Shown: positions 1-64,000, counted from the first letter of the stretch. The stretch: 64,000 nt of DNA from an uncultured Acidobacteriota bacterium (GCA_913043225.1 CAJWLU010000003.1:139545-203544), one strand, 5' to 3'. Notes: a model not told the origin generated them from the sequence alone. Translations and numbers: made by a program.

Positions 1-1220
1 TCTTCGAGCGTGGCGGCGTGCTCGACGAAGCCCCCCTGGTCCGCCAGCAGGTAGCGATAGTGGGTCGAGCCTGCCTGCCCCGGGGCGTCCGCGCCCGCAT
101 CGATCGTGTAGACGGGTGTGCCCAGTATGCCCGCTTCGAGCTCCGCGCTGGTGTTCAGCCCGATGGCCACGTCCGCGTGTTTCAGCACGTCATAGAGTGA
201 TTGGTCGGCCTGGACGGATCTCGCGCGGGCCAGGGCTATCCCGGAACCGGGGGGTGTGTCGAGCTGGCTCCAGACGCCACGTTCGCGTGGATGGGGTCGC
301 ACCAGCACCTGGAGTTCACGCACCATCGGATCGCCGGAGTTCCTGACGGCGTCGAGCCAGCGGGCGGTGAATGTGGGCTCGTTCGGCGCAACGTGCGGTG
401 ACGAGGCCAGATAGACGGCCAGTCGACGCGATGGGTCGAGCCCGTGGTTGCGGCAGAGCGTCTCGCGGTCGATCGACGGAGACATTCGATAGAACGCATC
501 GAAACGTGGCGCGCCGATCGGCACCACTGCGTCCTTGTGCGCGCCGTGCAGTTCCACGGCCTCCCGCCGCTGTAGCTCGTTCCAGACAAAGACCCGGTCT
601 GGGATCGCGTGGATCAGCCCCTTGTTGCTGAGGTTGTCCCAGCTGAACACCAGGACCGCCGACGGGATTTTGAGCGCCCGCGCCGCCTTCACGTATTCGG
701 CCTGGCGCCCCCCGAAGTTCACCAGCGGGGTGACCAGCAGGAGGTCCGGTCGCTGGTCCCTAAGGAACCGCATGTAGTGTTCGTCGGCCGGGACGAGCGA
801 CTCGAGCTGACTGAAAGTGTGTCGGAGTCGGGTGACCGCCGGGTCGGTCAATCGGAGGAGCAGATCTGGCGTATCGGCCGGGAGGGTCAGGGTGTCGTCA
901 GAGATCGACCCGAGGAGCCGTGTCAGGGCACGATGACGGTTCGCCGTTGCGTCCCACAGTGGAGGCTCGTGATAACGCAGGTAGTCCCGGATCAGGCGAA
1001 GGACACCTAGGGTGGCCTTGAGCCCGTCGTCGCGCCCGGCCGCCGCGCGGATTACTTGGCAGCGGTCGAGGCGCGCCAGCCGTTCGGGCAGGCCCTCCAC
1101 CTTGTTCGTTGGCTTGGCTTGCGCTAGAACCACCTCATGGCCGGCACTGACCAGATGTTCCACAACCTCGTCGAAATGCCGGACGAGACCGAGCCCTTTG
1201 AGGATGAACAGGATGCGCAT
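1..1220 (-). CDS. Hypothetical protein, possibly a GT-B-like glycosyltransferase (partial, C-terminus lies beyond the window edge)
   Basis: My own reverse-strand translation from the ATG at 1220-1218 gives MRILFILKGLGLVRHFDEVVEHLVSAGHEVVLAQ..., later ...VLVFSWDNLSNKGLIHAIPDRVFVWNELQRREAVELHG... The frame stays open to position 1, which explains its absence from the ORF track. The function guess rests only on the Rossmann-like N-terminus. Confidence 0.5.
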   Translation of the reverse strand, partial: MRILFILKGLGLVRHFDEVVEHLVSAGHEVVLAQAKPTNKVEGLPERLARLDRCQVIRAAAGRDDGLKATLGVLRLIRDYLRYHEPPLWDATANRHRALTRLLGSISDDTLTLPADTPDLLLRLTDPAVTRLRHTFSQLESLVPADEHYMRFLRDQRPDLLLVTPLVNFGGRQAEYVKAARALKIPSAVLVFSWDNLSNKGLIHAIPDRVFVWNELQRREAVELHGAHKDAVVPIGAPRFDAFYRMSPSIDRETLCRNHGLDPSRRLAVYLASSPHVAPNEPTFTARWLDAVRNSGDPMVRELQVLVRPHPRERGVWSQLDTPPGSGIALARARSVQADQSLYDVLKHADVAIGLNTSAELEAGILGTPVYTIDAGADAPGQAGSTHYRYLLADQGGFVEHAATLE

Positions 1221-1410
1221 GGGCGTGTCGGGAGGGAGAGTATCGCATATTGCCAGGGCTGCCCCGGGTGGCCCGCGCCGCTGGCGTAGGCCAGTTTAGG
1301 GATTAGGATCTGACCTATGTCCTCCTCCGGATCCCCGCCCGATCCCCGTTGCCGGCGTCAGCTGGAGTTTCTCCTGCTGCGGCCAGGTCAGCGTGGATTG
1401 GGGTAAGACC

Positions 1411-2640
1411 ATGCACAGACGTGAGTTCCTCGCGGCGCTTCCGTGGACGAGCGTGTGGCCCTATGCTTCGAGTCTCACGACCTCGGGGCTTCCGATGGGT
1501 ACCGGCCGGTTGCTACAACGGGCGGCTGCGGCCAGTCCCCGCCTCCGCATCACCGAGATGGAGCTGATCCCGGTGCGGGTCACGGGCCGGACCACCTGGC
1601 TCAACCTGCGCCTGACGACGAATCAGGGGCTGACCGGGCTGGGTGAGGCGTCGCTGGGCCGCCGGACGGAGTTGCCGGATCTCGCTGACTGCTTCGCGCT
1701 GGTGCGCGGCGAGTCGCCGTTCCGCATCGAGCAGTATCGCCAGCGTGGCTGGGCCCGAGCCTCGGCCGGTGATCGGGTGCGGGCGACCGCCTTTAGCGCC
1801 ATCGAGCAGGCGCTCTGGGATCTTGTTGGCAAGGCGCTGGGGGCGTCGGTGAGCGACCTGTTCGGTGGCCGGCTCCGCGACCGGCTCGGCGTCTACGCCA
1901 ACATCAACCGGGCGACAAGTGACCGGACGCCCGAGGGGTTCGCCGCCAATGCGGCCGCGGCCGCCGAGGAGGGGTTCTCCAGCGTCAAGGCGGCTCCGTT
2001 CGACGGTTTCCCCGCGCTCACCCAACCGACCGCCGAGGTCCAGGCGGCCGCCGACCTTGGGGTGGCCTGTGTGGCGGCGATGCGCGAGGCGGGTGGCGAC
2101 CAGCTTGCCATCAAGATCGACGCTCACAGCTTCTTCGATGTGCCGCTGTCAATCGAGATCGCCCGGCGTCTGGAGCCCTACGCGCTGTCCTGGTACGAGG
2201 AGCCGATTCCCCCAACCAGGGTGGCTGATACCAGGGCCATCAAGGAGGCGATCTCCCAGACCATGGCTGGTGGCGAGTTCCTGTTCGGGATGGAGGGATT
2301 CGCCCTGCTCTGCCAGCAGCAGGCTGTGGACATCGTGATGCCTGACGTGAAGCACTGTGGCGGGCTGATCGAGGCCCGGCGGATCGCGGCATTGGCCGAC
2401 CTGCACGGCGTGCTGGTGTCGCCGCACAATCCGAGCGGTCCTGTGTCGACCGCGGTGAGTGTCCAGCTGTGCGCGGCGATGGGCAACTTCGACTTGCTCG
2501 AGTATCAGTGGGGTGAGGTCGCTTGGCGTGGTGAGCTGGTCGATCCGCCGGAGCGCTTCGTTGACGGGACCATAGCCGTGGCCGACGGTCCTGGCTTCGG
2601 CATCGAGTTAAACGACGCTCTGGCGCGCGAGCATGCCTGA
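1411..2640 (+). CDS. Enolase-superfamily enzyme (mandelate racemase / muconate lactonizing enzyme family, sugar-acid dehydratase-like)
   Basis: ORF 1393..2640. Typical MR/MLE features are present: ITEMELIPVRV...GLGEAS N-terminal capping domain, KIDAHSFFD, YEEPIP and MPDVKHCGGL metal/barrel motifs. The ATG at 1411 gives MHRREFLAAL; a GTG at 1393 is an alternative start. Confidence 0.85.
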   Translation: MHRREFLAALPWTSVWPYASSLTTSGLPMGTGRLLQRAAAASPRLRITEMELIPVRVTGRTTWLNLRLTTNQGLTGLGEASLGRRTELPDLADCFALVRGESPFRIEQYRQRGWARASAGDRVRATAFSAIEQALWDLVGKALGASVSDLFGGRLRDRLGVYANINRATSDRTPEGFAANAAAAAEEGFSSVKAAPFDGFPALTQPTAEVQAAADLGVACVAAMREAGGDQLAIKIDAHSFFDVPLSIEIARRLEPYALSWYEEPIPPTRVADTRAIKEAISQTMAGGEFLFGMEGFALLCQQQAVDIVMPDVKHCGGLIEARRIAALADLHGVLVSPHNPSGPVSTAVSVQLCAAMGNFDLLEYQWGEVAWRGELVDPPERFVDGTIAVADGPGFGIELNDALAREHA

Positions 2641-2947
2641 GTCGATGGACGCACCACGCCAATCCTCCTGGCCTCGTGACCACCCCCTCGTCGTTCAGAC
2701 GCTCGCGCTGACGCCACTCGTGTTCCGGCTCCTTGGCCCAGCGCTCGGGGTGTACGTGCTGGTGAGCTTGCTCGTGCCGTTGAGCGGCGGCGAGCTCGAG
2801 GGGATCGGCTGCTACACGTTCGTCCTCTTCCCGCTCGTCATGGCGGTGGCGACCATCTATTCCCCTCGCTTCCGAGATGTCATCGCCTCTGCGTTATTTC
2901 TGGCGCTGTCCTCCGGCCTGTTCGTGACCGCTCACCGGACCTACTGA
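2633..2947 (+). CDS. Hypothetical small membrane protein (may be a C-terminal remnant of a larger integral-membrane glycosyltransferase)
   Basis: 104-aa ORF with about three hydrophobic segments (LGPALGVYVLVSLLVPL, YTFVLFPLVMAVATI, ASALFLALSSGLFV). It overlaps the stop of the upstream gene by 8 nt. I see no recognisable catalytic motif. Confidence 0.35.
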   Translation: MPESMDAPRQSSWPRDHPLVVQTLALTPLVFRLLGPALGVYVLVSLLVPLSGGELEGIGCYTFVLFPLVMAVATIYSPRFRDVIASALFLALSSGLFVTAHRTY

Positions 2948-3154
2948 GTCTCGCCTCCGTCCCGTCGGCCCGGTGCGGCTCCGGTACCCCGAGCGTACCT
3001 TAGTCCGGTGGTCAGCTCGAGCCTCGACCTAGTGTCTGCTTTCCTGCCGTTCCGCGAGAGGCGGTCCCGCGGGTGGGCCCGGGCGAGTGTTCGTTACCGG
3101 CGCCTCTTGTTCCACCGAGAGCTCCCGCCATTCGGTCGAGTGGCCTCCCAGAGG

Positions 3155-3222
3155 TTGACATCGATCCAACCTTAGATTTTGATATACAGAAATATTTATT
3201 ATATGACCTAAAATTAATAAGT
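3155..3222 (+). promoter_or_regulatory. Strongly AT-rich promoter region upstream of the porin-cupredoxin-DUF1111 operon
   Basis: TTGACA at 3155-3160 is followed by about 50 nt of very low GC (cttagattttgatatacagaaatatttattatatgacctaaaattaataag). This sits in an otherwise roughly 67 percent GC context, directly before the GTG start at 3224. Confidence 0.35.
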
Positions 3223-3223
3223 C

Positions 3224-4561
3224 GTGATCACTAGAAACTGCTGCTGGTTGGGATGCTGCGTCGTTGCGTGGCTGATCTCTGTATCGCCGGGCTTTGCCGA
3301 GGGTGTCCCCGTGGCCTCATCAGCAGCGTTCGGCCGGTTGACCGAATGGGCCGAGGGCGGGTGGCAGTTAATTCCACGTCTGCCGTGGTACCGGGAGACG
3401 CCCCGACTGGTAACACCGCGGCCGGTGAACCGCCCGCTGCGGGCTGGGCGACTGCCGGCGCTCGGCGAGACCCGTTTCGCCCAGCAGGACCCCCCAGCCG
3501 GCACTTCCGGATCGACGACATCGGTCTTCGGCGGTATCTCCGGCTACATGGACTTCCATTTCAACGACCGACAGTACGAAGATCCGCAGATCGACTTCCA
3601 CCGATTTGTCCTGTTGTTCACCCACAGCTTCTCGGATCGGGTGCGGTTCGTGTCTGAGCTGGAGCTGGAACACGCGTTCGTCGAGGGCCTGGAGGAGGCG
3701 GGCGAGCTGGAGCTGGAGCAAGCCTTCATCGATTTCCTTGTCTCGCGCGAGCTGAACCTTCGCGCTGGCATGCTTCTGGTGCCGGTGGGCATCATTAACG
3801 AGCGACACGAGCCGCCGGTGTACCACGGGGTGGAGCGACCGTTCGTCGACACGGTCATCGTGCCAAGCACCTGGTTCGAGGCAGGTGCTGGCATCCACGG
3901 AGAGCTTTGGCGGGGCTTCCGTTATCGCACCTACGTGATGGCACCGCTCGACGCGTCTGGATTTGACGCCGAGGAAGGACTCCGCGGCGGTCGGCAAAAG
4001 GGCTCACAAGCCAACTTCCGCAACGTGGCGACGACCGGCCGCATCGAGTATGTCGGGATCCCCGGCCTCTGGGCTGGGGCGAGCTTCTGGCGGGCTAAGA
4101 CCGGGTTCAACTTCCCTCGCGTCGAGAGTCAGGTCACCCTGGGCGAGGTCGACGCCCGCTATCGGGTCGGCGAGCTCGAGACCCGGGCTCAGTATGCCCA
4201 CGTCTGGCTGGACGGCATGGGTGAGCTGAACCGTACGCTGCAGCGTACCATTGGCGTCGGCCCGAACGTGGCGCGTCAGATTCGTGGGTTCTACCTCGAG
4301 GCGTCCTACTTCGTCTCGCCGCGGCCGGCGCCACGTGAGGCGGCGGTGTTTGTGCGTTACGAGAATTTCGATACGCAGTACAAGATGCCAAGCGGCTTCT
4401 CGCCGTTGCCGCAGTTTGACCGAGACGCGTGGGTATTCGGCCTGTCGTACTACCCGGATCCGGACGTTGTGGTGAAGGTGGACTACTCTGTTGTGAACAG
4501 CCAGAGCACCGTGACGGACGAGCCCAACTCGTTCAATGTCGGTCTTGGCTGGTGGTTTTGA
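3224..4561 (+). CDS. Outer-membrane beta-barrel porin-like protein
   Basis: 445 aa with an N-terminal signal-like segment (CCVVAWLISVSPGFAEG). It shows an alternating amphipathic pattern with many aromatic girdle residues and a C-terminal ...FNVGLGWWF ending in Phe, as is typical for OMPs. Confidence 0.7.
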   Translation: MITRNCCWLGCCVVAWLISVSPGFAEGVPVASSAAFGRLTEWAEGGWQLIPRLPWYRETPRLVTPRPVNRPLRAGRLPALGETRFAQQDPPAGTSGSTTSVFGGISGYMDFHFNDRQYEDPQIDFHRFVLLFTHSFSDRVRFVSELELEHAFVEGLEEAGELELEQAFIDFLVSRELNLRAGMLLVPVGIINERHEPPVYHGVERPFVDTVIVPSTWFEAGAGIHGELWRGFRYRTYVMAPLDASGFDAEEGLRGGRQKGSQANFRNVATTGRIEYVGIPGLWAGASFWRAKTGFNFPRVESQVTLGEVDARYRVGELETRAQYAHVWLDGMGELNRTLQRTIGVGPNVARQIRGFYLEASYFVSPRPAPREAAVFVRYENFDTQYKMPSGFSPLPQFDRDAWVFGLSYYPDPDVVVKVDYSVVNSQSTVTDEPNSFNVGLGWWF

Positions 4562-4569
4562 GAGAGCAG

Positions 4570-4956
4570 ATGATCCAGCCCGGTTCTACCCGTCGCATCA
4601 TCCTGACGTTGCTGCTGGCCGCGGCTTCGTCATCGCTTGGCGCGCAGTCCCGCGAGGTCGTCGAGATCATCGCCGAGCGATTCACGTTCACGCCGTCGAA
4701 GATTGAGGTCGAGGTTGGGACGATGGTTGAGATTCACCTTCGTAGCGAGGATACCGACCATGGGTTTCGCCTGGCCGACGGTACCAACGTGATTATCCCG
4801 AAGCGACGCCATGGCGAGGCGGTGGTCGAGTTCGAGGCCGAGAGCCCCGGCACCTACCGGTTCGAGTGCTCGAAGCTCTGTGGCGCCGGCCATCACTTTA
4901 TGCAAGGCGAGATCGTGGTGACGCCGAGAGCCACTGATGCCAGCCTAGTTCGATGA
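4570..4956 (+). CDS. Secreted cupredoxin-domain protein with a CuA-type (cytochrome oxidase subunit II-like) metal site
   Basis: ATG at 4570 (MIQPGSTRRIILTLLLAAASSSLGAQS signal peptide). SEDTDHGF plus ECSKLCGAGHHFMQG match the COX2 CuA pattern H...CxxxCxxxHxxM. The stop overlaps the next start (ATGA at 4953-4956). Confidence 0.8.
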   Translation: MIQPGSTRRIILTLLLAAASSSLGAQSREVVEIIAERFTFTPSKIEVEVGTMVEIHLRSEDTDHGFRLADGTNVIIPKRRHGEAVVEFEAESPGTYRFECSKLCGAGHHFMQGEIVVTPRATDASLVR

Positions 4957-6140
4957 TGCGTCCTCATTTCCTTTCGCTCGTCGTGTGCTTGGTCCTCGTC
5001 GGAGGATTGGCCGGAGCGCTCATCGCCCAGTCACCGCCGGTCCCAGGCGATCCGCTTCCGGGGCTGACGCCGGTGGAGTTTGAGCTCTTCGCCATGGGGC
5101 AGGACGATTTTCTCGAGGTTGAGGAGGCAGAGGAGGGGCTGGGGCCGGCCTACAACGGCACAAGCTGTGGAGGCTGTCACAACGTCCCGGCGGTCGGTGG
5201 GATCTCGCCGGTGGCTGAGCTCCGTGCTGGGATGGTCGACGCCGAAGGCGTGTATCGGGATATCGATCCGGCCTCCGGTTCCCTGTTCCAGTTGTTCTCG
5301 ATACCGACCCACGGGTGCCAAATCCGGATTCCGCCCGAGGCCAACGTCATCGCCCGCCGGGTGCCGATTCCGCTCTTCGGTGCCGGCCTGGTCGAGGCGA
5401 TTCCCGACGAAACGCTGCTTGCGCTGGCGGATCCGCTCGACCTCGACCGCGACGGTGTCAGTGGGAGAGCCGGACTGGTGGAGGATCGTGCCAGTGGCGA
5501 GATCCGGGTGGGGCGCTTCGGCTGGAAGAGTCAGCACGCGACATTGCTCGTGTTCGGGGCTGATGCGTATCGAAACGAGATGGGGATCACAAGTGATCTC
5601 TTCCCCAAAGAACAGGCAAACGGGATCCCGCCAGAGCTAATGCGGTTGTGCGATCCGCTACCGGATCCGGAGGACGCGCCCGAGCCAGGCACGGGCCGTC
5701 GGGGTATCGAAAACTTCGCCTCGTTCATGCAGTTTCTAGCTCCCCTCGCCCGGGGTCCAGTTGACGACCAGGTGGTGATGGGGCAGCAGGTGTTTGACGA
5801 CATTGGCTGTGACACGTGCCACGTGCCGATGCTGCAGACCGGTCCCAGTAGCAATCCGCTCTTCCATCGCCGCCCGGTGCATCTCTTCTCAGATCTCTTG
5901 CTTCACGACGTTGGTACCGGCGATGGCATTGGTCAGGGACCGGCCGCGCCGAATGAGCTACGCACGCCGGCGCTGTGGGGGCTGCGGTTCCGCCGTCCCC
6001 TCCTCCACGACGGCCGCGCAGCGACCGTGTCGGATGCTGTCGAGGCCCATGGGGTCGAGGCGACTGGAGCGCGCAGCGCCTACGACGGCCTGGATCCCGC
6101 CTCACGTGCCGCGCTGCTCGCCTTCCTCGTGTCTCTCTGA
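4953..6140 (+). CDS. Di-heme cytochrome c, DUF1111 family (putative thiol oxidoreductase / peroxidase)
   Basis: 395 aa with a signal peptide and two CxxCH motifs (CGGCHN and CDTCHV). It has the characteristic DUF1111 blocks GRFGWK and LRTPALWG. Confidence 0.85.
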   Translation: MMRPHFLSLVVCLVLVGGLAGALIAQSPPVPGDPLPGLTPVEFELFAMGQDDFLEVEEAEEGLGPAYNGTSCGGCHNVPAVGGISPVAELRAGMVDAEGVYRDIDPASGSLFQLFSIPTHGCQIRIPPEANVIARRVPIPLFGAGLVEAIPDETLLALADPLDLDRDGVSGRAGLVEDRASGEIRVGRFGWKSQHATLLVFGADAYRNEMGITSDLFPKEQANGIPPELMRLCDPLPDPEDAPEPGTGRRGIENFASFMQFLAPLARGPVDDQVVMGQQVFDDIGCDTCHVPMLQTGPSSNPLFHRRPVHLFSDLLLHDVGTGDGIGQGPAAPNELRTPALWGLRFRRPLLHDGRAATVSDAVEAHGVEATGARSAYDGLDPASRAALLAFLVSL

Positions 6141-6143
6141 GCG

Positions 6144-6602
6144 TTGTCCCGCCCCAGCCACTCACGTCCTCGCCGGCTCGCAGCGGATAATGGTCACCCC
6201 GTGACTACGATTGTGCCCGTCGTCGCTCTCTCCGCGAACAAGTCACTCGACTCTGGCGGTTCCGCCACGGTGACGCCGCTTGTCGACATGGCCCTGTACC
6301 ATCACAGCGATGCCGGTGCGAGAGTGGTCAATCTCGGAGACATGCTGCAGATCTGGTTCACCGATCGCTACCGGGCGGCCGTGCACCGGGTGCGGCCTAT
6401 TACCGGCCGATCCCGCTATTGCCTGCCGTTCTTCTTCAGCCCGACCTACGAGACAGACGTTACCTCCCTTCTGACCGGCGAGGAGCAGCCGCCCGACCGC
6501 ACCGTAGGCTGGGGCGCTTTCCGTCAGGCGCGGACCGATGGCGATTATGCGGACTACGGTCACGAAATTCAGATGGCCGACTTTTGGCATGAGGAGCAGT
6601 GA
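6144..6602 (+). pseudogene. Remnant of a 2OG-Fe(II) oxygenase (isopenicillin N synthase-like), C-terminal half only with an internal collapse
   Basis: VVNLGDMLQIWFTDRYRAAVHRV...RYCLPFFFSPTYETDV is the conserved C-terminal jelly-roll block. About 150 N-terminal residues are absent. The HxD region reads TPLVDMALYHHSDAGARVVNLGD, so the first metal His and about 20 residues before VNxGD appear to be lost. Confidence 0.55.
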
Positions 6603-7786
6603 TGGCTAGCGTGCTTGACGGCGTGCGCGTACTTGATTTCGGTCGGTACATCGCGGGCCCCTACTGTGCGGCGTTGCTCGGTGATCTTGGTGCCGACGTC
6701 ATCCGCGTCGAGAAGGTCCAAGGGAGCGAAGATCGATTCCTGGTGCCGGTGAACGACGCCGGTGACGGCGCGATGTACGCGCAGGTGAACCGGAACAAGA
6801 GAGGGCTCACCCTCAACCCGATCAAACCGTCAGGGCGGCTTGTGGTCCGGAAGCTGGTGGCCACCGCCGATATTGTGGTGGCGAATTTGCCCGACGCCGC
6901 ACTCGAGGCGATGGCCCTTGACTACGCCTCGCTGACGGCGGTGAAGCCAGACATCATCCTGACCACGGTGTCGGCTTTCGGCAACGGTGGACCCTATTCG
7001 GAGAAGGTCGGGTTCGATGGTATCGGTCAGGCGATGTCCGGATCGATGTATCTGTCCGGCGAGCCTGGTCAGCCCACCAAGAGCTACGTACCGTGGGTCG
7101 ATTTCACTACTGCGCTCAGCGCCACCGTCGGGACCCTCGCGGCCGTGGTCGCGCGTCAGCGGACCGGGCTAGGACAGCATGTCCAGGGATCGCTGTTGGC
7201 TTCGGCCCTGACCATTGCGAATCCGACGCTCATCGAGCAGGCGGTGCACGCTCCGCATCGGGTGGCGTCGCTGAACCGGAGCCAGGTCTCGGCCCCGTCC
7301 GATACGCATCGGACCAAGGATGGGTGGATCCTGGTGCAGACCATCGGCCAGCCGCTGTTCGAGCGCTGGGCGAACTTGATGGGCGAGCCGCACTGGCTCG
7401 ACGATCCTCGGTTCGTCGATGATATGTCGCGGGGAGATCATGGCGCTGCTATCAGCGAACGGATGGCCGCTTGGTGTGCGGACCGGACGTCGGCTGAGGC
7501 ACTCGACGCACTCGAGCAAGCGAGAATCCCGGCTGGTCCCGTGTACTCCCCCCAACAGGCGCTCGATGACCCCCATGTCCAGGCGATCGAGTTCCTGAAG
7601 CCGGTGGTGTATCCCGGTGCGCCCGGCCCGGTGCCGGTGTCAGATACACCGTTCTCGATGTCCGCTAGTCGACCGGGCATCACCCAGCGTGCCCCCCAGC
7701 TGGGCGAGCACACGGACGAGATTCTGGACGAGCTGGGCTATTCGACTGACGAGGTCGCCGGTCTCCGCGGCGAACGGGTCGTCTAA
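6599..7786 (+). CDS. CoA-transferase family III (CaiB/BaiF-type)
   Basis: LDGVRVLDFGRYIAGPYCAALLGDLGADVIRVE N-terminal signature. The 395-aa length is typical for the family. Confidence 0.9.
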   Translation: MMASVLDGVRVLDFGRYIAGPYCAALLGDLGADVIRVEKVQGSEDRFLVPVNDAGDGAMYAQVNRNKRGLTLNPIKPSGRLVVRKLVATADIVVANLPDAALEAMALDYASLTAVKPDIILTTVSAFGNGGPYSEKVGFDGIGQAMSGSMYLSGEPGQPTKSYVPWVDFTTALSATVGTLAAVVARQRTGLGQHVQGSLLASALTIANPTLIEQAVHAPHRVASLNRSQVSAPSDTHRTKDGWILVQTIGQPLFERWANLMGEPHWLDDPRFVDDMSRGDHGAAISERMAAWCADRTSAEALDALEQARIPAGPVYSPQQALDDPHVQAIEFLKPVVYPGAPGPVPVSDTPFSMSASRPGITQRAPQLGEHTDEILDELGYSTDEVAGLRGERVV

Positions 7787-8012
7787 GGGCTGAAGGTCGT
7801 AGTCATGGCGCCAGGCCCTAGCGCCAGCGTGATCACCGAGGTGACGGTGGAGCCGGAGTTCCCGGGATAGGGCCCGGACGGCGTGGCGCAGGCTCTGGGC
7901 GGTGGACACCTCGGTCAGTAACTTCTAGGTGATGGTGTCGCGGGTGGCCCGACTATAGCGCTTGGCCTCCGTCGGGATGTTGGCTGCGTCTCGGGTTTAT
8001 AATCCGCGGGCC

Positions 8013-8579
8013 ATGATCACAGAATCCGCCACGCTGCCGTCGGTCGTGATCCTCAGCTGTTCGTTGAATCCGCAGAGCCGCTCCCATAAGCTGGCCATTG
8101 CCGCGGAGACCTTCCTACGTGGGCGCGGAGTCGGAGTGGAGCTCATCGATCTCGGCGAGCACGAGTTGCCGCTTTGTGGGACCCAGGGCTCGTTCGACCA
8201 CCCCAACGTGCAGCTGCTGACCGGCAAGATCGACGCTGCCGACACCATCCTAATCTCGGCGCCGGTCTACAACTACGACCTCAACGCCGTAGCTAAGAAC
8301 GCCATGGAATTAACCGGATCTGGCTGGAAGGACAAGCCGGTCGGGTTCCTCTGCGCGGCGGGAGGCAAGGCGAGCTACATGTCGCCGATCAGCTTCGCCA
8401 ACAGCCTCATGTTCGACTTCCGCTGTCACGTGATTCCGCGGTTCGTCTACTGCACAAGACCGGACTTCACGGACGAGGGGCAGCCGGGGCCAGAGATCGT
8501 CCAGCGGACAGAACAACTGGCCGCTGCTGCAGTCGATCTCGCCCGGGGCTTGGCGTGGGCGCGCGCCAATCCGGTCTGA
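8013..8579 (+). CDS. NAD(P)H-dependent FMN reductase family oxidoreductase
   Basis: ATG at 8013 within ORF 7962..8579. VVILSCSLNPQSRSHKLA...LISAPVYNYDLNAVAKNAMEL matches the flavodoxin-like FMN_red fold pattern. Confidence 0.8.
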   Translation: MITESATLPSVVILSCSLNPQSRSHKLAIAAETFLRGRGVGVELIDLGEHELPLCGTQGSFDHPNVQLLTGKIDAADTILISAPVYNYDLNAVAKNAMELTGSGWKDKPVGFLCAAGGKASYMSPISFANSLMFDFRCHVIPRFVYCTRPDFTDEGQPGPEIVQRTEQLAAAAVDLARGLAWARANPV

Positions 8580-8592
8580 GATAGAGGAGATC

Positions 8593-9057
8593 GTGCCAGT
8601 GGCGAGGCGAGCCGCGCTCCGTATCCTCTTGGTTACCGTGTCGCTCCTGATCTCGGTCGTGTCAAGCCGTGCGCAGTTCGCGGCCGAGAACGCGGCCATG
8701 GGAGTGCTCGATGATTTCATGGGCGCGTTCAACGCCCGGGACGACGCGGCGATGTGCGGGACGTTCCACTTTCCGCACCTGCGTTTCGCCAGCGGGGCCG
8801 TACGGACCTACGAGAGTCACGCCGACTGTGTCGCCCAGTTCGATTTCGCTCGATTCGTCGAGCGCACCGGATGGGCGCGCAGCGACTGGGACCGTCGTGC
8901 GGTGGTGCAGGCGAGTCCAGACAAAGTCCACGTAGCAGTGATCTTCAGCCGCTACGCCGCAGACGATCAGCGGCTGTCGCAGTTCGACTCGCTTTACATC
9001 ATCACGCGTGTGGAGGGCCGCTGGGCCATCCGGTCGCGTTCCAGCTTCGCTCCGTAG
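8593..9057 (+). CDS. Secreted NTF2-like (SnoaL/DUF4440-like) protein
   Basis: Signal-like N-terminus (LRILLVTVSLLISVVSSRAQ). GVLDDFMGAFNARDDAAM...FHFPHLRF is typical of the NTF2-like alpha+beta cone fold. Confidence 0.6.
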   Translation: MPVARRAALRILLVTVSLLISVVSSRAQFAAENAAMGVLDDFMGAFNARDDAAMCGTFHFPHLRFASGAVRTYESHADCVAQFDFARFVERTGWARSDWDRRAVVQASPDKVHVAVIFSRYAADDQRLSQFDSLYIITRVEGRWAIRSRSSFAP

Positions 9058-9067
9058 CGGCGGACTG

Positions 9068-10906
9068 CTAGCGTCCGGGTATAGCGGTGTTCAGTAGCTC
9101 GGCCGACGGGTCGAGCCGGTCCCAGAGGAACCCGCCGAACCGGATCAGGACCGCGATTATGGCTGCCAGTGGCGCGGCCGTGAGGAGACCCAGAAGCGGC
9201 AGTTGCCAGGCGCCGAGGGCCACATTTAGCACCTGTATCTGCACGAGCAGCCAGGTGCCGCTCACGATGACTCCCGGAAGCAGCCCGATGGTCATCGCGA
9301 CCATCAACCCCAGGCTGGTGATGAGACCCTGTCCGATATGGGCGGCAGAGCCGGCCCGCCGCCGCCCGAGCTGGACCCAGCTGGGCCAGACGAGCGCCAC
9401 CAGGTTCTGGAGCGTGGCTGACAAGGTGGCGACGGTCGCAACCAATGGTATGAGGGTGAGTAGGGCGGCCGCCAGGACCCCGAGAGGTGTCGTGCCCAGA
9501 GCTGTCGCGGTGTCGCTCACGAGCATGACGTCGTCCACCCCAAGGTGCCTGGTGGCGACGCCGGCTATCAACAGGACGCCGGTCGCCAGTGTGGCATACA
9601 GGCTCGCGATGATGGCCGGGCCCGCCACTTCGGCGCCGAACAGTCGCCATCCAGCGACGGGCCAGGTGCGGATCAGTTCCGCGCGTAGCAGGTCGGTCCT
9701 CAGGTCGTTGCGCCACTGGTGACCCGCGGTCAGTGGCGTCATGACCAGGACCATGAGCGCGCCAACCACGAGAATGCCGATTAGCCAGATGGGCAGCGAA
9801 ACCCACGTGACGGCGGCCGTCGCCGCCGTCAGGATGAGCAGAGCGCTCGCGCCGATCGTGGTCAGCGGGGTGCGATGGGCGAGCATCAGGTTCTTCCAGA
9901 GGATGCCGAGCTCCGGTCGCCCCTGGGGACGGAGCCGGAACGGCGCCGCCCGCCGTTGCGACTGCTTCAACTTCAGGAACCGGGCTCCCGCCTCCTGGCT
10001 GGCGGCTAGACGCCGTGATCGGGCCAGGGAGGCGTCTTCAAAGCTCGCTTGGGAGCGCACGACCCACTCGTTGTGCGCGAACACCAGCAGCGCTGGCCAC
10101 ACCAGTAGCCCCAACCGTTCGACCACCGTTAACTCCATGTCGAGCCCACCCAGCACGACTCTGGACAACCAGCGGAACGGTAGAACTAGCACTGACAGCG
10201 CTGGATGATGCTCGCGGAACCAGTCGGGGGAGAGTGGCCCTTGCAGCGTCGTTGAGACGTCTCCCTGGATGTCTGGCACCGACGCGACGAGCGCCGCGAT
10301 AGCGGGCGCGACCATCATCAGTACTAGGCTTGCCGTGCCAACTACCAGCACCCGTCGGCGCCAGGCCCTGGCGGCCGGGAGCTCGGACAGCTGCGCCATC
10401 CACAGGCCTCGTCCGCGCGCGTGGAGATTCCACAAGGTTAGGAGCAGCCACGTCGTCAGGAGCCGCCAGGCGAACACGGACAGGCGCCCGCCTGATGAGA
10501 AGAACGCGACGATGGCGGCGCCGAAGAGCACGCCCCACTGGCTCCGGAGAACCGCGTATTGGATGATATGCCGTCGACGAAGCGGAGCGGGCAGCAGAAG
10601 ATGCAGCTCCGTCTCGGTGAGTTCAACCAGCGCCTTGCCGTAGGGCCAAAGCCACCAGAGGCTGACGAAAATGAGCAAGAGGAGCGCGCTGGAAAACTCC
10701 AGAAGCGGCGCCCATTCGGAGACGTCCTCGACCAGGTAGAGGGCCGCGTCACGATTGATCTGTAGCATCGGACGAAGCGCGAACAGCCCCACCCAGGTGG
10801 CGCCCGCCAGGGTGCCCACCAGATACCGGGGCTGCTTCATCAGGCGGAGCCAGCCGACCACCCGCCCGCGGAGTGACCGCCACGCCAGATAGAGCAGCGG
10901 GCTCAT
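9068..10906 (-). CDS. Polytopic membrane protein, putative ABC exporter permease
   Basis: 612 aa with at least 10 hydrophobic segments. There is a 4-nt start/stop overlap with the upstream ABC ATPase gene (10903-10906). Confidence 0.7.
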   Translation of the reverse strand: MSPLLYLAWRSLRGRVVGWLRLMKQPRYLVGTLAGATWVGLFALRPMLQINRDAALYLVEDVSEWAPLLEFSSALLLLIFVSLWWLWPYGKALVELTETELHLLLPAPLRRRHIIQYAVLRSQWGVLFGAAIVAFFSSGGRLSVFAWRLLTTWLLLTLWNLHARGRGLWMAQLSELPAARAWRRRVLVVGTASLVLMMVAPAIAALVASVPDIQGDVSTTLQGPLSPDWFREHHPALSVLVLPFRWLSRVVLGGLDMELTVVERLGLLVWPALLVFAHNEWVVRSQASFEDASLARSRRLAASQEAGARFLKLKQSQRRAAPFRLRPQGRPELGILWKNLMLAHRTPLTTIGASALLILTAATAAVTWVSLPIWLIGILVVGALMVLVMTPLTAGHQWRNDLRTDLLRAELIRTWPVAGWRLFGAEVAGPAIIASLYATLATGVLLIAGVATRHLGVDDVMLVSDTATALGTTPLGVLAAALLTLIPLVATVATLSATLQNLVALVWPSWVQLGRRRAGSAAHIGQGLITSLGLMVAMTIGLLPGVIVSGTWLLVQIQVLNVALGAWQLPLLGLLTAAPLAAIIAVLIRFGGFLWDRLDPSAELLNTAIPGR

Positions 10907-11637
10907 GAGCCGCCGTCAGCGCCTGTCGCCCGCAGGAAGAGCGTTTCGAGATCGGCGTCCGCGTCCACATCTGGCAACTCGGCGCGGATCTCGGTGAGGG
11001 TGCCCTCGAGTACCGTGCGACCCTGGTTCACGATCAGGACCCGGTCGCACACCTCTTCCACCAGATGCAGCATGTGCGAGGAGATGATGATCGCCGCTCC
11101 GTTATCGGCGGTCTGCCGGACCGTCCGTTTCATTTGGCGCATGGCGGCTGGGTCCAGACCGGTCAGCGGCTCGTCGAGCACCAGGACCCGTGGCCGATGG
11201 AGGAGTGCGCAGGCGACCACGAGCTTCTGCTTCATGCCCCTCGATAGCTCGGTGGGAAACGCGAGCTCTCGGCCAGTCAGTGCCGCGTCACGGAGTAGCG
11301 TATCGGCGTGCGCCTGACCATCGTCAACTCTGTAAAGTCGAGCGAAGAGGGTGAGGTGGTCTCTCACCGTCAGGTGGTCGAAGAGATACGGCTCATCCGG
11401 AACAAAGGCGAGACATTGTCGCGCCTCGGTCGGGCGGTGGCGAAGGTCGAAACCAGCGATGGTGATACGACCGGATGTGGCTGGGATGATGCCGGCCAGA
11501 CAGCGGAGCGTAGTGGTCTTGCCGGCGCCATTGGGCCCTACCAGGCCAAGGATCTGGCCCGGTTCCACGCGGAGCGAGAGGCCGTCGACGCCTTTGATGC
11601 CGTCGTACGCCTTCACGAGGTTAGTGATCTCGATCAC
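10903..11637 (-). CDS. ABC transporter ATP-binding protein
   Basis: Walker A GPNGAGKTT, signature LSRGMKQK, Walker B VLVLDEPLTGLD and H-loop SSHML are all present. Confidence 0.92.
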   Translation of the reverse strand: MIEITNLVKAYDGIKGVDGLSLRVEPGQILGLVGPNGAGKTTTLRCLAGIIPATSGRITIAGFDLRHRPTEARQCLAFVPDEPYLFDHLTVRDHLTLFARLYRVDDGQAHADTLLRDAALTGRELAFPTELSRGMKQKLVVACALLHRPRVLVLDEPLTGLDPAAMRQMKRTVRQTADNGAAIIISSHMLHLVEEVCDRVLIVNQGRTVLEGTLTEIRAELPDVDADADLETLFLRATGADGGS

Positions 11638-12182
11638 AGGTGTCCCTCGCCAGTCTGTCGAGATTGTGTGCCGGATGTCCAGCGCCGCGAGAATTGGGGA
11701 ACTAAGGGATCGTTGGTCGGTTGAGCTGCGGAGGTCGGTGCATAGGGATCTGTCGCGTCACGACACGAGCAGCAAGTAGTCGTCGCCGGTGACCGCCCGC
11801 GTGCCGCGGTCGTCGTCCACTGCAGGCAGCGAGCGGGCCACAGTCGTTTCGCAGTGGACAAGAGTCAGTTTTCCCGACGTGCCTAGCTTGGTCACCAGCG
11901 CTGCTGCGGTGGGGTTGGTGCTAGGTTGGGGAGGGCAACCACCGCTCTCACGTGCATAGACCAGTATTCCCGAGCGGCTGACGTTCGCCGTCGTGTCCCG
12001 TCGCTAGGTCGTCTCGTCGCCGATCTGCCCACCACAGCAACATCGCGGCTACCATCCAGAGCTCAGATGGCATGACACAAGCATTTAAATTGCAGTCACT
12101 TACTGGTATTGACGGAAATCCGTCACAGAAATTGCGGTATGTTCCGCGTTACGGAATTGTTCGTTCGTGCGAGTTCTTGCCA

Positions 12183-12210
12183 CTTGAGGGGGAACTTGGG
12201 TCCCCTCAAG
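12183..12210 (-). terminator. GC-rich stem-loop downstream of gene 12231..13469
   Basis: CTTGAGGGG (12183-12191) pairs with CCCCTCAAG (12202-12210), about 20 nt after the stop codon. There is no clear U-tract. Confidence 0.4.
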
Positions 12211-12230
12211 CGAGCGAGCGCGTCAGACCG

Positions 12231-13469
12231 CTACTGGCGGGGGCGAGCGCTTCGGCCTGAAGATCCGCCGCGGGAATAGCCGCCTGGAGACGCTTGACGG
12301 CCGCCCGAGCTGCCGCCGCTCGGGCGGCCAGTGGCGGCCTGGGTTCCACCATTCCCATTGTCACCGCGCCGTGGGGCGGTGCGTTCAGCGGGAAACGCAA
12401 CACGGTCGATCTGGGTGTAGCCCCGATCCTTGTAGGCACGCCCCCGCGTCCCGAACTCCCCACCGCCGGGTACCACCGCGTATGACGTGGCCGGTCCCAG
12501 GTAGTAGAGCGAGTCGTACGGCGACCAGCCGTAGTAGTAGCCAAACGGGGCCGCATAGTAGGGATACCAGCCGCTGAACGCGTAGGGGTCGTACGCTCCG
12601 AATCTGTGGGCGTTGGCTCCGTCCCATCCGCCTCCTCCGCTTGAGCGCTGCAGCGAGAACGCTTCTGGGAACGACAACGCGACCATCAGATCGATGACGC
12701 TCGCCGGGACGCCGCTGTCGTCGAGGCGAACGACCGCGCGCCCATTTAGGTCGAAGGAGGCTTGACTCTCGACGAGCAGCGCCTCCACGACCGCTGGGTC
12801 GGCGATCTGGCCTGCCTCGATTACGTCGTCGAGCGACAGCGGAGAACTGCTGTTCATCCGCGCGGCATTCACCGCGCGTGCCTGCTCGGTTGAGTCTGGC
12901 TCTTCGCCCCCAGCCGCGTGGATCGTGGCCTCATTGGCGCGGCGGTACCGCCTGACCGTCACCGCCCCCCTACTGCCTGAGTCTACGAACTGGAGATCCA
13001 GCCAGGTACGCTCGTCGGCCATCAGACCCACGCCGGAGACCCGGCGGCTGCTGCCCTCGCAGACCAGCTCGGCCTGGGTGAACAGTCTGGCGCCGTCGCG
13101 AGACCAACGGTTCCGCCGCCAGCCGTCACAGGTCTCCTCATTGATGGTGTGCTGTGCGCCGTCGGCGATCAGGGTCTCGGTTAGTACCGCTGTGCCGTCG
13201 GCCACTGTAGTGGCGCGGACAGACGCCGGCTTGTCGTCGGCTTTGATGCAGACTACGACCCGGTCGGCGAAGCGTCGGGGATCCGCGGTCTCTTCTCCGA
13301 GCGCTCCGGTCTCCTCCACCAACTGCCAGCATCCCATCCACGGGAGCCAGCGTTCATCTGCCGTCCCGGTTTGCGCCGGCTGCGCCCCAGCGAGCGTAGC
13401 TGTCAGCAGCAACGCGCCGACGCTGTAGGTGACCCGCTCGACGATTCTGGAGAGGTGGTGCTGGGGCAT
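12231..13469 (-). CDS. Secreted hypothetical protein with an aromatic/Gly-rich low-complexity C-terminal region
   Basis: 412 aa with a signal-like N-terminus (VGALLLTATLAGAQPAQ). The C-terminal third contains YDPYAFSGWYPYYAAPFGYYYGWSPYDSLYYLG, then a GGSSGG/RGG tail. Confidence 0.6.
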   Translation of the reverse strand: MPQHHLSRIVERVTYSVGALLLTATLAGAQPAQTGTADERWLPWMGCWQLVEETGALGEETADPRRFADRVVVCIKADDKPASVRATTVADGTAVLTETLIADGAQHTINEETCDGWRRNRWSRDGARLFTQAELVCEGSSRRVSGVGLMADERTWLDLQFVDSGSRGAVTVRRYRRANEATIHAAGGEEPDSTEQARAVNAARMNSSSPLSLDDVIEAGQIADPAVVEALLVESQASFDLNGRAVVRLDDSGVPASVIDLMVALSFPEAFSLQRSSGGGGWDGANAHRFGAYDPYAFSGWYPYYAAPFGYYYGWSPYDSLYYLGPATSYAVVPGGGEFGTRGRAYKDRGYTQIDRVAFPAERTAPRRGDNGNGGTQAATGRPSGGSSGGRQASPGGYSRGGSSGRSARPRQ

Positions 13470-13496
13470 GGTGTCCTCATGCGCTACGGAGGTGAA

Positions 13497-14306
13497 TCAG
13501 AAGACGAACTCGAGACCGCCCGTGATCCGGAGCCCGCTCAGTTCGATGGTATCAAAGCCGACGAAATAGTCTGACGGGCGAGTGCGCGCCCACGCCTGCC
13601 GCGCCTCCAGGGTAAGAAATATCTGTTTCCGCACTGCGATGCTGACTCCGCCGAAGACGTGTCCGCTCCAGGCCCACCCGCGGGTCCGGAAATCGTCGGT
13701 GAAGATGCTGAGGTCCACGAAGTCGACGAAGTCGCCGAACTGCTGAAATTGATACCACTGGCCACCGCCTCCGGCTCCAACAAAGGGTGCCATTCGCCTG
13801 GGCACCCAGGCGAAGCGCCCGATCTGGCGGCCCCGCGGAACGAGCCACAGCCGGAGGCTGCCCTGCACCGGGACTCTCGTGAACTCGGTGGCCTGCGTAA
13901 TCGGGAGTCCGTCGTCTTCGACGAACTCGCGGTACTCCGATTGCACTCTCGCCTGGCTGAAGCCGACCTCCGCTAGCAGATCAAGCCGCGAGGTTAGGGC
14001 GCGGCCGGCCGAAAGGCGCACCGCGACGGTGTCGAAATCGCCGTCCTCGATCGTTAACTCGTTTCGAACGAAGTCGAAGAGGTCGCCGGTGTCGGTACCG
14101 GCTAGCCAACCTCCAGCGATTCCGAGCACCGTCCGCGGCTGCCCGAACAGAAAATCGGCCCCTGGGGGGGACGCTGGCTGCGCCGCGGTGCCGGATCTCG
14201 GAGCCTCCTCGGAGGAGCCGGCCGCGCTTGGCAGCGGTGCCAGGAGCAGTGCGATGAGAGGCACCAACGTAGACCGAAGCAGAGAACGGGGGCGGGGATC
14301 AGACAT
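13497..14306 (-). CDS. Outer-membrane beta-barrel protein (small OMP family)
   Basis: Signal peptide (LVPLIALLLAPLPSAAG), alternating beta-strand pattern and a C-terminal ...ITGGLEFVF ending in Phe. Confidence 0.65.
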   Translation of the reverse strand: MSDPRPRSLLRSTLVPLIALLLAPLPSAAGSSEEAPRSGTAAQPASPPGADFLFGQPRTVLGIAGGWLAGTDTGDLFDFVRNELTIEDGDFDTVAVRLSAGRALTSRLDLLAEVGFSQARVQSEYREFVEDDGLPITQATEFTRVPVQGSLRLWLVPRGRQIGRFAWVPRRMAPFVGAGGGGQWYQFQQFGDFVDFVDLSIFTDDFRTRGWAWSGHVFGGVSIAVRKQIFLTLEARQAWARTRPSDYFVGFDTIELSGLRITGGLEFVF

Positions 14307-14336
14307 TCATGGCCACGGCGGGCAGGCACTAATCTC

Positions 14337-15542
14337 ATGCTACCGTTCAAGCACCGGGCAGACCGATTCGCATGCTATCACCAACCACACGCAGCGTGCT
14401 CGACTGGCTACGTCTTAGCCTTGGCGGCGCCGTTCTGGGGTTGGCGTTGCTGGCCACCCTTCCCCCAGCCAACGCTCAGATCTGGCTGTTGTCGGTGCCG
14501 TTACTTGAGGGTGGCTACTGGTCGGTCATCCTGCTGCCGCTCTTGTGCTGGCCGCGCTGGCGCGCTCGTCGGCGGGTCTCTCGGGGTAATCGGGGTGCTG
14601 TTACTCGTCGCGCCGGTTGTCACCGCCCTTTCGGTAGGGCACCAATTTCCCGCGCAGTTCGCCCAGGCCTTTCCTGACCGCCCGGCTGCCCTCGACGGGC
14701 CGGCTCGCCAGGCGCCGCTCGTCCTAAGCGACCTCTTCCTGGGCGTGCGATCGGAAGATGTGGTGGTGAAAGAGCGCGTCTTCGACGTTGTCGACGGCGT
14801 CGAGCTGGTGCTGGACGTTTACCGGCCGTCGGCGCAACACCCGCCGCTTCCTGGTGTGGTGATGGTCCACGGCGGATCCTGGCAGGGTGGTAGTCGCAAG
14901 GATTTCCCGGCTCTGAACCGCTACCTCGCCGCGCGCGGCTATGTGGTTGCCGCGATTTCGTATCGCTTCTCGCCGCGGTTCCTGTTCCCTGCCGCGCTGG
15001 ACGATGTCTCGGCCGCTCTTGGGTATCTCGAGGCCCATGCACTGGAGCTTGGCCTCGACCGCGACCGACTCGCGTTGGTGGGGCGGTCGGCTGGTGGACA
15101 GCTGGCGCTCATTGCCGGTTATCGGCTCGATCATCCAGCCATCAAGGCGGTGGTGTCCCTTTATGGCCCGGTCGCTCTACGGTGGGGCTTCTTCAATCCC
15201 GCCAAGCGCTCGATCATCGACTCGAGCGCCGTCCTCGAAGCGTATCTCGGGGGATCGCCCACGACCCACGGCTCCCAGTACGATGCCGCCTCGCCGCTGG
15301 CGCACGTGGGACACCACACCCCGCCGACGCTACTTGTGAGCGGGGCCAGAGACGAATTAGTCTCTCCGTTCCACGCCGAATTCCTGTCCGATCGGCTCAT
15401 CCGTGCCGACGTGCCGCATGTGGTGGTGCGGCTGCCGTGGGGTGTACACGGGTGCGATTTCTTCTTCCGCGGGCCTTGTGGGCAGTTGTCGACGTTTGCC
15501 GTGGAGCGGTTCCTGGCGGCAGCGCTGGGAACGCCCGGCTGA
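14337..15542 (+). CDS. Alpha/beta hydrolase (esterase/lipase, fold-3 type); the N-terminal membrane region appears frameshifted
   Basis: VMVHGGSWQGGSRKD oxyanion block and nucleophile elbow GRSAGG. A much more protein-like N-terminus (MLSPTTRSVLDWLRLSLGGAVLGLALLATLPP...) lies in a different frame (ORF 14372..14677). See findings. Confidence 0.75.
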   Translation: MLPFKHRADRFACYHQPHAACSTGYVLALAAPFWGWRCWPPFPQPTLRSGCCRCRYLRVATGRSSCCRSCAGRAGALVGGSLGVIGVLLLVAPVVTALSVGHQFPAQFAQAFPDRPAALDGPARQAPLVLSDLFLGVRSEDVVVKERVFDVVDGVELVLDVYRPSAQHPPLPGVVMVHGGSWQGGSRKDFPALNRYLAARGYVVAAISYRFSPRFLFPAALDDVSAALGYLEAHALELGLDRDRLALVGRSAGGQLALIAGYRLDHPAIKAVVSLYGPVALRWGFFNPAKRSIIDSSAVLEAYLGGSPTTHGSQYDAASPLAHVGHHTPPTLLVSGARDELVSPFHAEFLSDRLIRADVPHVVVRLPWGVHGCDFFFRGPCGQLSTFAVERFLAAALGTPG

Positions 15543-15628
15543 CCCGCGTTCAAGGTTTGTCCTGGTAACCCTAGGGTAGAATCGATCCATCCTGTCCCGT
15601 TCCGCACTCCAGTCTACGGAGGTCGTTC

Positions 15629-17170
15629 ATGGCACGCCTGATTGTCGCTGTCGTCCTGTTGTTTTCGCTTGCCGGTTCAGCGCACGCCCAGTTTGACAGT
15701 GTCGGTTCGCTCGAGTTTCCGACGTCAGGTGCTCCAGAAGCGCAGCAGCACTTCCTCAGAGGTGTGGCTATTCTTCACAGCTTTGGATGGAAACAGGCAA
15801 TCGAGGAATTCCAGGCGGCGCAGCGTCTGGATCCGGACTTCGCCCTCGCCTATTGGGGCGAGACGCTCTGCTACAACCATCCGCTCTTCGTGACGGCTCC
15901 CGACGACGAGAACCCTCGGGCCGTGCTCGATCGACTGGGGCCCACTCCGGAGGCGCGTCAGGCCAAGGCGCCAACCGATCGTGAGAAGGGTTTCCTGCGG
16001 GCTGTTGAGATCCTATGGGGTGAGGGCGACTACAACGATCGCCGCGTCGCCTACATGGAGGCGATGATCCGGTTGCACGATCGGTTTCCTGACGACGATG
16101 AGGTCGCGGCCTTCACCGCCGTGGCGATGCTGAGCGCGGCACGGGCGCTGAATGATCGGACCTTTCGCTATGAGATGCAGGCGGGTGCGATTGCATTGAA
16201 GGTGTTCGGTAAGAAGCCGGACCATCCCGGGGCGCCGCACTACGCGATTCACGCATTCGATGACCCCACGCACGCACCCCTCGCGCTGCTGGCGGCCTTG
16301 CGTTACGCCGAGATCGCGCCGGCGGTGTCGCACGCTCGGCATATGCCGACCCACATCTTCATCCAGCACGGTATGTGGCAGCTTGTGTCGGAGCACAACC
16401 AGAGTGCGTATGACGCGGCTCGGGCGCTGTGGCAGCCTGGCGATAGCGTGGGCGATGGCGTGCATGCACTCGATTGGGGGCAGTACGGCGACCTTCAGCT
16501 CGGCGACTACGCGAAGGCGCGCACCTGGATGGAACGGCTGCAGATGGTGGCCGACCAGAGTGACGGCCAGGCACGGGCCGTTAACAGCATCGGGTTGCTC
16601 CGCGCCCGCTATGTCGTGGAGACCGAGGCATGGAACGTGGTGCCGGTTACCGAGGAACTGTCGGCGCCGGAGTTGCTTGCCACCGGGTTGAGCGGCGTCA
16701 AGACGGGTGACCTCAATACCGCCGAGCAGGCCATTGCCCGGCTCGAGGATTTGGCCGAGGATGACCAGTCGGCTCGGATTATGCACCGGGAGGTGGCAGC
16801 GTTGCTCGCGCTCGCGCGGGGAGACGGCGACGGGGCGGTCGCGCTGATGGACGAGGCCCTTGAGGTGGTTGCCGATATGCGGCTGCCTAACGGCGCTGCT
16901 AATCCAGTCAAGCCACCCTACGAGCTGTATGGCGAGATCCTGCTCATGCTCGACCGTCCGAAGGAGGCGCGCGACAGGTTCGAGACGTCGCTGCTGCGTA
17001 TGCCGGGCCGATCACGGTCTCTGCTTGGCGCGGCCCGCGCAGCGAGTGCCGCCGGTGATCAAACGGGCGCTACTGGGTACTACCGCACCCTGCTGTCGAA
17101 CTGGACAGGTCGCGACCAGCTGCCGGAGTACGGAGAGGCAGCACGCTTCGTCGACCAGACCAACAACTAG
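15629..17170 (+). CDS. Secreted TPR-like repeat protein
   Basis: Signal peptide MARLIVAVVLLFSLAGSAHA. Helical repeat composition throughout (e.g. AIEEFQAAQRLDPDFALAYWG). Confidence 0.7.
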   Translation: MARLIVAVVLLFSLAGSAHAQFDSVGSLEFPTSGAPEAQQHFLRGVAILHSFGWKQAIEEFQAAQRLDPDFALAYWGETLCYNHPLFVTAPDDENPRAVLDRLGPTPEARQAKAPTDREKGFLRAVEILWGEGDYNDRRVAYMEAMIRLHDRFPDDDEVAAFTAVAMLSAARALNDRTFRYEMQAGAIALKVFGKKPDHPGAPHYAIHAFDDPTHAPLALLAALRYAEIAPAVSHARHMPTHIFIQHGMWQLVSEHNQSAYDAARALWQPGDSVGDGVHALDWGQYGDLQLGDYAKARTWMERLQMVADQSDGQARAVNSIGLLRARYVVETEAWNVVPVTEELSAPELLATGLSGVKTGDLNTAEQAIARLEDLAEDDQSARIMHREVAALLALARGDGDGAVALMDEALEVVADMRLPNGAANPVKPPYELYGEILLMLDRPKEARDRFETSLLRMPGRSRSLLGAARAASAAGDQTGATGYYRTLLSNWTGRDQLPEYGEAARFVDQTNN

Positions 17171-17238
17171 CGGATAGGCAGGTGGACCCGCCCGGGTCCG
17201 CCCCAGCCGTTCACTGTTTCCCGAGCCAGCGTTGACAT

Positions 17239-17280
17239 CCACGGCGGGCCGGTGCGCCTCGGCGTGCGGGCCCGCCGTGG
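17239..17280 (+). terminator. 12-bp GC stem-loop after the TPR gene
   Basis: CCACGGCGGGCC (17239-17250) pairs with GGCCCGCCGTGG (17269-17280), about 70 nt after the stop at 17170. Confidence 0.4.
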
Positions 17281-17482
17281 GATGGGACCGTGTCTACGTC
17301 AATAGTCGTCTCATTGGCGTTCGCCATGATCTGGCAGTGCTGCTGTGCCTTGCTTCGCTAGGAATGGTCCGTCCGAGACCGAGCGCCCGTCCGTATCTCC
17401 TGGACGCCTCCCATCTGATCCCGTGCGCTACGCCGGTTGTTGGCCTCCGTGCGATAATGCGCCGCTCTCGCGAGATCTCACG

Positions 17483-18826
17483 ATGATCGTCATGAAGTTC
17501 GGCGGCAGCTCGTTGGGGACGAGCGCAGCGCTGACTCGGGTGGCCGACATCGTGTCGGGACGGGTGTCCCGCCGGCCGGTGGTGGTGGTGTCCGCTATCG
17601 GTGGCACGACCGATCGGCTCGTCGCCGCCATCGAAACCGCCGCGGAGGGGCGTCTTGAGGCTGCCCTCGACCTGATTGGCGACCTCGTCACCGAACTCCG
17701 CCGGGTGGCGGCTCCGGCCGTCGAAGATGCTGACGCCCTCGACCGTTTGCTGGCCGAGCACGCCGAGGCGTTGACGGGACTGCTGGGCGAGGTTCCCGAG
17801 CCGACCCGCTTCGGGGAACGCACCGACGCCGTCCTGTCGCACGGTGAGCGCATCTCGAGCATGGTCGTGACCTGGGTGCTCCGCGTCCGGGGGGTCGATG
17901 CGGTGCACATCGACGCCCGCGACGTGGTGGTGACCGACGACCGGTTTACCGAGGCGGCGCCCCGGTTGTCGACGACCTACGCGCGGCTCAGCCGCCGGGT
18001 GCGTCCGGTTGGGGCCGAGGGGCGCGTGGTCGTGCTCGGCGGTTTCATTGGTCGCTCGACCGACGGTCGATCGACCACGCTGGGCCGCGGAGGATCCGAC
18101 TACAGCGCGTCCATCGTTGGTGCCGGTATCGGCGCCGAAGAGATCCAGATCTGGACCGACGTGGACGGCATCATGACCGCCGATCCCTCGGTCGTGTCCA
18201 CTGCGAAGCCGATCGAGCATCTGTCATTCGCTGAGGCCTCGGAGCTGGCTTACTTCGGTGCGAGAGTGCTGCACCCGAGCACCATGTTGCCGGCCATCGA
18301 GCACGGGATCCCGGTGCGGGTCCTTAACTCGACTCGTCCCGATGTTAGCGGCACTCTGATCGAGGCGGACGGTCGCCCTTCACCCAGACCGATCAAGTCG
18401 ATTGCTTATAAGGAGGGTATTACGGTCGTTGACATCCGTTCTACCCGGATGTTGATGGCCCACGGGTTTTTGGCTGAGGCGTTCGCCATCTTCGATCGCC
18501 ATCGCACCGCGGTGGATGTCGTCTCCACCTCCGAGGTGGGGGTGTCGCTGACCATCGATTGTGATGAGCGGCTCGATGAGATCACCGCGGAGCTCGCCTC
18601 CATCGCCGAGGTGTCACACACTGCCGGGCAAGCGCTCGTCTGTCTAGTCGGAGACGCCATAAGAGACACCCCGGGGGTAGCCGCGGTGATCTTTGGCGCC
18701 TTGCAGGCGGTGAATGTCAGGATGGTCTCGCAGGGTAGTTCGCGCATGAACCTCAGCCTCGTCATCGGTGAACACGATCTGACCGAGGCGATCGGCGCGC
18801 TGCACGCCGCGCTGTTCGCCGATTGA
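17483..18826 (+). CDS. lysC: Aspartate kinase
   Basis: ATG at 17483 gives MIVMKFGGSSLGTS. Also TLGRGGSDYSA, EIQIWTDVDGIMTADP and C-terminal ACT-domain-like repeats. Confidence 0.92.
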   Translation: MIVMKFGGSSLGTSAALTRVADIVSGRVSRRPVVVVSAIGGTTDRLVAAIETAAEGRLEAALDLIGDLVTELRRVAAPAVEDADALDRLLAEHAEALTGLLGEVPEPTRFGERTDAVLSHGERISSMVVTWVLRVRGVDAVHIDARDVVVTDDRFTEAAPRLSTTYARLSRRVRPVGAEGRVVVLGGFIGRSTDGRSTTLGRGGSDYSASIVGAGIGAEEIQIWTDVDGIMTADPSVVSTAKPIEHLSFAEASELAYFGARVLHPSTMLPAIEHGIPVRVLNSTRPDVSGTLIEADGRPSPRPIKSIAYKEGITVVDIRSTRMLMAHGFLAEAFAIFDRHRTAVDVVSTSEVGVSLTIDCDERLDEITAELASIAEVSHTAGQALVCLVGDAIRDTPGVAAVIFGALQAVNVRMVSQGSSRMNLSLVIGEHDLTEAIGALHAALFAD

Positions 18827-19077
18827 GTCGCGCCCGAGGGGATTGGAGTCACTCGTTGATCAGGTAGACGGCAGTAGCGCCAGCCTCGATCTCTGGACCG
18901 AGGCTGGCAAACCGCGCATCCGTCCGGTCGGTCCGTGCCGTGAAGAAGTACGGTGTCGCCGAGACGCTTTGTGTCCACGGTCCCGATCTCGCCGCTCACG
19001 TCATGACGGCCGTCACGGCACGTGACCAGAACCCGAACTTCAGATAGAGACCGAGGTGCTTTGGGCTGTGGGCGAAC

Positions 19078-19587
19078 GTGAACAGCCCGACGTCGGAGGT
19101 CTCCCAGTGGTCCAAGGGCGTCATCATTGGCCCGAGCAGCGCGGACGCGACACCCTGGTTCCATTACTGCGGCATCACTGACAGTGGACCGAAGAAGCTG
19201 ACCCTGCCCCACCGAGTGGCGACGTTGGAGTCGAAGAGGGTCCCGTCGTTCTCGGCGAGTGGGTGAATCGAGAGCCGAGATACCGGATGTGGCTGTGGGG
19301 GTTGCATCGCGAACCGCGGAGTAGGCCCGTCCGTCTTCTGGTGGCGCGGTCCCTGCCACGCTCACGTAGAATGATGCGAGTCGGCAATGATCACACTGCC
19401 GAATCTCATTCTCGTAGACGAGCCCACTGGGAACCTCCGTTCGGCTTTGGGATAGGAAATAATGAACCTGTTTATCCAGCTCAACGATAAGGGCGCCACG
19501 ATCGTCCAGGTGATCCCCCTTGATGCGAGGGTTGCTTACGGCCGGCGCGTGGTCGAGCTGCGCGACGGATGGGTCGCGAAGCAGTAG
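19078..19587 (+). pseudogene. Decayed MacB/LolD-type ABC ATPase gene (in-frame stops, frameshifts, degraded Walker A)
   Basis: Fragment 1 (ORF 19078..19266) has KGVIIGPSSADAT where GxxGxGKST is expected. My own translation further on gives ...ITLPNLILVDEPTGNLRSALG*EIMNLFIQLNDKGATIVQVIPLDARVAYGRRVVELRDGWVAKQ*. That is a Walker B plus D-loop, an internal TAG, then the C-terminal THD...R.I.L.DG block with THD changed to IPLD. The stop is at 19585-19587. Confidence 0.6.
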
Positions 19588-19608
19588 CGGAGTCCTTGGA
19601 GTCCAGCA

Positions 19609-20928
19609 GTGGGTGAGCCCTCGACCACCGGTTCCGGAGCGGGGTCCGACCTCACCAGAAATCCCCGGTACATCTTCATCCTCGCCGTCGCCGCCGGCCT
19701 GATTCTGGTCATCGGTTGGTTGCTGAAGCCTGAAGAGAGCAGCACTGACTCGCCGGTGTCTGCGCCCTCCCAGGTCGAGCTGAGCCGCCTGCCCACCATG
19801 ACGGTTCGTCGGGATCTTGAAGACATGTCCGAGTTCTTCGCCGAGCTCGGCGAGGAGCTGTCGTCTACGGTGGTCCGCCTCGGTAGCGTGCGCCGGAGTG
19901 GTGTGATCTGGAGTGCGGACCGGGTCGTTACCGCGAGGGTTGGGTGGCGGTTCCCGGCGGCGGTCACGGTCGGCGCTGGGGGAGTGGAGGTCGGTGCCTA
20001 CACCGTGGTCTCCGGACCCCACCTGCCGATCGCGGCATTACGGACCCCCGAACTGGCCGGGGATGTGCCGCCGCAGGCGCGCCCGCTCGAGACGCTGTCA
20101 CCGGGGGAGTGGGTGCTGGCCGCCTGGCAGGGGGATTCCAGACACGGGTCTGCGCCCGGGACCTTTCTCGGCGTTGGTCGGCGAGAATGCGGCGAACATC
20201 GGCTCGACGAACTTGCGACGAGTGTCCCCATCCGGCCGGAGATGCTCGGGGGCGGGATCTTCGACCTTGACGGGAATCTGCTGGCGGTCCTGCTCCGCTG
20301 CGACGGCGAACCGGTTGCCGTGACTGTGGGAGGCGTGGCGATGTTGCTCGAGCGGGGCGGCAGTCATGACAGCCGACTCCGTACCCGCTGGGGCCTTCAG
20401 GTCGAAGTCTTGACCTCGGCCGAGGCGTTTCACTTCGGACTCGGAAATGGACTCCTCGTCAGACAGTTGTGGGAACGGTATCCCGGCGAGGCTGCCGGCC
20501 TGCGTCCAGGCGATGTGCTTCTGGCCCTCGACGGCACGCCGTTGCAAGACCTCGATGCCCTCCGTATTCTCGACGCTGATGCGGCACCCGGTCAGGAGGC
20601 GTTCAGCCTGGAACTCCGGCGGGGCCTCGAGACGTTGACGGTGTCGCTCCAGGCCCGCGGACTCGACACGCGGTTGGATGTCGAAATGCCCGATGCTACC
20701 GGTCTGGTCTGGGAGGAAGCGGAGCTGGGCTACCCGGTGGCGTCCGTGCTGCCGGGCACGCGGGCGGCCGATGCGGGGATTGAGCCAGGGGATCGGCTGC
20801 TACGTGTTGATCACCAGACTCCCGAGAGCCTAGACGCCGTCCGTGAGCTGCTGTCTGTCGAAGGTGGCGGCCCTGCCTTCCTCGAGCTGAGCCGGGACGG
20901 GCGACGGTGGGGGCTTCTCCTGCCGTGA
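19609..20928 (+). CDS. Membrane-anchored HtrA/DegP-like protein with two PDZ domains; the catalytic triad appears substituted
   Basis: N-terminal TM segment (YIFILAVAAGLILVIGWLL) and a trypsin-like core. Two PDZ-like segments are present (GLLVRQLWERYPGEAAGLRPGDVLLALDG and YPVASVLPGTRAADAGIEPGDRLLRVD). Where GNSGGPL is expected the sequence is MLGGGIF. Confidence 0.7.
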   Translation: MGEPSTTGSGAGSDLTRNPRYIFILAVAAGLILVIGWLLKPEESSTDSPVSAPSQVELSRLPTMTVRRDLEDMSEFFAELGEELSSTVVRLGSVRRSGVIWSADRVVTARVGWRFPAAVTVGAGGVEVGAYTVVSGPHLPIAALRTPELAGDVPPQARPLETLSPGEWVLAAWQGDSRHGSAPGTFLGVGRRECGEHRLDELATSVPIRPEMLGGGIFDLDGNLLAVLLRCDGEPVAVTVGGVAMLLERGGSHDSRLRTRWGLQVEVLTSAEAFHFGLGNGLLVRQLWERYPGEAAGLRPGDVLLALDGTPLQDLDALRILDADAAPGQEAFSLELRRGLETLTVSLQARGLDTRLDVEMPDATGLVWEEAELGYPVASVLPGTRAADAGIEPGDRLLRVDHQTPESLDAVRELLSVEGGGPAFLELSRDGRRWGLLLP

Positions 20929-20971
20929 GCACGCGCCCCTCGCAGCTCGCCGAAGCGACGCCAGGACGTTC

Positions 20972-22192
20972 ATGGACGAACTGACGTCACTCGGGTTGAT
21001 CCTGCTGCTGGCACTGCTGGCTGGGCATCTGGTGCGCTACGCCCACGTGCCGGAAGTCACCGGGTACATCCTGGCCGGGGTGGCGCTTGGACCGTCGGTG
21101 CTGGGGTGGGTTAGTCATGAAAACCTAGCGGCGCTGCAGGTCCTCAGCGAGGTCGCGCTCGGACTGATCCTGTTCTCGATCGGGTCGGTCTTCGAGTACT
21201 CGCTCTTTCGTCGGGCGGGGCGCCAGATTCTCTATCTAACCCTGATCGAATCGGTACTGGCCGCGGTCCTGGTAACCGGCGGCATGTTGCTGCTCGGGCT
21301 GCCCTGGCAGGTGGCCGGCCTGCTCGGGGCGGTCGCCATGGCTACCGCCCCGGCATCGACCCTGATGGTCATCCGAGAGGTGGACAGTCGGGGGCCGTTG
21401 ACGGACAACCTGCTCGGGATTATCGCTGTCAACAACCTGTTCTGCATAACCGCCTACAGCCTGGTCGCCGCCGCGATCGACCTGACCGATAATCTCGGCG
21501 GGGCCTTCTTGCCCACGCTGTATCGCTCGGTGTTTCCTTTTGTGTGGCAGTTGTTCGGGTCGGTCGCCCTCGGGTTCCTCGTGGGGTTGATGCTGGCCGG
21601 GTGGTCGCGACAGGTACGAGAGACGGGCGAGATGCTCATCCTGCTCGCCGGTTCGATTCTGCTGTGTGTCGGGCTCTCGCGGTTGCTCGATCTGTCGCCG
21701 CTGGTCGCCAGCCTGGCCGTAGGTGCCACCATGGTGAATCTTGCGGCGCAGAGTCGGAAGCTGTTCGGGACGCTTGCCGGCACGGATCCGCCGTTCTATG
21801 CGATCTTCTTCGTCATTGCCGGCGCCGACCTCGACGTCAGCTTGGTTCCCACGATGGGAGCGGCCGGGCTGCTCTACATTGTCGCGCGCGCGCTCGGGAA
21901 GTTCATTGGGGCCCGCGTGGGTGCCCAGTGGCTCAGGCTCGGGCCTGCGGTTCGCCGCTATCTCGGTCTGGCACTGATGGCCCAGGCCGGCCTGGCGGTC
22001 GGGTTGACGCTCGCCATCGATGACCGGTTCGAGACCTACGCGCCTCAGGTGTCGACGGTGGTGCTTGCGGCCGTCGTCATATACGAGATGATCGGTCCGA
22101 TCGCCACCCGGTTCGCGCTGGTGCGCAGCGGGGAGTCGGCTATGTCTGGAGAAGGGCCGCGCGCGGTGTTCGAGGCGGGCGCCCGAGGCTGA
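20972..22192 (+). CDS. Cation:proton antiporter (CPA2 / Kef-type Na+/H+ exchanger family)
   Basis: 406 aa and polytopic. The N-terminus LGLILLLALLAGHLVRYAHVPEVTGYILAGVALGPSVLG is typical of Na_H_Exchanger family proteins. Confidence 0.85.
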   Translation: MDELTSLGLILLLALLAGHLVRYAHVPEVTGYILAGVALGPSVLGWVSHENLAALQVLSEVALGLILFSIGSVFEYSLFRRAGRQILYLTLIESVLAAVLVTGGMLLLGLPWQVAGLLGAVAMATAPASTLMVIREVDSRGPLTDNLLGIIAVNNLFCITAYSLVAAAIDLTDNLGGAFLPTLYRSVFPFVWQLFGSVALGFLVGLMLAGWSRQVRETGEMLILLAGSILLCVGLSRLLDLSPLVASLAVGATMVNLAAQSRKLFGTLAGTDPPFYAIFFVIAGADLDVSLVPTMGAAGLLYIVARALGKFIGARVGAQWLRLGPAVRRYLGLALMAQAGLAVGLTLAIDDRFETYAPQVSTVVLAAVVIYEMIGPIATRFALVRSGESAMSGEGPRAVFEAGARG

Positions 22193-22237
22193 TCCGTCCG
22201 CGCCTATCTACCACCCTGAAGGAGTACTGCCCGACTC

Positions 22238-23413
22238 ATGTCCGACCATCGCGCCTTGCAGCGTATCGCCGATTTCGACCTGACCGACACCCAACGCCAG
22301 GTGCGCGCCGCAGTGCGCGAGTTCGCCGAACGGGAGATTCTGCCGACGGTCGAGGAGCATGAGGAGGCGAGGCGTTACCCGCGTGCGCTGATCGAGCAGC
22401 TGGCTCCCCTGGGCTATCTGGCGCCGTTGATTCCGGAGGAGTACGGTGGCTCCTTCAGCGACGTGGTCACCTACGGCATCGTCTGCGAAGAGCTCGCTCG
22501 GGTGGACTGGGTGGTCGCGTCGGCCGTGTCGGTCGCCAACTCCCTGGTCGGCAGTTCGATCCTTGAGTTCGGGACCGAGGAGCAGCGTCAGCGTTTTCTC
22601 CCCCGACTTGCCCGGGGCGAGATTCTCGCCTCGGCCTGTCTGACCGAGCCGGGAGGAGGGACGGACCTCGCGGGCATGCGCACCCGGGCTCGACCCGATG
22701 GGGAGGGCTGGCGCCTCAGCGGAAGTAAGGTGTTCATCTCCCATGCTGCCGAAGCCGGGGTCTTTTTGATCGCCGCGACCGTCGCTCCCGAGAAGGCGCA
22801 TCGCGGGGTCACCATGTTCCTGCTCGATCCGGCCGTCGACGGAATCCAGATTAATCCGCTTCCGATGCGGACCCTGCAGCGGGACAACATCGCCGAGGTG
22901 CACTTCGATGACGTTCGGCTCGGGCCCGACGCTGTCTTGGGAAAGCCTGGCCGGGGCTTCCCGATCCTCGGCGCGGCTCTCGACACTGGCCGCTTTTCGG
23001 TGGCGGCGCGGTGTATCGGTCAGGCGCAGCGCGCGGTCGATCTTTCCTTGCCCTACGCTCGCGAGCGGGAGGCTTTCGGGCAGCCGATCGGCGAGTTCCA
23101 GATGGTGCAACAGAAGATCGCCGACATGATCTGCCGGACCGAGGCGGCGCGAGCGCTGGTCTATCGTCTAGGACGAATGAAAGACGCGGGGCTCGAACGC
23201 TGCTCCATGGAGGCGTCGATGGCGAAGCTGATGGCGAGTGAGGCAGCCACGCAGAACGCACTCGACGCTATCCAGATCTTCGGTGGCTACGGATTTTCGT
23301 CAGAGTATGAGGTGGGACGGTTGCTCCTCGAAGCGAAGACACTCGAGGTTGGAGAGGGAACCAGCGAGCTCCATCGCAAGCTGATCGCGGAGTTTGGTTT
23401 GGGGCTGCGCTGA
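22238..23413 (+). CDS. Acyl-CoA dehydrogenase
   Basis: 391 aa. ACLTEPGGGTDLAGMRT, catalytic-base region EVGEGTSELHRKLIA, and typical length and domain order. Confidence 0.9.
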   Translation: MSDHRALQRIADFDLTDTQRQVRAAVREFAEREILPTVEEHEEARRYPRALIEQLAPLGYLAPLIPEEYGGSFSDVVTYGIVCEELARVDWVVASAVSVANSLVGSSILEFGTEEQRQRFLPRLARGEILASACLTEPGGGTDLAGMRTRARPDGEGWRLSGSKVFISHAAEAGVFLIAATVAPEKAHRGVTMFLLDPAVDGIQINPLPMRTLQRDNIAEVHFDDVRLGPDAVLGKPGRGFPILGAALDTGRFSVAARCIGQAQRAVDLSLPYAREREAFGQPIGEFQMVQQKIADMICRTEAARALVYRLGRMKDAGLERCSMEASMAKLMASEAATQNALDAIQIFGGYGFSSEYEVGRLLLEAKTLEVGEGTSELHRKLIAEFGLGLR

Positions 23414-23471
23414 CAGCGGCTAGGCGGCGGGCGGCTCACCCTCTTGGACCGCCTTCGCCGCGATCGATTGG

Positions 23472-23654
23472 TTGGCCACACGGACCCGGTTCGCACACGT
23501 TGTCCTCGACCACCCGCTCGAGCATTCCCGATTCACGAAGGTTGATGTGCTTTCGTCCCCGCACTGTGGCCAGTATTTCTGGGCGCAGTCGCTCGCCAAG
23601 CCCAATGATGACGTCGTGGCCTGGCTGGCTGCCGCCTATCGCCAGAGCAGCTGA
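23472..23654 (+). other. Short ORF, possibly the C-terminal fragment of a larger gene
   Basis: 60-aa TTG-initiated ORF (…FAHVVLDHPLEHSRFTKVDVLSSPHCGQYFWAQSLAKPNDDVVAWLAAAYRQSS). The frame is open back to the stop of the preceding gene, with no room for a full-length protein. The assignment is uncertain. Confidence 0.25.
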
Positions 23655-23698
23655 CCTGTCCCCCCGGTCCCCCACCCGCGCCGTGGTACGATCCCGGC

Positions 23699-24229
23699 AT
23701 GATCCGATTCGGTCTGGTAAGCGCCGCCCTGTCTCTGCTCTATCCGACGGTGGCATTCGCGCAGCCGACCCTGCGCTATGAGACGCCGACGGAATGGACC
23801 GAGTCGCCCTCTCGGTCGCCGATGCGAGTCACCCAGTTCATCCTGCCACGGGTACCGGGAGATCCGGAGGACGCGGAACTGGTGGTCTTTTACTTTGGCG
23901 GCGCGGGCGGAAGTGTCGACGCGAACCTTCAGCGCTGGATCGGGCAGATGGAACAGCCTGACGGCCGCTCCTCGTTCGAGGCGGCGGCGACCATCGGCTT
24001 CGATGCCGATGGTCTGGCGGTGACGCTGCTCGAGGTGCCAGGGACCTATGTGGCGGCTGTCCGACCCGGCTCGACCGAGCGCTTCAACAAGCCGGACTAC
24101 CGACTGATGGCGGCCGTCGTCGAATCACCCGCTGGCCCGTATTTCTTCAAGCTCGTCGGACCCGACCGCACTGTGGAGCGGTGGGACGAGGTGTTCACGT
24201 CGTTTCTCAGGAACGTGCGCGTCGAATGA
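23699..24229 (+). CDS. Secreted hypothetical protein
   Basis: Signal peptide MIRFGLVSAALSLLYPTVAFAQ. 176 aa with no motif that I recognise. Confidence 0.6.
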   Translation: MIRFGLVSAALSLLYPTVAFAQPTLRYETPTEWTESPSRSPMRVTQFILPRVPGDPEDAELVVFYFGGAGGSVDANLQRWIGQMEQPDGRSSFEAAATIGFDADGLAVTLLEVPGTYVAAVRPGSTERFNKPDYRLMAAVVESPAGPYFFKLVGPDRTVERWDEVFTSFLRNVRVE

Positions 24230-24233
24230 TCGA

Positions 24234-24649
24234 ATGATCGCAATCCGGCGAAAGAAGGTGGACACCTCGAGGCAGGACGATGTCCACGATTTCACGAAGG
24301 TGGTCGGTCGGATCGTGGTTGGGTCCGGGTGTTGGTTCGGCTTGGCGACGGTGAGCATTGTCGGCTCCACCGTGGCCCTGACCACCATCGAGTATGAGCC
24401 GGGCGCGGTTGCCGACTTCAACGGTCTGTTTGAGACCCTGGCGCCTCCGGACGTGCACGATGCTTATCACGAACGCTGGAGCGACGACAACGGGTCCAGC
24501 CACGTGCGCGCGGCGCTTGTGGGGCCATCGCTCAGCTGCCGTTCGAAGACGTTCAGCTCATGCTGGGTACGTGGCAAGAGATCATCCGCTTCGAATGTGA
24601 CACTCGACTTCGCCAGCAACCATTGGGCGTACAGGTGATGGGCGAGTAG
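24234..24649 (+). pseudogene. YjbQ/UPF0047 family gene (secondary thiamine-phosphate synthase-like) with a 1-nt frameshift
   Basis: Track ORF 24234..24638 matches YjbQ up to ...DDNGSSHVRAALVGPSLS. The conserved C-terminal block PFEDVQLMLGTWQEIIRFECDTRLRQQPLGVQVMGE* is read only after shifting frame near 24536-24540. The stop TAG is at 24647-24649, and the total length is not a multiple of 3. Confidence 0.65.
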
Positions 24650-24662
24650 GCTGGGCGCGAGC

Positions 24663-25979
24663 ATGCTCGATTTTCAGAAATACACGCTGGACAACGGTCT
24701 CGATGTCATCCTCCATGAGGACCACCGGTGTCCGATCGTGGCGGTCAACCTGTGGTATCACGTCGGGTCCAAGAATGAGCGGCCCGGGCGCACGGGATTG
24801 GCGCACCTGTTCGAGCACTTGATGTTCGAGGGGTCCGCGCACCACGACAGCGGGTTCTTCGAGCCGCTGCAAAAGGCGGGCGGCGCCCTCAACGGGTCGA
24901 CTAACTGCGACCGCACCAACTACTGGGAGGTGGTGCCGGCCGAGGCGCTGGAGCTCGCCCTCTGGTTGGAGTCTGATCGGATGGGGCACCTCTTGCCGGC
25001 TTTGACCCAGGAGAAGTTCGACAACCAACGGGATGTCGTTATTAACGAGCGGCGGCAGCGCTACGAGAACCGGCCCTACGGGATGGTGTCGATGGCCCTG
25101 ATGGCCGCGTTGTTTCCGCCCGCTCATCCCTATCACTGGACCACCATCGGCGAAACCGCGGATCTGCGGGCCGCCACCCTCGATGATGCTCGCGATTTCT
25201 TCGAGCGCTACTACCATCCTGCCAACGCGTCGCTGACGGTGGCTGGCGACATCGACCCCGACGCGACCCTGGCGCTCGCGCAGCGGTACTTCTCCCCGCT
25301 GCCGACGGCCGCCGAGCCGCCGACGCTGACGCCACCTTTTGACCAGAACTCATTCGACGCCGAGTTGGGCAGGCGTCTCCTGCTCGAGGACCGGGTGGAG
25401 CTGCCTCGTCTCTACCTGGCCTGGCGGACCCCGGCGCTCTTTGCTGCGGGAGATGCGGGACTCGACATGTTGGCGGAGGTACTGAGCGGCGGCAAGACTT
25501 CCCGCCTGTATCGGCGCCTGGTCCACGAAGAACGCGTGGCCACCGACGTTTCAGCCGTGCAGGGCTCGCGCGAGCTGGACGGGTGGTTCTCGATCACCGC
25601 CACCGCCGCGCCGGGGCGACGGCTGACCGAGCTTGATGAGATCATCGGCGAAGAGCTCGGGCGTCTCGTGGCGGATGGGCCGACCGACGATGAGATCGAG
25701 CGGGGATTGGCCCAGGTGGATGCGCAATTTGTGTATCGGCTACAGACTGTTGGAGGGTTCAACGGCCGGTCTGATCAGTTAAACGCCTACAACGTCTACA
25801 CCGGCGATCCGGGCTTCATGTCGAGGGATCGTGCGAGGTACTCGGATTCTACGCCGGCGGCGGTGCGGATGCTGGCCGATCGCTGGCTGACGTCGTCCGG
25901 CCGCGTTGCGCTGAGCGTCGTGCCCGAGGGCGCGGCAGCGGATGCGTTGCACGGCTCGATCCCGGCGGTAGTGTCGTGA
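24663..25979 (+). CDS. M16 family zinc peptidase (pitrilysin-like), catalytic subunit
   Basis: Inverted zinc motif HxxEH in GLAHLFEHLMFEGS, with a downstream E in NERRQRYENRPYG. 438 aa. Confidence 0.9.
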   Translation: MLDFQKYTLDNGLDVILHEDHRCPIVAVNLWYHVGSKNERPGRTGLAHLFEHLMFEGSAHHDSGFFEPLQKAGGALNGSTNCDRTNYWEVVPAEALELALWLESDRMGHLLPALTQEKFDNQRDVVINERRQRYENRPYGMVSMALMAALFPPAHPYHWTTIGETADLRAATLDDARDFFERYYHPANASLTVAGDIDPDATLALAQRYFSPLPTAAEPPTLTPPFDQNSFDAELGRRLLLEDRVELPRLYLAWRTPALFAAGDAGLDMLAEVLSGGKTSRLYRRLVHEERVATDVSAVQGSRELDGWFSITATAAPGRRLTELDEIIGEELGRLVADGPTDDEIERGLAQVDAQFVYRLQTVGGFNGRSDQLNAYNVYTGDPGFMSRDRARYSDSTPAAVRMLADRWLTSSGRVALSVVPEGAAADALHGSIPAVVS

Positions 25980-27349
25980 CCACTGCGGTAGACCGCACAC
26001 GGCTGCCCGTGCCAGGCAATCCGCCCTTGGTCCGTTTCCCGTCGGCCAGGGTTGCACGTCTACCTTCGGGTTTGGGCCTCCGCACGGTCGAGCATCCCGG
26101 CCCGCCGGTCGTGACCTGTGCGTTGAGTGTGCCGGTCGGGTCAGCGTCTGATCCCGTTGACCATCCCGGCCTTGTAGCGCTCACGGCGGACCTCTTCGAC
26201 GACGGGAGCGTTAAGCGACCGTCGCTGGAACTCCACGGGGCGCTCGATCGGATCGGTGCCAGGCTGGGGACCGAGGTCGGCACCGACTCGACGACCGTTT
26301 CGCTGACGACGCTTAGCCAATACGCCGTCGAGGGCCTGCGGTTGCTGGCTGAGATCGTTTCTCAGCCCCGCTTCGACCCCCTCGACGTAGAGCGGGTGCG
26401 CGACCTCCGCCGCAGCCGTCTCCGACAACTGAAGACCGTGCCAGGCGCAGTCGCGGACCGCCTGTTTCTTGAGACGATCTTCGGTCCGCATCCCTACGGC
26501 CATCTGGGTCTCGGCACCGACGAGGCGCTCGCGTCCATGGCGGCCGGGCTGGTGCGCGACTTCCATGGGGAAGCGTTCCGCCTCGGACCGGCAACCCTAG
26601 TCGTAGTAGGGGCGCTGTCGCATGAGGAGGCGGCGTCGGTGGCGGCCAAGGCCTTCACCGACGTGCCGGCGGTTCCCGCGACAACGGTCGTCGTTGATGC
26701 GGCGGCCGTCCCGGCGCCGCCCGCGCCGGCGGGCCGTCTGTTCGTCGTCGATCGGCCAGGCGCCGTGCAGACCGAGCTGCGCATCGGTCATCTGGGTGTC
26801 CGGCGGTTGACGCCGGACTATCACGCATTGCTTGCGCTCAATATGGTGCTGGGCGGGCAGTTCACCAGCCGGTTAAACCAGCGCCTTCGGGAAGATCGGG
26901 GCTATACCTACGGCGTTAGGACGTCGTTCGATTGCCGACGAGCGCCCGGTCCCTTCTCCATGGACGGGAGTGTCCAGTCAGATGCGACGGTCGAGACCGT
27001 GACGGAAGTACTGGGTGAGATGTCCGGTATTGGTCGAGACCGACCGGTGACGGCTGACGAGCTAGCGCTGGCTAGAGCGGCACTGACGCGGGGGTTCGCG
27101 CGCGGGTTTGAGACCGCGGGGCAAGTGGCCCGGGGGCTGACCCGCCTTCTGATCCAGCAATTGCCGCCAGACTACTACGACACTTTCGTGCCCCTGGTCG
27201 CAGGGGTTGACGAGGCCGCCGTGACCGAGGCGGCTCTGACCCACCTCCGGCCGGAAGAGGCCGTCGTGGTCGCGGTCGGGCCGGTCGAGCAGTTTGGCGC
27301 CGGGCTCGAGACGCTTGGACTCGGGCCGCTTCAGGTTGTCGACGCCTAA
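25976..27349 (+). CDS. M16 family peptidase-like protein, non-catalytic partner (no HxxEH)
   Basis: 4-nt overlap with the upstream M16 gene. It has the same fold signature, but the equivalent region reads PGLVALTADLFDDGS. Confidence 0.85.
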   Translation: MTTAVDRTRLPVPGNPPLVRFPSARVARLPSGLGLRTVEHPGPPVVTCALSVPVGSASDPVDHPGLVALTADLFDDGSVKRPSLELHGALDRIGARLGTEVGTDSTTVSLTTLSQYAVEGLRLLAEIVSQPRFDPLDVERVRDLRRSRLRQLKTVPGAVADRLFLETIFGPHPYGHLGLGTDEALASMAAGLVRDFHGEAFRLGPATLVVVGALSHEEAASVAAKAFTDVPAVPATTVVVDAAAVPAPPAPAGRLFVVDRPGAVQTELRIGHLGVRRLTPDYHALLALNMVLGGQFTSRLNQRLREDRGYTYGVRTSFDCRRAPGPFSMDGSVQSDATVETVTEVLGEMSGIGRDRPVTADELALARAALTRGFARGFETAGQVARGLTRLLIQQLPPDYYDTFVPLVAGVDEAAVTEAALTHLRPEEAVVVAVGPVEQFGAGLETLGLGPLQVVDA

Positions 27350-27379
27350 TTCGCGCCATAATCTGGTCTGGTCTCAGGC

Positions 27380-27631
27380 ATGCAGGCCATTCGCTTTCAC
27401 GAGCACGGCGGCATTGATGTCCTGAAGCTGGAGGACATTCCAGATCCCTCTCCCGTGCCAGGAGAGGGACTGGTCGAGGTGCGGACCTGTGCCCTCAACT
27501 ATCTCGCTTTCTGGCAGCGCCGGGGTATCCACGGGGTCCGTCTTCCGCATATCGTCAGCAGCGACATCGCCGGGGTCGTGCGCCGAGCCCAGTTCGGCAA
27601 GGGCTTGCTCGACGTTGGGGAAAGCCGTTGA
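27380..27631 (+). pseudogene. N-terminal fragment of an MDR-family quinone oxidoreductase / Zn-alcohol dehydrogenase
   Basis: MQAIRFHEHGGIDVLKLEDIPDPSPVPGEGLVEVRTCALNYLAFWQRRGIHGVRLPHIVSSDIAGVV is the GroES-like domain start. The ORF stops after 83 aa, and no Rossmann domain follows in any frame. Confidence 0.5.
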
Positions 27632-27671
27632 GCTGCTAGCTCTGTCAAGTCTGCTGGGGATCCAGCCGGTC

Positions 27672-27875
27672 ATGAGTCTGACCAGAATAGGAATGAGCGT
27701 CGCGGGAGCCGTGGGCATCATTGCGGCCACGCTTGCTGCGGCGACGATCTGGCTCTTGCTGACCGATCCGGTCACCGTGGCCGATGCGGTGAACGAGCAG
27801 GACGTTACCCCGTTCGTGCGCCAGTTGGCGCGCGTCCTCTATGACGCCGTGATCCGAATCGCCAGATACCTGTAA
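27672..27875 (+). CDS. Hypothetical small membrane protein
   Basis: ATG at 27672 within ORF 27489..27875 gives MSLTRIGMSVAGAVGIIAATLAAATIWLLLTDP..., one TM segment plus an amphipathic tail. Support is weak. Confidence 0.3.
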   Translation: MSLTRIGMSVAGAVGIIAATLAAATIWLLLTDPVTVADAVNEQDVTPFVRQLARVLYDAVIRIARYL

Positions 27876-27892
27876 GCGCGCCGTGATGCTCG

Positions 27893-28897
27893 CTACAGGT
27901 GGTTCCGCAAGAACGTCACTAGCGCGTACCCATCCATCCATTTAAATGGCGCCTTACCGGTGGTGTAGTGGCCGCATGGCAGCACTGTCACATCGTGATT
28001 GATGCCTCGCGCCGCGAAGTCGGCAATCAGCTGCTCGGAGAGTTTGACCGGGAAGGACAGGTCGTAGCGCGCATAGACGAGCAGCACCGAGCGGGTGCCG
28101 AGACGGTCGATGTAGGGATGCGGGCTGATCGGGAGCCAGAGCCGTCGCAGGAGTTCGAGATCGATGGGGCCGTCCAAGCCGGCGCGGACGTGCGCCGTCG
28201 ACAAGCCCTCCCAGACCACGTCGGCAAAGAACGGGGAAATGTGATTGAGCGCTGCCGCCCGCACGAGCGGTTCGTGCGCCGCAGCGAGCATGGCGAGACA
28301 GGAGCCGAGGCTGGTGCCCAGGATACCGATCCGCTCGTAGCCCTGTGAGGCCAGCCATCCGATGGCTCGGCGCGCGTCGAGGACGGCCTGCCGGTTGACC
28401 TGCAGCGTCCGTCCGATGTTCGGGCTGACGATATAGTCCGCCCGGACCAACTCCGGCGGCATCCGGCTGTCGTGATACGGAAGGCTCAGTCGGAGCGCGC
28501 TGATCCCGACCCGGGCCAGCAGTTGGCACAGGCCCACATGGCCCTCCTCGTCCGAATTCCACTGCGGCAGCACCAACGTCGCCCGACGCGGACTGTCCCC
28601 TTGTTCGGCCGGGAAGTAGCGGGCCGCGACAGTGTTGTTCTCGGCGTGCGGCGTGATCAGTGCGGTCGGGAAGAGGAGGGTGTCGCCGTCCAGCGTATAG
28701 TCCTCGCAGGACGGGGCTGAGAACCAGTTCGGATTGGCGAGCGCGGCATCGGACCAGGCCCTCACCCGTTCATCCGGTGCTCCACCGACGGGAGCCCCGT
28801 CGAGCCAGTCGAGTCCCCACTCGAACGGCCGCACCACGCGGTTGGTGTCGACAGCGAGCAGCCGGCGTTCCCAGGCGTGGAAGAATCGAGCGATCAT
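27893..28897 (-). CDS. Alpha/beta hydrolase
   Basis: 334 aa with nucleophile elbow GTSLGS. The C-terminal PCGHYT suggests the catalytic His. Confidence 0.75.
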   Translation of the reverse strand: MIARFFHAWERRLLAVDTNRVVRPFEWGLDWLDGAPVGGAPDERVRAWSDAALANPNWFSAPSCEDYTLDGDTLLFPTALITPHAENNTVAARYFPAEQGDSPRRATLVLPQWNSDEEGHVGLCQLLARVGISALRLSLPYHDSRMPPELVRADYIVSPNIGRTLQVNRQAVLDARRAIGWLASQGYERIGILGTSLGSCLAMLAAAHEPLVRAAALNHISPFFADVVWEGLSTAHVRAGLDGPIDLELLRRLWLPISPHPYIDRLGTRSVLLVYARYDLSFPVKLSEQLIADFAARGINHDVTVLPCGHYTTGKAPFKWMDGYALVTFLRNHL

Positions 28898-28999
28898 CCC
28901 AAAGCGTCGTCGGCGACCAGCCGACGCATCATCTTACTCGTCAGCGCCGTCGACCGCGATGGGGACGGCCAGCGGTCGGCGCCGTTGTAGCATGGGACC

Positions 29000-29449
29000 A
29001 TGAGTATGAAACATGTCGGCGTCCAAGAGGCGCGCCAGATGCAGTCCGAGGGCGGCTACACCTATGTGGATGTCCGCTCCGTGACGGAATACGAACAGGG
29101 ACATGCCGAGGGAGCCCACAACGTCCCGCTTCTGCACCGGGACGCTCAGACTGGGCAGATGGCGCCGAACGTAGATTTCCTGGTAGTCATGCAGGCCAAC
29201 TACGCCAGTGACGCCAAGCTTCTGATCGGGTGCCAGGTGGGGGGACGTTCCGCACGGGCTGCGCAGCTGCTTGCCGCCCAGGGCTATACCGACGTCGTCA
29301 ACGTTAAGGGGGGCTTCGGCGGGTACCGCGATCCGGCGACCGGGCAGGTCGTCGACGAGGGGTGGGCGCCGGCGGGGCTGCCGGTCGAGAGCGGCGACTC
29401 GGACGCGGCCGGATACGAGGCGCTTCGCACGAAAGCAGGCGGGTCGTAG
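29000..29449 (+). CDS. Rhodanese-domain sulfurtransferase
   Basis: YVDVRSVTEYEQGHAEGAHNVP and active-site loop CQVGGRSARAA. Confidence 0.85.
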   Translation: MSMKHVGVQEARQMQSEGGYTYVDVRSVTEYEQGHAEGAHNVPLLHRDAQTGQMAPNVDFLVVMQANYASDAKLLIGCQVGGRSARAAQLLAAQGYTDVVNVKGGFGGYRDPATGQVVDEGWAPAGLPVESGDSDAAGYEALRTKAGGS

Positions 29450-29451
29450 CG

Positions 29452-30789
29452 CTAGCCGAGGACGGCCTCGCACGCCTCGGCCACCGCCAGGAGTTGGTCG
29501 GTCTGATGCCGACGGCCCACCAACTGGAGCCCGACCGGCAACCCGTCTGGTGTCGTACCGCAGGGAATCGACACGGCGGGATGGCCCGTGGCGTTGAACA
29601 GCTGCGTCAGCCGGAGCATGGCGTTCCGGAGCGGCTCGCGTGTCGCTCCGAAGTCGACCGCCTCCGTGCCGAGCCTGTGGGCGGGGATGGCCAGGGCCGG
29701 CAGCGCCAGTGCCGACTGGCCCTTGAGCGCCGCGTCAACCGCCGCCGTCAGGACCTGTCGGCCTCGTTCGGCGCGGACGTAGTCCTCGGCCTGTATATAC
29801 CGACCTAGTTCGAGTCGGAGACGGACCCCCTGCGTGTAGTCCTCAGGCTGGTGTTCCAGTCCCTCGGCATGCATGGCTGCCGCCTCGGCGAGTACGAGGT
29901 GCAGACACACGACGGCGGTATCGGCCGCATGTGCGATCGGGGTGTCGGTGACCAGCCAGCCGGCGTCGGTGAGGCGGGTCAGCGCCTGTTCGGTCACCAC
30001 CCGCACGGACGTATCGAGCAGATCGAAGAAGTACGGCCTAGGACACCCAAGTCGCCCAGTGGTCGGTTTCCCGAGTATGGGGCTCGGGCTCTTGTCACGG
30101 ATAGCATGGTAGACGATGCGGGCGTCGGCCACCGAGCGAGTAAGCGGACCGACGTGGTCGAGGCTTGGCGCCAGCGGGATGACCCCGGCGCAGGTGATCT
30201 CGCCAGCCGTGGGTTTGAGTCCGACCAGGCCGCATGCTGCTGCGGGAATTCTCACCGAGCCCCCGGTGTCGGTGCCGAGCGATGCGAACGCGAGACCCGC
30301 GGCGACAGAAACCGCGGACCCGCTGCTCGAACCGCCTGGTGAGCGCTTCGTATCGAGCGGATGGAGGGTGGGGCCGAACGCCGAGTCCTCGCCGGTCGTG
30401 CCGAAGGCGAACTCGTGCAGATTGCAGGTCCCCAGCACCACCGCCCCGGCGGCGCGTAGCTTTGCCACGACCGGCGCGTCGTCTGGGCTAGGAGTCCTCG
30501 CCGTCAATGCAGACGCTGCCGTGGTCGGCGCTCCGGCCACCCGGAACAAATCCTTCACCGAGACTGGGATACCGTGCAGCGGACCCCTGTAGTGCCCGTC
30601 TGCGATCTCGCGAGCCGCTGTCTCCGCCTCTGCCAGGGCCTGTTCCGGGAGCAAGGTGGTGAAGGCGTTAAGTGGACTGGCAGCGGCTCGCGCCAGTAAT
30701 TGCTCGGTCAGCGCGACGGGGGACACCTCACCGCCGGCTAGCGCCGGCGCCAGTTCACGAATCTGCCGATGATTCCAAGCGTCGCTCAT
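29452..30789 (-). CDS. Amidase (amidase-signature family, GatA/AtzE-like)
   Basis: 445 aa. AS signature GGSSSGSAVSVAAG and Ser-cisSer-Lys context (KDLF...). Confidence 0.9.
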   Translation of the reverse strand: MSDAWNHRQIRELAPALAGGEVSPVALTEQLLARAAASPLNAFTTLLPEQALAEAETAAREIADGHYRGPLHGIPVSVKDLFRVAGAPTTAASALTARTPSPDDAPVVAKLRAAGAVVLGTCNLHEFAFGTTGEDSAFGPTLHPLDTKRSPGGSSSGSAVSVAAGLAFASLGTDTGGSVRIPAAACGLVGLKPTAGEITCAGVIPLAPSLDHVGPLTRSVADARIVYHAIRDKSPSPILGKPTTGRLGCPRPYFFDLLDTSVRVVTEQALTRLTDAGWLVTDTPIAHAADTAVVCLHLVLAEAAAMHAEGLEHQPEDYTQGVRLRLELGRYIQAEDYVRAERGRQVLTAAVDAALKGQSALALPALAIPAHRLGTEAVDFGATREPLRNAMLRLTQLFNATGHPAVSIPCGTTPDGLPVGLQLVGRRHQTDQLLAVAEACEAVLG

Positions 30790-30965
30790 TGGGAGCCTGC
30801 CCGGGAGGGCGGGTCCTCATGCACGCCCGCGGCTCGCTGGTTCCACTCGGCGGCGCGGAGGGTTGCGGTCGCCTTCGCCAGCGCGCGGAGTAGCGGTGTG
30901 AGGTCTTCGAGTCTGCGTCGTTGGGCGTCGGTCTCCGCCGCCGAGAGCCATTCGTCGACCGTCAT
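30786..30965 (-). CDS. Unlisted 59-aa ORF translationally coupled between the O-methyltransferase and the amidase
   Basis: My own translation: MTVDEWLSAAETDAQRRRLEDLTPLLRALAKATATLRAAEWNQRAAGVHEDPPSRAGSQ*. Its ATG overlaps the upstream stop (ATGA at 30962-30965), and its TGA overlaps the amidase ATG (ATGA at 30786-30789). Third-position GC is high. It falls below the 60-aa track cutoff. Confidence 0.45.
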   Translation of the reverse strand: MTVDEWLSAAETDAQRRRLEDLTPLLRALAKATATLRAAEWNQRAAGVHEDPPSRAGSQ

Positions 30966-31618
30966 CCTGCCTCCACTGGCCGGCGGATCGCGATAGCGAC
31001 GCCGTCTCTTACCGGGAGAAAGCTTGTCGCCAGTCGTGAGTCACCCGCCAGACGGGTGTTGAACGCTGCGATCGCCGCCGTCTCGGCCGGATCTCGCTGT
31101 GGCGCGCTCACCAGGCCAGGCACTACCTCGCCTTCCCAGAGGACATTGTCGGTAATCAGGAGCCCCCCGGGTCTGAGCAGCTCGACCAGCCGGTCGTGGA
31201 GCGGCTCGTACTGCAGCTTGTCGCCGTCGTTGAAGATCAGGTCGAAGGGGCCTGCGATCTTGTGCACCAGGCGTGCCGCGTCACCGACCATGACGCTGAC
31301 CTGATTAGCGAGGCCAGCCGCGGCCAGATGGCCCCGGGCCAGGATGGCCCGGTCGGCGTCCATCTCTATCGAGATGAGGCGTCCGCTCGCGGAGAGCGCC
31401 CGAGCCATCCAGAGCGTCGAGTACCCGTTGGCTGTGCCGATCTCGAGTACGCTTTTGGCGCCGCTGGCTACCACCATGGCGTGCAGGAACGATCCCACGG
31501 TCGAGTCGATGTTCGGGAGACCCAGCGCCTCGCCCTCGGCGGCCACCGTCTCGAGAAGAGGCGTGGACCTGTCGAGGCTAGCCAGGTAGCGTTCGATCTC
31601 TGGCGCGATGATCTGCAT
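30962..31618 (-). CDS. Class I SAM-dependent O-methyltransferase (family 3, caffeoyl-CoA OMT-like)
   Basis: ATG at 31618 gives MQIIAPEIERYLASL... SAM motif VLEIGTANGYS and LIFNDGDK. The upstream part of ORF 30962..31795 is not protein-like. Confidence 0.85.
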   Translation of the reverse strand: MQIIAPEIERYLASLDRSTPLLETVAAEGEALGLPNIDSTVGSFLHAMVVASGAKSVLEIGTANGYSTLWMARALSASGRLISIEMDADRAILARGHLAAAGLANQVSVMVGDAARLVHKIAGPFDLIFNDGDKLQYEPLHDRLVELLRPGGLLITDNVLWEGEVVPGLVSAPQRDPAETAAIAAFNTRLAGDSRLATSFLPVRDGVAIAIRRPVEAG

Positions 31619-31629
31619 GAGCCGCTCCT

Positions 31630-32154
31630 TCAGATCTCGTCCCCGTCGAGCATCTGCCTGAGCCGGTCTGCGTGCGCCGCGAGGAAACGCCGGTCCCGCT
31701 CCCGGTTGGCGGCCGCCTTCGAACGGATGATCTGGCTCAGTTTTGCCACCGGAATCTCGACCTTGTCGACGAGGAAGGTCCGCCGCTCGGCCCACAGATC
31801 ATCGAATTCGAATGCCGCGACCTCCAGTGTCAGGTCGACGGCAAGCTCGATGGGACGGGCAGCGCGTGTCGTGCATCGTTCGGCCACGACGCGGCGCGGT
31901 TGGTCGGCCTCCACGTGGAAGCCGAGCTTGTCACATGCGTCCCATGCGCGAACCAGATTCCTGGAATCGAGCGGTAGCAACAGGTCGAGGTCGTCGGTCT
32001 CGAAGGTGTCGGCCGGATTCAGTGTATGGAAGTTCGCCCCCCCGACGCCGATCACGATGTAGGTAACCCCGGCCTGGTCCAGCTGCCTGGCCACATCGAC
32101 GAACGTGGCCAACCAAGGTGGGATGCCGCCCTTCACGCGCTCGTTGTCACTCAC
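31630..32154 (-). CDS. Hypothetical protein, nucleotidyltransferase-fold-like
   Basis: 174 aa with a GTG start. IVIGVGGANFHTLNPADTFETDDLDLLLP resembles the GG...D.D minimal nucleotidyltransferase pattern. Assignment is tentative. Confidence 0.5.
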   Translation of the reverse strand: MSDNERVKGGIPPWLATFVDVARQLDQAGVTYIVIGVGGANFHTLNPADTFETDDLDLLLPLDSRNLVRAWDACDKLGFHVEADQPRRVVAERCTTRAARPIELAVDLTLEVAAFEFDDLWAERRTFLVDKVEIPVAKLSQIIRSKAAANRERDRRFLAAHADRLRQMLDGDEI

Positions 32155-32635
32155 CGTTCGATGAGGTCTGACCCCGTTCGAGGTAGCGCTTGAGCGATTC
32201 GAGCGAGTCAGTCCATCCAGCCGAAATCAGGGCGTAGTACCGTTGCCAGCGCTCCCCTTCCTCCGAGCCGCTCTGCCGCACGGTCAGCCGAGTGGCTGGA
32301 CCCTCAACGCCACAGCTCACTTCCAGTGCCATCGGGCCGAACGGCTCCGATTGGGGTGGGAGCCAGTAGGCGTCGGCCAGAAAGAACTCCTTTTTCGGAC
32401 GGAACTCCATGACCGTACCGTAGAAGACACCCCCAAGGGTGCCGAGCATCTGATCGCTGAACGGTGTCGACCGCCATTCCACCGCGTACACCCCGAGCGG
32501 ACGCGGCGTGGTGACCGAACGCGCCGTGTCCCACCAGTCGCCGAGGGCCTTCGGGTCGAAGAACGCTGACAGGACGGTGCCGGGGGCCGCGGTGATTACG
32601 ACCGAATGCTCGAAGGTTAGGGGAGGGACAGCCAT
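32147..32635 (-). CDS. SRPBCC-superfamily protein (AHSA1 / activator of Hsp90 ATPase homolog-like)
   Basis: ATG at 32635 gives MAVPPLTFEHSVVITAAPGTVLSAFFDPKALGDWW... Only the C-terminal 162 aa of track ORF 32147..33241 is credible; the rest overlaps the NamZ-like gene. Confidence 0.75.
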   Translation of the reverse strand: MAVPPLTFEHSVVITAAPGTVLSAFFDPKALGDWWDTARSVTTPRPLGVYAVEWRSTPFSDQMLGTLGGVFYGTVMEFRPKKEFFLADAYWLPPQSEPFGPMALEVSCGVEGPATRLTVRQSGSEEGERWQRYYALISAGWTDSLESLKRYLERGQTSSNGE

Positions 32636-32673
32636 TAGTGAGACGCTGCCGATGGTATCGGTCAGGCCCAGGT

Positions 32674-33831
32674 TCAGTAAAGCAGGTAGCGCTCGCACTG
32701 CTGCTTGAATTTGTCGACACCGTCCTCGATGGCGTGGTCCACCTCGGACCAGTCGGCGTCGGCATCGATCAGCGTTCGTATCCGGGACGAACCGGTCAGG
32801 ATGTTGATCGGCGGGAGCACGGTCTCGTACTCGTATGGCGGCGTCCGCCAGCGGAAGTGGTCCGGCGCTTGCGCCCGGCAGGTCGCGAGCACTGCCACGG
32901 CCGCTTCCACCGGCTTGAAGCGGATCCGGTCCGTTACATGTAGCTGGCATCCACCGCACGTTGCTCCGGCGTGCTTCTGGAACGTGGGCTGGAATTCCGT
33001 CGGCCGAAAGTGTACGCCCGGCAGACTGCGCGCGTTCAGGGCGTCGGCCAGTGGGGTGGCTGTGAGCCATGGCGCTCCGAATAGCTCGAACGGCCGGGTG
33101 GTGCCTCGACCTTCTGACAGGTTGGTGCCTTCGAGCAGCACCATGCCCGGGTAGACAATCGCGCCCTCGAGGGTGGGCAGATTCGGTGAAGGCAGCACCC
33201 ATGGCAGTCCGGTGTCGTCGTGAAACATCTCCCGCCGCCACCCGTCCATCGTCAGCACGTCGAGCTCCGCCCCGATGCCGAACCCTGCGTTGCAGAGCCG
33301 GGCCATCTCCCCGATCGTCAGTCCGTGCCGCAACGGCACCGGGTAGAGGCCGACGAACGATTCGAAGCCCGGCTCGAGCATCGGGCCTTCGACGGCTAGC
33401 CCGCCGATCGGGTTGGGGCGATCACACACGATGACGGGCACCTTGGCCCGTTCGCACGCCTTGAGGCAGTTTGCCAGGGTGTGGATATAGGTAAAGACCC
33501 GGGTGCCTACGTCCTGCAGATCCACGACCAGCGTGTCGAGGTCGGACAGCATCTCGGACGTCGGCTCGCGGGTTTCGCCGTAAAGCGAATACACCGGCAC
33601 GTCTAGGGCAGGATGGCGCGCATGGTCGGTTTCGACCATGTTGTCCTGGACGTCGGCCCGGAAACCGTGCTGCGGGCCGAACAGCGCCGCCAGTGAGACG
33701 TCGGACATCCCGACCACCTGGTCCACGATGTGTCTGAGCCGGCCATCGATCGAGGCCGGGTTCGAGAGGAGGCCGACCCGCCTATCGGCAATCCGCGGCG
33801 CGAGCTTCGCCGAGCCCAGCGAGACTGTCAC
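32674..33831 (-). CDS. DUF1343 family protein (exo-beta-N-acetylmuramidase NamZ-like)
   Basis: 385 aa. RVGLLSNPASID...LFGPQHGFRADVQDNM...VDLQDVGTRVFTYI...DRPNPIGG are the conserved DUF1343 blocks. Confidence 0.85.
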   Translation of the reverse strand: MTVSLGSAKLAPRIADRRVGLLSNPASIDGRLRHIVDQVVGMSDVSLAALFGPQHGFRADVQDNMVETDHARHPALDVPVYSLYGETREPTSEMLSDLDTLVVDLQDVGTRVFTYIHTLANCLKACERAKVPVIVCDRPNPIGGLAVEGPMLEPGFESFVGLYPVPLRHGLTIGEMARLCNAGFGIGAELDVLTMDGWRREMFHDDTGLPWVLPSPNLPTLEGAIVYPGMVLLEGTNLSEGRGTTRPFELFGAPWLTATPLADALNARSLPGVHFRPTEFQPTFQKHAGATCGGCQLHVTDRIRFKPVEAAVAVLATCRAQAPDHFRWRTPPYEYETVLPPINILTGSSRIRTLIDADADWSEVDHAIEDGVDKFKQQCERYLLY

Positions 33832-33907
33832 AGGCGCAATTATAAGGCCGTTGCCTTATGGTTCAGGACGCTATCCCCAGTCCGTGCTATCATTTGCGAC
33901 CGACGAC

Positions 33908-34882
33908 ATGTCAACCGCACAGGCCCGGAGCCGGGTTTCCGTGTCGCCGCCGTCTCCGCCCGCCGTCCGTCCCTTCCTCAAGTGGGCTGGAGGGAAGCGT
34001 CAGCTCCTCCCGGAAATTACCCGATTCGTGCCACCCAGTTTCGGGGCGTACTGCGAGCCGTTCCTGGGGAGCGGTGCCGTGTACTTCGATCTCGAGAGCC
34101 GGGGGCTGCTGGAGGGCCGTCGGGCGGCCCTGATGGACAACAACCCCGACCTCATCGGGGCCTGGCTGTCTCTGCGGGAGGATCCAGAAGCGGTGATCCG
34201 TGCGTTGCGTCGGTTGGCCGGATCGCACCGAGACGACCCTAAGGCCGCCTACTACCGGGTGCGGGACGAGCGTTTCAATCCGGCCCGCGCTGAGCTGATC
34301 TCTGCTGGCGGCCGGTGGAGCGAGGATTACGACGCGTCGCTGGCTGCGATGTTCGTCTACCTTAATCGCACCGGCTTCAATGGCCTGTTCCGCCTCAATA
34401 ATGCGGGGCGCTTTAATGTGCCCGTGGGTAGATACGCCAACCCTCGGATCTGCGACGCTCCCAATCTGCGCGCCGTTTCCACCGTCCTCTCTCGTCCTGG
34501 CGTCGAACTGCGCGAGGACCGGTTCGAGTCGGTCTGCGAATGGGCGATGCCGGGCGACTTCATCTATTTCGATCCCCCCTACGCTCCAACAAGTGCGACC
34601 GCGTCCTTCACCGCCTACACCCCGGGCGGCTTCAACGGCGACGCTCAGCGTCGGCTCCAGATGGTCGTGGTCGAGCTAGCGCGCCGCGGTTGCCACGTGC
34701 TGCTCAGCAACTCCACTGCTCCGGATATCACTGCCCTTTACGCCGATAACGTGATGGCTCGGGCCGCCGGGTTGCGCGCGGTGCGGGTGTCGGCCCGGCG
34801 CGCGATCAACTCCAGGGGCGGATCGCGCGGAGCGGTCGAGGAGTACCTAATCTCCAATATCCCGGCTCGCGACCGAACCTGA
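33908..34882 (+). CDS. dam: DNA adenine methyltransferase, Dam (D12 class, alpha group)
   Basis: ATG at 33908. FLKWAGGKRQLLPEI, motif I EPFLGSGAVYF and motif IV FIYFDPPYAPTS. No restriction endonuclease candidate is adjacent. Confidence 0.88.
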   Translation: MSTAQARSRVSVSPPSPPAVRPFLKWAGGKRQLLPEITRFVPPSFGAYCEPFLGSGAVYFDLESRGLLEGRRAALMDNNPDLIGAWLSLREDPEAVIRALRRLAGSHRDDPKAAYYRVRDERFNPARAELISAGGRWSEDYDASLAAMFVYLNRTGFNGLFRLNNAGRFNVPVGRYANPRICDAPNLRAVSTVLSRPGVELREDRFESVCEWAMPGDFIYFDPPYAPTSATASFTAYTPGGFNGDAQRRLQMVVVELARRGCHVLLSNSTAPDITALYADNVMARAAGLRAVRVSARRAINSRGGSRGAVEEYLISNIPARDRT

Positions 34883-34956
34883 CGGTTGACGGCGTTCGAT
34901 AGGTAGGGCGAACACGGGTATGATGTCCGTTTCGATCCACGCTCGATGGAGCTGCC

Positions 34957-36114
34957 GTGACCAATACCGAGCTGCATACTGACCTGCGCACCGCCGTGCG
35001 CGAGCTCTGCTCCCACTTTCCCGATACCTACTGGCGAGAGCTCGACGCGAAGGAGGCGTATCCCGAGGAATTCGTTAAGACGCTGACCGAGGCCGGATTC
35101 CTGGCCGCTCTGATCCCCGAAGATCTCGGCGGGTCTGGCCTGGGGATCGCCGAAGCGTCGATCATCCTCGAGGAGGTGAATCGTTCGGGTGGGAACTCCG
35201 CCGCTTGCCACGCGCAGATGTACATCATGGGCACGTTGCTGCGGCACGGGTCCGACAAACAGCGTCGCCAGTATCTGCCCAAGATCGCCTCGGGCGAACT
35301 GCGTCTGCAGGCGTTCGGCGTGACCGAGCCGACGACGGGCACCGATACGACGCAGATGAAGACGATGGCTGTCCGCAAGGGTGATAACTATGTTGTCAAT
35401 GGGCAGAAGGTGTGGATTTCGCGGGTCGAGTACTCGGACCTGATGCTACTGGTTGCGCGCACCACGCCGATCGAAGAGGTCAAGAAGAAGACCGAGGGCC
35501 TGACCGCCATGCTGGTCGATCTGAAGCAGGCAGTGGGGAGCGGGATGACGGTGGTACCCATCCGGGCGATGATCAATCACGCGACGACCGAGGTGTTCTT
35601 CGACAATCTTGAGGTGCCGGTGGCGAATCGGATCGGCGAAGAGGGGCAGGGGTTTCGTTATCTCCTTGACGGTCTGAACGCCGAGCGGATCCTGATTGCG
35701 GCCGAGTGCGTCGGTGACGGTCGCTGGTTTATCGACCGGGCCCGGAAGTACGCCAGCGATCGCGTCGTCTTTGGCCGGCCGATCGGTCAGAACCAGGGCA
35801 TCCAGTTCCCGATTGCGCGCGCGCACGTCAACGTTGAGGCTGCCGATCTCATGCGGATCCGGGCTGCTGCGCTGTTTGACGAAGGGAAATCCTGTGGCGC
35901 CGAAGCGAACATGGCGAAGCTGTTGGCCGCCGACGCCTCTTGGGAGGCGGCGAATGTCACCATGCAGACCTATGGAGGGTTCGGATTCGCCGAGGAGTAC
36001 GACATCGAGCGCAAGTTTCGCGAGACTCGGCTCTATCAGACGGCGCCGATCTCGACGAATCTCATCCTGTCCTACATCGGCCAGCACGTGTTGGGCATGC
36101 CGCGGTCGTTCTGA
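34957..36114 (+). CDS. Acyl-CoA dehydrogenase
   Basis: 385 aa. FGVTEPTTGTDTTQMKT, YGGFGFAEEYDIERKFRETRLYQTAPISTN. Confidence 0.9.
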   Translation: MTNTELHTDLRTAVRELCSHFPDTYWRELDAKEAYPEEFVKTLTEAGFLAALIPEDLGGSGLGIAEASIILEEVNRSGGNSAACHAQMYIMGTLLRHGSDKQRRQYLPKIASGELRLQAFGVTEPTTGTDTTQMKTMAVRKGDNYVVNGQKVWISRVEYSDLMLLVARTTPIEEVKKKTEGLTAMLVDLKQAVGSGMTVVPIRAMINHATTEVFFDNLEVPVANRIGEEGQGFRYLLDGLNAERILIAAECVGDGRWFIDRARKYASDRVVFGRPIGQNQGIQFPIARAHVNVEAADLMRIRAAALFDEGKSCGAEANMAKLLAADASWEAANVTMQTYGGFGFAEEYDIERKFRETRLYQTAPISTNLILSYIGQHVLGMPRSF

Positions 36115-36119
36115 TCACC

Positions 36120-37298
36120 ATGCTTCCTCTCGAGGGGGTCACCGTCCTCTCGCTCGAGCAGGCGGTGGCCGCGCCCTTCGCGACCCGCCAGCTGGCTGAT
36201 CTGGGCGCCCGCGTCATCAAGATCGAGCGCCCCGGTGTGGGTGACTTCGCACGTTCGTATGACGCGACGGTGCAGGGCGAGTCGTCGCACTTCGTCTGGC
36301 TCAACCGGTCGAAGCAGTCGCTCACGCTCGATGTCAAGCATCCCGAGGCCGCTGAGGTGCTATCGCGGTTACTCAGCCGGGCGGACGTCTTCGTACAAAA
36401 CCTGGCCCCGGGGGCGACCGGCCGACTTGGCCTGTCCGCCGAGACGTTGCGGGCGCGGTATCCCCGCCTGGTGGTTTGTGAGATCTCCGGCTATGGCTCG
36501 ACGGGCCCCTACCGGGACCGCAAGGCGTACGACCTGCTGGTGCAGGCCGAGGCAGGGCTGCTCTCGATCACCGGCACGCCGGACGAGTCGGTGAAGGTAG
36601 GTATCTCGGTGGCGGACATCGCGGCCGGGATGTATGCCTATTCCGGCATCCTGACCGCGCTGTTGATGCGACACCAGACTAATGCCGGCACGGTCGTGGA
36701 GGTTTCGATGCTCGAAGCTCTGGGTGAGTGGATGTCGTATCCGTACTACTACGGTGTCTACGGCGGTACTCCGCCTCCACGCTCAGGAGCCAAGCATGCC
36801 GTGATCGCCCCCTACGGTCCGTTCGCCGGCGGCGATGGAGACGTCGTCTATCTCGGTATCCAGAATGAGCGGGAGTGGAAGCTCTTCTGCGCCGATGTGT
36901 TGCGCAGTCCCGAGCTCGCCGCGGATCCACGGTTCGACTCTAACGCGCGTCGCGTGGCGAATCAGCGGGACCTCGACCTGGAGATCGAAACGGTTTTCAG
37001 CGCCCTCGCCACTCCGGAGATTTTGGAGCGGCTGGAGCGCGCGAAGATTGCCAGCGGGCGGATGCGGACGGTGGCGCAGTTCGCCGAACACGAGCAACTG
37101 GCGGCCCGGTCGCGCTGGTGCGATGTGGAGACACCATCGGGCACCATCCGCGCCACCTTACCGCCCGCCACCATTGAGGACGTCAAGCCGGTCATGGCGT
37201 CCGTGCCCTCGCTTGGCGAGGCCACCGATGCGGTCTTGGACGAGCTGGGTTTCGATTCCTCGACGGTCCGTCGGTGGCGCGACGATGGAGTGATCTAA
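36120..37298 (+). CDS. CoA-transferase family III (candidate itaconate/succinyl-CoA:dicarboxylate CoA-transferase)
   Basis: ATG at 36120 gives MLPLEGVTVLSLEQAVAAPFATRQLADLGARVIKIERPGVGD, the family III signature. Confidence 0.9.
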   Translation: MLPLEGVTVLSLEQAVAAPFATRQLADLGARVIKIERPGVGDFARSYDATVQGESSHFVWLNRSKQSLTLDVKHPEAAEVLSRLLSRADVFVQNLAPGATGRLGLSAETLRARYPRLVVCEISGYGSTGPYRDRKAYDLLVQAEAGLLSITGTPDESVKVGISVADIAAGMYAYSGILTALLMRHQTNAGTVVEVSMLEALGEWMSYPYYYGVYGGTPPPRSGAKHAVIAPYGPFAGGDGDVVYLGIQNEREWKLFCADVLRSPELAADPRFDSNARRVANQRDLDLEIETVFSALATPEILERLERAKIASGRMRTVAQFAEHEQLAARSRWCDVETPSGTIRATLPPATIEDVKPVMASVPSLGEATDAVLDELGFDSSTVRRWRDDGVI

Positions 37299-37332
37299 GA
37301 CGAGGGAGTGATCTAATAGGAGAGGAGTCACG

Positions 37333-37833
37333 ATGCCAATCAAAGAAGGGTGGACCGGACGGGTCTACGAAGATTTCGAGGTGAGCGACATCTACGAGCA
37401 CCCCCTCGGCCGCACGGTGCTTGCCGCTGACAACACCTGGGCCACGCTGCTTTCGATGAACACCAACCCGATCCACTTCGACCATGCGTTCGCTGCCAAT
37501 ACGCCGTTCGGACGCACCCTGGTGGACTCGACGTTCACCCTGGCGGTGGTGACTGGCCAGTCGGTGACCGATCTATCTCAGAACGTCATGGCCAACCTGG
37601 GCTGGGATGAGGTGCGGTTGCCGAATCCGGTGTTCGACGGCGACACGATCTACTCGCGGAGCGAGGTGCTGGCTAAGCGGGAATCGAACTCAAGGCCGAC
37701 GGTTGGCATTGTCACCGTCAAGTCGACCGGGTTCAACCAGGACGGTAAGATCGTCATCGAGTTCAAGCGCACGTTCATGGTCTACAAGCGAGGGCACGTG
37801 CCGCCGCGGTTCCGTCCGCCCTCACCCGAGTAG
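37333..37833 (+). CDS. MaoC-like (R)-hydratase (candidate itaconyl-/mesaconyl-CoA hydratase)
   Basis: 166 aa. Hot-dog fold pattern with NPIHFD hydratase motif and DTIYSRSEVL. Confidence 0.88.
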   Translation: MPIKEGWTGRVYEDFEVSDIYEHPLGRTVLAADNTWATLLSMNTNPIHFDHAFAANTPFGRTLVDSTFTLAVVTGQSVTDLSQNVMANLGWDEVRLPNPVFDGDTIYSRSEVLAKRESNSRPTVGIVTVKSTGFNQDGKIVIEFKRTFMVYKRGHVPPRFRPPSPE

Positions 37834-37851
37834 GACGAGTCTGGGAGCGTT

Positions 37852-39306
37852 ATGCGGGACTGGACGCGGCGGGTGTGTCGCGTAGGGTGGGTCTCCGGAC
37901 TGGGCCTGCTGATCGCCGTTCTGGCGGTCGGTTGCGGGCCTTCCTTGCCAGAGGTTGATGGCGATCTGGCCTTCGTCGGGGTGAACGTGCTCCCGATGAC
38001 GGGCCGCGGCGGTCCGGTGGTTCTCGAGAACCAGACCGTGGTAGTCGACGGTCGCCGGATCGTCGCGATCGAGCCTACCGCCGACGTGGCCGTAACCGAC
38101 GGCGTGAGGCTGGTCGAGGCCGAGGGCCAGTATCTGATGCCCGGGCTGGCAGAGATGCACGGGCATCTGCTGGGTCGGCCGCTGCTACCGGCTGACATCC
38201 AGAACCTGCTCTTCCTCTACGTCGCCAATGGCGTGACCACGGTTCGCGGGATGCAGGGCGATCGATCGCACTTCAGGCTTCGCGACCAGATTGCGCGTGG
38301 GGAGACCATCGGTCCCCGTCTGTTTCTCGGCAGTCCCTCGTTGAACGGTGCGCGCGTCACTTCTCCCAAGGTTGGCGCCCAGCTCACCCGCGAGTACGAG
38401 CAACGGGGGTACGACCTGGTCAAGATGCACGAGGGGTTGAGCCTCGAGAGCTTTGATGCGGTGGCCGATATGGCCCGTGAGGTTGGTATCCCCTTTGGGG
38501 GCCACGTGCCAGACGAGGTGGGGCTGCTCCGCGCGCTTGAGGCCGGTCAGGTGTCGATCGACCACCTCGATAACTACATCCAGGCGCTGGTCCCCGAGGA
38601 TCTTCGGCCGGCCGAGTCCGTCGGGCTGTTCGGGGTGGGCGAGCTGCTGCCGTTCGTGGACGAAGGCCGCCTGCCTGAGCTCGTCGAAGCGACCCAAACT
38701 GCCGGTGCCTGGGTGGTGCCGACGATGGTGCTGTGGGAGACGGCTTTCTTCGGCGCTTGGTCATCGGCGGAGTTGCGAGGCGAGCGGCCCGAATTGCGTT
38801 TTGTGCCGCCGGAGCTCGTGATTGAGTGGTCGCAGGCGATCGACGGCCGACTCGCGGGGACGGATCGGGTGGCCAATCGAGGGATCCGTGAGCTGCGGCG
38901 AACGATCTTGCGGGCGCTCGTCGATGGCGGCGTTCGGATCTTGCTAGGTACTGATTCGCCCCAGATCTTCAGTGTGCCCGGGTTTTCGCTGCACCATGAG
39001 ATGGCGTTGTGGGTCGAGAACGGCATGACGCCCTACGAGGTGCTCGAGACCGGCACCCGCCGGGTGGCCGAGTACTACGATGCGACCGACGACTTCGGGT
39101 CGGTCGAGGTCGGTCTCCGCGCGGACCTTCTGCTACTGACCGCCAATCCAATCGAGAATATAGACAATGTCGCCAAGCGCGCGGGGGTGATGTTGAACGG
39201 CCGTTGGTTCCCCGAAACCCACATTCAGCAGAGGTTGGCGGAGATGGCGACGTTCTACGGTCATTGGACCGCACCCCTGCAGCCAAGAACCCATGAAAAC
39301 CCTTGA
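37852..39306 (+). CDS. Amidohydrolase-superfamily protein with a lipoprotein-type signal
   Basis: LGLLIAVLAVGCG lipobox-like N-terminus. LMPGLAEMHGHL metal-binding HxH block and C-terminal ADLLLLTANP. Confidence 0.8.
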   Translation: MRDWTRRVCRVGWVSGLGLLIAVLAVGCGPSLPEVDGDLAFVGVNVLPMTGRGGPVVLENQTVVVDGRRIVAIEPTADVAVTDGVRLVEAEGQYLMPGLAEMHGHLLGRPLLPADIQNLLFLYVANGVTTVRGMQGDRSHFRLRDQIARGETIGPRLFLGSPSLNGARVTSPKVGAQLTREYEQRGYDLVKMHEGLSLESFDAVADMAREVGIPFGGHVPDEVGLLRALEAGQVSIDHLDNYIQALVPEDLRPAESVGLFGVGELLPFVDEGRLPELVEATQTAGAWVVPTMVLWETAFFGAWSSAELRGERPELRFVPPELVIEWSQAIDGRLAGTDRVANRGIRELRRTILRALVDGGVRILLGTDSPQIFSVPGFSLHHEMALWVENGMTPYEVLETGTRRVAEYYDATDDFGSVEVGLRADLLLLTANPIENIDNVAKRAGVMLNGRWFPETHIQQRLAEMATFYGHWTAPLQPRTHENP

Positions 39307-40672
39307 GCCGTCGTCCGCCCTGGTGCGCTGTGGTGAGTTTGTCGCCAGCGCCCATGTTCTTCCTGCCGCACGAAACGCGGCGCGCAACGCTGTACTGGAT
39401 ACGGTCGGCGTGACCCTGGCCGGGTCGATCGCGCCGGCAGCTCGCCTGGTGCGCGAGGTGGCCAGGAGTGAGGGGGGCGCAGCGCGTTGTGGCGTTCTTG
39501 GCACGGGCGAGCGGACGGGAGCCGGCTGGGCGGCGCTGGCCAACGGTACCGCCGCCCATGCCCTGGACTTCGACGACATGTGCTTCGTGTCGATGGCCCA
39601 TCCCTCCGCCCCGCTAGTTGCGGCTGGCCTGGCGGCGGCGGAGTTGGTCGACGCCAGCGGAGAGGCGTTGCTCGATGCCTACTGCGTCGGCTTCGAGCTT
39701 GAGGCGGCGCTCGGCCGGGTCATGAACCCGACCCACTACGAGCGGGGGTGGCACGCCACCTCCTCCATCGGCACGTTGGGGGCGGCCGCGGTGGTTGCCC
39801 GTCTACTCGGGCAGGATCCTGCGACCACCGTACGTAGCTTGGCCATCGCGGCGTCGGGCGCCTGCGGGCTGAAGGAGAGCTTCGGCACCATGGTAAAGCC
39901 ACTGCAAGGCGGTCTAGCTGGCCGCCACGGGGTGCTGGCGGCACAGCTGGCCGCGACCGGCTTCACTGCGACCGAGCTCGCTGTCGAGGGGGCGCAGGGG
40001 CTGTTGGTGGCGATGCAATCGCGGGGGGACGATTTCTCTTCCGAGGTGAGGGCGCTCGGGCAGCAGTGGGAGATCGTTGATGGCGGGATCACGGTGAAGC
40101 TCTATCCGTGCTGCGCGGCGACCCACCCGACCATCGACACGCTCATCGACCTGCGAGCCGAACATGGATTCGGGCCCGAAGATGTCGAAGAGATCGAGGT
40201 GGCCGTCGACAGCGTCACTCCGACCGTGCTCATTCACGACCGGCCGTCGACCGGACTCGAAGGGAAGTTCAGCATGCACTTCTGCGCCGCCGCGGCCGTC
40301 GTCCACGGCCGGGTCGGTATCGAGACCTTCGAGTCAGGTGTCGACGACCCGACTGTGCGTGCTCTCTTGCCGCGGGTCGTCATGCGGGCCGACCCTGAGG
40401 TCGGCATCGATCAGCCCACGCTCACCGAGGCGGTCGTCACCGTGCGGCTGAAGGACGGTCGAACCCTCGAGCGCCGCGTGCGCGGGGCTCGCGGCTATCC
40501 GATGAATCCGCCGACGCGTGACGATTTGGAGCAGAAGTTTCTGTCCTGTGCCCGTCGTGCCCTGTCGGCCGAGGCCGCCGATGATGCGCTGGCCTGGCTT
40601 CGCGATCTCGACCAGCGCCCTATTGCCGGGTTGGTGGAACTGGTTGGCCAGCCAGCCGCCGCCGTCGTCTGA
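39293..40672 (+). CDS. MmgE/PrpD family protein
   Basis: 459 aa. N-terminal ...AARNAVLDTVGVTLAGS and overall PrpD-like pattern. It overlaps the upstream gene by 14 nt. Confidence 0.88.
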   Translation: MKTLEPSSALVRCGEFVASAHVLPAARNAARNAVLDTVGVTLAGSIAPAARLVREVARSEGGAARCGVLGTGERTGAGWAALANGTAAHALDFDDMCFVSMAHPSAPLVAAGLAAAELVDASGEALLDAYCVGFELEAALGRVMNPTHYERGWHATSSIGTLGAAAVVARLLGQDPATTVRSLAIAASGACGLKESFGTMVKPLQGGLAGRHGVLAAQLAATGFTATELAVEGAQGLLVAMQSRGDDFSSEVRALGQQWEIVDGGITVKLYPCCAATHPTIDTLIDLRAEHGFGPEDVEEIEVAVDSVTPTVLIHDRPSTGLEGKFSMHFCAAAAVVHGRVGIETFESGVDDPTVRALLPRVVMRADPEVGIDQPTLTEAVVTVRLKDGRTLERRVRGARGYPMNPPTRDDLEQKFLSCARRALSAEAADDALAWLRDLDQRPIAGLVELVGQPAAAVV

Positions 40673-40679
40673 GGAAGTT

Positions 40680-41534
40680 ATGCCACATCGCCGTGTTCGT
40701 CGGTCCATCCTGTTCGTGCCAGCCGTCCGTCCCGATCGTCTTCCGAAAGCGATCGCGACCGGGGCCGATGCGGTCTGTCTCGATCTGGAAGACGGTGTCA
40801 GTTTCGCTCAGAAGGACGAGGCCAGATCACAGGCGCTGGCGTTGTTGAAGGACCCGGACGCGGGGCGGGCCGAGGTGGTGCTCCGGGTGAACGAGCCGGC
40901 GTCGGAGCTGGGCGAGCGGGATCTCACCGCGTTGCTCGAGTCTGGCGTTCGCCCTGATGCGCTGATGATACCCAAGATCAGCGGGCCGGAGACGATCCAA
41001 GCGCTCGACCGCCGGCTGGCTGGCCGTTTGGATGATCTGCCGCTCTACGCTCAGATCGAGACGGCCGCCGGGGTCGCCCACGCTGACGCGATCGCCACCG
41101 CGTCGCCGAATGTGGCTGTCATGTTCTTCGGCGCGGTCGATCTGTCAGCCGACCTCGGGTGCGTCATCGAATGGGACGCATTGCTGTATGCGCGCTCCAA
41201 GGTGGTCACGGCGGCGGCGCTGGCCGGAGTCGACGCGATGGACACTCCGTTCCTCGACGTCAAGGTACCTGACGCGCTGGCGGAGGAGTCGCGAGCGGTA
41301 CGGCGGCTCGGGTTCACCGGCAAGGCTGCGATTCACCCCACCCAGGTGATGCCGATTCAGTCCGCCTTCTCACCGGACGAAGAGACCGTCGCCTGGGCCA
41401 GGAAGGTGGTGGTCGCCTATCAGGAGAACCGGGGCGGGGTCTTGCTGGTGGAGGGGAAGCTGGTCGAACGTCCCGTGATCGCGGCCGCGGAACGGGTCCT
41501 GGCGATCGCCGACGCGATCGAGGCGGCGACCTAG
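40680..41534 (+). CDS. HpcH/HpaI aldolase / citrate lyase beta (CitE)-like acyl-CoA lyase
   Basis: ATG at 40680 is preceded by GAGGAAG. SILFVPAVRPDRLPKAIATGADAVCLDLEDGV is the CitE-family signature. Confidence 0.88.
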   Translation: MPHRRVRRSILFVPAVRPDRLPKAIATGADAVCLDLEDGVSFAQKDEARSQALALLKDPDAGRAEVVLRVNEPASELGERDLTALLESGVRPDALMIPKISGPETIQALDRRLAGRLDDLPLYAQIETAAGVAHADAIATASPNVAVMFFGAVDLSADLGCVIEWDALLYARSKVVTAAALAGVDAMDTPFLDVKVPDALAEESRAVRRLGFTGKAAIHPTQVMPIQSAFSPDEETVAWARKVVVAYQENRGGVLLVEGKLVERPVIAAAERVLAIADAIEAAT

Positions 41535-42985
41535 CCGACGGCCGGGCTGGCAACCAGTGCGGGCGGCGGGGTGGCCGGCACCGACACGGTGTCTCTGCTG
41601 TGGCGTTTCCGTATCTGCTCATTACGGTCATGGGCCAGCGCGTTCTGGAGCAGCGGCAGGTGGAACACGCCGTCGCCGCAGATCGCCACCGTGTCCGCCG
41701 AGATCGAGACCCACCCCAACTCTTCGAACGCCGCCCACACGACTCGGTGTTCCTCGACCACATCGGTCCCGAAGAGCCGGACGTAGGCGGCGCGATCGAC
41801 AGACATCCCTTGCATTTCCTGGAACAGCAGATGCAGCTGGAGGTCCGGTCGGCCGTAGTGAAAGCCCCGCATCACGGGATAGCGCCCCTCCCGGATGCAG
41901 TCGAAGTACTCGGCGATGCGGACCTGATTCATGAAGGCCCAGCCGGGCGCTTGAGGAGTGCCGAAGAAGAATGAGATGCCGGCGTAGCCCCAACCCCAGG
42001 CGTCGAAGCCGATGGCGCCCTGGTCGTCGGTCTGGAACGGCTTACGGAAGAGTTCCTCGTAGAGATAGGAGCTCGGGAGCTCCGAGTCCTGCCGCTCGAA
42101 GTCGTATGGCGTCACTTGCCGATAGCCATGCGCTTCCAGCACCTCCTTGCCCACCCGATACATCTCCAGGTTCTGTTCGGTCGAGGGCAGCTCGGATCGA
42201 TGGTGACGCGAGAAGGCGGTGCGACCGGCCACGTTGAGCTCGTAGTGGGTGATGTGGGTGACGCCGGTGGCGGAGACCGCCTCGAGGTCACGTACCATGT
42301 GGTCCAGCGTCTGGTTCGGCCAGCCGAAGATCAGGTCCACGCTCGCCGGGAGCCCCAGCGCCTCACATGATTCGAGGGTTTGAAAGACCTGCTCGGCCCG
42401 TTGCTTTCGCCCACTCGCCTTGATCAGCTCGTCGTCCAGCTGCTGGACACCCATGCTGATGCGGTTCATGCCGCTCTGCTTCATGCCGAGTAGCTTGTCG
42501 TGGCTGAACGTCTGCGGGATGCCTTCGAGGGTGATCTCGATGTGGGGAGGGATCTCGAAGACCCCTCGCACGACGTCCATCAGCCGCGGGTATTGATCAG
42601 CTTTGTAGAGGTTCGATGTGCCTCCGCCGAAGTAGATGCTGGCCAGCTCGGCCCCGGCGAAGTGGTCGCGGAATAGATCGCCCTCACGTTCGAGATAGCC
42701 GAGATACTCGTCCAGCTGACGGTGACTCGTGTAGATCTCGCTCGGGAACAGGCAGAAACCGCACCGATCTGGGTCGGTCGGCAGGCAGTACGGGGTCCCG
42801 ACGTAGAGGTTGACCCGTTTCCTAAGAGCGCGGCCCGCTGTGGCGCGGTCCGCGAGTACCTGGTCCATCGGAACCTGCTGCTCCAGCCACTGCACGGGCG
42901 ACGGGTAGCCGTGGAGCACCTTGTTGCTCTGGCGGCGGCGGCGTTGCTTGTCCACGAAGGCGTGAACCGCCTCAATGCTGTGCAT
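41531..42985 (-). CDS. HemN-like radical SAM protein (coproporphyrinogen III oxidase family fold) with non-canonical cluster motif spacing
   Basis: 484 aa. YFGGGTSN, ISMGVQQLDD and DLIFGWPNQT match HemN family blocks. The Cys triad reads CLPTDPDRCGFC (Cx7Cx2C). Confidence 0.8.
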   Translation of the reverse strand: MHSIEAVHAFVDKQRRRRQSNKVLHGYPSPVQWLEQQVPMDQVLADRATAGRALRKRVNLYVGTPYCLPTDPDRCGFCLFPSEIYTSHRQLDEYLGYLEREGDLFRDHFAGAELASIYFGGGTSNLYKADQYPRLMDVVRGVFEIPPHIEITLEGIPQTFSHDKLLGMKQSGMNRISMGVQQLDDELIKASGRKQRAEQVFQTLESCEALGLPASVDLIFGWPNQTLDHMVRDLEAVSATGVTHITHYELNVAGRTAFSRHHRSELPSTEQNLEMYRVGKEVLEAHGYRQVTPYDFERQDSELPSSYLYEELFRKPFQTDDQGAIGFDAWGWGYAGISFFFGTPQAPGWAFMNQVRIAEYFDCIREGRYPVMRGFHYGRPDLQLHLLFQEMQGMSVDRAAYVRLFGTDVVEEHRVVWAAFEELGWVSISADTVAICGDGVFHLPLLQNALAHDRNEQIRKRHSRDTVSVPATPPPALVASPAVG

Positions 42986-43174
42986 GCTGGGTACAGAGAA
43001 ACCAGAGGCGCCGAACGGCGTGCCATGGCGCTGGAACTCGGCTCGTTAGTGACTGGATTGTCGACCGGACAGGAGGGGTTGTCAACCCGAGTCGAGTGGG
43101 TGTCCGCGGGCAAAGCCGAGACCTGGAATACAACCTGCGGGCGACTGATTTTGAGTGCTTGCGAGGGAACTTCG

Positions 43175-45736
43175 TTACCGGATCTTCGCAAGAACGGCGT
43201 GATGATAGTTGAAGTCGACCCGCTTCGGTCGTGCTGGGAGCGGCAGGGTCACCCGCACTTCTTCCTCATCGACCCAGATCCTTCGGAGCATCGGCGGGCG
43301 GTTCTCGAAGGTTAGATGGATCGGCACCGGCATCCGAAATCCGGCCGAGACGTCCCTCTGGCGAATGGTACCCTCCAAGACGTACCCGTCGCTCTCCGTG
43401 CGCACGTCCAGGTCCACGTCGTAGGTCGGGACCTCGACTCCGTAGACCCACTGGTCGAAGAACCAGTCCATCGGTTCGCCAAACGTCTCGTCGACCGCGT
43501 CCTCGAACGATCGGGTCGACATGACGCCGCCGACGTGCGCGGTCGCGTATCCCCGCATCAACTGGCGGAAGCGTTCGTCGCTCCCCGTGTCGGGGTCGAG
43601 CAGCATGGCGCGCAGCATATGCAGGATGTAGGCGCCTTTCTCGTAGACGATGACCCGGTAGTCGAACGGGGTCTCGGTGGAGTTCAGCCGATGGCCTACC
43701 ACCAGCGCTCCAGAGTCGTGGCCGTCGCTTCGCTGGAGCGCGCCCGGCGAAAATCCGTAGTGGCGCAGGCCCATACCCTGTCCCACCTGGCCTTCGCCTA
43801 GCACGTCGTGCCGCCAGGCGTCGATCATCTCAAGGAACTGGTCCTCATCCTCCAGGGCTTGAAGCGCGTACAGTGCCGCCGCGTACTGGGCAAAGCCCTC
43901 GCTCATCCACTGGTCCCGATAGTCTTCCCAGTCAATGGCGGCGCCCCACCACTGGTGAGCGACCTCGTGGGCCCGGAACAATTCCGCCTCGCCGGTGTGG
44001 AGCTCCCCGAAGGCCTGATAGGAGAGTAGTAGCAGGCCGGGAAAGGCTTGACCACTTTGGGTCGGGGTTTCGGTGGTCAACAAGGAGGAGAACGGGAACG
44101 GTCCGAAGTAGTCGCTGAAGAGCTCAATCGATGCCGTGAGGTCCTCGACCGTCTTTTCCCGGTTGCCCGGCGCAAAGCCCAGGTGGTTGTCGTTGCCGTA
44201 CACTGAGACCGCCGGCGGCGACGCGCGTTCGACCGTTGTTACGTCGAATTGTCCGAGGTGGAATGACATGTTGCGTACCGGCTTGTCGGTGACCCAACGC
44301 ATGATCCGAGTGTCGTCCACCACCTCTTCGCGGGTCATGACGCCGCCGCTGGCCACCTGATAGCGCTCAGGCATCCGGAAGGTCAGGTCAAGCCGGGTCA
44401 ACCGGGTGTCTGGATGACGGGGTTGCCAGTAGATAGTGTCCTTGAGCAGGAAGTCGTTGCTCTCGCGAAGGCGTTCGATGAGCTCGCCCTCGTAGGCCAG
44501 CTGGACGACGAATCGTTCTCCCGCCTCGAACGTGCGCGGTAGCTCGATCGTGATCCAGGGCTCGAAGACGTCGTCAGCCATGAGCCGATCGTCACGTTCG
44601 CGGACGAAGGGGACCGCCTCGCCGGAGAGGGGGGTCGGCTCGTCGGGTGCGGGAGCTTCCGCGGCGGTGTTCTCCTTCGCCTCCATCTGGAGGAGCGAGG
44701 GCGACGTGTCTCCCTCTGGCGGCGGAGCGAGTCTGACGTCGATCACCTCCAGCACCTGGCTCAGTAACAGACGAAGACCCCGCGTGGGTTCCAATGGCTC
44801 GATCAGCAGCGCCGCGGTCCCACTCGCGTCTCCGTTGCCCTCAAGCGCGAGATCCACCTGGGCGCGTGGCACTCTGATGCGCGGGTTCCATGCGTCGCTG
44901 TCGAGTGGCCGGGCCGGTAGCCCAAGCGCGCCACCGGTTACCTCGTCGTCGAGGCTTTCCGGATCGACGACGTAGCCATCAAGTGCGCGCGCGCGCTGCT
45001 CCGCGGTGAAGTCAGGCAGGAAGTCGACGCGGAGCCAGTAGTCTCGGATGCGTCGCCGGCTATCGTGCTTGTAGAGTTCGACTTCCTCTCTCGCGCCGGG
45101 GTCGCGCGTGATGGTGAGCCAGCCTTCGTCCTTAGTGTCGATATCGGCTAGGAGAAACGCACGGTCGCTCTGAAGCGTGCCGGCTTGCCGCCGGAGGAGG
45201 TCCTCCAGGATCCGTCCGTCCGGGTTGTGGAGCTGGTCCTCAAGCCGATCTTCCCGCCGGTCGTCGAGATACCGCGCGGCTCGTTTGGGGTCGCCCTCGT
45301 CGTCGGCCGGGTCGGCCAACGCACGGAGGTCTCGCAGTGTGTCGCTTACGGACCAGACCACGAGTCGCTCGAACGCTTCGTCGACGTGGTGGTCGTCGGA
45401 GAGCTTCTCCAGCTGGTGGTACTCCACCGCGTCCGGGGCGAACCCGCGGAGCACGCCGTCTCCGAGGTAGACGGCGATCGGGATTAGGCCGTCGACTTCT
45501 TGCCCGAGATAGAGTCGGCCGTCGGATAGCTCCAGTTCGAAACGGTCGAGACGCAGGCGCTGGCCACGGATGCGACCTGCGTAAGTCATCTCCTCCCCGC
45601 GCAGCGTGGAGTAGCGGCCTGGCGGTTCCCGTTCCTCGTCCTGTGCCACGCTCGGGGTGGGTATCCCTAGAGTGACCGCGTAGACGGCGAGCGGCAGCAG
45701 TACGACTCGGCCGCTGGGCATGTCGCCAGCGTACAC
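43175..45736 (-). CDS. M1 family (aminopeptidase N-like) zinc metallopeptidase, secreted
   Basis: 853 aa with a signal-like N-terminus. HEVAHQWWG followed by WMSEGFAQY gives HExxH-x18-E. Confidence 0.88.
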   Translation of the reverse strand: MYAGDMPSGRVVLLPLAVYAVTLGIPTPSVAQDEEREPPGRYSTLRGEEMTYAGRIRGQRLRLDRFELELSDGRLYLGQEVDGLIPIAVYLGDGVLRGFAPDAVEYHQLEKLSDDHHVDEAFERLVVWSVSDTLRDLRALADPADDEGDPKRAARYLDDRREDRLEDQLHNPDGRILEDLLRRQAGTLQSDRAFLLADIDTKDEGWLTITRDPGAREEVELYKHDSRRRIRDYWLRVDFLPDFTAEQRARALDGYVVDPESLDDEVTGGALGLPARPLDSDAWNPRIRVPRAQVDLALEGNGDASGTAALLIEPLEPTRGLRLLLSQVLEVIDVRLAPPPEGDTSPSLLQMEAKENTAAEAPAPDEPTPLSGEAVPFVRERDDRLMADDVFEPWITIELPRTFEAGERFVVQLAYEGELIERLRESNDFLLKDTIYWQPRHPDTRLTRLDLTFRMPERYQVASGGVMTREEVVDDTRIMRWVTDKPVRNMSFHLGQFDVTTVERASPPAVSVYGNDNHLGFAPGNREKTVEDLTASIELFSDYFGPFPFSSLLTTETPTQSGQAFPGLLLLSYQAFGELHTGEAELFRAHEVAHQWWGAAIDWEDYRDQWMSEGFAQYAAALYALQALEDEDQFLEMIDAWRHDVLGEGQVGQGMGLRHYGFSPGALQRSDGHDSGALVVGHRLNSTETPFDYRVIVYEKGAYILHMLRAMLLDPDTGSDERFRQLMRGYATAHVGGVMSTRSFEDAVDETFGEPMDWFFDQWVYGVEVPTYDVDLDVRTESDGYVLEGTIRQRDVSAGFRMPVPIHLTFENRPPMLRRIWVDEEEVRVTLPLPARPKRVDFNYHHAVLAKIR

Positions 45737-45888
45737 CAGCTTGTCAGGACTGGACGTAGGTAGGGGGCCCGGCAGCGGGTGGTGGGGTCATCGGTCACCC
45801 AAGCTTAGGCTGGCGCCACTTGAGGAAAAGTGAGCGGTTTTCCCCCATGGGTGACTCGTCCGGTCGCGTTCCCGATGACCCTGCTATG

Positions 45889-46341
45889 TCAAACGCTAGG
45901 GCGTCGAGAACTGAACACCGGTTCTCTCGGAACGTCCTCGACGGCAATCCTGAAGCAGTGGGAGCCCGAAGGATGCGACCAGAAGGCACCTTCGTCCTGA
46001 AGCTGTTCCGCGGTGGAGAAGCTCGTGCACAGCTCGTAGCTGTCTTCTGCAAGCACTTGATAGGAATACGGTTCTCCGGACTCAGGGTCGCTCAGCTGAA
46101 GTTTCGGTTCGGCCGAGGACTCCAGCACCCTGAGCGCAAGAGGAAGCGCGCCGACCCGATTCCAGTACACGTCCACAGCCCGGGCCACCGCACGAAGCTC
46201 GCTCCGGCGTCGGGCATCAAGGCGTCGGTCCCGCTCGACGGCCGGCGACCCGAGGAGCCCGAGCCCGATTCCCACCGCCATGGTGGCTACGAGGATCGCC
46301 GCGACGAGTAGTCGCGTGCCCCCGGGGGAGCCGGCCTTCAT
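45889..46341 (-). CDS. Hypothetical membrane-anchored protein
   Basis: 150 aa with an N-terminal TM segment (LLVAAILVATMAVGIGLGLL). 4-nt overlap with the upstream gene. Confidence 0.5.
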   Translation of the reverse strand: MKAGSPGGTRLLVAAILVATMAVGIGLGLLGSPAVERDRRLDARRRSELRAVARAVDVYWNRVGALPLALRVLESSAEPKLQLSDPESGEPYSYQVLAEDSYELCTSFSTAEQLQDEGAFWSHPSGSHCFRIAVEDVPREPVFSSRRPSV

Positions 46342-46985
46342 GCCTCAGTCTCGCGTTCGTCGGCACGGAGGTCTGAGAGGTAGTACCAGAATCCGCCGCC
46401 CGCCAGCGCTCCGACGGTGAGGACCTTGAGCAAGAACCTGGTGGTCAGCTCACCCCCCAGCAGGTTGAAGACCAGCGTGGTGACATCGCCGATCAGCACC
46501 GCCGCCGCCACGAACAGCGTGAGATAGGTCAGCCACCGCCGCACCTTCGATGCCCGCTTCGCTGGGTCGGCCGCCAGTTCCTTGCCTACCAGCTTGGAGA
46601 GTCCGACGAAGAGTGGGCCGGCGACGATCAGGAGAGATACGGACCAGCGGATTTGTTCGCGCATGACCTGGACGGGTCGCGTGTAGCTGAGGTCTGGGAA
46701 CGCGTAGTTGATCAGTTCGAAGAGGAGTTGGCCCAGGCTGAACGCACTCAGATAGAGCGCCGTGAACAGCAGGAGGTAAACGAAGGCGTCCCTGGCTGAC
46801 AGGTACGGCTGCGGGCGGGGGACTGGGAGCGGAAATTCCACGTCAGCGTAGCAGGTAAGGGCTCCGCGAATGTCCGCCCCATCCCAGCCGGCGTTTTTGA
46901 GCGCCGTCCGCAGGCGAGATCGATCTACACCGCGGGCCAGACCGTCCCTGACGAATCGCCGAAGTTCTTCGGGGGCTGCCATCAC
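46338..46985 (-). CDS. Membrane protein, DUF5671-like
   Basis: 215 aa. A soluble N-terminal segment is followed by about four TM helices (FVYLLLFTALYLSAFSLGQLL...). It lies 7 nt after the MarR gene. Confidence 0.55.
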   Translation of the reverse strand: MMAAPEELRRFVRDGLARGVDRSRLRTALKNAGWDGADIRGALTCYADVEFPLPVPRPQPYLSARDAFVYLLLFTALYLSAFSLGQLLFELINYAFPDLSYTRPVQVMREQIRWSVSLLIVAGPLFVGLSKLVGKELAADPAKRASKVRRWLTYLTLFVAAAVLIGDVTTLVFNLLGGELTTRFLLKVLTVGALAGGGFWYYLSDLRADERETEA

Positions 46986-46991
46986 TCCTCC

Positions 46992-47453
46992 TCAGGTATC
47001 CAGTCTGTGTGTGAGCTCGCGTATCGTACCGACCGTGCGCTCTAGGTCGGCCTCGGGCAGACCGTCAGCGATTCGGGCGGCCCAGTCGTGACCGACGTCG
47101 GTCAGCGCGGCTTCGATCCGTTCACCTTTCCGAGTCAAGACGAGCAAGGGTGAACGAACATGGTCGGGGTTGGGGTCGTAACGCACGAGGCCGTCCTTTG
47201 CGAGCAGGTCTGCGACCCGCTGCACGCTCTGGCGCGACATACCCATGCGCCGGGCGATCTGCGGAACGGTCCTGGTTTCCTCGGCCACTGCACCGATGAC
47301 CTGCCACCGCGCCTGCGTCTGGCCGAGCGGCGCGGTCAATGCGGCGCCGTGGCGCAGGAGCGCGCCGTTTAACCGAAAGATCTCGAGTACCAGCTGTCGG
47401 AGGGTGTCTGCGCTGGCGGGTCGAGTGGCCGGGGTGTACTGGTCTGAACCCAT
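46992..47453 (-). CDS. MarR family transcriptional regulator
   Basis: 153 aa. Winged-HTH pattern TQARWQVIGAV...TVPQIARRMGMSRQSVQRVADLLAKDGLV. Confidence 0.88.
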   Translation of the reverse strand: MGSDQYTPATRPASADTLRQLVLEIFRLNGALLRHGAALTAPLGQTQARWQVIGAVAEETRTVPQIARRMGMSRQSVQRVADLLAKDGLVRYDPNPDHVRSPLLVLTRKGERIEAALTDVGHDWAARIADGLPEADLERTVGTIRELTHRLDT

Positions 47454-47494
47454 ATGACACTATTGAACCATATAGACATTATTCTGTCAATATG
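47451..47494. promoter_or_regulatory. Candidate MarR operator (three copies of the CATAT-N-GACA motif)
   Basis: CATATGACA (47451-47459), CATATAGACA (47469-47478) and inverted TGTCAATATG (47485-47494). The last two form a 10-6-10 imperfect palindrome in an AT-rich gap next to the MarR start. Confidence 0.35.
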
Positions 47495-47724
47495 AATAGC
47501 CGTGCTACTTTGCCGCATTTGCCGGCGACCCGAGGCGCTGGTCGGGTTATGACTGGACGGGAAGGACCGGTGGCTGAGGTCGCAACTCACTACCTCCGCG
47601 CGGTCCTTGGGGGAGGCACTCGTGTGGCTACGAGCCCCATCCAAGTCATGGAAGATCCCGACCAGACGCCTCGAGTGACGCCCGCCCGCAGGGCCGGAGA
47701 GCCTGCTCCAACCCCGCGGTCCTG

Positions 47725-47958
47725 CTAGTGGGGAGTCGTGTGCTGTATATCGACTTCTGAATCGAGTGTCCGCTCTTCGTCTTCGACTCCGAACTCAACA
47801 TAGGCGTCGCCAAGCAGACGCACCAGCTCCCGTAGTTCTCGCTTGGTGAGCTTCAACACTAGGGGACCCAGATCTACGTGGATGCAGCCGTGTTGACACT
47901 GCGACACGGCCCAGTGCCGCCGTTTACGGGGTTGCTCTTCTGACGTTTCCTGTTTCAT
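47725..47958 (-). CDS. Small hypothetical Cys/His-containing protein co-transcribed with the TonB-dependent receptor
   Basis: 77 aa. A GGAGA RBS lies 4 nt upstream of the ATG, and the start is 12 nt after the receptor stop. Contains CQHGCIH and has no signal peptide. Confidence 0.55.
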   Translation of the reverse strand: MKQETSEEQPRKRRHWAVSQCQHGCIHVDLGPLVLKLTKRELRELVRLLGDAYVEFGVEDEERTLDSEVDIQHTTPH

Positions 47959-47970
47959 GATGTCTCCGTA

Positions 47971-50247
47971 CTACCAATCAAGGGCTAGAGACGTGATGAC
48001 GCTGCGTCCCGGGCTCGAATAGCGGTCGATTACTGGGTCGTTCGTGCCTCGGCCGCGGACGTTCCACCACTCAAAATAGGTTTCATCGGCTAGGTTCAGT
48101 AGTCCGATTCGGAAGGTCACCGCGTCGGCCGGCCGGATCGAGGTGACGAAGTCAACCACCTGGTACCCGTCCGGCGCGAATTGTCCGTCACCGGCATCCA
48201 AAGCAGTCTGTCCTTCGGTGATCCGTACCGACAGCTCGCTTGTCCACCAGCCGTCTGGGTCGATGTACTGGAGCCCAATGACGCCTTCGTCCGGCGTAAT
48301 CGAACCGAGGGGTGTGTCGGTGTCGCCGGACACGTCGGTCCCGGTTATGGCGGCCCAGCTAGCGCGGAGGCGGACACGGTTGGTGAGATACGTGTCGGCC
48401 CTCACTTCGACTCCCCCGATCTCTACCTCTGACAGGTTCTGGCTCTGGAACTCCAGGAGGAATGTGGCGGGGTTGAACCCGACCGCGGTTAGCTCGATGA
48501 AGTCATCGTAGCGATTCGAGAAGGCGGTGACATCCAGGCTTGTCCGGCCAAATGCGGCCCGCAGCCCAACTTCAATGTTGTCGCTCGTCTCGGCATTCAA
48601 CCCCGCGTTCGGGAGCGTGGTGTATCCGCCCGCTAGGTTGGTGAAGCCGGTGTTGATCGCGCTGTAGGGAGGTGCGCGGAAACCGCCGGCATACTGGGCG
48701 TGCGCGGTTAGGTCGTCCGTGATCAAGACCGTGGCGCCAATCTTCGGCGACATCGCGTCGGCCGAGAAATCAGCTGGCACCGGATTCAGTCCGGCAAGGT
48801 AAACCGCGTCCTCCTGGTTGGCGTCGAGTGAGTACCGGTCGTAGCGGACTCCCGGGACGATGGTCAGACGGTCTACGCGGAGCTCGGCTTGCACATAGAC
48901 GCCGGTCTCATCAACGTCGCTCTCTGGGAAATACTTCGCCGGGAAGATGAGGCTGGTCGGCACCGGCGCACCGGTGATGATGTTCGTTTCGCTGCGATCA
49001 CGCAGCACATCGAACGCATCACGTGTGAAGCTGGCGCCGAAGGTCAGCATCAGCCCGTTCTCGGTACCCCCGACCCAGTGTTGTCCTTGCCCTGAGGCGC
49101 CGAAGCCCCGCTGCTCGAAATTGACGGTGCCGGTCCTCGAGGACAGCGTGGGCGGACCGAACGCGACGATTGATCGGGACTCGTCTACGACTTGGGAGGT
49201 GTCGCCCCCCTGGCCGTAGACCCGCCAGGTGAGCACGTCTAGTCCACGCTGCGGTGTCAGGACGTGATCGAGCGAGATTCGCCAGCGCTTCTGAGTGTCG
49301 AGGGCCTGCGCGCTCGTCGTGCTGAACGCGACCGGACCGTAGAAGGTTGTGCCCTGAAGCGAGTACGCCGTCGTGTTGATCTGGGTGTCGAACACCTCGA
49401 TCGCGCTTCGGAAGATGTTTCCTGGAGACGCAGTGAAAACCATCTTGCCGAGCGCCTGCAGGCCTTCGCGGTCTTGAGGGTTTGGTGCGGTGCGGGTGAC
49501 GTCCAGTGTTTCGATTGTGCCCTGGTTCTTGGTCTCGTTTCCCCGGCTGTAACTGGTAAACAGCGACCCCTGCACGCTCTCGTTGCCTAGGGCGAACGCG
49601 AAGTTGCCGCTGGTATCGTCAGAGCGCCCGTCCCAGGTGGTCTTGACGCCGAGGTAGCGCTTCTGGTCCAGCAAGTAGTCGGCAGGGTCTTTCGTGAACA
49701 AGGACACGACACCGCCTAGGGCGTCGCTGCCGTAGAGGGCCGAGTTGGCGCTCCGGACGATCTCGACCGACTTGAGCGTGTCCACGTCGAGGCCTGCCTG
49801 ATGGATGCTGAACGGCCCGAAGTCGAACTGCTCGGAGGTCTGTACCCCATCGACCTGGGTCATGACACGGTTACCACCCACGCCACGAATGTTGAAGCCG
49901 TTCAAGCCGAGTCGGGTTACGTCGTTCTCGACATAGACGCCAGGTTCGAACTTGACGAGGTCGGAGAAGCTCTCGACCATCCGCTCCGCGATGGTTTCGC
50001 TATCGATGACCGACACCACGCCCGGGGTCTCCCTCAGCGATGACGGCGAAAGCGTGGCCGTGACCGTTATCTCATCGAGATACGTCGTCGGCTCGTCCTC
50101 GGTCGACTGATTGGTGCTGGCACTAGTCGACGTTTGCGGCTGAGCCAGCACCTCGGCGGGCAGGAGTGCCACCGTTAGCGAGAAGACGAGGACGGCTCCT
50201 GCCCCCTGGGGACCGCGTCCGCGTCGGAGCTGTTGTACGAGCTGCAT
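47971..50247 (-). CDS. TonB-dependent outer-membrane receptor
   Basis: ATG at 50247 (GGAG RBS) gives a signal peptide ...LPAEVLAQ. Plug domain ITVTATLSPSSLRETPGVVSVID. There is a FRAP-like box (GGFRAPPYS) and an NPNL-like box (LPNAGLNAE). The C-terminus ends in an aromatic residue (...SLALDW). Confidence 0.9.
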   Translation of the reverse strand: MQLVQQLRRGRGPQGAGAVLVFSLTVALLPAEVLAQPQTSTSASTNQSTEDEPTTYLDEITVTATLSPSSLRETPGVVSVIDSETIAERMVESFSDLVKFEPGVYVENDVTRLGLNGFNIRGVGGNRVMTQVDGVQTSEQFDFGPFSIHQAGLDVDTLKSVEIVRSANSALYGSDALGGVVSLFTKDPADYLLDQKRYLGVKTTWDGRSDDTSGNFAFALGNESVQGSLFTSYSRGNETKNQGTIETLDVTRTAPNPQDREGLQALGKMVFTASPGNIFRSAIEVFDTQINTTAYSLQGTTFYGPVAFSTTSAQALDTQKRWRISLDHVLTPQRGLDVLTWRVYGQGGDTSQVVDESRSIVAFGPPTLSSRTGTVNFEQRGFGASGQGQHWVGGTENGLMLTFGASFTRDAFDVLRDRSETNIITGAPVPTSLIFPAKYFPESDVDETGVYVQAELRVDRLTIVPGVRYDRYSLDANQEDAVYLAGLNPVPADFSADAMSPKIGATVLITDDLTAHAQYAGGFRAPPYSAINTGFTNLAGGYTTLPNAGLNAETSDNIEVGLRAAFGRTSLDVTAFSNRYDDFIELTAVGFNPATFLLEFQSQNLSEVEIGGVEVRADTYLTNRVRLRASWAAITGTDVSGDTDTPLGSITPDEGVIGLQYIDPDGWWTSELSVRITEGQTALDAGDGQFAPDGYQVVDFVTSIRPADAVTFRIGLLNLADETYFEWWNVRGRGTNDPVIDRYSSPGRSVITSLALDW

Positions 50248-50358
50248 GGCTATACTCCAAATGGGTTCCGGTCCGCCCCATGCGGTACCGGCGCTCACTT
50301 GGGCGCTCCCGTTCGGCTCCTACACCATGGGCGGGGGCGCCCACCTCTGATCCAACGT

Positions 50359-51672
50359 TCAGTTCAGTGCCTTGTCGTCCGAGCTGACTCGGATAAGTTC
50401 GGTCCCGGCCCGGATCAGGATCGCATCGTCAACCGCCGCGATCGCTGTGACGGGTGCGCTGACCGACAAGTGGTTAGTAGCCACAACCTGGGCCGTTTTC
50501 GCCGATGCCGCCAGTATCTCGGTCGTACCGTCCTCACCAAAGAAGAAGACGTGGTCTCGGTGACCGAGCGGAGTAGCCCACGTGGACGCGGAAAGCCGAT
50601 GGGTCCACTGGACCTCGCCCGATTGTGGGTCCAGGCAGCGTGCCGCGCCCGCTGGGTTGATCCAATATATGCACTTGCCGTACGCGAACGGGGAGCCGAA
50701 GTTTGAACCGCTACCGGTCTTCCAGGCGACGGCCGTTTCGTCGAGTTTGCCGAGCCCGCCCCGTCGGATGGCAAGGTTTGCATCGACCGCCAGTCCTCCC
50801 ACCACGACGAGCTCGTTCGTGACCGTTGGGGAGGGCACATGGTTGCCGCTCAGACCGGCGAAGTGCCAGCGGCGTTCGCCGGTGACGGCGTCGAAGCCTT
50901 CGATCTGTCCGGACGCGCTGACGACGATCTCATTGCCTTCGGGCGATAGCACTGGTGTGGTCCAGGCGACTCCGGCGTCCCGCTCGGTCCGCCATAGCGT
51001 GTCGCCAGTGGTTCGATCGACCGCGAGAAGATAGGAGTAGGTACGTCGAGTCAGAAGTACCACGACCGCACGGGGAGTCAGCAGCAAGGAGTTTCCGACC
51101 CCGTGATTACCTCCTACGGATCCATAGTCCTTGGTCAGATCACGTTGCCAATGCACTGCACCGTCGTGGCCCAAGGCGATAAGGTCGCCGCTGGCGAAGA
51201 AGCTATAGATGCGGTCTTGGTCGACGACTGGAGTGGGCGCTGCTTTGGAGACGTAGTCATTGAACTCGTGTGGTTCGGAGGCATCGAAAGCCTGGCGCCA
51301 CTGTTCGCTGCCGTCTTCCAGATTGAGCGCCGTGACCCACAGACGTTCTTTCATGGCGCCTTCAATCGAGGTGACGAACACTGAACTGTCCCAGATCACC
51401 GGGGAGGACTGCCCAAACCCCGGGGTGGTGACACGCCAGGCGACAGTCTGGTCGGACCAGGTAAGTGGGAGTCGGGCGGCGTGGCTGACGTTGGTACCGT
51501 CGCCGCGGAAGCCCGGCCATCGCGTAGCGGCCTCGGAGGTCGCAAAAACGAAACCCGCGCGCCGAGTTTGGGCAGCATGGTCTGCCAGGAGGAGGAAGAC
51601 CAAAGCCACGATACAGCCGCCCGCAGAGGGCAGTAGCCCTCCGAAGATCGGTGGAGGCGCTAGCGATCGCAC
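50359..51672 (-). CDS. Secreted PQQ-like / BamB-like beta-propeller repeat protein
   Basis: 437 aa. Repeated W-containing blades (VAWRVTTPG, EQWRQAF, VHWQRDL, TLWRTER, RRWHFAG, VQWTHRL). Confidence 0.8.
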   Translation of the reverse strand: MRSLAPPPIFGGLLPSAGGCIVALVFLLLADHAAQTRRAGFVFATSEAATRWPGFRGDGTNVSHAARLPLTWSDQTVAWRVTTPGFGQSSPVIWDSSVFVTSIEGAMKERLWVTALNLEDGSEQWRQAFDASEPHEFNDYVSKAAPTPVVDQDRIYSFFASGDLIALGHDGAVHWQRDLTKDYGSVGGNHGVGNSLLLTPRAVVVLLTRRTYSYLLAVDRTTGDTLWRTERDAGVAWTTPVLSPEGNEIVVSASGQIEGFDAVTGERRWHFAGLSGNHVPSPTVTNELVVVGGLAVDANLAIRRGGLGKLDETAVAWKTGSGSNFGSPFAYGKCIYWINPAGAARCLDPQSGEVQWTHRLSASTWATPLGHRDHVFFFGEDGTTEILAASAKTAQVVATNHLSVSAPVTAIAAVDDAILIRAGTELIRVSSDDKALN

Positions 51673-53441
51673 CGGCGCCCCCCTTTCAGGCTGACGCCGG
51701 CAAGGCTGGCGTCGCTGTCACAGCGGCTACGTTCGTCAGGCTGCCACCCCATGATCTGGCGCATCGCTGCCTCGCCTTGAGTGATTAAGTCACCGATCCA
51801 GCGAGCAAATAGCGGGTGGGGAGCGAAGCCAGCTCCGATCTGCACTCCGTCGAGGTCGCTGAGTTCGTACTGGGATGGGCCGGTCCCGGTCATCCGGGCT
51901 GGAATGGCCAGCACTGTCCGGCCGAGGGCTCGTTCGGCTTCAATGATGCCGTGGATCTGGGCCTCGGCTTCCTCGCGGGCGTCGGGCCAGTCTTCTCGCC
52001 AGTTGGCCCAGTGGAATGCCGCGAAGTTCGGTTCGTGCTCCTGCATCTGCGAGGCGATCGACTCAAGGTTCTCCAACCACGCCGCGTTTCCCTCGTCGCT
52101 GCCCGCACCGTGACCAAGGAGCAGCACGGCCTCCTGCGAGGGATTGTTAGAGAGGGCTCGGGCGCGCGCCGCGAGCGCCTCCGCAAATGCCGGGTGGTCT
52201 TCCAGGCCGCCAAGGGTGGCGAAGATCGCCGCAGAGCGCACCCGAGGGGGTGGTCCCATGCCCATGGACATGCCCGGTTCATCGCCGAGCCCCATCAGAT
52301 ACTCGATGCGGTCGAGAAATGACGCTGCTTGGGCGAAGACCCGAATGAGCACGATGGCCCGCGCACCGCGTTCTTCCAGGCGTGAGACGGCTCGACCGAG
52401 CACGACCGGGTCGGCCATCGAGAAGGCATATTCGACCAACCGGCTCTGGGTTAACTCGGCGAGCGGCTGGCGAATCGACTCGTTCCAGTCGATGTCGGCG
52501 CCGTGCGGCATCAGCACGTACCCGATCTCGTTGGCTGTGGGTGGAATCCAGCGATTGGCCTCTTGGGCCATCCAGACTGTTGCCATGGGGTCTGGGATGA
52601 CCCCTTGAGCGAGGAACTCCACCGAGACCCCGGCAAGGCTCCTACGTAGGGAGCCGTTCAGGTCCATCATCGAGTCCATGCGGGAGCCCAGGTGCCAGGG
52701 GATCACCAGGACGCGATCATGGGCTTTGGCCAGCGCGTCTGCAGCTGGTCGAATCCGGTCGAGCGACGATTGGAGTTCATCGAAATCACCACTGGGTCCT
52801 CGTACCACCACGACGTCAGTGGCTGCGAGCCCAGTTGCCCGGCTAACCCTCCCGAGAGTGTCTGATAGGTCAGCTTCCATGGCGGAAGTCGAGCTTGCGT
52901 CGACCGCTCCGGAGCCGACCACGAGGACCGCGACGTCCGGTGGAGGGGCCCCGGGCATACCTGGTCGCACGCCTGCGGTAGAGAGGCGCTCAATCAGGAT
53001 CTCTTCGGCCAGATACGAAGCTCCGAACGGGTCCGCCACGGCAATGTCTAGTCCGGTGTTGTTGATGGCGTCGTGGACCCGCACCAGCAGGGGGTGAGTA
53101 CCGGCCAGGAAGAGCGGCAGTGCCGCGATCTTAGATGCCCCGTTGAGGCGGAGACGCTCTATCGCAGGTGAGGCGAAGCGCATCGGGTCACCGTCCCACG
53201 GAAGGAATGCGAGTTCAGCCCGGAAGGCTTCTGAGAACTTGCGAAACGCATCGCGCACTTCGTCGTTTCCGAGAAATCCACGGTCTGGGGCCACGACGAG
53301 GAAGCCGACCTGACCAGGATCGGCCGGTGGTACCAGTCGCGGCACTCGGGTTTCCATGACGTGCTGCGCTGACGTCGTGGTTCCGGCAACCACAATGAGG
53401 GCGAAGAATGCCGCGAGGTAGCGTATGGGCAGTCTGGTCAT
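51660..53441 (-). CDS. Secreted protein with tandem CbiX/SirB-like (class II chelatase) modules
   Basis: 593 aa with signal peptide YLAAFFALIVVAGTTTSAQ. It has four alpha/beta half-domains. The C-terminal pair carries HG motifs (YVLMPHGADIDWN, VLLLGHGAGSDEGN). The N-terminal pair has PLF-type blocks (ALPLFLAGTHP) but no His at the equivalent HG position. Assigned by eye only. Confidence 0.6.
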   Translation of the reverse strand: MTRLPIRYLAAFFALIVVAGTTTSAQHVMETRVPRLVPPADPGQVGFLVVAPDRGFLGNDEVRDAFRKFSEAFRAELAFLPWDGDPMRFASPAIERLRLNGASKIAALPLFLAGTHPLLVRVHDAINNTGLDIAVADPFGASYLAEEILIERLSTAGVRPGMPGAPPPDVAVLVVGSGAVDASSTSAMEADLSDTLGRVSRATGLAATDVVVVRGPSGDFDELQSSLDRIRPAADALAKAHDRVLVIPWHLGSRMDSMMDLNGSLRRSLAGVSVEFLAQGVIPDPMATVWMAQEANRWIPPTANEIGYVLMPHGADIDWNESIRQPLAELTQSRLVEYAFSMADPVVLGRAVSRLEERGARAIVLIRVFAQAASFLDRIEYLMGLGDEPGMSMGMGPPPRVRSAAIFATLGGLEDHPAFAEALAARARALSNNPSQEAVLLLGHGAGSDEGNAAWLENLESIASQMQEHEPNFAAFHWANWREDWPDAREEAEAQIHGIIEAERALGRTVLAIPARMTGTGPSQYELSDLDGVQIGAGFAPHPLFARWIGDLITQGEAAMRQIMGWQPDERSRCDSDASLAGVSLKGGRRCDR

Positions 53442-53579
53442 AACGTCTCTCTGCGTTGCACGTCACGACCCCAGTTGCCTGTGATGCGGGCGGGTGTCGT
53501 CACGCTCTTCGTGCGGTCGGCCCTTCTGGACCAAGCGCTCGACCAGCTCGCCGGGTGCTGCTACACCTAGCGGACTGTC

Positions 53580-53608
53580 TTGATATTGAGAATGAGTCTC
53601 AATATCAA
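53580..53608 (-). promoter_or_regulatory. Palindromic operator embedded in a sigma70-like promoter (site 1)
   Basis: TTGATATTGAGA (53580-53591) / atgag / TCTCAATATCAA (53597-53608), a perfect 12-5-12 palindrome. On the minus strand it reads TTGATA-17 nt-TATCAA, about 140 nt upstream of the CbiX-like gene start. Confidence 0.5.
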
Positions 53609-53628
53609 CATTAAGGTGAACTGTATGT

Positions 53629-53645
53629 CCGACCGAATCGGTCGG
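53629..53645 (-). terminator. Short palindromic stem-loop after the JmjC-like gene
   Basis: CCGACCGA a TCGGTCGG lies 12 nt downstream of the stop at 53657. There is no clear U-tract. Confidence 0.3.
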
Positions 53646-53656
53646 TCAAGGAAAAA

Positions 53657-54871
53657 TTATTTGAGGCGAGAGCGTTCGTGGTGGGATCTCAAGAGGCCCT
53701 CTCTTGCGAGTCGCCGAATCAGTGTGAGGTTTCCTGCGGTGTCGAGCGGACCCGGGAGTTCAAGGGCGGTAAACCTTTCATTAGCACAGATGAACTCGAT
53801 GGCTTCGGCGACATGGAGCGGGAACCGCAACTCCTGCCCAGCGAAGCACATCACGCACTCGTTCTGCGAGAGGTACGAGTGGATGGCCATCTCTCGTCGA
53901 ATGACCACCGTATCCTCGTTCACCAGATGCTGGTCGGCCCGCTGAGTCAGAAGGTCTGAGAAAAGCGGTTGATTGGCCGCAGATACCTCACTGGCAAACC
54001 GTCGCCAGACATCCTCAAAAGAGCGATCGAGTGCCAAGTCAAAGTGCTGGCGAGCCAGGGTCGCGGTCTCTTCTGGTGTGAGTTTCCCACTCGCGAAACC
54101 GACTGGGAGGTTGGCGCGGAGGGCTGGGTTCTCGAGGGCTGCGGCCGACACTGCGTCGGCGAGAAAGTCAGCCCATGTAAAGGCGGTCAATCCGAGGGTG
54201 ATGTGAAGAGAAGCGGTATCGACCGACCGCGCGGCATGCATCAGTCCTCGCGGAAGATAGACGAAGTCGCCCGCATGAAGATCGAACTCGTCGATTGTGC
54301 GCCCAGGGCGATCGACGTCCGGATTGCACTTCTGCCCTCGCAAGGGCAGCGCGATCGGGCTCTCGAAGACACTCCACCGTTTTGAGCCGCTGACTTGCAT
54401 CACGAAGACGTCGTGGGTGTCCCAATGGGGCTTGAACCCTTGGGCCTCTGGGGGCGTGAGATAGATGTTGGTCTGGATGCGGGAACCGAAGCGCTGCCCC
54501 AGCGCGACGCAAAGCGCCGCGAGTTGGGGGAGGCGACGATGGAGCCCACGAAAGATGACGGTCGCGCCTTCGTCGAAGAGGCGCGTCACTTCCAGCGGTT
54601 CGGCTACCCCGGCTGGGCCGGTGAACCGGCTGGCGTCGATGGCGGTCTCGTCGGCTCGCACTAGTGAAATGTCAGGGAAGCGGAGCGCATGCGTCCCCAG
54701 CACGTGGTCCAAGTCGGCGAAGGTCAGGAGCGACTCGAAGTAATTGGGCTGTTGGCGGTGGACGACCCGGTGTCGTCGCTCGTAGAACTCATCCTCGAAG
54801 GTTGAAGTCGAGAGCGGATCGAGTAGCCAGGCGTACGGAGCGTTGGCGATGGGCGGCGTGTGTGGCTTCAT
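53657..54871 (-). CDS. JmjC / cupin-4 family 2OG-Fe(II) oxygenase (ribosomal oxygenase RoxA/YcfD-like)
   Basis: 404 aa. NIYLTPPEAQGFKPHWDTHDVFVMQVSGSKRWSVFE contains the HxD motif and cupin-4 core, with a later H in the LHITLG region. Confidence 0.8.
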   Translation of the reverse strand: MKPHTPPIANAPYAWLLDPLSTSTFEDEFYERRHRVVHRQQPNYFESLLTFADLDHVLGTHALRFPDISLVRADETAIDASRFTGPAGVAEPLEVTRLFDEGATVIFRGLHRRLPQLAALCVALGQRFGSRIQTNIYLTPPEAQGFKPHWDTHDVFVMQVSGSKRWSVFESPIALPLRGQKCNPDVDRPGRTIDEFDLHAGDFVYLPRGLMHAARSVDTASLHITLGLTAFTWADFLADAVSAAALENPALRANLPVGFASGKLTPEETATLARQHFDLALDRSFEDVWRRFASEVSAANQPLFSDLLTQRADQHLVNEDTVVIRREMAIHSYLSQNECVMCFAGQELRFPLHVAEAIEFICANERFTALELPGPLDTAGNLTLIRRLAREGLLRSHHERSRLK

Positions 54872-54933
54872 GGTGTCGCCTGGCCGCTGCGCGAGCGCCA
54901 GCCCGTCGACGCTCTGTCTGGGAAGGCCTGGCG

Positions 54934-55401
54934 CTACTGATGAAGCTCGACGCCCTGGGCGACGAAGCTTACTTCGGTTGCCGTGCCGTCAGGGTTTCGA
55001 GTCAGCGCGACACCCTCGGCGATGAGGTGATCCGCGTCGGCTTTGGAGAAGACGTTCGTTTCCAGGCGGCCTTCGAGGCGAGCTCGTTGTCCGGCTGAGT
55101 CCGTGGGGACGAAGAAGGCGTAGTCTCTGAAAGTTACCCGGATTCCACGGTCGTCGCCAGGCCTGACTAACTCCATCCAGCAGCCCTTGACCTGACAGAC
55201 CCGCTTGACTTCTCCCTCGAGCGTCAGCAGACGATCCGCATACTGGTCAGCCTGTTCGACAGCTTCGTCAAGCCCAATCGCTGGGGAGCCGCCGAGCCTG
55301 GTTCCTCGGGTCACGATGTTCTGGGCGGTGGCCGAGCCTATCGAAAGCACTGCGGCGATGGTGAATGCGCTGATCTGACGAGTAGGGCGTAGTGATATCA
55401 C
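54934..55401 (-). CDS. Secreted DUF4920-like protein
   Basis: 155 aa with a signal peptide (FTIAAVLSIGSATAQ). Characteristic block EGEVKRVCQVKGCWMEL. Confidence 0.7.
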   Translation of the reverse strand: MISLRPTRQISAFTIAAVLSIGSATAQNIVTRGTRLGGSPAIGLDEAVEQADQYADRLLTLEGEVKRVCQVKGCWMELVRPGDDRGIRVTFRDYAFFVPTDSAGQRARLEGRLETNVFSKADADHLIAEGVALTRNPDGTATEVSFVAQGVELHQ

Positions 55402-55511
55402 CTAAGGTCCCTTCTGTGAGCGTCGGACAGAGCTTTAGCATAGCAGAAGCCGATCCGACCGCGAGGTGAGCGGTGAGGTCTGTGCAAGCGTACCTAAGAG
55501 TTTTTGATTTA

Positions 55512-55540
55512 TTGAGATTGAGACTCAGTCTCAATATGTT
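55512..55540. promoter_or_regulatory. Palindromic operator embedded in divergent sigma70-like promoters (site 2)
   Basis: ATTGAGA (55517-55523) ctcag TCTCAAT (55529-55535). The plus strand reads TTGAGA(55512-55517)-17 nt-TATGTT(55535-55540) and the minus strand reads TTGAGA-17 nt-TAAATC. It lies between the DUF4920 gene (start 55401) and the flavodoxin gene (start 55818). Confidence 0.5.
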
Positions 55541-55817
55541 ATATGTAGAGACCCACCTGCCGGGTAGGTGGGTGTAGCGGGATATCGGGGAAAGGGGACC
55601 CCAGATAGATGCCCGTGGGGCGAGGCAACGCCCCACGGGCCGTCGAACCTGCATCGGCCGTCTGAGAGCGAATCAAACGGGTAACCAGCGTCGTCCGACC
55701 TAGCGAATGTAGCACACCGTTGGACGGCTGCTGCGGCCACTTTCTGCATGCGTGCATCTACGGCGGACCAGGTCGAGGATCAGCACGGTGTAGCTACTTC
55801 CCCAAGGACCTCAATAC

Positions 55818-56378
55818 ATGGAAGCGTCAATCGCCATCTTCTTCGGATCCACCACCGGCAGTACACAGATGGTCGCGGAAAAGATCCGTGATCTCCTGGG
55901 TGAGCGGCTCTCTCACCTCGCCGATGTGAACACGGCGGAAGCGTCTGAACTCGAGCAGTACGACGTGATCTTCTTCGGAGTGCCAACGTGGAACGTTGGT
56001 GAGATGCAGGATGACTGGGCCGATTTCATTCCCAATATGTCGGAACTGAACCTTGCAGGAAAGAAGGTTGCCTTCTTTGGGGTTGGCGATGCGGTCGGCT
56101 ACGCCGAGAACTTTCTGGATGCTATGGGCGAGCTCTGGGCGGCCGTGTACGCACAAGGCGCGCCGACACTGGTAGGCGTGTGGCCGACCGACGGATACGT
56201 GTTCGAAGCATCGAAAGGGCTTTACGACGACAACCATTTCCTCGGCGTGGGTCTCGACGAAGACAACGAATCTCACCTAACAGATGAGCGACTGGACCTC
56301 TGGCTTGCGCAGGTGCTCCAGGAGCTGGCCTTGGTTGAGGCCGCAGGAGAGGCCGTCGACGAGGCGGTTGCTCAGTAG
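55818..56378 (+). CDS. Long-chain flavodoxin
   Basis: [22 protein letters not shown]-phosphate loop. [14 protein letters not shown] and [14 protein letters not shown]...[10 protein letters not shown] closely follow the FldA/IsiB pattern. Confidence 0.9.
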
Positions 56379-56406
56379 CCGTTGGTGCTATGCAGGAAGG
56401 AGAATA

Positions 56407-57012
56407 ATGATGAACTACACCGGGCCCAAAGTGCGTCTGAGTCGAAAGCTGGGCGTCGCCCTGACCCCGAAGGGGCAGGTGGCGATGGAGAAACGGCCGG
56501 GGCGACCTGGCCAACATGGTGGGATGCGTCGCCGCCGGCAGGAGACGTCTTACGGAAAACAACTGCTCGAAAAGCAGCGTCTACGCTTTCAGTACAACGT
56601 ACACGAACGTCAGATGCGCACCTACTTTAAGCGGGCGATGCGGAGAGAGGGACCGACTGGAGATAACCTCGTTCAGCTTCTCGAATCGAGACTTGACGCC
56701 CTCGTATATCGGGCGGGTTTGGCCCGTACGATCTACGCGGCACGTCAGTTCGTTAATCACGGCCATATCGACGTCGATGGCAAGCGTGTCGACATTCCCT
56801 CCTTCAGCGTTCGCATCGGCCAGACCGTTGGAGTCCGAGAGAAATCCCGTCAGCTGGATTGCTTTCGGGACGGACTGGGACTAGAGAGCGCGCCTGCCTA
56901 TCTGAGGGTGGCAGACACCGAGCTTTCGTTCACGAAAGACCGCGAGCCGGAAAGAGACGAAGTTCCGGTCATTTGTGACGTTCGCCAGGTGGTCGAGTTC
57001 TATTCCCGCTGA
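56407..57012 (+). CDS. rpsD: 30S ribosomal protein S4
   Basis: ATG at 56407 (RBS GGAAGGAG) gives [16 protein letters not shown]... Also [36 protein letters not shown], an S4 domain, and a C-terminal VVEFYSR. Confidence 0.93.
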
Positions 57013-57286
57013 CGTCTGTTTTTGGGTCGAGTCTGGCTCAGCTAACTGGTGATGACCAGCTGGAAGGGGTGTGGTTGATGTCGTTCGGTAGTTCTCCGAG
57101 CTGCCAGTGTTGATAGTAAGGCTGTTGACGATTCGAGACTCGTCCTTGTCACGCGTGCGACGCTGCTGATGAGGGCGGGGCGTAACTCTGAACGGCGAGC
57201 GTCGGTCAACGGCCGCTAGCCGGGTTCTTCAGGAATTTCCGTGACTAGGCCGGACCAGAATAAGTATCCGGCTCCCACGAGAGCGT

Positions 57287-57592
57287 CTAACGGGCCGCCG
57301 CTCGTTTACCGAAAAGCCTACCGACAGCTTGCATCCGCTGCCAGAAAAAGTCGAACTGCCCGAGCAGCGTGCCGTACCCGATCAGGAAGAGGTGATACAT
57401 CGGAACCATCACCACGAGGTAGACGGTCCACTGTACCCATCTCTGGGCATCCGGCGGTAGCAGGAAGGCGATGAGTGGAGCCTTCACCAGTACCGTCGAC
57501 GTGCCAGCCAGCGAGAAGGCCACCAGGACGGCGACGGTGCGCCAGAGTGTCAAGCGCCAGCGCTCCTGCATGCGCTGCAGGGTCGCTTTCAT
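57287..57592 (-). CDS. Hypothetical small membrane protein
   Basis: 101 aa with 2-3 TM segments (TVAVLVAFSLAGTSTVLV, VQWTVYLVVMVPMYHLFLIGYGTLL). Its start overlaps the stop of the upstream small gene (TAATG). Confidence 0.5.
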   Translation of the reverse strand: MKATLQRMQERWRLTLWRTVAVLVAFSLAGTSTVLVKAPLIAFLLPPDAQRWVQWTVYLVVMVPMYHLFLIGYGTLLGQFDFFWQRMQAVGRLFGKRAAAR

Positions 57593-57798
57593 TACTGAGA
57601 GTCGCTATCGGAGTCTGTGCCGTCGCCGCCGCTGCTCGGGCAGGCCGCCGTCATGGCCGCGCTCACGCCGATGGCTCCGGCGATCACCGTCTTGGCCAGG
57701 AATGAGCGCCGGTCCACGCGGGCCGTCTGAATGTCGCTGTCGGACAGCGTGGCGGTCCCATCCTTCAGTTTCTTCGCTTCCGGGTGTCTGGTCGTCAT
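57592..57798 (-). CDS. 68-aa protein consisting almost entirely of a Tat signal peptide, a lipobox-like Cys and an acidic 16-aa tail
   Basis: ATG at 57798 is preceded by GGAGA. MTTRHPEAKKLKDGTATLSDSDIQTARVDRRSFLAKTVIAGAIGVSAAMTAACPSSGGDGTDSDSDSQ contains the twin-arginine motif RRSFLAK and the h-region, then TAAC. Confidence 0.5.
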   Translation of the reverse strand: MTTRHPEAKKLKDGTATLSDSDIQTARVDRRSFLAKTVIAGAIGVSAAMTAACPSSGGDGTDSDSDSQ

Positions 57799-57862
57799 TG
57801 GTCTTGTCTCCTGATTGTCCGAAGGCATCGGCCTAGCTTGACCGGCACCTCGAGTAGCATGT

Positions 57863-57898
57863 AATTTACACCGTATGAGATTGAGACTCAATCTCATA
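57863..57898 (-). promoter_or_regulatory. Palindromic operator embedded in a sigma70-like promoter (site 3)
   Basis: ATGAGATTGAG (57875-57885) a CTCAATCTCAT (57887-57897), an 11-1-11 palindrome. It shares the 14-nt string GAGATTGAGACTCA with site 2. The minus strand reads TTGAGT-17 nt-TAAATT, about 65 nt upstream of the Tat-signal ORF. Confidence 0.45.
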
Positions 57899-58137
57899 TT
57901 TCTCTAGTGAAATCTGCCCTGAGTCCATTCCTCGAGGGGGTGTGCATCCAGCCGGTTGAAACCTCGCAGGCCGGCGACCTGCTTTTCATGCCTCGGCGAC
58001 AGATGAGGTCGACAATCCAGAGCTTTCTGCCTTCGATCTGGGCGCCCTGATTCTAGAGGTCGCCTGGGGACAGCTTGCTGGCGAGCGTGCCGAACTGAGT
58101 AGCGTCCATTTGCTACAGTGAGTTTCGACGAAAAGGG

Positions 58138-58225
58138 TGGTGCGGAAGGGGGGATTTGAACCCCCATGAGCCATTGGCTCGCTAGCCCCTCAAGCTAGTG
58201 CGTCTGCCAGTTCCGCCACTTCCGC
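58138..58225 (-). tRNA. tRNA-Leu (anticodon GAG), CCA encoded
   Basis: The reverse complement GCGGAAGTGGCGGAACTGGCAGACGCACTAGCTTGAGGGGCTAGCGAGCCAATGGCTCATGGGGGTTCAAATCCCCCCTTCCGCACCA folds as a cloverleaf. It has a 7-bp acceptor stem, anticodon stem CTAGC/GCTAG with loop TTGAGGG, a long variable arm and a GGTTCAAATCC T-loop. Confidence 0.9.
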
Positions 58226-58252
58226 TCGGGTGGGTGCGGTGGGTGCACCGCC

Positions 58253-58639
58253 CTACTGTGGTGCGGCTGGTGTGTCTGCTGCTTCCTCGGAGGTTTCGGC
58301 CGGGGCTTCCGCCGGCGTGTCTGGCGCTGGAATCTCGACCGGCGCGGTCGCCGGCGCGGCGGTCGGTAGGCCTGGGCCGTCGACGCCGCTCAACACCGAT
58401 CCGGTGGAACTTTGCCCCGTGATGGCGAGTGCCATCGCCCCCACCATAAACAGAATGCCGAGCACCGTGGTGGCCCGTGTCAATACCGTGGCGCCGGCAC
58501 GGGCGCCGAACGCGGTCTGACTGCCGCTTCCGCCGAAGGCGGCCGCAATGTCGCCTCCTTTGCCCTGCTGCATCAGCACAACGGCCACGAGCAAGAGACA
58601 GGTAACCACGTACAGTGCGTTGAGAAGAATGCCCACCAT
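58253..58639 (-). CDS. secG: Preprotein translocase subunit SecG (with an extended Pro/Ala/Glu-rich C-terminus)
   Basis: ATG at 58639 gives MVGILLNALYVVTCLLLVAVVLMQQGKGGDIAAAFGGSGSQTAFGARAGATVLTRATTVLGILFMVGAMALA, the canonical SecG pattern. Confidence 0.85.
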   Translation of the reverse strand: MVGILLNALYVVTCLLLVAVVLMQQGKGGDIAAAFGGSGSQTAFGARAGATVLTRATTVLGILFMVGAMALAITGQSSTGSVLSGVDGPGLPTAAPATAPVEIPAPDTPAEAPAETSEEAADTPAAPQ

Positions 58640-58676
58640 AACCGACCCAGTATATCGCGCCTGACGCCGATCGCTA

Positions 58677-59441
58677 CTACCTCTTCGGCCGGCTCGCGGC
58701 CACGATTTCGGCAAAGCTCGTCGGCTCGAGACTGGCGCCGCCCACTAGGGCGCCGTCCACGTCCGCCCGTTCCATCAGCTCCGCCGCGTTGGCAGGCTTG
58801 ACGCTGCCACCGTAGAGGATGCGGCAGGCGGCAGCCGCTGTTTGACCGAACGCCAGCGCAAGCTGCTCCCGGATGTATCGATGGGCTTCGTCGGCCTGAT
58901 CTGGCGTGGCGACCTTGCCGGTGCCGATCGCCCAGACAGGTTCGTAGGCCACCACCAACTCGGTGACCTGCGCCGGGGTTAGCTGGGCGAGGCCGTCCCC
59001 GATCTGCCGGTCTAGCACGCCGAAGGTGTGTCCCGATTCCCGCTCCGCCAGCGTTTCCCCGACACAGACGATGGGCGTCAGCCCGGCCGCGAGCGTGGCC
59101 CGTGTCTTGGTATTGACGCCGGCGTCGGTCTCACCGAAGAGCTGCCGTCGCTCGGAGTGTCCGATGATCGCGAGCTGAACCCCGGACGCCTGGAGCATGC
59201 TCAGACTTACCTCGCCGGTGAATGCCCCGTGCGGCTCGGCGCTCACGTTCTGGGCGGCGACGCGGACCCGGCTCTCCGAGACGGCCTCGACCAGCGCCGG
59301 CAGAGCCAGGAACGATGGCGCTACCACGATGTCCATATCGGTGACGTCGTGCACGAGCGGTGTGAAGGCGCCGGCGTACTCCACCGCTTCGGCCACGGTC
59401 TTGTGCATCTTCCAGTTCGCGGCGACGAACGGTTTTCGCAT
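58677..59441 (-). CDS. tpiA: Triosephosphate isomerase
   Basis: FVAANWKMHK, IIGHSERR, AYEPVWAIGTG, ILYGGSV. Confidence 0.93.
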   Translation of the reverse strand: MRKPFVAANWKMHKTVAEAVEYAGAFTPLVHDVTDMDIVVAPSFLALPALVEAVSESRVRVAAQNVSAEPHGAFTGEVSLSMLQASGVQLAIIGHSERRQLFGETDAGVNTKTRATLAAGLTPIVCVGETLAERESGHTFGVLDRQIGDGLAQLTPAQVTELVVAYEPVWAIGTGKVATPDQADEAHRYIREQLALAFGQTAAAACRILYGGSVKPANAAELMERADVDGALVGGASLEPTSFAEIVAASRPKR

Positions 59442-59444
59442 CCT

Positions 59445-60650
59445 TCAGTCCATTTCCTCTCCGGCATCCGGGAGTACATGGACTCCGGGCAGCGTGCGAC
59501 CTCCCAGCAGTTCCAGCGAAGCGCCGCCACCGGTGGAGACGTGCGTGATGGCGTCGGCGACCCCGGCGCGGCCAATCGCTGCCACCGAGTCACCGCCCCC
59601 GACCACCGAACGAGCCGCACTCTCGGCCACCGCCTTGGCTACGGCCACGGTCCCCGGAGCGAACGGCTCGACCTCGAACACCCCCATCGGCCCGTTCCAC
59701 ATGATCGTCTTGGCTCCCGCGATCACCTCCGCGTAGCGAGCTATGGTCGTCGGACCGATGTCCACCCCGAGCCGCTCGCCGATGGCCGGATCGTCGACGG
59801 CCAGGGTCTCGTGCGTCGTGTCCGCGTCGAGCGATGGCGCGACGACATGGTCTCGCGGGAGTTCCAGTCGAACGCCGCGGCTCGTCGCCTCGTCGAGGAT
59901 GCGTCGTGTCGTCTCGATCAGGTCTGGCTCAACCAGCGAGCGTCCGACCGGGAGGCCCTGGGCCAGGAAGAAGGTGTAGGCCATGGCTCCGCCGACGAGC
60001 AACGCGTCGACCCGACCGAGGAGATTGTCGATGACCTCGAGTTTCCCCGACACCTTGGCGCCGCCCAGGATGGCGATAAACGGTTGGGCCGACTGGCTCA
60101 GCAGTCCACCCAGGTGCTTGAGCTCGGCCGCCATGAGCAGGCCGGCGGCCGCGTCGTGCAGGTGGTTGACGATGCCGGCGGTTGAGGCGTGGGCGCGATG
60201 GGCAGCCCCGAACGCGTCGTTCACGTAGCAGTCGGCCGATTCAGCGAGCTGGTGGGCGAAGTCCCGATCGTTGCTTTCCTCGCCCTGGTGAAACCGCAGG
60301 TTCTCGAGCAGTACGATGCGTCCGCTGCCGACCTGCGCCAGAGCCGCCTTCACTGGTGCGCCGACGCAGTCGTCCGCAAATACCACCGGCCGGCTCAGCA
60401 CCTGTTCCAGATGTACGGCCACCGGTTTCAGGCTGAACGCCGGGTTGGACTTTCCCTTCGGTCGACCCAGATGAGAGCCGACGACGACGGTCGCGCCACG
60501 GTCGAGGGCGTGCCGCAGCGTTGGTAGGGCCGCCCGGATTCGGGTGTCGTCCCCGATGATGCCATCCCGGATCGGAACGTTAAAGTCGACACGGATGAAC
60601 ACCAGCCGCCCGTCCAGGGCAAGGTCGTGGATCGTCCGCTTCGCGATCAT
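59445..60650 (-). CDS. pgk: Phosphoglycerate kinase
   Basis: ATG at 60650 gives MIAKRTIHDLALDGRLVFIRVDFNVPI. Also SHLGRPKG and GGGDSVAA. Confidence 0.93.
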   Translation of the reverse strand: MIAKRTIHDLALDGRLVFIRVDFNVPIRDGIIGDDTRIRAALPTLRHALDRGATVVVGSHLGRPKGKSNPAFSLKPVAVHLEQVLSRPVVFADDCVGAPVKAALAQVGSGRIVLLENLRFHQGEESNDRDFAHQLAESADCYVNDAFGAAHRAHASTAGIVNHLHDAAAGLLMAAELKHLGGLLSQSAQPFIAILGGAKVSGKLEVIDNLLGRVDALLVGGAMAYTFFLAQGLPVGRSLVEPDLIETTRRILDEATSRGVRLELPRDHVVAPSLDADTTHETLAVDDPAIGERLGVDIGPTTIARYAEVIAGAKTIMWNGPMGVFEVEPFAPGTVAVAKAVAESAARSVVGGGDSVAAIGRAGVADAITHVSTGGGASLELLGGRTLPGVHVLPDAGEEMD

Positions 60651-60658
60651 TGCTCGTA

Positions 60659-63130
<2,472 letters not shown>

Positions 63131-63131
<1 letters not shown>

Positions 63132-64000
63132 TGCAGCACCTGCTGGCCCGTCTCTACGCTGCCGCGGCTCGTCGCCGTCGTCGGTACTTTGCCACCCATC
63201 CTTCCGCGCGGCGCCGCCTGCGGTGTCCGGTCGTGAGCGTCGGAGCGCTCAGTGCGGGTGGCAGTGGGAAGACCCCGGTAGCAGCGGTGGTAGCTCGTCG
63301 CCTGGTGGCGATGGGCGAGCGTCCGGCGTTGCTGAGTCGTGGCTATCGCCGCGCGGACCCGGTCGAGGGCGTGGTGGTCGTGCGCGATCATTCGACCGTG
63401 CGCGGGACCCTCGAGACCGCCGGCGACGAACCGTGGATGCTGGCCCAGCAGCTCGACGGTGTCGCGGTCGTGGTCGCGCCCGATCGCCATCTCGCGGGAA
63501 CGCTCGCCGAGTCTCACTTGGGCGCCACCGTGCACGTGCTAGATGATGGGTTTCAGCATTTCGCCCTTGAACGGTGTGTCGATCTGGTGGTGGTCCGGCC
63601 CCACGACCTCGAAGACGCTGTCTTGCCCGCAGGGAAGTTGCGTGAGGCGTTGACGACCGCGGTCGAGGCGGATGCCGTTCTCGTCGTTGATCCCGATGCC
63701 GGGGTTCGCGCCGGCGTGGCCGAACGGCTCGGTGTCACCACCTGTTTCGGTGTCACGACGACCCTCCAGCCTCCTGTCGTTCGGTCGCCCGCCGCGGCGG
63801 AGGAGCAGGTACTCGTTGGTGTGCCGGTCTTCGCCGTGGCAGGGATTGCCGACCCCGGCCGTTTTGTGCGCGACCTATCCAGTGCCGGTTGGGCGCCGGT
63901 TGGCAGCGCGCTCTTCCCTGACCACCATCCCTACACAGAGGCGGACATCCAGCGCTGTGTCCGCCAGGCGGCCGCCGCTGGCGCCGAGCTGATCGTCACG
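63131..64000 (+). CDS. lpxK: Tetraacyldisaccharide 4'-kinase (partial, runs off the window)
   Basis: My own translation from the ATG at 63131 (overlaps the waaA stop, TGATG): MQHLLARLY...VVSVGALSAGGSGKTPVAAVVARRLVAMGERPALLSRGYRR...GDEPWMLA...VLDDGFQH. The P-loop and LpxK blocks are present. There is no stop within the window. Confidence 0.85.

Follow-up and report, generated by a model that had tools for sequence, protein, structure and literature searches.

Three palindromes of 19-23 bp with a common core lie between genes in a 64-kb stretch of DNA from an uncultured marine acidobacterium (hereafter the window), and they raise the question of which protein, if any, reads them. The original prediction placed them in a Fur-family, iron-responsive regulon. 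This reading is supported by the architecture of the sites, by a core shared with Caulobacter, by conservation, by boxes in other phyla and by the genes that flank the same palindrome in metagenomes; we put the probability that the three palindromes are operators of the organism's iron-sensing Fur repressor at about 85%. The regulatory principle itself is already textbook, here in a little-studied phylum.

All three sites were found in the sequence as originally quoted, each with the core ATTGAGA-N5-TCTCAAT (Table 1), and strong copies of this core in the window numbered exactly three, all of them intergenic. Site 1 is indeed a perfect 12-5-12 palindrome, and sites 2 and 3 do have a stretch of 14 bases in common (GAGATTGAGACTCA). 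Site 3 was present but had been ended too early, at 57898, its palindrome reaching 3 nt further. The GC content of the window, previously given as about 67%, is 64.7%; that of the sites is 28-34% and that of their flanks 43-46%.

The motif is not a random occurrence. When up to three mismatches were allowed, ATTGAGANNNNNTCTCAAT matched five times in the window, always within the three sites, compared with 0.72 matches expected, and five matches were reached in none of 100 shuffles. A 23-nt PWM trained on 14 acidobacterial sites, the consensus of which is ATATTGAGACTCAGTCTCAATAT, scored the main copies at 41.5 bits (site 1), 39.0 bits (site 2) and 32.1 bits (site 3), the best score in 50 shuffles being 12.5 bits. 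Each site also contains a second copy shifted by 6 bp, at 53589 in site 1 (24.6 bits), 55509 in site 2 (26.7) and 57872 in site 3 (21.2). Apart from the three sites and these shifted partners, nothing in the whole 64 kb reached 10 bits, and the claim that the motif occurs nowhere else in the window therefore holds.

Table 1. Positions of the palindromes, of a candidate promoter and of the predicted target genes in the window
Feature	Position	Strand	Description
Site 1	53580-53608		Intergenic; TTGATATTGAGAATGAGTCTCAATATCAA; core ATTGAGAATGAGTCTCAAT at 53585-53603
Site 2	55509-55540		Intergenic; GAGATTGAGACTCAGTCTCAATATG at 55514-55538; core ATTGAGACTCAGTCTCAAT at 55517-55535
Site 3	57872-57901		Intergenic; GAGATTGAGACTCAATCTCATATTT at 57877-57901; core ATTGAGACTCAATCTCATA at 57880-57898
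Candidate operon 1 promoter	53620-53649	-	TTGACC-18-TACAGT; from consensus match and conservation only
Predicted target operon 1	47971-53441	-	CbiX-like protein, beta-propeller, TonB-dependent receptor
CbiX/SirB-like chelatase-fold protein	51660-53441	-	Secreted, 593 aa; from Pfam
PQQ/BamB-type beta-propeller	50359-51672	-	From Pfam
Haem/haemoglobin-type TonB-dependent receptor	47971-50298	-	Start at about 50247 in public gene calls
Predicted target unit 2	53657-55401	-	DUF4920 protein (54934-55401) and JmjC_2 Fe(II)/2OG oxygenase (53657-54871)
Predicted target unit 3	55818-57012	+	Long-chain flavodoxin (55818-56378) and ribosomal protein S4, rpsD (56407/56410-57012)
Predicted target unit 4	57287-57798	-	68-aa twin-arginine-signal protein (57592-57798) and DUF6787 membrane protein (57287-57592)

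In its architecture the motif agrees with a Fur box. It is a 19-bp inverted repeat of 7-1-7 form with TGA...TCA ends and AT-rich flanks, and at every window site overlapping repeats at a 6-bp offset form a hexamer array; such offset partners also occur in the related acidobacterial loci L011, L014, L017, L018, L019 and L216-L218. The classical Fur box (E. coli, GATAATGATAATCATTATC; the B. subtilis 7-1-7 form, TGATAATnATTATCA) has the same 7-1-7 inverted-repeat geometry, the same overlapping copies at a 6-bp offset, AT-rich flanks (ATWATGA...TCATWAT), and iron-uptake and flavodoxin-type genes among its targets. The offset copies lead to a three-hexamer reading, GAGATT-GAGACT-C-AGTCTC here versus GATAAT-GATAAT-C-ATTATC in the classical box. 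The two forms differ at half-site positions 4 and 6 (TGATAAT versus TGAGACT), and in a hand alignment 13-14 of 19 bases of the window motif match the E. coli consensus. Hybrid sites and mixed populations link them: canonical TGATAAT halves are mixed with TGAGACT halves in L018 (TGATAATGAGACTCATTATCA) and L012 (AATGATAATGAGTCTCATT), and in Nitrospirota, where boxes are of a mixed TGATAAT/TGAGAAT type, TTGAGAATCATTCTCAA occurs alongside TTGATAACCATTATCA at locus L025.

A further comparison is offered by Caulobacter crescentus, whose Fur sites include ATTGAGAACCATTCTCAAA (CC_0155) and TTTGAGAATGGTTCTCAAT (PMC2724300, Table 3). Eleven of the Caulobacter sites were validated by EMSA (da Silva Neto et al. 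2009, PMC2724300), and sites of this type have been termed the Fur-alpha box (Rodionov et al. 2006, PMC1698941). These palindromes share with the window motif a length of 19 bp and the outer core ATTGAGA-N5-TCTCAAT, and like it they belong to a high-GC genome, are often flanked by divergent genes and precede TonB-dependent receptors; the Caulobacter fur gene itself has a predicted site. At the level of sequence, the window motif is continuous with validated Fur boxes. The differences are that the central five bases read AAC-N-GTT or AAT-N-ATT in Caulobacter but CTSAG here, that TTGCGA often takes the place of TTGAGA in Caulobacter, and that its regulon also contains the iron-using enzymes sdh, nuo and acnA, none of which was seen here. 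Moreover, Caulobacter is an alpha-proteobacterium, whereas the present sites are predicted from the sequence of an acidobacterium.

The boxes are conserved together with their genes. Orthologues of site 1 were found in seven acidobacterial loci (L011, L012, L014 and L016-L019), upstream of CbiX-like operons in which protein identity was 72% (L014), 57% (L011), 54-48% (L016-L019) or 49% (L012/13). In L216-L218 and L220 the flavodoxin-S4 pair is likewise conserved, and an orthologue of site 2 precedes it. As counterparts of site 3, a box precedes the homologue of the 68-aa Tat gene in L019 and adjoins DUF6787 in L017. In an alignment of six diverged promoter regions the box was the only invariant block, and beyond about 23 nt the flanks were dissimilar both from site to site and from one species to another. 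Outside the Acidobacteriota, the orthologous operon has canonical Fur boxes in place of this motif in Nitrosomonas and Nitrosospira (one is TAATGATAATAATTATCATTA in L064) and in Nitrospira-type genomes, and it is preceded by the mixed boxes in Nitrospirota; the N. europaea box, at 8492 in L082, is followed by DUF2325, CbiX-like and TonB receptor genes. Across the other-phyla loci, the 2.6 kb ahead of the orthologous gene had four times the density of Fur-type boxes seen elsewhere.

In metagenomes the palindrome is linked both to iron genes and to genes of the Fur family. Taken with no matched control pattern, 120 contigs or loci carrying the exact palindrome ATTGAGACTNAGTCTCAAT gave 119 flanking ORFs, among which FUR (11) and FeoB (10) were the top Pfam families, followed by FeoA (3), ferritin (2), TonB receptor (2), FTR1 (1) and ChaN (1); a few of the matches are longer hairpins, probably of other origin (L106, L131). 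The association with iron genes expected of a Fur regulon was therefore seen among these contigs. At 19 of the 120 loci, including some from Thermoanaerobaculia, which belong to the same phylum as the window organism, a Fur-family ORF starts within 300 nt downstream of the palindrome, and the neighbouring regulators are named Fur in MAGs of Thermoanaerobaculia (Acidobacteriota), Dongiaceae and Chloroflexota. All nine regulators tested matched NCBIfam Fur models ahead of the Zur, PerR and Irr models, but the palindrome-adjacent proteins stayed below the equivalog cut-offs, so the metal that they sense is not certified by these matches. No Fur-family gene lies within the 64-kb window; by extrapolation from other Acidobacteriota, the window organism probably has a Fur protein, which may be autoregulated.

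The gene identities given in the original prediction were confirmed by Pfam and NCBIfam profile matches, and the context they provide is that of Fur boxes, with iron acquisition represented by the haem-type TonB receptor operon and iron sparing by the long-chain flavodoxin. The receptor scored 335 bits against TIGR01786 (cut-off 324) and 322 bits against TIGR01785 (cut-off 317), and the gene order of operon 1 is kept in relatives. The flavodoxin scored 196 bits against the long-chain equivalog TIGR01752 (cut-off 147), and S4, encoded 28-31 nt behind it, exceeded the cut-offs of the S4 equivalog models. Flavodoxin is an iron-free substitute for ferredoxin. The JmjC_2 oxygenase is kin to NO66, MINA53 and YcfD, which are ribosomal oxygenases. 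Distances from the three sites to start codons are 91-292 nt: the centre of site 1 lies 153 nt ahead of the CbiX-like gene and 63 nt beyond the JmjC stop, site 2 separates two divergent units, DUF4920-JmjC and flavodoxin-rpsD, and the centre of site 3 is 91 nt upstream of the Tat-signal gene.

The promoter geometry proposed originally, in which each palindrome spans -35 and -10 hexamers 17 nt apart, fared less well. Consensus matches are present, but they amount to only 8-9 of 12 positions, and as a set they were not above chance (2 found versus 1.1 expected in the promoter scan). On the + strand of site 2, TTGAGA-17-TATGTT overlaps the palindrome with 9 of 12 positions matched; at sites 1 and 3 the hexamers, on the - strand, match 8 of 12. 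On the - strand of site 2, the reverse complement read by hand gave TTGAGA-17-TAAATC, in which the final T of the -10 hexamer is missing; this second match was absent from the scan output. Occlusion of RNA polymerase by a bound dimer would rest on weak hexamer matches. For site 1, TTGACC-18-TACAGT, an arrangement kept in L011, would be a better, conserved promoter; with it the box would fall not within the spacer but immediately after the transcription start, at roughly +5 to +33.

For the three sites we infer the binding protein, the metal sensed, repression and the promoter geometry, and the proposed mechanism is as follows. In iron-replete cells, each box would be occupied by Fur dimers carrying Fe(II), probably two per site since every site consists of two 7-1-7 repeats at a 6-bp offset. 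Four transcription units would have their promoters overlapped, or immediately followed, by a box, and bound Fur would repress the operon of the CbiX-like protein, beta-propeller and haem-type TonB receptor, the DUF4920-JmjC oxygenase unit, flavodoxin (with rpsD) and the pair of the small Tat protein and DUF6787. When iron is scarce, Fur would lose its metal and leave the DNA, and the haem/iron uptake system and flavodoxin would be made.

Could the box instead serve another Fur-family paralogue, such as Zur (zinc), Mur (manganese), Nur (nickel), PerR (peroxide) or Irr (haem)? We consider this unlikely. Mur sites of alpha-proteobacteria do resemble Fur-alpha boxes (PMC1698941), for about a third of the palindrome-adjacent Fur-family genes an approximate query for PerR or Zur gave a better tblastn alignment than E. 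coli Fur did, one ZnuA gene stood among the 119 metagenome flanking ORFs, and the unreached equivalog cut-offs also leave room for a paralogue. The regulon moreover includes a Cys-less S4 gene, without the Cys4 cluster of Thermus S4, which recalls the Zur-controlled Cys-less ribosomal paralogues in standing behind a Fur-family-type operator beside metal-sparing genes; to our knowledge, however, S4 is not among the Zur-regulated ribosomal paralogues, and the remainder of the regulon concerns iron rather than zinc. Indeed, the targets are iron-specific (haem-type receptor, flavodoxin, FeoAB, ferritin, FTR1, ChaN, PepSY_TM), with no sitABCD, mntH, COG0523 or classical Zur paralogues L31, L33, L36 and S14 seen; Fur was the best NCBIfam match of each regulator tested; and the orthologous beta-proteobacterial operon has boxes of the GATAATGATAATCATTATC type, not Zur boxes. 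A Zur regulon as such was examined and rejected, the window targets including no znuABC, ZnuD, COG0523 or Cys-less L31/L33/L36/S14.

That the palindrome belongs to an unrelated transcription factor outside the Fur family and merely resembles a Fur box is very improbable. Many dimeric regulators do bind AT-rich 19-bp inverted repeats, but the commonest gene directly 3' of the exact palindrome encodes a Fur-family regulator, by our own estimate about 100 times more often than by chance, no other regulator family is among the top flanking families, and the sequence grades continuously into canonical Fur boxes. We give slightly less credence still to a role as RNA hairpins, whether terminators or 5' stabilisers, or to an origin as a small mobile repeat, the copies being alike by common descent and serving no regulator. 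A simple scan marked site 2 as terminator-like, with a 12-bp stem, site 1 follows the JmjC stop at a distance of 63 nt, and in L219, L221 and L222 a good promoter precedes the box, which would therefore be transcribed. Yet it is the sequence of the arms that is conserved, not their pairing: TGAGA/TCTCA is invariant in the six aligned promoters and kept in most other sites, and neither compensatory changes nor a T-run were seen. The flanks outside the box are unrelated, and second copies at a 6-bp offset would be meaningless for a hairpin. An intrinsic terminator or structural RNA was rejected as a candidate, the stems being AT-rich, the T-run absent and the arm sequence conserved; an Rfam search gave no match.

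If the palindromes are Fur operators, the position of rpsD deserves comment. The box precedes rpsD in at least four acidobacterial lineages, in the window clade through the flavodoxin-rpsD pair, and directly downstream of the rpsD promoter in L219, L221 and L222. Were this the sole S4 gene, its place behind the box would fit poorly with a model of simple repression in iron-replete cells. With rpsD and a JmjC protein of the ribosomal oxygenase family both behind the box, iron supply could tune the supply of S4, or of an S4 variant, as well as ribosomal protein hydroxylation, and the CbiX-like chelatase-fold protein could be a periplasmic haem dechelatase. The joint proposition, that the acidobacterial Fur regulon reaches the ribosome and that the CbiX-like protein is an undescribed dechelatase of this kind, is a tentative one and on balance doubtful.

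We found no published Fur motif for Acidobacteriota in the literature searched, and ATATTGAGACTSAGTCTCAATAT provides a usable Fur-box model for this abundant phylum with few cultured members. With it, iron regulons could be recognised in MAGs, and metatranscriptomes could be used to infer where marine and soil acidobacteria are limited by iron. It also marks as candidates for iron regulation the CbiX-like secreted protein, DUF4920, the JmjC_2 oxygenase, DUF6787 with its small Tat partner and possibly rpsD. Finally, in several phyla a secreted CbiX-like protein of 590 aa is encoded behind Fur boxes in the same operon as a haem-type receptor.

The original prediction held that three nearly identical palindromes, sharing the core ATTGAGA-N5-TCTCAAT, mark a candidate Fur-family, iron-responsive regulon. 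All three sequences were found where they had been reported, including the perfect 12-5-12 palindrome claimed for site 1. A search of the window with ATTGAGANNNNNTCTCAAT, allowing up to 3 mismatches, gave matches at sites 1-3 only (n = 5 against 0.72 expected), and none of 100 shuffles yielded five or more. We then scored the DNA in bits with a 23-nt position weight matrix (PWM; consensus ATATTGAGACTCAGTCTCAATAT) derived from 14 acidobacterial sites. By this PWM, each of the three sites has a second copy of the box exactly 6 bp off (21-27 bits); besides the sites and these partners no match above 10 bits occurs in the 64 kb, the best score in 50 shuffles being 12.5 bits. An additional core match at 26350, TGAGATCGTTTCTCA, was discarded with a score below 10 bits. 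The sites have a GC content of 28-34% as against 64.7% for the window. At their core is TGAGAnT-n-AnTCTCA, an inverted repeat of the 7-1-7 type; once the 6-bp offset is taken into account, the box becomes a row of three hexamers (GAGATT GAGACT c AGTCTC), arranged like those of the classical Fur box (GATAAT GATAAT c ATTATC).

Palindromes, genes of operon 1 behind site 1, and boxes at rpsD in distant Acidobacteriota MAGs (positions are those of the window unless a locus is given)
Feature	Position	Unit and strand	Sequence or description	PWM score (bits)
Site 1	53580-53608		TTGATATTGAGA-ATGAG-TCTCAATATCAA, perfect 12-5-12 palindrome	41.5
Site 2	centred 55517-55535		ATTGAGACTCAGTCTCAAT	39.0
Site 3	centred 57880-57898		ATTGAGACTCAATCTCATA	32.1
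CbiX-like gene	51660-53441	operon 1, minus	593-aa secreted protein, weak CbiX/SirB (class II chelatase) similarity	
Beta-propeller gene		operon 1, minus	PQQ/BamB-type beta-propeller	
TonB-dependent receptor gene		operon 1, minus	product exceeds NCBIfam cut-offs for haem/haemoglobin and haemoglobin/transferrin/lactoferrin receptor families	
rpsD box	L219:5736-5758		TACTGAGACAAAGTCTCAATAG	23
rpsD box	L221:4927-4949		TAATGAGACATCGTCTCAATAA	26
rpsD box	L222:4805-4827		AGTTGAGACGGCGTCTCAATAG	16

Site 1 lies 153 nt upstream of operon 1, a three-gene unit on the minus strand. Site 2 separates two divergent units, DUF4920 with a JmjC_2 oxygenase on one side and a long-chain flavodoxin with ribosomal protein S4 on the other, where S4 begins 28-31 nt after the flavodoxin. 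Site 3 is found 91 nt upstream of a pair of genes, for Tat68, which is 68 aa long and has a twin-arginine signal, and for a DUF6787 membrane protein. Proteins of the window are present in marine assemblies (Tara and others) and in the NCBI MAG GCA_002722915.1; the nearest species-representative relatives of the 593-aa protein belong to uncultured Vicinamibacteraceae and Acidobacteria UBA2990. Tat68 (the pair occupies 57287-57798) offers little beyond its signal, a possible lipobox Cys and an acidic tail, and homologues of Tat68 or DUF6787 occur near the box in relatives (L017:9320-9610, L019:15422-15571, L018:2054-2191). In public gene calls, the TonB receptor is directly followed on its own strand by a 77-aa ORF and a regulator of the MarR family (46992-47958).

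Four independent lines of sequence evidence point to Fur as the protein that binds these boxes. At two loci carrying the CbiX-like operon, L018 (TGATAATGAGACTCATTATCA) and L012 (AATGATAATGAGTCTCATT), hybrid sites mix canonical TGATAAT halves with TGAGACT halves, and in the Nitrospirota locus L025 TTGAGAATCATTCTCAA, TTGAGAATCGTTATCAA and TTGATAACCATTATCA stand side by side. The orthologous operon in Nitrosomonas and Nitrosospira has canonical Fur boxes in front of it, such as TAATGATAATAATTATCATTA in L064; in N. europaea (L082), whose Fur and boxes have been the subject of an experimental study (PMC3050691), a box at 8492 precedes DUF2325, the CbiX-like gene and the TonB receptor. Across 80 loci, boxes of the TGAnAATnATTnTCA type occur at 0.123/kb within 2.6 kb upstream of the gene, four times their density in the remaining DNA of the same loci (0.030/kb). 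Moreover, the same outer core is seen in Fur-binding sites of Caulobacter crescentus (ATTGAGAACCATTCTCAAA, TTTGAGAATGGTTCTCAAT and GATGAGAATGACACTCAAT; PMC2724300, Table 3), 11 of which were validated by gel shift (PMC2724300). Sites of the Caulobacter type match what has been predicted for alpha-proteobacteria as the 'Fur-alpha box' (PMC1698941), and it is this box that comes nearest to the TGAGACT half-site variant of the window.

The fourth line comes from metagenomes, where the exact consensus ATTGAGACTNAGTCTCAAT occurs in at least 120 contigs. From the first 80 of these contigs the ORFs immediately flanking the palindrome, one per side, were extracted, and all 119 were searched for Pfam families. 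Among the matches listed, the commonest flanking families were FUR (11) and FeoB (10), joined by FeoA (3), ferritin (2), TonB receptor (2), FTR1, ChaN and ZnuA; other frequent neighbours were the phosphonate-type binding protein family PF12974 (7) and ApbE (4). A Fur-family ORF starts within 300 nt downstream of the palindrome in 19 of 120 contigs among the matches listed (tblastn), against fewer than one expected by chance on our own estimate of gene frequency. Regulators so placed are annotated as Fur or transcriptional repressor in MAGs of Dongiaceae, Chloroflexota and Thermoanaerobaculia, the last from the same phylum as the window, and the matches listed in a search for Fur homologues are Thermoanaerobaculia relatives with more than 80% identity. 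When palindrome-adjacent regulators were scanned against NCBIfam, Fur models ranked above Zur, PerR and Irr in 9/9 cases, yet below the equivalog cut-offs. In two low-GC contigs (L185, L210), flavodoxin follows arrays of the box. The exact palindrome reaches well outside Acidobacteriota, both beside the Fur genes named for Dongiaceae and Chloroflexota and in contigs whose GC content is 30-45%; the longer perfect hairpins among the palindrome matches, in L106 and L131, are probably of a different nature. Searches by tblastn found no Fur-family gene in the window (queries: E. coli Fur and approximate PerR and Zur) or in the acidobacterial orthologous loci, the only match being in L057 from Thiotrichales.

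The box is retained at varying degrees of divergence. It lies upstream of the orthologous CbiX-like operon at protein identities of 72% (L014), 57% (L011) and 49% (L012/L013, with an additional box in front of the receptor gene), and likewise in L016-L019 (54%, 53%, 51% and 48%). A box also precedes flavodoxin-S4 in L216-L218 and L220 (S4 identity 71-75%) and a Tat68 homologue in L019, and one lies beside DUF6787 in L017. No box scoring at least 9 bits is present in the divergent Tat68/JmjC region of L018, so not all targets are conserved. When six diverged promoter regions are aligned, no block other than the box is invariant.

These data bear on what else the box might be. A hairpin or a mobile repeat does not fit, as either conflicts with the sequence conservation and with the 6-bp-offset copies. 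The arms are kept in sequence and not merely in pairing, the boxes have no T-run, and an Rfam scan of the window returned tRNA-Leu only, so that the 280-nt leader of flavodoxin contains neither a riboswitch nor a known sRNA; together this favours a protein-binding DNA site over an RNA hairpin or terminator. A regulator from outside the Fur family is unlikely to be the binding protein, since the autoregulation signal, Fur-family genes behind the palindrome, speaks against it. There is also only a slim chance that a different Fur-family paralogue (Zur, Mur, PerR, Nur or Irr) binds the box: Mur sites do resemble Fur-alpha boxes (PMC1698941), but the target set is iron-specific. The predicted regulon is supported by the hybrid sites, the canonical boxes, the Caulobacter core and the metagenome neighbours, and the boxes of the window would represent a known kind of system.

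We infer that Fur binds sites 1-3, and likewise its metal and the direction of its effect there; the most likely reading is classical Fur repression. With sufficient iron, Fur loaded with Fe(II), probably two dimers to a site, would occupy DNA at or just past the promoters; when iron is scarce, Fur would leave the DNA, and haem/iron uptake and flavodoxin would be induced. The palindromes had also been placed inside promoters. This is supported in part, and best for site 2, which fills the spacer of TTGAGA-17-TATGTT on the plus strand (9/12), whereas sites 1 and 3 reach only 8/12 on the minus strand, and as a set these matches are not above chance. A better candidate promoter for site 1 is TTGACC-18-TACAGT (53649-53620), kept in L011, which would put site 1 just downstream of the transcription start. 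Within this promoter-like stretch, just upstream of site 1, lies a short hairpin, CCGACCGATTCGGTCGG, and the same arrangement recurs at L011:9690-9735 (TTGACCGACCAATTCAGTCGGATATAGGAT). The gap that separates site 2 from the start of flavodoxin (55541-55817) is unusually long, about 280 nt, and carries two strong GC-rich hairpins, cccacctgccgggtaggtggg and gcccgtggggcg...cgccccacgggc (about 55545-55640); this leader has no Rfam match and is not conserved in L216 or L220.

Two parts of the finding, the rpsD/ribosomal-oxygenase link and the CbiX-like secreted protein, could prove to be new biology. We found no paper on Fur boxes in this phylum, nor one that treats rpsD as a Fur target or gives periplasmic CbiX-like proteins a part in haem uptake. 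As a possible Zur-type paralogue we considered the S4 of the window (56407-57012), a Cys-less form exceeding the S4 equivalog cut-offs, with no second copy in the window; it stands behind the box by way of flavodoxin, as it does in the window clade. Other Acidobacteriota carry a stand-alone rpsD. Three Acidobacteriota MAGs that are more distant (L219, L221, L222) share a conserved promoter, TTGACA-N17-CAGAAT, with a box about 13 nt downstream; at the S4 loci L223, L224 and L225 the box is absent. The S4-flavodoxin linkage recurs in either order, and the order rpsD then flavodoxin in L222 and L223 indicates that it is old. If box-carrying genomes have no second S4, simple repression at sufficient iron would be paradoxical. 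A few kb from rpsD, the JmjC_2 protein (53657-54871) is an Fe(II)/2OG enzyme within the putative iron-starvation regulon; its nearest solved relatives are all ribosomal oxygenases, namely NO66 and MINA53 (E ~1e-30) and also YcfD. A homologue in L018 adjoins the CbiX-like operon.

That operon is widespread. The CbiX-like protein belongs to a secreted family of about 590 aa with two HG(S/A)-type CbiX/SirB chelatase-like halves, found in many phyla (L011-L095); its members nearly always neighbour a TonB-dependent receptor, and a Fur box often precedes them. The CbiX-like protein had no sequence match in the PDB. By analogy it may act as a periplasmic haem dechelatase, for which HmuS of Bacteroidota provides the chelatase-family comparison (PMC13227078, PMC10100974). 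At the locus with the 57% identical protein (L011:8019-9700), IS66, IS21, Mutator and DDE transposases fill the region upstream of the box, and just upstream of it S4 is reduced to its last 25 codons, a 3' remnant cut by the IS66 element. This suggests that insertion sequences disrupted or reshuffled this "iron island".
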